Of a DNA stretch of 31,625 nt, positions 1 through 31,625 are shown piece by piece (positions within the stretch are counted from its first letter, which is position 1; the number at the start of each line of letters is the position of its first letter). The notes below the pieces were generated by a model. The model searched no databases. It saw only the letters and a list, made by a program, of their open reading frames with translations, and was not told the DNA's origin. Source of the DNA: Gemmatimonadota bacterium (GTDB lineage Bacteria > Gemmatimonadota > Gemmatimonadetes > Longimicrobiales > RSA9); the NCBI GenBank assembly GCA_040905425.1, contig JBBDRO010000032.1, positions 1 to 31,625 of the forward strand. The letters run 5' to 3'. Made by a program: the position numbers and the translations under genes.

Positions 1-2
1 TG

Positions 3-476
3 GCCGCCACGCTGGTGGTGGGCGTGGGCATCGGCCGCATGAGCCGGGCGCCGGTGACGGAAGGCGCGCCGGGGCTGGCGGCCACGGACCCGGCCGCGGA
101 GGCCGCGAACGCCGCGGACGCGGCTGAGCCCTACCGGATGGCCGCCATCACGCACCTGGTCAGTTCGCAGGCGCTGCTCACCAGCTTTCCGGCGGATACG
201 GACGCGGGGCGGGCGGGGGAGGTGGCCGACTGGGCGGGCAAGCTGCTGCTGACCACCCGGCTGCTGCGTGACACCCCCGCCGGGGAGGACCCGCAGATCG
301 GCACGCTGCTGGCGGATCTGGAGATCGTGTTGGCCCAGCTGGCCGCGCTCCCCGTGGGCGGGTCCGAGGGCACGGTACGGACGGAACTGGAAATCATCAA
401 TGACGGCATCGACCGCCGGAACGTGCTGCCGCGCATTCGCGTGGCCACGGCCGCGCGCGGCGTGGCGGAACCCTGA
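3..476 (+). CDS. 5'-truncated membrane-anchored protein, possibly anti-sigma-like (C-terminal part only)
   Basis: Open frame from the window edge to TGA at 474-476. Hydrophobic segment (AATLVVGVGIG) followed by an Ala/Pro linker and a helical C-terminal domain. Directly upstream of the HEAT-repeat gene. Function inferred from context only. Confidence 0.5.
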   Translation, partial: AATLVVGVGIGRMSRAPVTEGAPGLAATDPAAEAANAADAAEPYRMAAITHLVSSQALLTSFPADTDAGRAGEVADWAGKLLLTTRLLRDTPAGEDPQIGTLLADLEIVLAQLAALPVGGSEGTVRTELEIINDGIDRRNVLPRIRVATAARGVAEP

Positions 477-487
477 GGAGAATCACG

Positions 488-2296
488 ATGCGCACGACCC
501 TACTGACCCTGTTGGCCGCCACGCTGGCGGTCCCCACGGCGCTGCCGGCGCAGGATTCCCTGGCCGTGGAGCTGGAAAAGCTGCGCGCCGAGCTGGAGCG
601 GGTGCGGCCGGAGATGCAGGCCGCCCTCGAGCAGGCGCGGCCGGAATTGGAGGCCGCCCTGCGCCAGGTGGCGGCGCTGGGCCCGGAGCTGCGGGCCGCG
701 CTGGAAGGAGCCCGGCCGGAGATGGAGGCTGCGCTGCGGGAGGTGACCCTCCTCGGTCCGGAGCTGCGTCGGGAACTGGAGCGGACGCGGCCGGAACTGG
801 ATGCAGCGCTGCGGGAGGTGGCGCTCATGGGGCCTCAGCTGCGCCGCGAACTGGAGCGGGTGGGCCCCGAGCTGGAGGCCGTGCTCGAGGAGATGGCCGC
901 GCTCGGACCCACGCTGGATGCCGAGTTGACGCGCGCGGGACAGATGCTGAGGGAGCACGCCGAATTCCAGCAGCGGCTGGACGAGGTGGCCGTGCCCGCG
1001 CCGGAGGCGTGGGCGCCGCAGGACCCGGCCGACTCGCTCTGGCGGGCGGCCCGGACCCGGCTGAACGACGGCCAGTACCGCCGCGCCGGTGAGCTCTTCG
1101 GGCAGATCATCAGCCGCCACCCGCGCTCCGAGTACGCCGGTCCCGCGCACTACTACCAGGCGCTCGCGCTTTCGCGGCTGAGTGATCGTGAGAGTCTGAT
1201 GCGAGCCCGGGAAGTGCTCCAGCTCCTGGCGCGCCGCACCGGTCGCACGACGCAGCAGATCCGCGAGGCGGAGGCGCTGCAGGCCCAGATCGACGCGGCG
1301 CTGCAGCGGCGCGGGGATGCGGACGCCGCCATGCGCAACGCCGAGCGCGTGCGGGAGCTGGCCGAAACGCAGCAGCAGCGCGTGCAGGAGCTGCAGGCCG
1401 TACGCCAGCGTTCGTGCGAGGATGACGAGGTGCGCATGATCGCGCTGCAGGCCGTCATGCGCTCCAACCCCGAGGGCGCTCTGCCCGTGCTGCGGGACAT
1501 TCTGGCTCGCACGGACGAGTGCGCCGAGGATTTGCAGCACCACGCGTTCATGCTGCTGGGGCAGTCGCGGAGCCCCGAGGCGCGGCGGCTGCTGACCGAG
1601 GCCGCGCGCTCCAGCCGGACCCCCGAGGCGCAGGCCGCGGCGCTCATGTTCCTGAGCGAGGCGGACGACCCGGCCTTCCTGGCACTGGCGCTGGAGCTGC
1701 TGCGCACCTCCTCCAACGAGGACGTGCAGGGCGCCGCGCTCATGTCCCTGCAGCGCAGCCGCTCGCCGCAGGCGCGGGAGGCGCTCCGCACCTTTATCCG
1801 CCGCCCCGGCACGGACGAGGACACGCGGGCAGCGGCCGTCATGTTCCTGGGTCAGAGCGCCACGGAGGCGGACCTGGCGTTCCTGCGCCAGCTCTACCCG
1901 ACCGTGCAGGAGGAGGATCTGAAGCAGGCCATCCTCATGGCGCTCATGCAGCGGGGCGGCGCGCAGGACACCGAATGGCTGATGGGGATTGCCACGAACC
2001 CGGCGGAGGACGAGGACGTCCGTCAGATGGCGCTCATGACCGCGGGCCAGTCCCGGACCGTTGGCGCGGCCCAGCTGGCCGCCGTCTACGACGCCAGCCG
2101 TGAAGAGGACATGCGCCAGCACGTGGTCATGCTGCTCGGCCAGCGCATGGACGAGCGCGCGGCGGTGGACAAGCTGCTGGCCATTGCGCGGGATACGACC
2201 TCGAACGCCGACGTGCGCCGCCACGTGATCCTCATGCTCAGCCGGTCGGACGATCCGAGGGTGCAGCAGGCGCTGCTGGAGATCATCCGGCGGTAG
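488..2296 (+). CDS. Exported HEAT-repeat protein with N-terminal 25-aa helical repeats and a TPR-like segment
   Basis: GAGGAG RBS before ATG 488. Signal peptide (MRTTLLTLLAATLAVPTALPA-Q). TPR-like 'YRRAGELFGQIISRHPRSEYAGPAHYYQALALSRL'. Multiple HEAT-like units (EDVRQMALM, EDLKQAILMAL, ADVRRHVILMLS). Confidence 0.8.
   Translation: MRTTLLTLLAATLAVPTALPAQDSLAVELEKLRAELERVRPEMQAALEQARPELEAALRQVAALGPELRAALEGARPEMEAALREVTLLGPELRRELERTRPELDAALREVALMGPQLRRELERVGPELEAVLEEMAALGPTLDAELTRAGQMLREHAEFQQRLDEVAVPAPEAWAPQDPADSLWRAARTRLNDGQYRRAGELFGQIISRHPRSEYAGPAHYYQALALSRLSDRESLMRAREVLQLLARRTGRTTQQIREAEALQAQIDAALQRRGDADAAMRNAERVRELAETQQQRVQELQAVRQRSCEDDEVRMIALQAVMRSNPEGALPVLRDILARTDECAEDLQHHAFMLLGQSRSPEARRLLTEAARSSRTPEAQAAALMFLSEADDPAFLALALELLRTSSNEDVQGAALMSLQRSRSPQAREALRTFIRRPGTDEDTRAAAVMFLGQSATEADLAFLRQLYPTVQEEDLKQAILMALMQRGGAQDTEWLMGIATNPAEDEDVRQMALMTAGQSRTVGAAQLAAVYDASREEDMRQHVVMLLGQRMDERAAVDKLLAIARDTTSNADVRRHVILMLSRSDDPRVQQALLEIIRR
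638..937 (+). repeat. Four imperfect 75-bp (25-aa) tandem coding repeats
   Basis: RPELEAALRQVAALGPELRAALEGA / RPEMEAALREVTLLGPELRRELERT / RPELDAALREVALMGPQLRRELERV / GPELEAVLEEMAALGPTLDAELTRA. Confidence 0.85.
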
Positions 2297-2362
2297 GGGC
2301 AGAGATCGGAGGCCGCCGGGCTCGAGCTTGAACATCTCCGGCTTTGTTCGGACGCTGGAGAC

Positions 2363-4990
2363 CTATTTATCAATTTCCCATCCATACGGCTCGTATCGAA
2401 GCCGTTTGGCACCAAGCCGGTACTCCCAAACGCCACCGCCCACATCGGCGCCGTCCCTGAGGACCGGATCCCGGAGATCAATCTCCGAACCGGCAAGATC
2501 GTTCACCCTTACGTCAACGAAGCTCGCCACCTCCTTCAGGGCGAACCAACATGGCGCCGGAGGATCCAAGCGGACCCTCACGGAATCATCGCCCAGCCGC
2601 GTACGAATCCTCAATTCATCGCGGAAGCGCGTGGCGTTGCAAGGATAGGTCAGATCGAAATCCAGCGTTGCGTCCCGTGCGAGCAGTTCCTGGCCCATGC
2701 CCCGGCCCTCCACTTCATCGAGCACCACGTCCCAGCCGTCCTCTTCCCGCAACCTCTCCAGATTCTCGAGATGGTAAACCGCCTCGATCAACTCGCGGCT
2801 TTGGTCCGGTAAGCGAATGGTTGCCCGGTCAACGACCAGGCGCCGTGTGAGTTCGAGCGCCGGTTGGTGCTGGTACACAGTGCCCCACCCATGCGAGCCC
2901 CGATATTTCCTCTGAGGCTTGAACCCTGCCGGAGGAACGAGAATGATGGCTCGAGGCTGGGCAAAGGAGATTGGACGCAAGGGATCGCGGCCTCGGTGTC
3001 GATGGAGCCGCCCGATCCGCTGAATCAGGACCTCGATTGGCGCCAGGTCCGTGACCAACAGGTCGAAGTCCAGGTCGAGACTCTGCTCAACCACCTGCGT
3101 GGCAATGAGAATGCTCCCATCGGTTGACCTCGCGCCCTTGCCGAAGCTAGCAAGGATGGATTCATCGAGGTGCTTCCGGTCCGCAGGTGCGTACCGCGCG
3201 TGATATGGTGGGGTCAGGCTGCTCCCAGGTGGACTCCACAGAAGGCCACCGCCGCCCAGCGTGGCAAGGTCCAGGACGCTGCGCTGTGCGTCCTTTACCG
3301 TATTGCGAAGCAGGCAAACCCGAGCGCCAGCCCGCGCGGCCTCGATCGCGAACTTGAATCCATCGGCCTCAGAGGATGTCATCCAGCTCACTTCGCGGCA
3401 CGCCGCGTTTCCATCAACGGCTGTATCACGCCAATCTCCACCGGGCTCGAATACGGCCATCGTGGGATAGGCTCGGTCCACGGCTTCCTGCGCCGTCGAT
3501 TCGTCGGATCCTGAACCGAGCAGACCTCGGGCTTGCGCCGAGAGCGTGGCGGACATTAACACGGCCGTGCCTCCCGCCGCAGAGTGGAATTCGAGCAGTT
3601 GGCGGAGCACCGTCAGCATGTAGAGGTCATGGGAGTGCACCTCATCGACGACTAGCAAGAGGCGTGTAGCCCCAGCAAGCCGCAGATGCGCGTGCTTCAC
3701 AGCCAGCGCGGCAAGCAACACCTGATCCACCGTCCCCACGACCACCTCCGCCGCCAAAAACTTCTTCGCATGACTTGATGACCAATTCGCCAATCCGAAA
3801 GGCGCCTCTCCCTCCTGGTCATCGTGGCGATTCGATTCGGCCGCCAAGGCGTGATTCGCAGCGCGCAACTCGGGCGCCTCGCCACCGATCGCCAGCGTAA
3901 TCCCTGGCGCTTCTTCGTCGTACATGCCATGAAGGGCATCAGCGACCCGGTCCGTCATGGCTCGCGCCGTGGCACGGGTAGGGAGCGCGAAGAACAGACC
4001 GCCGACCCGACCCTCTGCTCGCAATCGGGCATACAGCACAAGCGCCGCTTCCGTCTTACCAGACCCAGTCGCCGCCTCAATCAGGATACGGCTTCCCGGC
4101 CGAGGCAACGGTGTTGCCGCGGCGTGCGCCTGAAGCTGTGTAGGCGTGTTCGGTTGGCCAGATCCGAAGACAGTGGGAAACAGGTGCGCGTACAGATCCC
4201 CTGATCCCAATCTAGCCACCGGTCGTGAAGCGACGACGCCGATTGCGCGACACGCCCTATCGGCCCGCTCCGTGGCGACCTCCCAATACGCGGCCGGGTC
4301 GTCGTCGGCTGCAGGACTCGGCGCAAATGCCTCCTCCGTGGAGCCGATCCAATCCGCCAGGGTAATGAGTCCGGCTAGCAGGTGGGAGAAGCGTGGATCG
4401 TCGGGGAGGCTGTCAAGGCGAGCCATCCTGCTGAGCCCGCTCCAATCCGCGGCCAATAGGCCGATCCTCCGCACTTCATCCAGCGGCTGGCGCCCTCCGA
4501 GCGAAGCGGTCCACAGCTCGCCAAGTCCCTCGCGCGAGCGGCTTGCCAATGCCTGCGGATCGAATGGCCGGCCATGGTGCGCTACCGTGGTAGCGAGGAG
4601 GTCCAGTGGGTTGGCGGATTCGATGGAGATGACCGGATTCAGGATTCCGGAGATCGCCTCCACGAAGGGCTGGAAAGCCAGCGATTCGAGCACGACCTGC
4701 ACATGCCCCTCAGGACGGCGCCTGTTCCTGCCAGGAGCACGCTCCTGGAATCCGTGATTCGCCTTGCCGATATCATGGAGTCCGGCGAGGAAGGTCACGA
4801 ACGCCGCCAGTGGCGGCTGGAGCCCCTCGGGCCCAGCGAGCGCGCTCAGGCGCGCGTTCAGTCGCGAATCCGGCTCTAAGAGGCGGGCGGCAACCGCAGC
4901 CACGTCTGCCGAGTGGGCCACCAATGGATGCCAGCGACCGTCATCGTTTAGCTTGGCCCAGAACGCTGCATCGTAGAGCATGCTTGACAT
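2363..4990 (-). CDS. cas3: CRISPR-associated HD nuclease-helicase Cas3 (type I-E)
   Basis: N-terminal 'FWAK...HPLVAHSADV' and 'LHDIGKA' HD motifs, Walker A 'ATGSGKT', 'DEVH', 'MSAT', 'HARY', 'ATQVVEQSLDLDFD', 'QRIGRLHRH'. ATG 4990 follows AGGAG; ATG 4981 or GTG 5020 are alternative starts. Confidence 0.96.
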   Translation of the reverse strand: MSSMLYDAAFWAKLNDDGRWHPLVAHSADVAAVAARLLEPDSRLNARLSALAGPEGLQPPLAAFVTFLAGLHDIGKANHGFQERAPGRNRRRPEGHVQVVLESLAFQPFVEAISGILNPVISIESANPLDLLATTVAHHGRPFDPQALASRSREGLGELWTASLGGRQPLDEVRRIGLLAADWSGLSRMARLDSLPDDPRFSHLLAGLITLADWIGSTEEAFAPSPAADDDPAAYWEVATERADRACRAIGVVASRPVARLGSGDLYAHLFPTVFGSGQPNTPTQLQAHAAATPLPRPGSRILIEAATGSGKTEAALVLYARLRAEGRVGGLFFALPTRATARAMTDRVADALHGMYDEEAPGITLAIGGEAPELRAANHALAAESNRHDDQEGEAPFGLANWSSSHAKKFLAAEVVVGTVDQVLLAALAVKHAHLRLAGATRLLLVVDEVHSHDLYMLTVLRQLLEFHSAAGGTAVLMSATLSAQARGLLGSGSDESTAQEAVDRAYPTMAVFEPGGDWRDTAVDGNAACREVSWMTSSEADGFKFAIEAARAGARVCLLRNTVKDAQRSVLDLATLGGGGLLWSPPGSSLTPPYHARYAPADRKHLDESILASFGKGARSTDGSILIATQVVEQSLDLDFDLLVTDLAPIEVLIQRIGRLHRHRGRDPLRPISFAQPRAIILVPPAGFKPQRKYRGSHGWGTVYQHQPALELTRRLVVDRATIRLPDQSRELIEAVYHLENLERLREEDGWDVVLDEVEGRGMGQELLARDATLDFDLTYPCNATRFRDELRIRTRLGDDSVRVRLDPPAPCWFALKEVASFVDVRVNDLAGSEIDLRDPVLRDGADVGGGVWEYRLGAKRLRYEPYGWEIDK

Positions 4991-5019
4991 GCCGCTCCTG
5001 CTAGCCCAGATTGGAGCCA

Positions 5020-5057
5020 CGTAAACTGCTTAATGGTTTACGATGTATGGTAAGAAT
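5020..5057. promoter_or_regulatory. AT-rich divergent promoter region of cas3 and the Cascade operon, containing a palindrome and the mini-array target
   Basis: Inverted repeat CGTAAAC-N9-GTTTACG (5020-5042). Overlapping -10-like hexamers TATGGT (+, 5046-5051) and TACCAT (-, 5047-5052). No convincing -35 boxes found. Confidence 0.55.
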
Positions 5058-5146
5058 CTGATCCTGGCACGTGCCGGGGTAGCCCAGGTTTGCGCTGGAT
5101 GGTGGACGAAAAGCCTGTAATTCCCTGCGTCTGCGGGGCGATATCC
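5058..5146 (+). ncRNA. Degenerate mini-CRISPR (pseudo-repeat / spacer / pseudo-repeat); candidate CreR/CreA-like regulatory crRNA-like RNA
   Basis: 5058-5085 CTGATCCTGGCACGTGCCGGGGTAGCCC is 19/28 identical to the array repeat and keeps the hairpin (CCTGGC-ACGT-GCCGGG). 5117-5146 contains CCCTGC-GTCT-GCGGGG. The two stems are 60 nt apart, versus 61 in the array. The spacer matches 5035-5051. Confidence 0.8.
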
Positions 5147-5322
5147 GGTGGGCAGCCGAACTGATCATTCGGCCGTGGACGGTGGGTTCCAAACCCATCG
5201 TCCGCCCTGCCCGGGGCGCTACGGTTATCACAGACTGCCCGTAACGCCAGTGGCACTCGTTAGCTTGCGTCTCATCAGACCAATCCCGATGTTCGGCATT
5301 CACCCTCCAGAGGGACTACGCT

Positions 5323-6897
5323 GTGAACCTACTCGATGCTGAGGTCATCACCGTAGCAGGTGTCGACGGCACGGACCGGCTGTCTCTTCCCGATTTGCTT
5401 GCCCGGCTGTTGGTGGGGCCCGAGATTCTTGGGTGCCCACGGCTCGCCGCCGAGCAGCGTTCATACTGGTGGCGGTTTCTCGTCCGCTGTGCAGCGCGGG
5501 CGCTCCGCACGGCTGATCTCACGGTATCACAGGCCACCCACACCGACAACGTCCAACTCGCTACGGTGGTCCGCGAAGCGCTGCTGAAGCACACCGAGCG
5601 CGCCGATTGGGAGCTTTTCCAGCCGGATCCGTCCAGCGCAGGTTTCCTGCAACCGCCCACGCCGGGAGGCGTAACGCCGGCCGACGATAAGTACAAGCGC
5701 TGCACGTGCGCGCTTCTGACGGCCGTGATCGGCACCAAGGAACATGAGCGAAAGTCTGAGGTGGGGCGGGTGCTCGACGCCGAATCCCTGGTCTACGCGC
5801 TCGTGGAGTACCAGTCAGGTGTGATCTTCGGCGGGCGTGGCAATTACGAGAGCCAGTTGACCGGGTCACGCGCCGGAGCCGGCAGCGGGACGCCGTTCAT
5901 GGGCGCGACCATCAATAATTCCATGCTTGATACGTTTCGTCATGACGTGGGTGTTCTGCTCGGGAACTGGGAACGGACGGCCAGGGACCTGAAGGGCGAC
6001 GTGTGGGCGCTCTGGGCCCATCGTTGGGACGGCGAAAAGCCCCTCCCCGCAGCCCAACTCGACCCGGCGTTCATACCGTTGGCCCGGATGGTTCGTGTCG
6101 GTGCTCCCACGGAGGGAGAGTTTGGCACGGTCTGGTTCCGAGGGTCACAGGGCAGCCGAGTCGCAGATCACACGAACGGCGGGCACCTTGGCGACCCGTT
6201 CACGCCGCTCGTGCCCGATCCAAAGGGTGGTCACCTGAAAGTTCGTGGTACGCTCGCCAAGGGCTACGATTACAAGGAGGTGGTACGGCTGCTCTTCCCG
6301 GATACCAACGAGGAGGCGGTGCCATCGCCGAGCGTCGTCGCCGTGCTCGACGCGCCCCCTGAACGTGAGCTTAGGGTGCTATTCGAAGGCATGGCCTTCG
6401 AGCAGGGCAAGACTCGAGGCTTCCACCGGCGGAGCGTGCGGTTACCCCGCAAGGCGGTGCAGGTTGGCATCGGATTTCGGTCCGAGCCGATCCATGCAAT
6501 ACACAGGATCATGCTGGACCGCACGGCAGACTGCAAGCGTGCCCTAAGCTCGGCTCTAGCCATGCTCCTAACAGGAGAGCCACGGTTGCGGGACGATGAT
6601 CGGGCCAAGGCCCAGACGGCGCTAGATCGGTTCGAAGAACTCGTGGATCGGAATTACCTGGACTTTCTCTTCCGGCTGGCCTTTGACGGTGAGTCAACCG
6701 GGGACACCGAGCCGTACCGACGATGGCTCTTCGAGCAGGCCGTTGAGGAAGTCTTGCCGGAGGCGTTTCGATCGCTGCCGCGGAACTCTGGCCGTCGACT
6801 AGAGCAGGAGGTGATCGCCGAGGCTTACCTGCGGGGAAGGTTGAGAAAGGATCTCGACCTGCCTGTGGCTGATTCACGCCAGGAGGTTACTGCATGA
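5323..6897 (+). CDS. cas8e: Type I-E Cascade large subunit Cas8e (Cse1/CasA), divergent
   Basis: N-terminus 'NLLDAEVITV...RLSLPDLL' resembles Cse1 starts. 524 aa, first gene of the cse2-cas7-cas5-cas6e operon. GTG start after GAGGG. Confidence 0.85.
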   Translation: MNLLDAEVITVAGVDGTDRLSLPDLLARLLVGPEILGCPRLAAEQRSYWWRFLVRCAARALRTADLTVSQATHTDNVQLATVVREALLKHTERADWELFQPDPSSAGFLQPPTPGGVTPADDKYKRCTCALLTAVIGTKEHERKSEVGRVLDAESLVYALVEYQSGVIFGGRGNYESQLTGSRAGAGSGTPFMGATINNSMLDTFRHDVGVLLGNWERTARDLKGDVWALWAHRWDGEKPLPAAQLDPAFIPLARMVRVGAPTEGEFGTVWFRGSQGSRVADHTNGGHLGDPFTPLVPDPKGGHLKVRGTLAKGYDYKEVVRLLFPDTNEEAVPSPSVVAVLDAPPERELRVLFEGMAFEQGKTRGFHRRSVRLPRKAVQVGIGFRSEPIHAIHRIMLDRTADCKRALSSALAMLLTGEPRLRDDDRAKAQTALDRFEELVDRNYLDFLFRLAFDGESTGDTEPYRRWLFEQAVEEVLPEAFRSLPRNSGRRLEQEVIAEAYLRGRLRKDLDLPVADSRQEVTA

Positions 6898-7418
6898 TCG
6901 ATGTAGCAGGCGGCCAAGCTGCCGCACCGACTTTCTCTGAACAGGCCGTAAGGATCGCACGGGCCCTGGAGGAGGGATACTCCGGTATCCCGATGAGCCG
7001 TGGCGATCGGGCGGAGCTGCGGCGCATGCGCGGGGACGTCGCCTTCCCACCGGAGGCGTTCTGGCGGGTCGTGGGCACATTCAACATCACGCCGGGCGAG
7101 GAACCGTTCTGGCGCGATGTGATACCGCTCATGGTCGAACATGCGCACAAGGGAAGCGTGGCGCCGGGCCTGGCGGCTGCCCGTGCCGGCGTGTCTCCGG
7201 CTCGAGTGGAGCGCTGGCTACGGCGGCCAGCGGAAGATGCGCGTAAGGAAGCACGGCGCCTCCTATCCAAGGTGGATGACGGGCTGCACTGGGGTTGGTT
7301 TGCCAGCCTGCTTCGTTTCTGGACGGATGAAGGCCGCACGCGGTTCGCACGGGACTACTTCCTGTCTCCCGAATACCGCAACCGAACACGCCAACACAAA
7401 GCCGAGGAGAGTGCATGA
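6894..7418 (+). CDS. cas11: Type I-E small subunit Cas11 (Cse2/CasB)
   Basis: 'GDRAELRR', 'VSPARVERWL' and C-terminal 'RFARDYF' are Cse2-like. 174 aa, ATGA overlap with cas8e. Confidence 0.88.
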   Translation: MIDVAGGQAAAPTFSEQAVRIARALEEGYSGIPMSRGDRAELRRMRGDVAFPPEAFWRVVGTFNITPGEEPFWRDVIPLMVEHAHKGSVAPGLAAARAGVSPARVERWLRRPAEDARKEARRLLSKVDDGLHWGWFASLLRFWTDEGRTRFARDYFLSPEYRNRTRQHKAEESA

Positions 7419-8578
7419 TGGGACGGCCGCAAGGAGATATGGTTCAGGTGCACATGCTGACGGCGTATCCGGCGGCCCTGCTGAACAGGGACGACGCAGG
7501 GCTGGCAAAGCGGGTTCCGTTCGGCGGTGCGGTGCGGACGCGAATCAGTTCGCAGTGCCTCAAGAAGCACTGGCGCGAGTCTCCCGGAATCGCCGATCTC
7601 GGCGACCTAGCGGTCCGCAGCACGCGCGTGTACGAGCGCGAGGTTGCGCGGCCCCTCATGGAGGAGCACGGCGCCACTGAAACAGAGGCCGTGGCGATCG
7701 CGCAGTGGCTGATGAACCAGTCGGTCGACACCAAGCCCGCCGCGAAGGAGACCGGACTCGAGGCGGCCCAGAGCGGCCAGCTTCTGGTGCTCACCCGCTC
7801 GGAGGTTGAATTCCTGCAAACGCGAGCCGCGGCTCTCCTGAAGGAGTTGCGCGCGGCCGGAGTCGAGGTAGCGAAGCCGGGAGATGTCCCGAAGCACGCG
7901 GAACTAGCCAATGACACGGAGCTGCGTGCCACCCTTAAGGCGCTACCAGCATCGCTGGACACCGCCCTCTTCGGAAGGATGGTCACGTCGGACCTGTTCG
8001 CCCGTGTCGACGCTGCCGTGAGCGTGGCGCATGCGTTCACCACCCACGAGGAGGCGGCGGAGACCGATTACTTCACGGCCGTGGATACGCTGAAGAGTGG
8101 TGCGGATGACGCGGGCGCCGGGCTCATCCAGGACACGGAGCTCACCACCGGTGTGTTCTACCTGTACGCCGTGCTCGACATGAACCAGCTGCGCCATAAC
8201 TTGGTGGGCAACGATGACGGAGGGCTGCCCGATCGTCTGGCGCGCAATCTGGTCGAGGCAATGGCAACCGTGAGCCCCGGAGCCAAGCGCGGTTCGACGG
8301 CCCCCTACTCCTACGCGGAGTTCGTGCTCACCGAGAGGGGCCCGGCTCAGCCTCGAACGCTGGCGAATGCCTTTCTCCAGCCCGTGTCGGCGAACGGGAC
8401 GAACGTGATGACAGCCTCGGCCAACGTGTTGATGGAGCACCGGGCACGATTGGACACGATGTACGGCGCCGCCAAGGTCACTGCCTCGCTGGCGTCGATT
8501 CACGCCGTCAAGGCAGAGGCGCCGGACCGGGTTTCGTTTCCCGAGCTGCTGGAGCGCACCTTCACCACGCCTGTGTAA
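7415..8578 (+). CDS. cas7: Type I-E backbone subunit Cas7 (Cse4/CasC)
   Basis: 'LLNRDDAGLAK', 'RTRISSQCLKKHWR', 'ALFGRM', 'VAHAFTTH', 'DYFTAVD', 'PRTLANAF'. Confidence 0.97.
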   Translation: MMGRPQGDMVQVHMLTAYPAALLNRDDAGLAKRVPFGGAVRTRISSQCLKKHWRESPGIADLGDLAVRSTRVYEREVARPLMEEHGATETEAVAIAQWLMNQSVDTKPAAKETGLEAAQSGQLLVLTRSEVEFLQTRAAALLKELRAAGVEVAKPGDVPKHAELANDTELRATLKALPASLDTALFGRMVTSDLFARVDAAVSVAHAFTTHEEAAETDYFTAVDTLKSGADDAGAGLIQDTELTTGVFYLYAVLDMNQLRHNLVGNDDGGLPDRLARNLVEAMATVSPGAKRGSTAPYSYAEFVLTERGPAQPRTLANAFLQPVSANGTNVMTASANVLMEHRARLDTMYGAAKVTASLASIHAVKAEAPDRVSFPELLERTFTTPV

Positions 8579-9303
8579 TGGCGACGACATCCTTCCTGGT
8601 GTTGCGGCTCGACGCGCCGATGCAATCCTGGGGTCGGGTTGCGATGGATCCGGTCCGGCCTACCCATAGCCACCCCACCCGCTCAGGCCTCGCCGGCTTG
8701 ATCGCCTCTGCGCTGGGATGGCGCTACCGCGATGGAGCGCGTACGACCGCGCTTCAGGACGCCCTACGGTTTGGCATCCGAGAGGATCGTCCCGCACGCA
8801 TCCTGCGCGATTATCACACGGCCGATCTGGGGCGTATCGGGCGGGAGAGCTGGACCCGATGGGGGATGGAACGTCGCGGCGGTGGTACGGCTGCATCGGG
8901 CACGCAGATTCTGGACAAGCACTACCTCGCGGACGCCGTATTCGTGGTGGTCCTCGGCCTCCACGATGGTAGCCCTGTGGATCTTGACGAAATTGCGCAG
9001 GCGCTTCGTACCCCTGCCCGCCCGCTCTTCCTAGGGCGGAAGGGGTGCCTACCCGCAACGCCCATTCTTGTGGGCGAGGTCCAGGCGCCGAACTCGTTCG
9101 AAGCTCTGGCCGCGTGGCCGACCGATTCACGCTCCTCCATCCGCGAAGTGCAATGCTGGTATCAAGATGGTGACGGTCCAGCAGAAGGTGAGCCCGAGGA
9201 GATCTGGGACCGTCGCGACTTCGTCACCGACCGATTCGCCGGCTCTCGCATCGTGCGACGCCATCGCGTGCGTCCCGCGGCGCCCCGCCCAGCCGAGGAG
9301 TGA
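8578..9303 (+). CDS. cas5: Type I-E Cas5 (CasD)
   Basis: 'LRLDAPMQSWG', 'PTRSGLAGLIASALG', 'DYHT', 'YLADA', 'LFLGRKGC'. 241 aa, no extra C-terminal domain. Confidence 0.96.
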   Translation: MATTSFLVLRLDAPMQSWGRVAMDPVRPTHSHPTRSGLAGLIASALGWRYRDGARTTALQDALRFGIREDRPARILRDYHTADLGRIGRESWTRWGMERRGGGTAASGTQILDKHYLADAVFVVVLGLHDGSPVDLDEIAQALRTPARPLFLGRKGCLPATPILVGEVQAPNSFEALAAWPTDSRSSIREVQCWYQDGDGPAEGEPEEIWDRRDFVTDRFAGSRIVRRHRVRPAAPRPAEE

Positions 9304-10025
9304 ACATGAACAGGCCGCACATTTCTGAGGCCGTCCTGGCACTGGATCCTGCACGTGCCGCACGCGGTGCCACGCGGCCCTATCTGGTGCATCAGCTTGT
9401 TGCCGATCTTTTCGGAGAGTTCGAGCGCCGTCCGTTTCTGTACCGTGAGCAGGAAAGCAAGGGTACGTCGCAAACTGTGCTCATCCTTTCGTCTACTGCC
9501 CCGCTAGCTCCAGAGGAAGTTCCCGTGAGAGATGTGGGCGTTGTGCGCTCCATCCGTTCAAAGCCGTTCGTGGTGGATGTGCCGCCTGGTACCATGCTCG
9601 ACTTCGAAATCAGGCTGAACGCAACCAAGGATGTTCCTACCTCCAAGGGAGCGAGATCGAAGCGCATGGATGTGTGGGAGGCAGTGTGGCAGGAGCATCC
9701 GGAGACAACTCGCTCACCTGAACAGGTTTACGGAGAATATCTACAGCGCAAGCTCGACGGCGCCGGCAAAATGGGCGCTTGCGCCCTCGTGGCGCGAGGG
9801 CTTGTGCGGGCCCGCAAGCAGCTGTCCGGCCCCAAACCGATCACCTTCGTGGCTGCCGATCTGATTGGCACGATGGAGGTCACGGACCCGCATGCGCTTG
9901 TGGCTGCTGTTTCCGGGGGCATGGGGCGCGCCAAAGCCTTCGGCTGTGGTTTGATGTGTCTCTCGCGGCCGGGAACGGTCCTGCCACGCCGTCACCCCGA
10001 CGCCGCTCGTGAACTGTACGGGTGA
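9300..10025 (+). CDS. cas6e: Type I-E crRNA-processing endoribonuclease Cas6e (Cse3/CasE)
   Basis: 'YLVHQLV' (His), 'FLYR', 'FEIRLNATK', Gly-rich loop 'GMGRAKAFGCGLM'. Start is GTG 9300 or ATG 9306. Confidence 0.95.
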   Translation: MNMNRPHISEAVLALDPARAARGATRPYLVHQLVADLFGEFERRPFLYREQESKGTSQTVLILSSTAPLAPEEVPVRDVGVVRSIRSKPFVVDVPPGTMLDFEIRLNATKDVPTSKGARSKRMDVWEAVWQEHPETTRSPEQVYGEYLQRKLDGAGKMGACALVARGLVRARKQLSGPKPITFVAADLIGTMEVTDPHALVAAVSGGMGRAKAFGCGLMCLSRPGTVLPRRHPDAARELYG

Positions 10026-10861
10026 TGCTGCAACTCAAGAATCGCCTCTCGTTCTTCTACGTACAGCGAGGTTCGCTGACCGTCGTTGATGGCTGTCTGG
10101 TGTTGACGGACAGCGACGATGCCAAGCAGTACGAGGTGCCCGCGCGGGCAACGGTGACCATCATGGTCGGGCCTGGGACAAATGTCAGCACCGAAGCCAT
10201 GAAGCTGGCTGGGCGATATGGGCTAACGGTGACCTGGGTGGGGGAGCAGGGAGTCCGGTGCTACTCGGCCGGGCGGTCGTGGTCGGATAATACCGAATGG
10301 CTCGAAAAACAGGTCCATGCATACGCCGATCCGAAGCTCACCTTGCAGGTGGCGCGTGAGATGTTCTACCGCCGCTTCGGCGTACGCATGGAGCGTCGGA
10401 GCGTGGACCAGCTTAGAGGCATTGAAGGCGCCCGGGTACGTGAATTTTACAAGCTCAAGGCGCAGGAGTATGGCATTCCCTGGAACGGTCGGCGATACAT
10501 CCCTGGGAATCCGCTTCGGGAGACAGACGCACCTAATCTGGCGTTGAACGTGGCCAACGTCTGCCTTTACGGTCTGGTCGAAACGGCGTGCCACGCCACA
10601 GGAATGAGTCCGGCGCTGGGATTCATTCACCGCGGGAAGTCTGTTTCGTTCGTGCTGGACATCGCCGACCTCTACAAATTTGAACACACGATTCCCCTCG
10701 CGTTTGGCGCCGTCGCAAAGAGGGGCCGCAACGCACGGGTGTGGCCAGGCCTGGAAGGCGACCTTCGGCGCGCTTCACGGGATCATTTCCGTAAAACGTC
10801 CCTCTTGGAGCGAATCGTAACCGACATGACGGGGTTGATCGATGCTGGTGTTGGTTCTTGA
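10022..10861 (+). CDS. cas1: Type I-E Cas1 integrase (short C-terminus)
   Basis: 'VGPGTNVSTEA', 'WVGEQGVRCY', 'QLRGIEGARVR', 'WNGRRY', 'LGFIHRGKSVSFVLDIADLYK' with catalytic E/H/D equivalents present. Confidence 0.97.
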   Translation: MMLQLKNRLSFFYVQRGSLTVVDGCLVLTDSDDAKQYEVPARATVTIMVGPGTNVSTEAMKLAGRYGLTVTWVGEQGVRCYSAGRSWSDNTEWLEKQVHAYADPKLTLQVAREMFYRRFGVRMERRSVDQLRGIEGARVREFYKLKAQEYGIPWNGRRYIPGNPLRETDAPNLALNVANVCLYGLVETACHATGMSPALGFIHRGKSVSFVLDIADLYKFEHTIPLAFGAVAKRGRNARVWPGLEGDLRRASRDHFRKTSLLERIVTDMTGLIDAGVGS

Positions 10862-11162
10862 ATGCGCCCCGCCGAAAGTAGTCGGTTTCTGTTCGTCGTG
10901 GGCCCTTCAGATCGCCACGGGAGTGTATGTGGCGAACCTTCCACGCAGGGAGATGGAAGAGATCTGGGAGCAGATCGTCGACTGGGCGGATGAACAAACG
11001 CGGATTGTCATGGTCTGGGATTCACCGGCCACTGAACAGGGTCTGGAACACCGGCTTTTCGGCAAGCCTCGACGTACCGTCACCGATCGTGAAGGGCTCC
11101 TCATCTCGACATGGTCGCCCCGTCTCCAAGATGACCTCGCGGAACCCGAACAGACCCCGTAG
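10842..11162 (+). CDS. cas2: Type I-E Cas2 (no DnaQ fusion)
   Basis: 'MLVLVLECAPP...W...GVYV...IWEQI...EQG...G..RR..D.EGL' pattern. 106 aa, overlaps the cas1 3' end. Confidence 0.93.
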   Translation: MLVLVLECAPPKVVGFCSSWALQIATGVYVANLPRREMEEIWEQIVDWADEQTRIVMVWDSPATEQGLEHRLFGKPRRTVTDREGLLISTWSPRLQDDLAEPEQTP

Positions 11163-11213
11163 CATTTTTCAACATCCTGCAACTCGAAGTGCCCCAAGAC
11201 GTTAACTCGAAGA
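11163..11213 (+). promoter_or_regulatory. CRISPR leader (short, 51 bp)
   Basis: Lower-GC segment between the cas2 stop and the first repeat. Contains AACTCGAAG twice (11181-11189, 11204-11212). Confidence 0.75.
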
Positions 11214-14200
11214 GTGAGCCCCGCGCCTGCGGGGGTGGGCCGGAGCGCAAGCGGAACCAGGCGGCGTTTGCGGGGTGAGCCCCGCGCCTGCGGGGGTGGG
11301 CCTGCCACTTTGCAGCCGGGCGTTGCGCACCTCCGGTGAGCCCCGCGCCTGCGGGGGTGGGCCGATCGTGGCCACCTGGACATCCGGGACAGGCGCGTGA
11401 GCCCCGCGCCTGCGGGGGTGGGCCCGAGGTGGACTTCTCGAAGGCGGGCGTGGTCAAGTGAGCCCCGCGCCTGCGGGGGTGGGCCGCCAGCACCGTCTCC
11501 CGCTCGGCCGACCTGCTCGTGAGCCCCGCGCCTGCGGGGGTGGGCCTCTCGTCGTCTGCCGCACCCTGATTGATCGTGAGTGAGCCCCGCGCCTGCGGGG
11601 GTGGGCCGGACGTTGCCGACATGAACGCCGATGCCATCATGTGAGCCCCGCGCCTGCGGGGGTGGGCCTTGGACAGACGTGCGGGTGAAGTGGCTGCGCT
11701 CGTGAGCCCCGCGCCTGCGGGGGTGGGCCCCTGTGGGCAGAACCGCTACTCGAAGACCTGGAGTGAGCCCCGCGCCTGCGGGGGTGGGCCCTTTCAGCAC
11801 TGCGCGCACGTCACGTTCTTCCCGTGAGCCCCGCGCCTGCGGGGGTGGGCCGGCGTCACCCTCCGACCTCGCGCGGAGGCTGCTGTGAGCCCCGCGCCTG
11901 CGGGGGTGGGCCTGTGACGCACCGCGCGCGCGCCCCCCGCATGCGGTGAGCCCCGCGCCTGCGGGGGTGGGCCCCTGGCGAGCTACCGTGCTGCTCCACC
12001 CTGCTAGTGAGCCCCGCGCCTGCGGGGGTGGGCCCGCGGGAGGCCGCCGTCCTGGAGGAAAACATCCGTGAGCCCCGCGCCTGCGGGGGTGGGCCTCCTG
12101 CCGTGCAGGGGCCAGCCGTGTTCCCACCGTGAGCCCCGCGCCTGCGGGGGTGGGCCGCGCACGTACTCGCCCGACTGGAAGTTGCGCGCGTGAGCCCCGC
12201 GCCTGCGGGGGTGGGCCCTTCAACGACACCGTGGCGGTGGGCGACGGCGAGTGAGCCCCGCGCCTGCGGGGGTGGGCCGCCATGTCAGCGCCTCCCCACG
12301 AGTGCGGCAATGTGAGCCCCGCGCCTGCGGGGGTGGGCCGGTGGCCATGGCGGCCGATGCGCTGGACCGCGCGTGAGCCCCGCGCCTGCGGGGGTGGGCC
12401 GCTCCATCCCATGTCGAAGGGGATCCTCAGCCGGTGAGCCCCGCGCCTGCGGGGGTGGGCCGCCGCAACGGGTTTCGGGAGTTTAGCGCAACAAGTGAGC
12501 CCCGCGCCTGCGGGGGTGGGCCTGGCTGTGGCCTGGATGGTGGCCAGGTCTACCGGTGAGCCCCGCGCCTGCGGGGGTGGGCCCTGGTCTACATAGGCGC
12601 GCAGCACTTCGACTGCGTGAGCCCCGCGCCTGCGGGGGTGGGCCCGGTTGCCATCTATGCCCCCAGAATCAGTATGTGTGAGCCCCGCGCCTGCGGGGGT
12701 GGGCCCACGTTCGGCACGATCCGCGTCCAGAGCGCGCAGTGAGCCCCGCGCCTGCGGGGGTGGGCCTTGAGTAGCCAAGCCGCCGTCGTCCCTGACCGTG
12801 TGAGCCCCGCGCCTGCGGGGGTGGGCCCCGAGAACGCCTATGGCCACTTCAAGGGCGATGGTGAGCCCCGCGCCTGCGGGGGTGGGCCGGTGCCCCAACA
12901 TGACGCCTGCGGCGCTCGGAGGTGAGCCCCGCGCCTGCGGGGGTGGGCCTTCTGCCGGGTCATGTCGCTACCCCCTCCCGCTGTGAGCCCCGCGCCTGCG
13001 GGGGTGGGCCTCATCAAGGGCGCGGTGTCGATGGAGAACGCGAGTGAGCCCCGCGCCTGCGGGGGTGGGCCGGTGGCAGGGGAGCCGGAGGCGGAAGGCG
13101 TCGAGTGAGCCCCGCGCCTGCGGGGGTGGGCCTCAGGGTGCGGCGGACGACGAGATCCTGGCGTTGTGAGCCCCGCGCCTGCGGGGGTGGGCCTTCGTCG
13201 GACGTGTCCGGGGACGCCGAGTTCAAGTGAGCCCCGCGCCTGCGGGGGTGGGCCTGGCGACCGCGACGGACGGCGTAGCTATCACACGTGAGCCCCGCGC
13301 CTGCGGGGGTGGGCCTGAGCTGTACGCCGCCGCCAACCAGGTCGGCTTGTGAGCCCCGCGCCTGCGGGGGTGGGCCGGGTAGAGAACGTGGAAAAAATGA
13401 TGCGTGACGGTGAGCCCCGCGCCTGCGGGGGTGGGCCGACGAAGTGGCGGAAGTCGTGGACCTGCGGGCAGTGAGCCCCGCGCCTGCGGGGGTGGGCCTG
13501 TCTGCTGAGTGCGTCATCGTCACTCCAGGGGGTGAGCCCCGCGCCTGCGGGGGTGGGCCCCACCAGCCACAACCACCCGGCGCTTTGCCTCACGTGAGCC
13601 CCGCGCCTGCGGGGGTGGGCCCTGCACCGTGAAGGTTCTGCCACAGGTGGGGCAGTGAGCCCCGCGCCTGCGGGGGTGGGCCCGCTTCCAGCCGATCCTT
13701 CCCACATGGTGCCACGTGAGCCCCGCGCCTGCGGGGGTGGGCCCAGGTCGCGCACCGGAAACTTGAGGCGCTTGTGGTGAGCCCCGCGCCTGCGGGGGTG
13801 GGCCGGCTGCACGGTCGCTCGGGGTTACGAAGGGGTAGTGAGCCCCGCGCCTGCGGGGGTGGGCCGTCGACTTGTCATGTTAAGATAGGCCCGGATTCGT
13901 GAGCCCCGCGCCTGCGGGGGTGGGCCTACATCATGTCGAGGATCGCGTTGACCGCGCCCGTGAGCCCCGCGCCTGCGGGGGTGGGCCAGGCGCACACATT
14001 GAGCGGGGGTAAGCTGTCGAGTGAGCCCCGCGCCTGCGGGGGTGGGCCGTCCTGAACGTCCAGACATACGGGCTCTCAACCGTGAGCCCCGCGCCTGCGG
14101 GGGTGGGCCCGTTGGCCGGCGATTCTTCGGCGCCGGCCACTTGTGAGCCCCGCGCCTGCGGGGGTGGGCCGGCATATGGGGCGCGCGCATGGGGCCGTGG

Positions 14201-17200
14201 CAGGTGAGCCCCGCGCCTGCGGGGGTGGGCCGCGTCCAGCGGTTGCTGATCGAGCCATCGTTGTGTGAGCCCCGCGCCTGCGGGGGTGGGCCTACTGCCT
14301 GGTTCATGCTTTACGCCTCCTGCAAGTGAGCCCCGCGCCTGCGGGGGTGGGCCGCTCTTCGGTCAGCTTGACCAGCTTCTCGGGTGGTGAGCCCCGCGCC
14401 TGCGGGGGTGGGCCTGCATAGGTGGCCGGCTTGCTGTACTTGTGATCGTGAGCCCCGCGCCTGCGGGGGTGGGCCCATGTACCATGGAGGGGGCACCACG
14501 ACGCTCCCGTGAGCCCCGCGCCTGCGGGGGTGGGCCGCGGGGTGCACACCCCGATCTGACACAGTGAACGTGAGCCCCGCGCCTGCGGGGGTGGGCCCGG
14601 AGACGAACTGTGACCAATACCGCAACCGCCGTGAGCCCCGCGCCTGCGGGGGTGGGCCTCAGGAGGCGTTTGATTTGACCGTGCAGCTCACGTGAGCCCC
14701 GCGCCTGCGGGGGTGGGCCGCAGGAAATAGGCAGGGAACAGGCGGCTAACCTGTGAGCCCCGCGCCTGCGGGGGTGGGCCGCCGCACTATCAGAGCCCAT
14801 CACAATCCAGCGGGTGAGCCCCGCGCCTGCGGGGGTGGGCCGCCGACCAGCCAGGCGGCCGAGATGGCGAAGAGGTGAGCCCCGCGCCTGCGGGGGTGGG
14901 CCTTTAGGCCATCGGCGCTTCCCGGTCACGTCCGGGTGAGCCCCGCGCCTGCGGGGGTGGGCCCGGCATCCGCCCGGCACGGATCGGCATCAAGCCGTGA
15001 GCCCCGCGCCTGCGGGGGTGGGCCGCGCGATCATCATTCACGAGCGGGGGTACCGATGTGAGCCCCGCGCCTGCGGGGGTGGGCCGTGCCATGCGCCACC
15101 AGCGCTCCGCATCCCTGAGTGAGCCCCGCGCCTGCGGGGGTGGGCCACGCTTTACCACCGGACGCTCCAGCGCGGCGGTGTGAGCCCCGCGCCTGCGGGG
15201 GTGGGCCTGGGGATCTGGAAGATGACACGATTAAGCTCCCGTGAGCCCCGCGCCTGCGGGGGTGGGCCCAGCCACTGTCGGGTGGGGGTGCGCCGCTTCG
15301 TGTGAGCCCCGCGCCTGCGGGGGTGGGCCGCGCACTCGGCATAGCCGGCCAGGTCAACCAGAGTGAGCCCCGCGCCTGCGGGGGTGGGCCGCTTGTTCTG
15401 CGCGCGCTTGGCCTCGCTCTTTGGTGAGCCCCGCGCCTGCGGGGGTGGGCCGCATCGTGAGCACGTGGACAACGAACTAGTTCAGTGAGCCCCGCGCCTG
15501 CGGGGGTGGGCCGTACAAGGAGATCGCCCCCGGGAACTACAACGAGTGAGCCCCGCGCCTGCGGGGGTGGGCCTCGTTCACGCGGCTGCCGGAAGCCAGC
15601 GCGCTCGTGAGCCCCGCGCCTGCGGGGGTGGGCCGCGGTAGCCGGCGCCAGCCTCACGGGCGGCGGCGTGAGCCCCGCGCCTGCGGGGGTGGGCCTGGCG
15701 ATCACGATCAGCGCTAGCTTGATCGCGTGTGAGCCCCGCGCCTGCGGGGGTGGGCCGACATGGTGACCACCCGCGGGGAGCTGTGGACGGTGAGCCCCGC
15801 GCCTGCGGGGGTGGGCCGCCCCCCTGGAGGCGCCGTGAAAAAGGCATCTAGTGAGCCCCGCGCCTGCGGGGGTGGGCCGCGTGTTGCCCATGGTGCTGGT
15901 CGTGGTCCGAAGTGAGCCCCGCGCCTGCGGGGGTGGGCCGAACACGAACCGCGCGCTGGCCAAGGCGAAGAAGTGAGCCCCGCGCCTGCGGGGGTGGGCC
16001 GTACGTCGGCGCAGCCACGGGCGGCGGGCCGGCGTGAGCCCCGCGCCTGCGGGGGTGGGCCTGGACCTGGGCAAGGCGCCCAAGATCACCGGCAGTGAGC
16101 CCCGCGCCTGCGGGGGTGGGCCGTGCGCGATCATGAGGGAGTGCAGCGTCATCAGGTGAGCCCCGCGCCTGCGGGGGTGGGCCGGACTTGGCCGACTGGC
16201 TGACCGCTCCGGACGCGTGAGCCCCGCGCCTGCGGGGGTGGGCCGGCCGGCGTGGTCGGCAAGGTGCTGGCCAACCTGTGAGCCCCGCGCCTGCGGGGGT
16301 GGGCCGACGAGGCCCTGATGGACGAGCTGGCGGCGGTCGTGAGCCCCGCGCCTGCGGGGGTGGGCCGACGTACAGCCTTCTCGACCTGACCGCGCAAGTG
16401 TGAGCCCCGCGCCTGCGGGGGTGGGCCGGTCGTCCAGTCGGTCGACTTCCAGGCGATGCAGTGAGCCCCGCGCCTGCGGGGGTGGGCCTGCGGAGTGCCG
16501 GGATGCGGGCACGTCATACGAGTGAGCCCCGCGCCTGCGGGGGTGGGCCCCCTGAGTGTGGGCCGCTACCGGAAAGCACAGGGTGAGCCCCGCGCCTGCG
16601 GGGGTGGGCCGTGGGCTGGGAGAACGCCAGCCAGCTCGGCGCCGTGAGCCCCGCGCCTGCGGGGGTGGGCCTAACCATACTCTCCAGGAGCGCCAGTGTA
16701 CGGGGTGAGCCCCGCGCCTGCGGGGGTGGGCCGTTTGCAGATGAGCTGCGAAACGGAATCGTCAAGTGAGCCCCGCGCCTGCGGGGGTGGGCCGCTTGCA
16801 CCGCGTCTCCGCCACGGAGTGCACGTGTGAGCCCCGCGCCTGCGGGGGTGGGCCCCCTGCCCGACCCGCAGGAAGAACGGCGACCACGTGAGCCCCGCGC
16901 CTGCGGGGGTGGGCCGGCGCCCTACATCACCGAAACGGGAACACTCAGGTGAGCCCCGCGCCTGCGGGGGTGGGCCTCATGGACCAGGGCGAACACCACT
17001 GGCAGGACGGTGAGCCCCGCGCCTGCGGGGGTGGGCCGAAAACAGGGGGACGAAATGAGCGAACTGAAGGGTGAGCCCCGCGCCTGCGGGGGTGGGCCGG
17101 CGTCCCAGATAATGCGCTCCAGCCAGTCCCCGTGAGCCCCGCGCCTGCGGGGGTGGGCCCGAGGATCAGGCCACACCGGCAGACGTAGAGGTGTGAGCCC

Positions 17201-17586
17201 CGCGCCTGCGGGGGTGGGCCCGAAAGACACCACATCCATAGCCACCTACCCACGTGAGCCCCGCGCCTGCGGGGGTGGGCCCCATATTTGGCGCTCCAAC
17301 ACCAACACACGGGCGTGAGCCCCGCGCCTGCGGGGGTGGGCCGCCGGCCACGTTCGTCGCTCTCGTGCATAAGCAGTGAGCCCCGCGCCTGCGGGGGTGG
17401 GCCCCATGATACTCGGACAGAACCCCGGCGAGGCGTGTGAGCCCCGCGCCTGCGGGGGTGGGCCGCCCTCGTACTCGGATTGAATCTCGGCCAGGTCGTG
17501 AGCCCCGCGCCTGCGGGGGTGGGCCTCGTGGAGTAGGTCTGCTATGTGCTGCTGTAGGGTGAGCCCCGCGCCTGCGGGGGTGGGCC
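11214..17586 (+). CRISPR. Type I-E CRISPR array: 105 repeats (GTGAGCCCCGCGCCTGCGGGGGTGGGCC, 28 bp), 104 spacers
   Basis: 61-bp period throughout (33-nt spacers), except one 34-nt spacer at 13560-13593. Hairpin CCCCGC-GCCT-GCGGGG. Orientation from similarity to the E. coli I-E repeat GTGTTCCCCGCGCCAGCGGGGATAAACC and from leader position. Confidence 0.99.
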
Positions 17587-17860
17587 TATTCCGACGGCGC
17601 CACGGGAGGATCTCGATTTCCGGCACGATGCGGGGGCTGATGTGGTCGCTGACCAGGTTGGCCAGCCGCTCCTCCACGTCGAGCGCAGCGGTTACACCTC
17701 GAACGTGGCGGCTGCCGTCCTCAACGCCAACCAGCAGTGTGCCGCCCGCCGTATTGGCGATTGCCACGATCGTCTTGAGCGCACCATGTGGCGAGGAAAG
17801 ATCACGCTTGAACTCCAGCGTCTTGCCCTCCGGCCGCCTCAGGATCTCGAGTAGGTCCAT
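17587..17860 (-). pseudogene. 3'-truncated Schlafen/AlbA_2-domain gene (AlbA_2 + HATPase_c_4 + wHTH type)
   Basis: MDLLEILRRPEGKTLEFKRDLSS...IVAIANTAGGTLLVGVED is the AlbA_2 signature. After about 90 codons (…EILPWRR) the frame runs into the last CRISPR repeat and stops only at 17246. Confidence 0.85.
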
Positions 17861-17864
17861 CGTG

Positions 17865-17913
17865 CTCGGAAGTATACTCGGAAGCTCAGCTGGGGGGTCA
17901 AGCTTCCGAGTAT
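17865..17913 (-). promoter_or_regulatory. Sigma70-like promoter overlapped by a 13-bp inverted repeat (probable operator) for the AlbA_2 gene
   Basis: Minus strand TTGACC (17896-17901)-N19-TATACT (17871-17876). Perfect inverted repeat ATACTCGGAAGCT (17874-17886) / AGCTTCCGAGTAT (17901-17913). A third CTCGGAAG box at 17865-17872. Confidence 0.6.
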
Positions 17914-17933
17914 TCTGAAGCGGACGGTAGCGC

Positions 17934-20063
17934 CTACCGCACCCGCCGCGCCGCCACGATCCCCACCGCCGGCGTGAGGCGCTGCCCCTCCGCCGGCGCG
18001 GCCTGGATGCGGCGCACCACGTCCATGCCGTCCACCACGCGGCCGAACGCCGCAAAGCCCTGGCCGTCCGGGTTGCGGGCGCCGCCGAAGTCCAGGCTGT
18101 GCTGCGGGCCGATGGCAATGAAGAAGTCCGAGACGGCCGTGTCGGGCCCGCTGCGCGCCATGGAGAGTGCGCCGTCCACGTGCGTGAGGCCCGTCATGCT
18201 GGTGCGCTCCAGGGGGATGCGGCCGAAGCCCTCCGTGCCGGGGCGGCGCCCGGCCTGGATCACCTCGATCCGGATGTCATTGTCCGGCTGGTTGGCGGGC
18301 GTCACCGTTCGGTGGAAGCGCCCGCCCGCGTAGAGCCCCGCATCCACGTAGCGGAGAAAGTTGGCCGCCGTCCGCGGCGCACGGACGCCGTCCACCTCCA
18401 GCAGCACGCTGCCCAGCGCCGTCTCCAGCTCAACCCGCTCCATGCCGGGCCCGTCCACGCCGCGCTCGTGCGTGCGCAGGATGGGGTAGTGCTCGGCGTC
18501 CTCCACACCGCGGTCCAGCACGTTCCAGTGCAGGAAGCCGTCATCGCTGCGGGGCTCGAGCAGCGTGAAGAGGAGGCGGCCGAGCGGCTGGCGGGCGGAC
18601 ACCACCGCCGTGCCGGCGGGCAGCTCCACGGTGGCGGCCTCCCAGGCGCCCCACACCGTGCGCTCCAGGTGCCCCTCGAAGGGCCGGGCGCCCACCGTGG
18701 TGGAGTCGATGCGGAAGCGCTCCACCCGCAGCGTGCGAGGCGCGTCCAGGATGGTGCTCGTGACGCCGTGCACGCCCAGGCGGTCCAGCGCCTCCGCCGC
18801 GGCGGGGCCGGGCGGGATCAGGTACGCCTCGGGCACGCGCTCCATCTCGGTGCCGCGGAAGCCGACGTACTCGGTCATCAGCTGCGGATTCACCACGTCC
18901 AGGCGCCGGTTCATGAGCTCCCCGGAATACGGATTCCGCTCCTGGGTGACCTCCCCCATGAGGATCTCCACCGGCGCGGCCGAGGGCGCGTGCTCGGCGC
19001 GCAGCGCCAGCGTCTGCCCCACCACCGGCGTGGCGTCCAGCTCCTCCGTGATGCGCCGGAGCTCGGTGGCGTGCGCCCGGCTGAAGGCCAGGATCTCCTC
19101 CACGAAGTACCACGTGGCCGCGATGCGCTCCTCGAAGGTGGCGTAGGCGTAGGCCTCACTCAGGATGCCGAAGCGGTTGCGCAGCCCCAGGTAGTTGTTG
19201 CTGAAGCGGGGCTTGTAGTCGAAGGTGTACCAGCCGGCCCGCTCTCCCTGCCCCTGCACGTTGCCGTAATGGTAGAAGTGCCAGCCGTGCTTCTCCCGCA
19301 CCGCCTCGGTCAACTGGGGCAGCCAGCGCTCGCGCAGCAGGGCGTCGATGGCGCCCGGCGTGTTGGGGTGCAGCGGCGGCGCGTACGTGAGGTGGTAGGC
19401 GTGGCGCGTGCCGTTGGTGGTGTGCAGGTCCACGCCCACGTGCGGGTCGTAGGCCGCCAGCATGAGCCCCATCGAGCGGGCGGCGGGGGACTCCACCTTG
19501 GTGTAGTCCCGGTTCAGGTTGAGGCCCTGCGAATTGGGGCGCGTGCCCATGCCGCCCACCGGGCCGTGCTGCCCACGCCGGTTGGTCAGCAGCACGCGCT
19601 CGTTGCCGTCCGCGTTGTAGATGGGGTTGATGAGGATCACCAGCGAGTCGAGCAGCGCCGTGTGCTGCCCCTCCGCCACCTCGCGCAGGAAGCGCAGCAG
19701 CACCTCCTTGCCCTCCACCTCACCCGCGTGGATGCCCCCCTGCAGGAGGACGCGCGTGCGGCCCGTGGCACGCACCGCCGCCGCCGAGCCGTCCCGCACG
19801 TGCCCCACCACCGCCAGCGGCATGGCGCGGCCCTCCATGGTGTAGCCCATGGTCTCCAGGTGGATGAGCGGGCTGGCCGCGGCCGCCGCCTCCAGGATGG
19901 CCATGGCGTCCGCGTAGCGCGTGGTCTCGCGGAAGTCCGTGCGCTCGGGCGCGGTGAGCGGGATCTCCTGCGCCGCGCCCGGGAGCGTGCTGGCGCCGGC
20001 AACCAGGCCGAGTGCCAGGGTGGTGATCAAGCGACGTCGCTTGAAACGGGTTCCCTGCGTCAT
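17934..20063 (-). CDS. Exported M14-family zinc carboxypeptidase fused to a C-terminal cyclophilin-type peptidyl-prolyl isomerase
   Basis: Signal peptide. M14 motifs 'IHAGEVEG', 'NADGNE', 'NLNRD', 'DLHTTNG'. C-terminal ~170 aa has '[12 protein letters not shown]', 'FHRTV', 'VIQAG', 'LSMAR', 'DFFI', '[14 protein letters not shown]' (cyclophilin). Confidence 0.88.
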
Positions 20064-20467
20064 TCGTCCTCCTCCTTGCGCGGCTCCAGCTCCAGCGCCG
20101 CCGAGTTGATGCAGAAGCGCATGCCCGTGGGCTCGGGGCCGTCGGGGAAGACGTGCCCCAGGTGGGCGTCACAGCGCGCGCACAACACTTCCGTGCGCTT
20201 CATGAGAAAGCTCCGGTCGTCCTCGGTGGTGACGTGCTCGGCGTCCACGGGGCGCGTGAAGCTGGGCCAGCCGGAGCCCGAGTCGTACTTGTGCTCCGAG
20301 GCGAAGAGCGGTGCGCCGCAGCAGGTGCAGCGGTAGGTGCCGGGCGTTTTCTCGTCATTGTACCTGCCGCTGAAGGCCCGCTCCGTGCCCTTGCGGCGGG
20401 TGATCATGTAAGTCTCGTCGTCCAGCTCCGCACGCCACTCCGCGTCACTCTTGCGGATCTTCTCCAT
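20060..20467 (-). CDS. msrB: Peptide-methionine (R)-S-oxide reductase
   Basis: 'GTERAFSG', CxxC pairs, '[11 protein letters not shown]', '[10 protein letters not shown]', 'RFCINSAAL'. ATG at 20467. Confidence 0.96.
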
Positions 20468-20481
20468 GGGTTCTCCCGCGT

Positions 20482-21270
20482 TCAGGCCAGTAGCTCGCCG
20501 CGCATGACGGTGACGGCCCGGCCGCCCAGACGCACACGGTCCCCCTCCACGGTCACGCGCACCTCCCCGCCGCGCGCGGAGACCTGGTAGCCGGTGAGCT
20601 GGTCGCGGCCCAGGCGCTCGGCCCAGTAGGGGCCCAGGGCGCAGTGCGCGGAGCCCGTCACCGGGTCCTCGTCCACGCCGGCGGCGGGGGCAAAGAAGCG
20701 GGACACGAAGTCGTGGGCGCCCTCGTCGCGCGCGGTCACGATGATGCCGCGGGCGGCCAGCTGCGCGAGCGCCGGGATGTTCGGGCGGAGCGCCCGCACC
20801 TCGGCGGCCGTGGCCAGCTCCACCAGGTAGTCGAAGCGGTTGCGGCCCACCCAGACCACGTCCAGCGAGAGGGCGGCCAGGAGCGCCTCCGGCGGGTCCA
20901 CCCGGGCAGGAGGCTCGGAGGGGAAGTCCAGCTCGATCCATTCACCCGCGCGCTGGGCAGTGAGCAGGCCGCTCCGCGTATGGAAGCGCGCCGTGGCCGT
21001 GGGGGGGAGGTGATCGTCCTCCCAGAGCACGTGGGCGCTGGCCAGGGTGGCGTGGCCGCACAGGTCCACCTCCGTGGTCGGGGTGAACCAGCGCAGTCCC
21101 CAGCCGTCGTCCTGGGGGAGGAGGAAGGCGGTCTCCGACAGGTTCATCTCACGCGCCACCGCCCGCATCCACAGCTCCGCGCGGGGCGCGTCGAGGACGC
21201 ACACTCCGGCGGGGTTGCCGGTGTAGGGGGCGGAGGCGAATGCGTCCACCTGAACAATGAGCTGGCTCAC
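20482..21270 (-). CDS. PhzF-family (phenazine biosynthesis-like) isomerase
   Basis: 'VDAF...GNPAGV', 'EMNLSETAF', '[19 protein letters not shown]', 'EDPVTGSAH'. GTG 21270 after GGAG. Confidence 0.93.
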
Positions 21271-21409
21271 GGTTTCACTCCGGATAGGCCACGGTCCTTC
21301 CAGCCACGGCGGCCGGCAGCCCAATGTAGCGCGCCCTCCCGGCCCGGCGCACCCCGCGCCCGGCCGCGGGCTGTGCGCCGTCCCGCCCCGGTGGCATATT
21401 GCGGGGATT

Positions 21410-21438
21410 CCAACCCTTCGTGGCGCCGCCCTGTCAAA
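21410..21438 (+). promoter_or_regulatory. Putative ECF-sigma autoregulatory promoter
   Basis: CCAACCC-N16-GTCAAA has the AAC/GTC cores and spacing typical of sigmaE-like promoters, just upstream of the ECF gene. Confidence 0.55.
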
Positions 21439-21462
21439 CAGGTCGGAAATCGGAGCGCAACC

Positions 21463-22032
21463 GTGGGGGACGGGCCCTTGGTCAGTACACTGAGCACAGC
21501 CGCCGAGCCGACCGCGGCCGAACTGGATCGGGTCGACGTGGCGCGGGCCGCCGCGGGGGATATGGCCGCCTTCGAGCGGGTCTACCGCCGGCACGCCGGG
21601 CGTATCCACGGCCTGGTGCGGCGCATGATGGGTCCGGCGGAGGCGGATGACGTGACGCAGGAGATCTTCGTGCGGGCGTGGCGCAAGCTGGAGCTCTTCC
21701 GCGGGGAGGCGGCCTTCAGCACCTGGCTGCACCGCCTGGCGGTGAACGTCATCCTGGCGCGGCGGCAGCAGGCGGTGCGGCACCATGAGCGCTTCGGCGC
21801 CGAGAAGCCGCCCCCCGGGCGGCGCCCCGGCCGCCGGGACACCACGGGGCTGAGGATGGATCTGGAGGCGGCCATGGCCCGGCTGCCGGAGGGCGCTCGG
21901 CGGATCTTCGTGCTGCACGACGTGGAGGGCTACACGCACGAGGAGATCGGCCAGCTGCTGGACGTGGCACCGGGCACGTCGAAGTCCCAGTTGCACCGCG
22001 CGCGCATGACGCTGCGCGACTACCTGACGTAG
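21463..22032 (+). CDS. ECF RNA polymerase sigma factor
   Basis: Region 2 'ADDVTQEIFVRAWRKL..FRGEAAFSTWLHRLAVN' and region 4 'FVLHDVEGYTHEEIGQLLDVAPGTSKSQLHRAR'. Start uncertain (GTG 21463 or TTG 21478). Confidence 0.93.
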   Translation: MGDGPLVSTLSTAAEPTAAELDRVDVARAAAGDMAAFERVYRRHAGRIHGLVRRMMGPAEADDVTQEIFVRAWRKLELFRGEAAFSTWLHRLAVNVILARRQQAVRHHERFGAEKPPPGRRPGRRDTTGLRMDLEAAMARLPEGARRIFVLHDVEGYTHEEIGQLLDVAPGTSKSQLHRARMTLRDYLT

Positions 22033-22042
22033 AGGTGAAGGC

Positions 22043-22705
22043 ATGAACCAGGATCCCTGGACGGACCGGGTGTCCGCCTACGCGGACGACGACATGGAGG
22101 CCGCGGAGCGCGCGGCGCTGGAGGCGCACCTCCGGACGTGCGCCGCGTGCCGTGGCGTGCTGGCCGATGTGCGGGCGCTGCGGGAGGCGGCCACCGCGCT
22201 GGAGAACCCACCGCCGTCCCGGGATCTGTGGCCCGGCATCGCGGCACGCATCCGCGAGGATGGCGCGCGCGTGCTGCCGTTCGAGCCGCGGCGAACGCGC
22301 TGGACGGCGCCGCGCCTGGCCGCCGCCGCCCTGGCCATCGTGGCGCTCGGCAGCGCCGGACTGTGGCTGACGCGGGCGGCCGGGCCGGGGCCCGCAGCGC
22401 CGGGGACCCCGGGCACGCAGGTGGTGCTCACGGCCGCGCTGCCGGCCGTGGGGGAGCAGGACTACGAAGTGGCCCTAGAGCGCCTGGAGCGGACGCTGGA
22501 CGCGCGCCGCGAGGGACTGGATCCCGCCACGGTGCGGGTCATCGACCAGAGCATGGCCATCATCGACGCGGCGCTCGCGGACGCGGAGCAGGCGCTGGAG
22601 CGGGATCCGGGGAGCGCGTATCTGAATCGTCATTACGACGCCACGATGCGCAAGAAGATCGATCTGATGCGACGGGCGGCGGACGCCACCCGCGCGGTGA
22701 GCTGA
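22043..22705 (+). CDS. Zinc-binding (zf-HC2/ZAS) membrane anti-sigma factor
   Basis: HxxxCxxC motif (HLRTCAAC), one transmembrane helix, directly after the ECF sigma gene. Confidence 0.9.
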   Translation: MNQDPWTDRVSAYADDDMEAAERAALEAHLRTCAACRGVLADVRALREAATALENPPPSRDLWPGIAARIREDGARVLPFEPRRTRWTAPRLAAAALAIVALGSAGLWLTRAAGPGPAAPGTPGTQVVLTAALPAVGEQDYEVALERLERTLDARREGLDPATVRVIDQSMAIIDAALADAEQALERDPGSAYLNRHYDATMRKKIDLMRRAADATRAVS

Positions 22706-22730
22706 CGCCGGCTCGATAGAGGAGGAGAAC

Positions 22731-23597
22731 ATGGTGAGCGCACTCGTGCTGGGGGTGGCCCTGCTGGCGGCCCCGCAGCAACAGACCGATACCACCTTTG
22801 CCGTGAACGCCGGCGGACGGCTGGACGTGGACCTGCTGGCGGGCCAGGTGCGCGTGGAGAGCTGGGAGCGCAACGCCGTGCGCGTACGGGCCACCCACGA
22901 CGGCACCATGGAGGTGGACATCCGCCACGGCGGGGACGTGGTCCGCGTGGAGGCGGAGGCGCGGCGGGGGCCGCCGTCACCCGTGACGTTCCTCATCACG
23001 GTACCGCGCAGCTACGGTGTGAACGTCGACGGCCTGTCCGCACCCGTGGAGGTGCACAACGTGGATGGCAACCTGGCGGTGGAGACCGTCAACGGGCCCG
23101 TCACCGTGGTCGGCGGGCGCGGGCGGCTCGAACTGCAGACCACGAACGGCGCCGTCACGGTGCGCGGCGCGCGCGGCAGCGTCCGGGCGGGCACGGTGAA
23201 CCAGGGCATCACGCTGGAGGACGTGGAGGGTGACGTGCAGGCGCAGGCCGTCAACGGCCACATCTCCATGCAGAACGTGCGTGCCCGCGCGGTGGACGCC
23301 GAGACCGTGAACGGCAGCGTAAGCTACCGGGGCGCCATCCAGGAGAACGGGCGCTACCGCTTCTCCACGCACAACGGCGGCGTCACCCTGCACGTGCCGG
23401 CGGGCGTCAGCGCCACCTTCAGCGTGGCCACGGAGAACGGCACCTTCGACTCGGACTTCCCCGTGCAGATGCAGGGCCGCAGGCGCGGTGACCGCGCCAC
23501 GTTCACCCTGGGCAGCGGCAGCGCGCGGGTGGAGATGGAGTCCTTTGGCGGGCGCATCGAGCTGCGCCGGATCGGCGGCGGGCAGGACCAGCGGTAG
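22731..23597 (+). CDS. Exported DUF4097 / adhesin-like beta-repeat protein
   Basis: Signal peptide, repeated 'TVNG' units, GAGGAG RBS. Confidence 0.85.
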   Translation: MVSALVLGVALLAAPQQQTDTTFAVNAGGRLDVDLLAGQVRVESWERNAVRVRATHDGTMEVDIRHGGDVVRVEAEARRGPPSPVTFLITVPRSYGVNVDGLSAPVEVHNVDGNLAVETVNGPVTVVGGRGRLELQTTNGAVTVRGARGSVRAGTVNQGITLEDVEGDVQAQAVNGHISMQNVRARAVDAETVNGSVSYRGAIQENGRYRFSTHNGGVTLHVPAGVSATFSVATENGTFDSDFPVQMQGRRRGDRATFTLGSGSARVEMESFGGRIELRRIGGGQDQR

Positions 23598-23645
23598 TGT
23601 GGAAGAGCGAGCGATGCGGAACACCGAGCAATGGAGAGATGAACG

Positions 23646-24434
23646 ATGATGACAGCCAGAATCTGGAGCGGAGTCGCGCTGGTGGCCCTGGCGGGGCTGG
23701 GCGTGGCGCCGCAGGCGCAGGCGCAGGACTTCAACTGGGCGGGGCAGGTGGCCGATGGCGGCACGCTCGAGGTGCGCGGGGTGAACGGTGCCGTGCGGGC
23801 GCAGCGCGCCACGGGTGGCCAGGCGCGCGTCACGGCCACCAAGGAGGGGCGCCGCGACGATCCGTCCAGCGTGCGCATCGAGGTGGTGGAGCATGCCGGT
23901 GGGGTCACGTTGTGCGCCATCTATCCCACGCCGGAGAACGCCTCCCAGCCCAACACGTGCACGCCGGGCGGTGGGCGCAACAGCGTGCAGAACAATGACG
24001 TGAAGGTGGAGTTCACCGTCTGGGTGCCGGACAACGTGCGCTTCGCGGGGCACACGGTGAACGGCGGCATCGAGGCGCGCGCGCTGCGCGGGCCCGCCGA
24101 GCTGCGCACGGTGAACGGCAGCATCGACGTGGAAACCGCCGGCACGGCGGAGGCGCATACGGTCAACGGCGGCATCCGGGCCCGGGTGGGCAGCGTGGCC
24201 GGCAGCGGCACGCTCAGCTTCGAGACCGTGAACGGGGAGGTGGAGGTGTGGATCCCCGCCGGCGCGGCCATGGACGTCAACGCCGGCACCGTGAACGGGG
24301 ACATCGAGACGGACTTCCCGCTGAGCGTGCAGGGCCGCTGGGGGCCCCGCACCATGAAGGGCACCATCAACGGCGGCGGGCGCGCGCTGCGCCTGAATAC
24401 GGTGAACGGGGACATTTCCCTGCACCGTGGCTGA
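23646..24434 (+). CDS. Second exported DUF4097-family protein
   Basis: Signal peptide (…AQAQ-D), repeated 'TVNG' units, 'GTINGGGRALRLNTVNGDI'. Confidence 0.85.
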   Translation: MMTARIWSGVALVALAGLGVAPQAQAQDFNWAGQVADGGTLEVRGVNGAVRAQRATGGQARVTATKEGRRDDPSSVRIEVVEHAGGVTLCAIYPTPENASQPNTCTPGGGRNSVQNNDVKVEFTVWVPDNVRFAGHTVNGGIEARALRGPAELRTVNGSIDVETAGTAEAHTVNGGIRARVGSVAGSGTLSFETVNGEVEVWIPAGAAMDVNAGTVNGDIETDFPLSVQGRWGPRTMKGTINGGGRALRLNTVNGDISLHRG

Positions 24435-24437
24435 GTC

Positions 24438-25187
24438 TCAGCCTGGCGGCAGCTCCCGCACGAAGGCCGCCACCGCCCCCGTGAACGCCTCCGGGTCCTC
24501 CCGGGGCAGGGCGTGGGTGGCGCGGGGCACCACCTGATAGCGGACATCCGGAAGGCGCTGCCTGAGCAGACTCAGGTAGCGCCTTCCTGGTACGGGGTCG
24601 CGCCCGCCCGCCAGGATGAGCGTGGGGGCGCTGACCCGCGCCGCGTGGACGGTGGGATCGTCGGCGGCGCCGCGCAGCCAGGTGCCGATCACGCGCAACG
24701 GGTTGTTGGTGGCGTACTCGCGCAGGGTGGCCAGGGTGAGGGCGGGCGGCACGCGCAGCGCGGTGAGCCCCAGGGCGCCGAGCTGGCGCAGGCGCAGCAG
24801 GCGGGCGGGCCCGCCGGAGGGCGCCGCCAGCACCAGGCCGCGGGCGGCGTGCGGATGGTCCGCTGCCAGCCGGAGCGCCACCTGGGCGCCCAGCGAGTGC
24901 CCCACCCAGACGGCGGCGCCGAGGCCCAGCGCCCGGGAGAAATCGTGGTGGAAGGCGGCCAGGTCGGGGACGCTCCGCCCCCACAGCGCGCCCGGCGTGG
25001 CGCCGAAGCCCGGCGGGTCGGCCACCAGCAGGCGGAGCCCGGCGGCCGCGAAGCCGTCCGCCAGCCCCTCGTAGAAACGGCCCGAGAGCCCCAGCCCGGT
25101 GATCAGTACAACGGGTGGACCCGCCCCCGTTTCCCGGTAAGCGACGTTCGTCCCGTCCACCGCCACGCGCGCCTCACGAAAACTCAC
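24438..25187 (-). CDS. Alpha/beta-fold hydrolase
   Basis: GHSLG nucleophile elbow, 'DPPGFG', C-terminal Asp/His. GTG 25187 overlaps the upstream stop (GTGA). Confidence 0.88.
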   Translation of the reverse strand: MSFREARVAVDGTNVAYRETGAGPPVVLITGLGLSGRFYEGLADGFAAAGLRLLVADPPGFGATPGALWGRSVPDLAAFHHDFSRALGLGAAVWVGHSLGAQVALRLAADHPHAARGLVLAAPSGGPARLLRLRQLGALGLTALRVPPALTLATLREYATNNPLRVIGTWLRGAADDPTVHAARVSAPTLILAGGRDPVPGRRYLSLLRQRLPDVRYQVVPRATHALPREDPEAFTGAVAAFVRELPPG

Positions 25188-25930
25188 CGTTCGGGCGCCT
25201 CCAGGAAGTCCAGCACCACGCGGTTGAACTCCAGCGGCCGGTCCGCCATGGCGTTGTGGGCCGCGTCGGCCAGCACCACCAGGCGGGCGTCGGGGAGGGC
25301 CTCGGCCATGGCCTGGCCGTGCTCCACCGGGATGAGGGGGTCGAGCGCGCCCCACACCAGCAGCGTCTGGTTGGTGACGCGCGGCAGGAGCGGGCGCACG
25401 TCATCGGTGAGCAGGTCCGTGGCGGCGCGCAGCAGCGTGCGCGGCCCGGCGCGCAGGGCGTCCGCGGCCACCGTGAAGTGGAAGGCCGGGGTGCCCCACG
25501 CGCGCGGCGGCAGGGCGCCGGCCAGGAAGCGCGCCGCCTCGGTGAGCGCCAGGGGGCGCGGAATACCCGTGGCGGCGGCCAGCACCAGGCGGCGCACCCG
25601 CTCCGGCTCGGCGGCGCACAGGTGGAGGGCAATCTGCCCGCCCATGGAGTGGCCGATGAGGTGCGGGCGCTCGATCCTGAGTTCGTCCATCCAGTCCCGC
25701 ACCGCCGCCGTCATCTCGGCGATGCCCGCCCGTCGGGGCCCCGGCCGGGTGGCGCCGAAGCCCACCAGCTCGGGGACGTGCACACGGAACTCCCGCGCCA
25801 GCACGGGGAGCGTGTAGCGCCACCAGCGCGAGGAGCCGGCCAGCCCGTGCAGCAGCACCACGGGCGGGCCCGCCCCGCCGTGGACGGAGTGGATGCGCAC
25901 GTCCCCCACGGTGGTGAAGGCCCGCTCCAT
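25184..25930 (-). CDS. Alpha/beta-fold hydrolase
   Basis: 'LLHGLAGS', GHSMGG, 'VWGALDP', 'AAH'. Confidence 0.9.
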   Translation of the reverse strand: MERAFTTVGDVRIHSVHGGAGPPVVLLHGLAGSSRWWRYTLPVLAREFRVHVPELVGFGATRPGPRRAGIAEMTAAVRDWMDELRIERPHLIGHSMGGQIALHLCAAEPERVRRLVLAAATGIPRPLALTEAARFLAGALPPRAWGTPAFHFTVAADALRAGPRTLLRAATDLLTDDVRPLLPRVTNQTLLVWGALDPLIPVEHGQAMAEALPDARLVVLADAAHNAMADRPLEFNRVVLDFLEAPER

Positions 25931-25932
25931 GG

Positions 25933-27588
25933 CTACGGGGTGCCCCAGCCGCCACCGCCGGGGGACCGGATGCTCAGCACGCTCCCGGCGGGCGCCCGGA
26001 AGGTCACCTTGCCGGGCAGCACTTCCTCCTTCGTCCCGTGCAGCAGGCGGTTCTCCCCGAGCGCGCCGTCGCCGCCGCCGGCCAGGCCACGGGGCGGCAC
26101 GGTGCGGCGCTCGGTGAGCAGGCTCACCTCCGCGTCGGCCAGCAGCTCCACATCCCGGCGCAGTCCGTCGCCGCCCGGATGGCGGCCCGTGCCGCCCGTG
26201 CCCCGGCGCACCTCGTAGCGCCAGACGCGCACCGGGTAGGCGTGCTCCAGCGCCTCGATGGGCGTGTTCAGCGAATTGCTCATGTGCACGTGTACCCCGG
26301 AGAGGCCCGGCCCGCCCGGCCCTCCGCCCATCCCGCCCCCCATGGTCTCGTAGTAGGCGAAAGGGGCGCCCGTGCGCGGATCCAGACCGCCCACGGTGAG
26401 GTTGTTCATGGTGCCCTGGGACTGCGCCGGGATGACGTTGGGCAGGGCGCGCCCGAAGGCGGCCAGCACCACGTCCGTGATGCGCTGGGAGGTCTCCACG
26501 TTGCCGGCCGCCACGCTGGCCGGCGGGCGCGCCGCCACAATGGAGCCCGCGGGCGTGAGCACGCGCACCGCCTCCATGGCACCGCCGCCGGCCGGCAGCC
26601 CCTCGCCGAGCAGCGCCTCCACCACGCAGCGCACCACGTAGCGCACGGCCGAGGTGGTGATGGCCGCCACGGCGTTCACGCCCCCCTGCGTCTGCGGCGC
26701 GGAGCCCGCGAAGTCCGCCTCCAGCGTGCCGTCCCGGACGGTGAGGCGCACCCGGATGGGGAGCGGGCCCGAGCCGAAGCCGTCATCCTCGAGGGCGTCC
26801 TCGGCCTCGTAGCTGCCCTCCGGCACCAGCCGCAGCCCCTGACGCACCAGCCGGTCGGCGTACGCCAGCAGCGCCGCCATGGCCGCGCGCACCTCGGGCT
26901 GGCCGCGGGAGGCCACCAGTTCGTGCAGGCGCCGCTCCCCGGTGGCGAGCGCCGCGAGTTGCGCGGCCAGGTCCCCGCGGCGCTCGTCGGGCGTGCGCAC
27001 GTTGGCCGCCAGGACGCGCCAGATGTCCTCCACCCGCCGGCCGCCGGCCACCAGGCGCACCGGCGGCAGGCGCAGCCCCTCCTGGTAGATCTCGCGCGCC
27101 AGCGGCATGGACCCCGGCGTCATCCCGCCCACGTCCGCGTGGTGCGCCCGGGCGGCCAGGTAGGCCACGGGCATGGCCGGCGCGTCGGCGCCGGCCGGAG
27201 GAACGGAAGGTGAGGCGTCATCGTCGCCTGGAACACGAGCGTAGACGGGGGCTACCAACGTGATGTCGGGCAGGTGGGTGCCGCCGGCAAAGGGGTCATT
27301 CAGCGCGGCCACGTCCCCCGGCGCGAGCGGGCCCAGCGCGTCCAGCGCCGCGGCCACGCTCATGGGCATGGCCCCCAGGTGGACGGGCATGTGATCACCC
27401 ATGGCCACCACCCGGGCCGCGCCGTCGAAGAGGGCGCACGAGTAGTCCCGGCGCTCCTTGATATTGGGCGAGTGCGCGGCGCCCCGGAGCGCCGCCCCCA
27501 TCTCCTCCGCCAGGGCGGTGAACTGGTGCCGGTAGATCTCCAGCCGCACCGCGTCCAGGACGTCCCCGGGCCTTTCCACGAGAGCCAT
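25933..27588 (-). CDS. Hydantoinase B / 5-oxoprolinase beta-subunit family protein
   Basis: 'AEEMG..L..AAHSPNIKERRDYSCALFD', 'PVHLGAM', 'NDPFAGGTHLPD', 'HHADVGG', 'YYETMGGG', C-terminal 'PGGGGWG'. Confidence 0.93.
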   Translation of the reverse strand: MALVERPGDVLDAVRLEIYRHQFTALAEEMGAALRGAAHSPNIKERRDYSCALFDGAARVVAMGDHMPVHLGAMPMSVAAALDALGPLAPGDVAALNDPFAGGTHLPDITLVAPVYARVPGDDDASPSVPPAGADAPAMPVAYLAARAHHADVGGMTPGSMPLAREIYQEGLRLPPVRLVAGGRRVEDIWRVLAANVRTPDERRGDLAAQLAALATGERRLHELVASRGQPEVRAAMAALLAYADRLVRQGLRLVPEGSYEAEDALEDDGFGSGPLPIRVRLTVRDGTLEADFAGSAPQTQGGVNAVAAITTSAVRYVVRCVVEALLGEGLPAGGGAMEAVRVLTPAGSIVAARPPASVAAGNVETSQRITDVVLAAFGRALPNVIPAQSQGTMNNLTVGGLDPRTGAPFAYYETMGGGMGGGPGGPGLSGVHVHMSNSLNTPIEALEHAYPVRVWRYEVRRGTGGTGRHPGGDGLRRDVELLADAEVSLLTERRTVPPRGLAGGGDGALGENRLLHGTKEEVLPGKVTFRAPAGSVLSIRSPGGGGWGTP

Positions 27589-27684
27589 TCTACCCTATAT
27601 TATAGGACTGAAGACGGACGCGGAAAACCGCCCGGGGACCGACCCCGTTCGGACCGCCGGAAATCCCTGCGACGGAGGTATGTG

Positions 27685-27978
27685 TTGGCTCGTAAAAATG
27701 GTCAGAAGCGTAACAAGAACAGAGGTAATCCCACACTGGAGCGGGCGCGCGACGAACTGTACAGCGCAATCCGCCAGTGTGGTGTGATGGAAGTTCCCGT
27801 CGAGGAACAGGGCTCCTGGATGGACGAGACGCTGGAGTACATGCGTGAGCGCCATCCGGAACTGCTGCCGGCCGAGCTGGAGCAGCTCAAGCAACTCGGC
27901 ATGCGGTTCTGCATGCCCGTGATCCAGCACGGCAGAGATCATACGGCGGTATCGACCCAGGACGCAAACGCGGCCTGA
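27685..27978 (+). CDS. Small hypothetical protein (~97 aa)
   Basis: GGAGGT RBS (27674-27679) before GTG 27682/TTG 27685. Protein-like sequence ARKNGQKRNKNRGNPTLERARDELYSAIRQCGV…. No family recognised. Confidence 0.75.
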   Translation: MARKNGQKRNKNRGNPTLERARDELYSAIRQCGVMEVPVEEQGSWMDETLEYMRERHPELLPAELEQLKQLGMRFCMPVIQHGRDHTAVSTQDANAA

Positions 27979-27987
27979 ACCTGCGCG

Positions 27988-28024
27988 TGCGGCCGCCATC
28001 CCGTCGGCCGCGTTGTGCTTTTGT
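27988..28024 (+). terminator. Possible intrinsic terminator
   Basis: GCGGCCG…CGGCCGC stem followed by an interrupted T-rich tail (GTTGTGCTTTTG) just after the 27978 stop. Confidence 0.4.
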
Positions 28025-28090
28025 GCCCCGTCCGGGCGCAGGGACCGCTTCACCCGAAGCCCCTGCCGCGGCCGGGGCGCTGTGTAATTT

Positions 28091-29452
28091 ATGACACGCA
28101 CCATCCTCCTCATCGACGACGACCCCGAGGTGCTTGCCGTCCTGGGCCGCTTCTTCGAGAAGCGCGGGTGGGAGGTGTTGCGCGCGGCCGAGCCTGCCGG
28201 TGCCGCCGAGCTCTACGAGCGCGAGCGCCCCGATCTGGTCATCCTGGACCTGCAGCTGCCGGGCCTCTCCGGTCTCCGCCTGCTGGAGGTGCTGCGCGCG
28301 CGTGATCCGGACGCCACGGTGATCATGCTCACCGGCCACGCCGACGTGGAGACCGCGGTGGAGGCCATGCGGCTGGGCGCGGAGAATTTCCTCACCAAGC
28401 CGGTGGAGCTGGACCACCTGGAGGCGGCGGCCGATCGGGCCGCGGAGAAGGCCGAGCTGCGGCGCCGCAACCGCTTCTACGCAGAGCGGCAGGCGGAGGC
28501 CAGCGGGCTGGAAGCCCTGGGCTCCTCACCCGCCATGCGGGAGCTGGCGCAGCAGGTCCGGATGCTGGCGGACAGTGACACCACCGTGCTGCTCACCGGC
28601 GAGACCGGGACGGGCAAGGGCTTCGTGGCGCATCTCCTCCACAGCCTCTCGCCGCGGGCCGCGGCGCCCCTCGTGGAGCTGAACGCGGCCGGCCTCTCCG
28701 CCACCTTCCTGCACTCCGAGATGTTCGGCCACGAGAAGGGCGCGTACACCGACGCCCGCGAGCAGAAGCGCGGCCTCTTCGAGGTGGCGCACAAGGGCAC
28801 CTTCTTCCTGGACGAGGTGGGAGACCTGGCCGCCGAGCTCCAGCCCAAGCTGCTCAAGGCGCTGGAGGGCCACAGCTTCAGGCGCCTGGGGGGGACCAAG
28901 GAGATCGAGGTGGACGTGCGCCTGGTGGCGGCCACCAATCGCGACCTGGAGGCGCTGGTCAAGGCCGGCCGCTTCCGGGAGGACCTCTACTACCGGCTGG
29001 CGGTCCTGCCGCTCCGCATGCCGCCGCTGCGCGAGCGCGGCCGTGGGGAGATCGCGGAGCTCACGCTGCGCATCCTGGCGGAGCTGCGCCGGCGCACGGA
29101 GCGCGGTCCCACAGGCATCACCAATGAGGCCCTGGACGTGCTGGCGCGCCACCCGTGGCCTGGCAACATCCGTGAGCTGCGCAACGTGCTGGAGCGGGTC
29201 ATCCTGCTGGCCGGCGGCGCGGAGGAGCTGGCCCCGGCCCACCTGCCGGCCGAGCTCCGGGGCACCGAGGGTGTGGGCGCGCCCACCGACGACGTGGCCC
29301 TCTCCCTGGCCGAGCTGGAGCGCCGCCACATTGCCCGCGTGCTGGCGCATCACGAGGGCAATCGCTCGCAGTCGGCCCGCACCCTGGGGATCTCGCGCGC
29401 CACCCTCTACGACAGGCTGGCCCGCTACGACCTGGCGGACGTGGGACGCTGA
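28091..29452 (+). CDS. NtrC/AtoC-family sigma-54-dependent response regulator (REC-AAA+-Fis HTH)
   Basis: REC 'LIDDD…ILDL…KP', Walker A 'GETGTGKG', 'SEMFGHEKGAYTDA', 'FLDEVG', 'FREDLYYRL', 'WPGNIRELRN', HTH 'ARTLGISRATLY'. Confidence 0.95.
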   Translation: MTRTILLIDDDPEVLAVLGRFFEKRGWEVLRAAEPAGAAELYERERPDLVILDLQLPGLSGLRLLEVLRARDPDATVIMLTGHADVETAVEAMRLGAENFLTKPVELDHLEAAADRAAEKAELRRRNRFYAERQAEASGLEALGSSPAMRELAQQVRMLADSDTTVLLTGETGTGKGFVAHLLHSLSPRAAAPLVELNAAGLSATFLHSEMFGHEKGAYTDAREQKRGLFEVAHKGTFFLDEVGDLAAELQPKLLKALEGHSFRRLGGTKEIEVDVRLVAATNRDLEALVKAGRFREDLYYRLAVLPLRMPPLRERGRGEIAELTLRILAELRRRTERGPTGITNEALDVLARHPWPGNIRELRNVLERVILLAGGAEELAPAHLPAELRGTEGVGAPTDDVALSLAELERRHIARVLAHHEGNRSQSARTLGISRATLYDRLARYDLADVGR

Positions 29453-29662
29453 TGTCAAGCGACGTCCCCCGGAAACGCCCCGTGCGTCCGCTCCTTTCCG
29501 GACCGCGTCGGGACGCTGGAGTGGCGCTGGCCGCCGGCCTGCTCTATGTTGGCGCGCGGCGGCGCCGCGCCTCACGCGCGTGCGTGGCCACTCCACGACG
29601 CTGTCTGTCCATCCCCTGACCACCACGACGCCGCGTCCGGAGGCGGCCGCGGAGGGTGCCCC

Positions 29663-30787
29663 ATGACGAAGCGACGCGATTTCTTCCGCATGGCGGGTGC
29701 CGGCCTGGGCGCCGCCGGGCTGGGTGCGTTTCCCTTCGCCGGGCTGGCGCGGGGGGCGCCGTTCGTGCACCGGGCCCGGGTGCCGCTCGTGGCCGTGGCC
29801 AGCGGCAACGGGCTGGCGGCGGTGAATCGCGCCGTGGAAATCCTGCAGGGCGGCGGCGACACCCTGGAGGCGGTGGTGCGCGGCGTGAACCTCGTGGAGG
29901 AGGACCCCGCCGACATGTCCGTGGGCTACGGCGGCCTGCCCAACGCGGACGGGGTGGTGCAGCTGGACGCTTCGGTGATGCACGGCCCCACGCGCGGCGC
30001 GGGTGCGGTGGGCGCCCTGGAAGGGGTGCGCACGCCCTCGCTCGTGGCGGTGGCCGTGATGCGCTACACCGACCACGTCTTCCTGGTGGGGGACGGCGCG
30101 CGCCGCTTCGCGCGGCAGATGGGCTTCGACGCCGACCAGGAGCTGCTCACCAAGGAGTCCCGCCTGACCTACCTGCGCTGGCGGGCCGAGCTGTCCGACC
30201 GGGATGACTGGCTGGTGCCCGATGAGTCGGGCGAGTCGGTGACGGACTTCATCCTGGACTTCACCCGGAGTGGCGGACGGGATTCGGAGGCCATCCAGCA
30301 GGCGGTGCTGGACGCCCACGACGGCGTGCGACCCATGGGCACGATCAACTGCAACGCCGTGGACGCGGCCGGCAATCTGTCCGGCGTGACCACCACCAGC
30401 GGCCTCTTCTACAAGGTGCCGGGCCGGGTGGGGGATTCGCCGCTCATCGGCGCCGGGCTCTACACGGACAATGACGTGGGCTCGGCGGGTTCGACCGGCC
30501 GCGGCGAGGCGGTCATCAAGACGTGCGGCGCCCACACGGTGGTGGAGCTCATGCGCGGCGGCGCCAGCCCCACCGACGCCTGCCTGGAGGCGCTGCGGCG
30601 CATCGTCCGCTGGACGGTGGAGCCGCGCCTGCTCGGTGAGGATGGGCGGCCCGACTTCAACGTGAACTTCTACGCCGTGAACAAGCGCGGCGAGTACGGC
30701 GGGGCCTCGCTCAGGCCCTCGAGCTATGCCGTCAACGTGGATGGCCGCGGTGAAAGGCGCGATTCCGCGTATCTCTTCGAACGTTGA
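29663..30787 (+). CDS. Tat-exported Ntn-hydrolase, N4-(beta-N-acetylglucosaminyl)-L-asparaginase / asparaginase-2 family
   Basis: Twin-arginine 'KRRDFF', 'SVGYGGLPN', 'LDASVMHG', autoproteolytic 'GTI', 'TTTSGL..KVPGRVGDSPLIGAG', 'STGRGE'. GGAGG RBS. Confidence 0.92.
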   Translation: MTKRRDFFRMAGAGLGAAGLGAFPFAGLARGAPFVHRARVPLVAVASGNGLAAVNRAVEILQGGGDTLEAVVRGVNLVEEDPADMSVGYGGLPNADGVVQLDASVMHGPTRGAGAVGALEGVRTPSLVAVAVMRYTDHVFLVGDGARRFARQMGFDADQELLTKESRLTYLRWRAELSDRDDWLVPDESGESVTDFILDFTRSGGRDSEAIQQAVLDAHDGVRPMGTINCNAVDAAGNLSGVTTTSGLFYKVPGRVGDSPLIGAGLYTDNDVGSAGSTGRGEAVIKTCGAHTVVELMRGGASPTDACLEALRRIVRWTVEPRLLGEDGRPDFNVNFYAVNKRGEYGGASLRPSSYAVNVDGRGERRDSAYLFER

Positions 30788-30877
30788 GCGCCCGCCGCGT
30801 GGACGCGGCGGTCCTGCAGGTTTCTTGCGATGCGTCCCCGGGCCGATGGCGGCACCGGGACCACTACGAGGGAGGTC

Positions 30878-31625
30878 ATGATGGCCGCCAGGTCGAAGTC
30901 GGGGAGCGCCAGGAAGAGTACCGCTAAGAAGAAGGCGGCTGCGAAGAAGAAGGCGCCGGCTAAGAAGAAGGCGCCGGCGAAGAAGAAGACGGCCGCCAGG
31001 AAGGCGCCCTCGAAGAAGAAGGCGGCGGCCAAGAAGGCGGCGCCGGCGAAGAAGAAGGCGGCTCCTAAGAAGAAGGCACCGGCGAAGAAGAAGGCACCGG
31101 CCAAGAAGAACGCGGCCGTCAAGAAGAAGGCGCCCTCGAAGAAGAAGGCGGCAGCCAAGAAGGCGGCGCCGGTGAAGAAGAAGGCGGCGGCCAAGAAGAA
31201 GGTGGCCGCGAAGAAGAAGGCGCCGGTGAAGAAGAAGGCGGCCGCGAAGAAGAAGGCGGCGTCGAAGAAGAAGTCTGCTGCGAAGAAGTCCCCGAAGAGG
31301 AAGTCCACCGTGACGAAGAAGTCGGCCAGTAAGAAGGCCACTAAGAAGACGGCCGCCAAGAAGAAGGCGGCGGCGACGAAGAAGGCCCCGGCGAAGAAGA
31401 AGGCCCCGGCGAAGAAGAAGGCGACGCCGAAGAAGAAGGCGCCTGCGAAGAAGATGGCCCCGGCGAAGAAGAAGGCGACGCCGAAGAAGAAGGCCCCGCC
31501 GAAGAAGAAGGCGGCGCCGAAGAAGAAGGCGCCTGCGAAGAAGAAGGCCCCGCCGAAGAAGAAGGCACCTGCCAAGAAGAAGGCGCCGGCCAAGAAGAAG
31601 GCGCCGGCCAAGAAGAAGGCGCCGG
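30878..31625 (+). CDS. Histone H1-like Lys/Ala/Pro-rich protein (runs off the window end)
   Basis: GGAGG RBS then ATG ATG GCC…; MMAARSKSGSARKSTAKKKAAAKKKAPAKKKAP… with no stop before the edge, so it is absent from the ORF track. Confidence 0.85.
   Translation, partial: MMAARSKSGSARKSTAKKKAAAKKKAPAKKKAPAKKKTAARKAPSKKKAAAKKAAPAKKKAAPKKKAPAKKKAPAKKNAAVKKKAPSKKKAAAKKAAPVKKKAAAKKKVAAKKKAPVKKKAAAKKKAASKKKSAAKKSPKRKSTVTKKSASKKATKKTAAKKKAAATKKAPAKKKAPAKKKATPKKKAPAKKMAPAKKKATPKKKAPPKKKAAPKKKAPAKKKAPPKKKAPAKKKAPAKKKAPAKKKAP
30920..31625 (+). repeat. Degenerate ~18-bp tandem repeat encoding (P/A)AKKKA
   Basis: Recurrent CCGGCGAAGAAGAAGGCG-like units. Confidence 0.9.

Follow-up and report, generated by a model that had tools for sequence, protein, structure and literature searches.

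A putative regulatory mini-CRISPR between cas3 and the Cascade operon of a Gemmatimonadota type I-E locus

Why does the short divergent gap between cas3 and cse1 of a type I-E CRISPR-Cas locus carry what looks like a single degenerate repeat-spacer-repeat unit, and why does the start of its spacer recur, imperfectly, a short distance upstream? We addressed this question in a contig of a Gemmatimonadota bacterium (GenBank assembly GCA_040905425.1, contig JBBDRO010000032.1, positions 1 to 31,625 of the forward strand), the whole 31,625-nt stretch being called the window below. The initial annotation had proposed that a crRNA-like guide directs Cascade to a PAM-flanked partial site between cas3 and the Cascade operon. 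This core reading gained strong comparative support and, judging from sequence comparison, it is most likely, with a probability of roughly 0.8, that the gap holds a CreR-type regulatory mini-CRISPR with Cascade autorepression.

The cas3/cse1 gap and its mini-array

The window encodes a complete set of type I-E genes: NCBIfam type I-E models match all eight Cas proteins, Cse1 scoring under the curated cut-off (40.1 versus 70.05 bits) yet over its full length. The cas3 gene (HD nuclease plus helicase; 2363-4990, minus strand), recognized by NCBIfam Cas3 core, Cas3 HD and PRK09694 matches, is divergent from a cse1-cse2-cas7-cas5-cas6e-cas1-cas2 operon on the plus strand (5323-11162; cse1, 5323-6897; cse2, 6894-7418; cas7, 7415-8578; cas5, 8578-9303; cas6e, 9300-10025; cas1, 10022-10861; cas2, 10842-11162). 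The operon is followed by the main CRISPR array (11214-17586, plus strand), which contains 105 identical 28-nt repeats (GTGAGCCCCGCGCCTGCGGGGGTGGGCC) with a period of 61 nt; its 33-nt intervals begin with a variable base, the 29th repeat base, which is G in 50 cases, T in 28, C in 25 and A in 2. The cas3 gene starts with the ATG of 4990..4988, for which AGGAG at 4999..4995 provides the Shine-Dalgarno sequence, and this start agrees with the limits of 4991-5322 first given for the divergent gap. These 332 bp house both the mini-array and its target, and a search of 4950-5400 against Rfam returned no family at E values up to 1.

The mini-array called in the initial annotation proved genuine. It consists of a first degenerate repeat, psiR1 (5058-5086, plus strand; 28 nt plus a variable 29th base, the A at 5086), a 31-nt spacer-like guide, psiS (5087-5117, plus strand), and a second degenerate repeat with degenerate last bases, psiR2 (5118-5145, plus strand). 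The two pseudo-repeats agree with the repeat of the main array at 19/28 and 15/28 positions, respectively, lie 60 nt apart and both keep six of six hairpin pairs, psiR1 through a compensatory change from C-G to G-C (5066/5075) and psiR2 as the Cas6e-type hairpin CCCTGC/GCGGGG. Part of the 5' handle, GGGGTAGCCC, is retained in psiR1. Both hairpins are present in the predicted minimum-energy fold, and the joint mini-array score of the window is 46, versus 34-35 in four related loci with no recognizable mini-array.

We aligned 26 sequences from the clade of related loci described below, namely, 8 main repeats, 9 psiR1 and 9 psiR2. Across the alignment psiR1 preserves its ten terminal bases, those of the 5' handle, while psiR2 preserves the hairpin and loses the tail. 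The six-pair hairpin is paired in 94.2% of the 156 pair cells, nine of which have changed on both sides; this level was reached by none of 500 shuffles, and slid controls paired at 42-59%. The same split, with handle bases in psiR1 and the 3' hairpin in psiR2, is seen in CreA and CreR, as far as the available text of Liu et al. (10.1101/2023.03.10.532045) describes them. The gap should best be labelled a regulatory mini-CRISPR and not an orphan repeat. The psiR1 hairpin of one relative, L006, has been lost, with one of six pairs remaining.

Read directly from the sequence, the first 17 nt of the guide (5087-5103, GGTTTGCGCTGGATGGT) and the target at 5035-5051 of the plus strand (GGTTTACGATGTATGGT) are identical at 14 of 17 positions, with mismatches at 6, 9 and 12, just as first described; the guide would pair with the minus strand. 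The match is indeed lost from position 18 on, and positions 18-31 agree only at 29. The seed (positions 1-5 and 7-8) is intact. The triplets named earlier are likewise in place, AAT preceding the target at 5032-5034 and CCA preceding the guide at 5084-5086. Position 9 is a true mismatch directly after the seed, an observation that counts against the explanation we favor.

The match is unlikely to have arisen by chance. When the guide was shuffled 5000 times with its composition preserved, 14/17 was attained on either strand of the gap outside the mini-array only 3 times, and the seed-anchored score of the pair, defined below, was matched by none of 1000 shuffles. A second 14/17 site was absent from both strands of the 31.6-kb window. 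Across the 4.12-Mb assembly, the guide and the target are the only sites that fit the constrained 14-position pattern GGTTTNCGNTGNATGGT without mismatch; six more sites fit at two mismatches, and a control with the reversed pattern gave four.

Guides and targets in related loci

Relatives were sought in two ways. A taxonomic search covered 60 relatives plus the genome itself and then 400 further genomes of the phylum, again with its own; these held only distant Cse1 proteins (25-37% identity by tblastn), and none had such a mini-array. In their loci cas3 and cse1 mostly share a strand, with cas3 abutting cse1 in the majority and separated from it by a gap of ∼330 nt in four. One of them, L033, is an exception, with a divergent cas3 and an 80-nt gap. 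Sequence-based scans instead recovered a clade of three genome contigs (L005-L007), whose Cas7 proteins are 63-67% identical and whose cas3 genes are divergent, as in the window, and sixteen metagenome contigs (L016-L031) with Cse1 proteins 47-58% identical. The clade is one of uncultured bacteria, and the relatives include Gemmatimonadota, Longimicrobiaceae and Deinococcota MAGs.

Upstream sequence was available for 19 clade loci, L016 being left out for want of it. A mini-array lies at the equivalent place in ten of them (the window, L005, L006, L007, L018, L019, L021, L029, L030 and L031), or nine distinct loci once L019 was dropped because it is nearly identical to L018. Detection scores were computed for 14 loci, with the ten mini-array loci at 40-56 and the four others at 34-35; L022-L025 and L027 were called negative by eye, resembling the negatives L020, L026 and L028. 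The second-closest Cse1 relative found, L017 (54%), has a score of 35, equal to background, with no mini-array by this measure and no main array on its contig. As 9 of the 19 loci have no mini-array, the circuit is dispensable.

The initial annotation had named covariation of guide and target in homologues as a test of its reading, and the outcome was positive. We compared them with an anchored score that starts at guide position 1, adds 1 for a match, subtracts 1.5 for a mismatch and ignores every sixth position. This score was chosen after the data had been seen, and it replaced a plain count over 17 positions because the latter fails on short contiguous matches (L006 and L018). Eight of the nine distinct loci turned out to combine a different guide with a seed-anchored target of its own, the cognate scores being 10-14 and equalled by 0-2 of 1000 shuffled guides, while the 72 non-cognate pairs of guide and region reached at most 8.5. 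Guide sequences are dissimilar between loci apart from the common start TGTGGG of L005 and L031, which are related, so that the loci are not all independent. The mini-array of L021 had no significant target (score 6.5, with 303 of 1000 shuffles as good). A site picked out by eye in that locus, a 10-nt match behind an AAT that is interrupted at positions 2 and 6, was dropped, since 303 of 1000 shuffles equalled it.

All eight targets are on the strand of the guide and upstream of psiR1, by 23, 23, 42, 40, 114, 13, 19 and 23 nt. The homology begins exactly at guide position 1, and the eight bases that precede it are identical at 16 of 64 positions over the eight loci, the random level. So abrupt a start argues against a plain duplication and against a protein operator.

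Divergence had further been expected to gather at positions 6, 12 and 18, and at the first two it does: mismatches take up 11 of the 12 cells at positions 6 and 12, as against 10 of 90 at the remaining fifteen (Fisher's exact test, 2e-8), in a comparison that covers the six loci whose target the plain 17-position count finds at the same sites. On these alignments, the pile-up at 6 and 12 is the signature of Cascade pairing.

The PAM-like AAT of the window (5032-5034, plus strand) belongs to the non-target strand and adjoins the target on its 5' side. Among the eight targets the preceding triplets are AAT three times, AAC three times, TAC and TAG, so that -3/-2 is AA in six and TA in two and A never occurs at -1. 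Of 306 variable 29th repeat bases in arrays of the clade, 10 are A and 296 are G, C or T. In E. coli the 29th repeat base is derived from the PAM and, if the same holds here, this profile fits an AA+B PAM. The type I-E system of Streptococcus thermophilus uses an AA PAM. Its spacer is 33 nt and its handle 7 nt long, according to the portion of the description at hand. That the triplet is AAT and not the AAG of the tested Salmonella and E. coli cases counts against the explanation we favor; it is the 29th repeat base and the AAT and AAC triplets of the relatives that suggest that AAT may be competent as a PAM. Avoidance of G at -1 was not significant, with one G in eight targets versus 40% G among 29th bases (binomial, about 0.1). 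When the whole array was compared by blastn with 50,697 phage records, a single weak match (82.6%) turned up; 401 genomes of the phylum, 400 further ones and its own, gave only short GC-rich matches near noise, several of which overlapped repeat ends. No protospacer was accepted from either search.

A proposed circuit of Cascade autorepression and its alternatives

These features can be assembled into the following circuit. A promoter shortly before psiR1 would drive rightward transcription of the mini-array, and Cas6e would cleave both retained hairpins to give an RNA with a repeat-derived 5' handle, the 31-nt guide and a 3' hairpin. This crRNA-like RNA would enter Cascade, which would read the AAT at 5032-5034 and pair guide positions 1-17 with the minus strand of 5035-5051, positions 6 and 12 being flipped out and position 9 remaining as the sole true mismatch. 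Since the pairing ends at 17, the R-loop would be unable to reach the PAM-distal end and lock. Locking is required for Cas3 recruitment, according to the part of the literature at hand, and with the R-loop unlocked Cas3 would not be licensed and Cascade would remain on the DNA as a block.

The block would sit on or just downstream of the guide promoter, probably affecting the Cascade operon through read-through, and also 45-61 nt ahead of the ATG of cas3; both operons, cas3 and Cascade, would thus be repressed. The result would be a negative feedback in which repression grows with the amount of free Cascade and weakens when ordinary crRNAs titrate Cascade or anti-CRISPRs block it. By analogy with CreR of Salmonella, from which this part is carried over, crRNA load and anti-CRISPRs could relieve the repression.

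A promoter scan of 4900-5400 detected no sigma-70-like promoter at threshold, and a search for sequencing runs covering 4700-5700 listed none of RNA. By eye, two sub-threshold candidates can be recognized on the plus strand. Candidate A (4984-5012) combines TTGACA at 4984-4989 with CAGATT at 5007-5012 over a 17-nt spacer; its TTGACA overlaps the cas3 start codon, and L007 has the identical ATGCTTGAC over its own cas3 start. Transcripts begun at this promoter would meet the target ∼15-32 nt from their first base, and Cascade would act as a roadblock. Candidate B (5022-5051) combines TAAACT at 5022-5027 with TATGGT at 5046-5051 over an 18-nt spacer and would place the transcription start near the first base of psiR1, with the target covering the promoter spacer and the -10 box. 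With a Cascade footprint from 5032 on, the candidate promoter would be occluded or the guide transcript blocked, for A and B alike.

The two overlapping -10-like boxes of the initial annotation, TATGGT on the plus strand and TACCAT on the minus strand (5052..5047), are both present as letters, and either may be a working -10 box, the latter for cas3. As the target is 45 nt from the cas3 start codon, cas3 transcription must begin within the site or cross it. In L007, a perfect TATAAT (minus strand, 3555..3550) lies at the PAM-distal edge of the target, the place equivalent to that of TACCAT in the window.

The relatives have a -10-like box 5-44 nt before psiR1, and their targets overlap or abut clear TTGAC(A/T) -35 boxes. 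In L006, TTGACA-17-TACACT ends 5 nt before psiR1 and the target overlaps the -35 box. TTGAC(T)/TTGCAC boxes occur in L005, L029, L030 and L031, where the PAM overlaps the end of the -10-like box and the target lies over the start region, while L007 has TTGACT-17-CATTCT, with the -35 box overlapping the cas3 start codon and the target 4 nt further on.

Further downstream, psiR2 and cse1 are separated by 177 nt that include two strong hairpins in the predicted fold (5155-5173 and 5177-5203, plus strand), which may form the 3' end of the guide transcript or an attenuator. In an alignment of the psiR2-cse1 region, conservation was confined to L005, L030 and L031, and the window sequence allowed no assignment of a second promoter. 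In L021, too, psiR2 has a second hairpin of this kind behind it.

The same binding of Cascade might have a narrower effect and control only cas3 and/or the guide, with the Cascade operon served by its own unblocked promoter between psiR2 and cse1 and the guide transcript terminated by the hairpins of 5155-5203. Such a narrower role is possible, if on the unlikely side, and as a sub-variant nested in the autorepression reading it adds nothing to the probability of the latter. The length of the psiR2-cse1 region and its hairpins speak for it, as do a block conserved in L005, L030 and L031 60-100 nt before cse1, which could be a promoter, and the closeness of the cas3 start, only 45 nt from the target in the window and ∼10 nt from the PAM in L006. 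However, the 4900-5400 region yielded neither a promoter-like nor a terminator-like site, the hairpins having no T-run, and the conserved block could not be convincingly aligned to the window. In the tested type I-E case, moreover, the Cascade promoter is the regulated one, according to the available text of that report (10.1101/2023.03.10.532045).

The remaining explanations are far less probable. The guide might be the antitoxin half of a CreTA-like addiction module, repressing a toxin gene hidden in the gap so that loss of Cascade is lethal. CreA elements are indistinguishable in appearance from CreR (10.1101/2023.03.10.532045) and toxin-antitoxin genes are enriched beside type I-E mini-arrays (PMC10120712), in both cases going by the accessible portions of the papers, and small open reading frames and structured RNA are present within 5043-5342. 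We consider this reading very unlikely: the 23-nt interval between target and mini-array holds no gene, cas3 is the only divergent gene, and the reading frames of the gap are small and unconserved-looking, with no Rfam family in 4950-5400. A toxin acting as RNA is conceivable. Marginally less likely again is that the 17-bp copies are direct-repeat operators of a DNA-binding protein on the same helix face, the repeat-like hairpins being only the remnant of a decaying array. A start-to-start spacing of 52 bp, about five helical turns, would suit such a protein, and the cas promoters of E. coli are controlled by H-NS, LeuO and CRP (as quoted in PMC10120712, in the text at hand). An operator would nevertheless have to account for a second copy that starts exactly at guide position 1, beside the psiR1 handle, in 8/8 loci (flanks, 16/64), for a repeated sequence that differs wholly between loci while pairing is preserved, for mismatches concentrated at 6 and 12, for AA before the upstream copy only and for a spacing of 13-114 nt. 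Least probable of all is a chance resemblance beside a non-functional array relic, which the shortness of the match (14/17 in a gap of 332 bp) and the mini-array of L021 with no significant target would favor, and against which stand the shuffle tests, the uniqueness in 4.12 Mb, the covariation of the hairpins and the recurrence of the pattern with different sequences in seven more loci.

Known regulatory guides and the spacing of mismatches

The type of circuit that we favor, Cascade autorepression through a mini-array guide, has been known since 2023, and the window locus is a well-supported new example of it and not a new mechanism. For CreR of the Salmonella enterica type I-E system, the available text of Liu et al. 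(bioRxiv 10.1101/2023.03.10.532045) describes Cascade-dependent repression without cleavage, amounting to an 8.6-fold repression of GFP that was lost upon mutation of the guide, and relief of this repression in E. coli by crRNA and by AcrIE8. Like the window, that locus has a degenerate psiR1-psiS-psiR2 upstream of casA/cse1 and a PAM-proximal partial match in the cas promoter region. Its match, going by the same text, is 15 consecutive positions with the canonical AAG, whereas that of the window is 14/17 with gaps at 6, 9 and 12 and AAT; unlike in Salmonella, the target here is 23 nt upstream of the mini-array, over the presumed promoter of the guide and 45 nt from the divergent cas3. The Salmonella case was shown by experiment and the window locus is known from sequence alone.

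Mini-arrays of this regulatory kind, situated between cas3 and cas8 in type I-E and I-F1 systems and giving cr-like RNAs, were surveyed by Shmakov et al. (PMC10120712) and, in the accessible part of that paper, are put at ∼19% of bacterial I-E loci. They share with the window a long cas3-cas8e intergenic region, transcription away from cas3, a seed beside the better-conserved repeat, a PAM-flanked target and tolerance of mismatches at every sixth position, the base that the same text gives as unpaired in Cascade-type pairing. The target of their E. coli example, going by that text, is downstream of the mini-array, next to Pcas and with AAG, whereas the window has its target upstream. The arrangement that we propose for cas3 and the guide/Cascade unit is that of the type I-B CreA (CreTA) of Haloarcula hispanica, in whose description, as far as available, one Cascade site flanked by the divergent PcreT and Pcas8 represses both; that system is archaeal and of type I-B, and its divergent partner is a toxin gene, whereas here it is cas3, with no toxin recognized. 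A more distant likeness is the autorepression of Cas9 by tracr-L (Workman et al. 2021, as cited in the available text of 10.1101/2023.03.10.532045), in which a natural non-canonical guide also makes the effector a repressor of its own promoter; it belongs to class 2, with a single protein and another RNA architecture. Phage-borne mimics of such regulatory guides are described as well, in the portion of the literature at hand. What distinguishes the locus from the tested cases is a target in the presumed promoter region of the guide itself, facing a divergent cas3, with an AAT/AAC PAM and a pairing that is long but interrupted.

Beyond positions 6 and 12, the mismatches hint at a further regularity. 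The window pair is mismatched at 6, 9 and 12, that of L005 at 6, 9, 12 and 15 and that of L007 at 6, 9, 12, 15, 18 and 21 over 23 nt. Seven of ten non-flipped mismatches fall at 9, 15 or 21, the centres of the 5-nt segments (permutation p about 7e-4, a post hoc figure from few loci), and L030 and L031 deviate from this rhythm. Quite tentatively, these patterns could mean that the regulatory guides of the clade are built on a 3-nt rhythm and not merely on short matches. If selected, the rhythm would amount to a natural way for Cascade to "bind but never lock" with an intact seed: blocks of 2+2 bases over 17-23 nt would give a long stable footprint across both divergent promoters, and one central mismatch per segment, together with a PAM other than AAG (AAT/AAC), would keep the R-loop from locking and Cas3 from being licensed.

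Binding of E. coli Cascade in vitro reportedly follows a 3-nt periodicity and, if the rhythm is true, the clade would be its in vivo counterpart. In the available text of the two CreR papers (10.1101/2023.03.10.532045 and PMC10120712), "periodic" and "every third" are absent, and a literature search for 3-nt periodicity of Cascade binding found no such statement in the portions of the sources that were accessible. The eight independent-looking pairs of guide and target amount to a small natural experiment on which mismatches are tolerated in binding without cutting. The pairs show positions 6 and 12 to be free, and the further rule hinted at for 9, 15 and 21 could be of use in designing non-cutting Cascade repressors and in predicting phage-borne guide mimics.

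Variable repeat-terminal base and PAM

The base directly 3' of the 28-nt repeat, at the 29th position, was counted in the main array of the window (11214-17586), in the arrays of the genome contigs L005-L007 from the same type I-E clade, and in those of the metagenome contigs L018, L020, L021, L026, L029, and L031. In these arrays, the spacer interval is 33 nt, and among the 306 bases counted there were 122 G, 98 C, 76 T, and only 10 A. Because A is so rare at this position (10/306), the count suggests that the PAM of the clade is of the AA+B type and that its final base is transferred into the array.

Elements flanking the mini-array

A short distance 3' of psiR2, the downstream degenerate repeat of the mini-array, the window carries a 12-bp hairpin (5177-5203; arms GGACGGTGGGTT and AACCCATCGTCC), and a similar hairpin is found at the equivalent position of metagenome contig L021 (about 5870-5895). 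Both lack a T-run, and the window hairpin may be the 3' end of the guide transcript or an attenuator. On the cas3 side, ATGCTTGAC overlaps the start codon of this gene in both the window (4981-4990) and L007 (3494-3506), thus placing a -35-like TTGAC(A/T) box on the + strand within the first cas3 codons (M-S-S or M-E-S-S). In L006, the upstream repeat psiR1 (3739-3766) has lost its hairpin, with 1/6 pairs left, and retains the handle GGGGTGGGCC; a transcription start is predicted ∼5 nt upstream of this repeat, and the 5' end of the L006 guide may be formed without Cas6e cleavage.

Distant loci and the subclade without a mini-array

The distant type I-E loci L035, L004, L036, and L037, which belong to the same order, have one repeat-like hairpin ∼25 nt upstream of cse1, preceded by a stretch with a common ACGAC core that matches a site 270 to 300 nt upstream, adjoining a TTGAC box. 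Identity between stretch and site is 15/16 in L035 (1161-1176 and about 1440-1479) and 12-13/16 in the other three, and the hairpin and matching stretch could represent a one-repeat variant of the Cas-regulating RNA CreR or a protein site.

The mini-array is absent upstream of cse1 in a metagenomic subclade (L020 and L022-L028; Cse1 47-49% identical), where the gene upstream of cse1 is co-directional. A conserved inverted repeat, CCACCC ... GGGTGG, lies ∼100 nt 5' of cse1 in these contigs (e.g., L026 3955-4010) and may be a protein operator substituting for the guide circuit.

Other repeats in the window

Close to the window end (30836-31619), an 18-nt unit recurs in tandem at least 22 times, and this stretch is probably repetitive coding sequence. 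A 602-amino-acid open reading frame (488-2296) contains five internal repeats of 75 nt (25 amino acids) and others of 192-195 nt, and shows weak TPR-like matches to YbgF and BamD.

Follow-up and report, generated by a model that had tools for sequence, protein, structure and literature searches.

A candidate CreR-type mini-CRISPR between cas3 and cas8e in a type I-E locus of an uncultured Gemmatimonadota bacterium

The type I-E locus and its cas3-cas8e spacer

The stretch of DNA analysed here, referred to as the window (31,625 nucleotides), belongs to a Gemmatimonadota assembly of 4.12 Mb that consists of 115 contigs and has a GC content of 70%. NCBIfam profile matches together with open reading frames (ORFs) identified a complete type I-E CRISPR-Cas locus within the window. 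On the + strand, the intergenic spacer between cas3 and cas8e is followed by cas8e, cse2, cas7, cas5, cas6e, cas1, and cas2, in that order. In other words, the full cas set (these seven genes and cas3) and an array are present, and these are the parts that the regulation proposed below requires. The principal features of the locus are as follows.

2363..4990, - strand: cas3 (HD nuclease and helicase), with NCBIfam Cas3 core and HD domains; divergent from the Cascade operon
5323..6897, + strand: cas8e, with an NCBIfam Cse1/CasA match (E = 2.2e-10) that falls under the curated cut-off
9300..10025, + strand: cas6e, with an NCBIfam CasE match; the endoribonuclease expected to process the mini-array
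11214..17586, + strand: canonical CRISPR array with 105 of 105 identical 28-nt repeats, 104 spacers, and a period of 61

Where does the spacer between the two divergent genes begin and end? The cas3 ORF extends upstream as far as a GTG at 5020. An ATG at 4990 has AGGAG upstream and lies 19 residues before a conserved WHPL motif, as in the homologue from a related locus (L005), and this ATG, not the GTG at 5020, is likely the true start of cas3. A start at 4990 would make the non-coding cas3-cas8e spacer 332 nt long (4991-5322). At the other end, cas8e homologues with 54-58% identity share its MNLL start. A coding reading of the ORFs inside the spacer was rejected, as they display no coding GC pattern and no NCBIfam match.

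The Cas6e protein of the locus looks intact. Its alignment with Cse3 of T. thermophilus (1wj9, 2y8w) extends through the PY..H stretch and through the glycine-rich loop at the C-terminus. The spacers of the canonical array are nearly uniform in length (103 of 33 nt and one of 34 nt). The first spacer base after the repeat, which is position 29 of the repeat-spacer unit, was G in 50 of the 105 units, T in 28, C in 25, and A in only two. This distribution suggests that spacer uptake includes the base next to an AA-type PAM, with A disfavoured at that place.

The cas genes (2363-11162) exhibit a third-position GC of 0.66-0.81 and an overall GC below the 70% genome average. A search for Cas8e homologues found three in ~60 related genomes, at 27-30% identity, and one in 400 genomes of the phylum, at 39%. 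Homologues of higher identity were present at two loci in species-representative contigs (56-57%) and at two loci in metagenome contigs (54-58%), one of the latter without its upstream region. One of the four contigs in the 54-58% range is labelled as a Trueperaceae assembly. The cas locus was probably acquired horizontally, given that its GC is low, its nearest Cas8e homologues lie outside the phylum, and none in the 61 related and 400 phylum genomes exceeds 39% identity.

Coding repeats occur near both ends of the window. In the region 488-2296, a protein whose residues or positions at 558-890 give weak TPR/YbgF-like matches contains a tandem repeat of 75 nt (25 residues), and the region 30830-31624 carries an 18-nt tandem repeat that runs from 30836 to the end of the window. 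Within the canonical array, the first 17 nt of the spacer at 12340 exactly match a chromosomal site at 18993-19009 of contig C20. This match is probably noise, as ~1 such match would be expected by chance over all spacers by our own estimate.

The mini-array and its predicted target

A repeat-like element, referred to here as the mini-array (5058-5145), sits inside the 332-nt cas3-cas8e spacer. Its parts and its predicted product are as follows.

5058..5085, + strand: pseudo-repeat 1, with a hairpin at 5063-5078 and a handle-forming part at 5079-5085
5086..5117, + strand: pseudo-spacer of 32 nt between the pseudo-repeats; guide position 1 in the E. coli frame is 5087
5118..5145, + strand: pseudo-repeat 2, with a hairpin at 5123-5138; identity to the array repeat is 14/16 in the core, 15/28 over the whole, and 1/7 in the handle
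5079..5138, + strand: predicted mature crRNA-like RNA of 60 nt, made of a 7+1-nt 5' handle, the guide, and a 21-nt 3' hairpin

An earlier note on this DNA had described 5058-5085 as an ungapped match to the array repeat at 19 of 28 positions, and had pointed to stem changes that preserve pairing and to a second hairpin downstream. The alignment was reproduced with the same coordinates and letters, and the account of the stems was found to be correct. In pseudo-repeat 1, C9>G is compensated by G18>C, and C8>T makes a T-G pair (G-U in RNA). Owing to this compensatory swap and the G-U pair, all six of the six pairs of the repeat hairpin are kept. The second hairpin (CCCTGC-GTCT-GCGGGG) at 5123-5138 agrees with the stem-loop core of the repeat at 14/16 positions, and the pseudo-repeats are spaced 60 nt from start to start, compared with the array period of 61. 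The pseudo-spacer is 1 nt shorter than the typical 33-nt array spacer. Changes from the array repeat affect 9/28 positions in pseudo-repeat 1 and 13/28 in pseudo-repeat 2.

Pseudo-repeat 1 is slightly closer to the repeats of related loci (20/28) than to the repeat of its own array. Likewise, its handle agrees at 5/7 positions with its own repeat and at 6/7 with the repeats of relatives. The handle of the two nearest relatives is GUAGGCC, and the predicted handle here is GUAGCCC+A. The boundaries of the predicted product (5079-5138) assume cleavage after repeat position 21, which is where Cas6e is known to cut according to the available text of a study of the type I-E system (PMC3890593).

The minimum-free-energy fold of the + strand RNA of 5058-5145 has an energy of -32.7 kcal/mol and both hairpins form in it. 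The - strand RNA folds to just -21.8 kcal/mol because two G-U pairs turn into A-C mismatches. This asymmetry speaks for a structure formed in RNA from the cas8e strand rather than for a simple palindrome in the DNA. A mini-array read from the minus strand was considered and rejected; its pair sum is 28 versus 34, it has no handle, its flank is CTT, and its fold is poorer.

Other sequences in and near the mini-array may be of regulatory interest. The hexamer TGTAAT at 5116-5121, located at the end of the pseudo-spacer just 5' of pseudo-repeat 2, agrees with the -10 consensus at 5/6 positions and could be a second promoter inside the mini-array that is directed toward cas8e. Between the mini-array and cas8e, 5179-5205 forms a 12-bp hairpin (GGACGGTGGGTT-CCA-AACCCATCGTCC) with no T-run behind it, which could be an attenuator or a processing signal.

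How readily would a repeat-like sequence of this kind arise by chance? Matches to the repeat at 19/28 or better occur four times in the window outside the array (three on the + strand and one on the - strand) and 665 times genome-wide in 8,221,404 positions. Pairs of matches whose identities sum to at least 34 at a spacing of 59-62 nt number 276 genome-wide. Repeat identity alone is thus within the genome background and is no signal by itself; such sites are common because a GC-rich repeat resembles a GC-rich genome. A structural test was made on the whole genome by collecting pairs of in-register 6-bp hairpins spaced 59-62 nt apart (n = 614). Only two of the 614 pairs reach an identity sum of at least 34. 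One is the pair at 5058-5145, and the other is located in a GC-rich stretch of contig C30. In other words, the mini-array pair is significant only when identity and hairpins are combined. It also falls in the only spacer known to harbour elements of this kind. A search of Rfam with 4950-5400 at E values up to 10 returned six weak matches (snoRNA, miRNA, RsmY, and others), none of them to a CRISPR repeat family.

The earlier note had named no target for the guide. One was found in the follow-up analysis and is listed here with its flank.

5035..5051, + strand: predicted Cascade binding site; matches guide positions 1-17 (5087-5103) except 6, 9, and 12
5032..5033, + strand: AA at the inferred PAM position of the predicted target; AAT (5032-5034) in the E. 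coli frame

The predicted target is located 52 nt upstream of the guide on the same strand, and its nominal 33-nt protospacer is 5034-5066. The positions at every sixth step of the guide (6 and 12) are unpaired in type I-E Cascade, as established from structures, and so position 9 is the one true mismatch. The match therefore covers 14 of 15 pairing positions, and the seed (positions 1-5, 7, and 8) is intact at 7/7. By our own arithmetic, two of three mismatches would land on positions 6 and 12 with a chance of ~0.02 (15 of 680 ways). Non-pairing at every sixth position is also stated for I-F1 in the available text of 10.1101/2023.03.03.530964. The similarity has sharp limits. It begins exactly at guide position 1, with 0/8 handle positions matching upstream of the target, and stops at position 17, with 1/14 positions matching beyond.

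Further evidence comes from the uniqueness of the match. On both strands of the 4.12-Mb genome, 56 sites score at least 12/15 against the guide. The guide itself scores 15, and the site at 5035, with a score of 14, is the best non-self match in the genome. The next-best sites are two that score 13/15, with seeds of 6/7 and 5/7. When the spacer flanks were shuffled (n = 5000), no shuffle reached 14, with or without AA; the maximum was 13 and was reached twice. Like the anatomy of the mini-array and its statistics, the guide-target match and its uniqueness are direct observations. The decisive signal is not repeat likeness but the joint occurrence of in-register hairpins, a spacing like that of the array, and a self-match with an intact seed and a putative PAM.

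The AA flank can be compared with the type I-E system of S. thermophilus, which has a 28-nt repeat and a 33-nt spacer. According to the available text of PMC3890593, this system uses a 7-nt handle and a 21-nt 3' handle, and its PAM is AA, immediately 5' of the 33-nt protospacer. In the S. thermophilus frame, AA occupies 5032-5033 and the protospacer begins with T5034, a first base that also occurs in 28 of the 105 array units. By this analogy, the AA at 5032-5033 fits the PAM of a 28/33-type I-E system. At the guide itself the flank is CC (5084-5085) instead of AA, which should protect this DNA. Searches for protospacers that could define the PAM were negative: the 104 spacers found none in their own genome (best 18 nt exact or 23/25), and the array found none in GenBank phages, where there was one weak match with E = 0.05.

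The predicted target lies within the GC minimum of the spacer, which is 30% at 5030-5059 in a genome of 70% GC. This AT-rich patch is the likeliest place for the -10 regions of divergent promoters. A scan of 4950-5400 for sigma-70 consensus promoters and terminators found no sites. A looser promoter scan yielded only weak candidates, with 7-8/12 matches, at the target region of the GC minimum. These were TTAATG-16-AAGAAT and TAAACT-18-TATGGT on the + strand and TACCAT on the - strand. To judge by its position and its 30% GC, the target site may be part of a promoter.

Proposed regulation and rival explanations

How would an RNA of this kind act? The steps set out here, from promoter and processing through loading and PAM recognition to repression, are predictions read from the sequence. 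The mini-array would be transcribed on the + strand toward cas8e from the AT-rich patch at ~5022-5057. Cas6e would cut at the 3' base of each hairpin, after 5078 and 5138. Cleavage would free the 60-nt RNA with its near-canonical handle (GUAGCCC+A) and a 3' hairpin of the canonical type. The crRNA-like RNA would then load into Cascade and guide it to 5035-5051 beside the AA at 5032-5033. Pairing would be limited to the 17 PAM-proximal positions and would produce a partial R-loop. Cas3 licensing needs a full R-loop. Because the PAM-distal half of the protospacer would be left unpaired, the partial R-loop would hold Cascade on the DNA without licensing Cas3. Since the predicted target directly precedes the mini-array and is 42 nt away from the start codon of cas3, Cascade bound there would be expected to obstruct RNA polymerase in the region of the divergent promoters. 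Repression would reduce the expression of the mini-array together with the Cascade operon, that of cas3, or both. This feedback would be lifted once crRNAs or anti-CRISPRs draw Cascade off.

It is probable that 5058-5145 is a degenerate two-repeat CreR-type mini-CRISPR that lets Cascade throttle its own genes. The earlier note had reached a CreR/CreA-like reading from the hairpins, and this reading stands as the best explanation, with added support from the guide-target match, the putative PAM flank, and a CreR-like pattern of decay. A further possibility, which is tentative and by itself rather unlikely, is that the guide is part of the 5' leader of the Cascade mRNA, so that the loop acts on Cascade and Cas3 from one point. 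In that case, the mini-array and cas8e-cas2 would share a single transcript that starts from one promoter in the AT-rich patch (5022-5057). Cas6e would excise the guide from the leader, and the loaded Cascade would occupy that same promoter, facing cas3 42 nt away.

Related loci and natural variants bear on the CreR-type reading. The earlier note had suggested aligning related cas3-cas8e spacers to look for conserved, covarying hairpins; the spacers of the nearest loci did not align with 4991-5322 and so gave no covariation signal. A mini-array was found by repeat likeness in neither of the two loci with known repeats (L005 and L006), and a PAM-flanked internal guide-target pair was found in none of four loci (L005, L006, L008, and L015). 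The cas3-cas8e spacer is 332 nt long here versus ~245 nt in L005 and L006. Three of the loci display a -10-like GAGAAT or GAGATT after GG, located 84-99 nt upstream of cas8e (~2402-2407 in L005, ~2416-2421 in L006, and ~1116-1121 in L008). The window has AAGAAT (5052-5057) directly after the predicted target, 271 nt upstream of cas8e. If AAGAAT corresponds to the promoter element of those loci, an insertion of the mini-array plus another 177 nt would have separated the promoter from cas8e. The shared -10-like word is too weak to count as evidence.

A search with 4600-5900 found five sequencing runs, none of them listed as RNA, and natural variation was seen in one. Run X1, which may be the origin of the DNA analysed here, and runs X3 and X4 from the same study carry the same sequence, with no differences in the cas3-cas8e spacer. 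Run X5 is a sediment metagenome from another study, and its contig differs from the window by 82 substitutions and 11 gap letters over 4608-5215 (~86% identity). The spacer contains six indels in X5 (at 5027, 5030, 5052, 5059, 5142, and 5144). All six avoid the PAM and target (5032-5051) and the hairpin-to-hairpin stretch (5063-5138). By our own arithmetic, the chance of such a placement is ~0.035 if the indels are six independent events and ~0.1 if they are four clusters. The pattern gives weak support to a length constraint on functional blocks.

Could the mini-array be an inert remnant, either of a former regulatory mini-array or of a stray repeat-spacer-repeat unit, that has ceased to be transcribed, processed, or loaded, with the guide-target similarity left as a relic? 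The many changed repeat positions (9/28 and 13/28) and the pseudo-spacer that is 1 nt short would suit such a history. It is also consistent with the lack of a consensus promoter in 4950-5400, with the failure to find a mini-array in the nearest loci (0/2 and 0/4), and with the fact that no close relatives of the cas locus were found among 61 relatives and 400 phylum genomes. However, neutral decay is not expected to keep 6/6 pairs twice by way of a compensatory swap and two G-U pairs. Decay does not account for an intact 7/7 seed with an AA flank either, and the hairpin-to-hairpin block is free of indels in the ~86% relative. These results make an inert remnant improbable. Another suggestion is that the sites are DNA operators of a protein regulator and that their likeness to a CRISPR repeat arose by chance in a GC-rich genome. 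The operators would be the 17-nt direct repeats 5035-5051 and 5087-5103 and the near-palindromes 5063-5078 and 5123-5138. In agreement with this, 19/28 repeat identity is common (665 genome sites), GGCACGTGCC is a perfect DNA palindrome, and the mismatch pattern at 6, 9, and 12 is symmetric, so that the pattern alone does not fix the strand. Moreover, the I-E cas promoters of E. coli are under H-NS, LeuO, and CRP, according to work cited in the available text of 10.1101/2023.03.03.530964. Operators leave unexplained, however, why hairpins should lie in repeat register at a 60-nt spacing, which is seen in only 2/614 pairs. In addition, the G-U pairs of the stems exist solely in the + strand RNA, one direct repeat begins exactly one handle length (8 nt) past the first hairpin, and its partner (5035-5051) is preceded by AA. 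Taken with these points, the operator explanation is very unlikely.

Very little probability is also left for an antitoxin of the CreA type, in which Cascade would repress the promoter of a small toxic RNA or peptide encoded in 5146-5322 (177 nt), resulting in Cascade addiction. The spacer is long enough to invite this explanation (332 nt versus ~245 nt in L005 and L006), and 5146-5322 contains strong hairpins such as the 12-bp stem at 5179-5205. The available texts of 10.1101/2023.03.10.532045 and 10.1101/2023.03.03.530964 report CreTA modules and an enrichment of toxin-antitoxin genes near mini-arrays. On the other hand, the spacer ORFs lack the coding GC pattern of the cas genes, NCBIfam has no match to a 100-aa ORF in the spacer, no Rfam match rises above noise, and 5050-5325 has an unremarkable fold (z = -1.43). 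NCBIfam, Rfam, and coding GC revealed no toxin candidate in 4991-5322, a result to be read with the fact that small RNA toxins have no general signature.

Relation to known systems

Returning to the CreR-type reading, both its class and its architecture, namely a type I-E mini-array that lies between cas3 and cas8, is transcribed away from cas3, and has a target in a cas promoter, are already published (10.1101/2023.03.10.532045; 10.1101/2023.03.03.530964). The comparisons made here draw on the available portions of these papers. Liu et al. (10.1101/2023.03.10.532045) described CreR upstream of casA in the type I-E system of S. enterica and demonstrated repression by means of a reporter. The S. 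enterica CreR has a 15-nt match, flanked by AAG, ~140 bp upstream of casA. A later report (10.1101/2024.10.29.618823) regards type I-E CreR as an established regulator and reports on phage mimics.

The element in the window shares several properties with S. enterica CreR as portrayed in the available text (10.1101/2023.03.10.532045). Both are degenerate mini-CRISPRs in the spacer upstream of casA/cas8e. In both, the first pseudo-repeat keeps the handle-forming part (eight nucleotides in S. enterica) and the second keeps the 3' hairpin. In both, a partial match lies beside a PAM in the region of a cas promoter, with PAM and promoter putative here; it spans 15 consecutive nt in S. enterica and 17 nt with three mismatches here, and a toxin gene is not evident in either. 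There are differences as well. The target is located upstream of the mini-array here, in the AT-rich patch facing cas3, whereas that of S. enterica is located ~140 bp upstream of casA. The AT-rich patch of the target probably also drives the mini-array itself. The flank is AAT here in place of the canonical AAG. Furthermore, the window comes from an uncultured Gemmatimonadota bacterium and has a divergent cas3, and the element is known from sequence alone, unlike S. enterica CreR.

A broader survey by Shmakov et al. (10.1101/2023.03.03.530964, PMC10120712) found mini-arrays in ~19% of bacterial type I-E loci. In the available text of the survey, these mini-arrays typically occupy long cas3-cas8 spacers, are transcribed away from cas3, and have PAM-flanked partial targets in the cas8 promoter. 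The I-E and I-F1 mini-arrays of the survey and the one described here share a long (>200 bp) cas3-cas8 spacer, two repeat-like units of which one is better kept, and a predicted transcription away from cas3. They also share a partial match that is anchored in the seed, with a PAM at the cas promoter (both promoter and PAM being inferred here), and a tolerance for mismatches at every sixth position. In the E. coli example of the survey, however, the target is downstream of the mini-array and just upstream of Pcas, whereas here it is upstream of the mini-array. Moreover, the upstream repeat is highly similar to the array repeat in the survey but agrees at only 19/28 positions here, and a pipeline based on BLASTN would therefore probably miss this mini-array.

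A more distant comparison is with CreTA of the Haloarcula hispanica I-B system, which consists of the CreA antitoxin RNA and the CreT toxin, as summarised in the available text of 10.1101/2023.03.10.532045. CreTA and the present element have in common a degenerate mini-CRISPR RNA in a cas locus and partial complementarity that leads to promoter repression by Cascade, which is a prediction in our case. They differ in subtype (I-E here and I-B in CreTA) and in that no toxin candidate was found here in 4991-5322.

The known mechanism is unchanged by the mini-array described here. What it adds is a putative CreR-type element from an uncultured Gemmatimonadota genome, and an indication that regulators of this type can be recognised even at 19/28 repeat identity, which is below the reach of similarity-based array and repeat finders. 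If the proposal is true, one guide controls the effector, the nuclease, and itself. The arrangement represents a variant of the published layouts, in that the predicted target precedes the mini-array and occupies the sole AT-rich patch of a divergent spacer.
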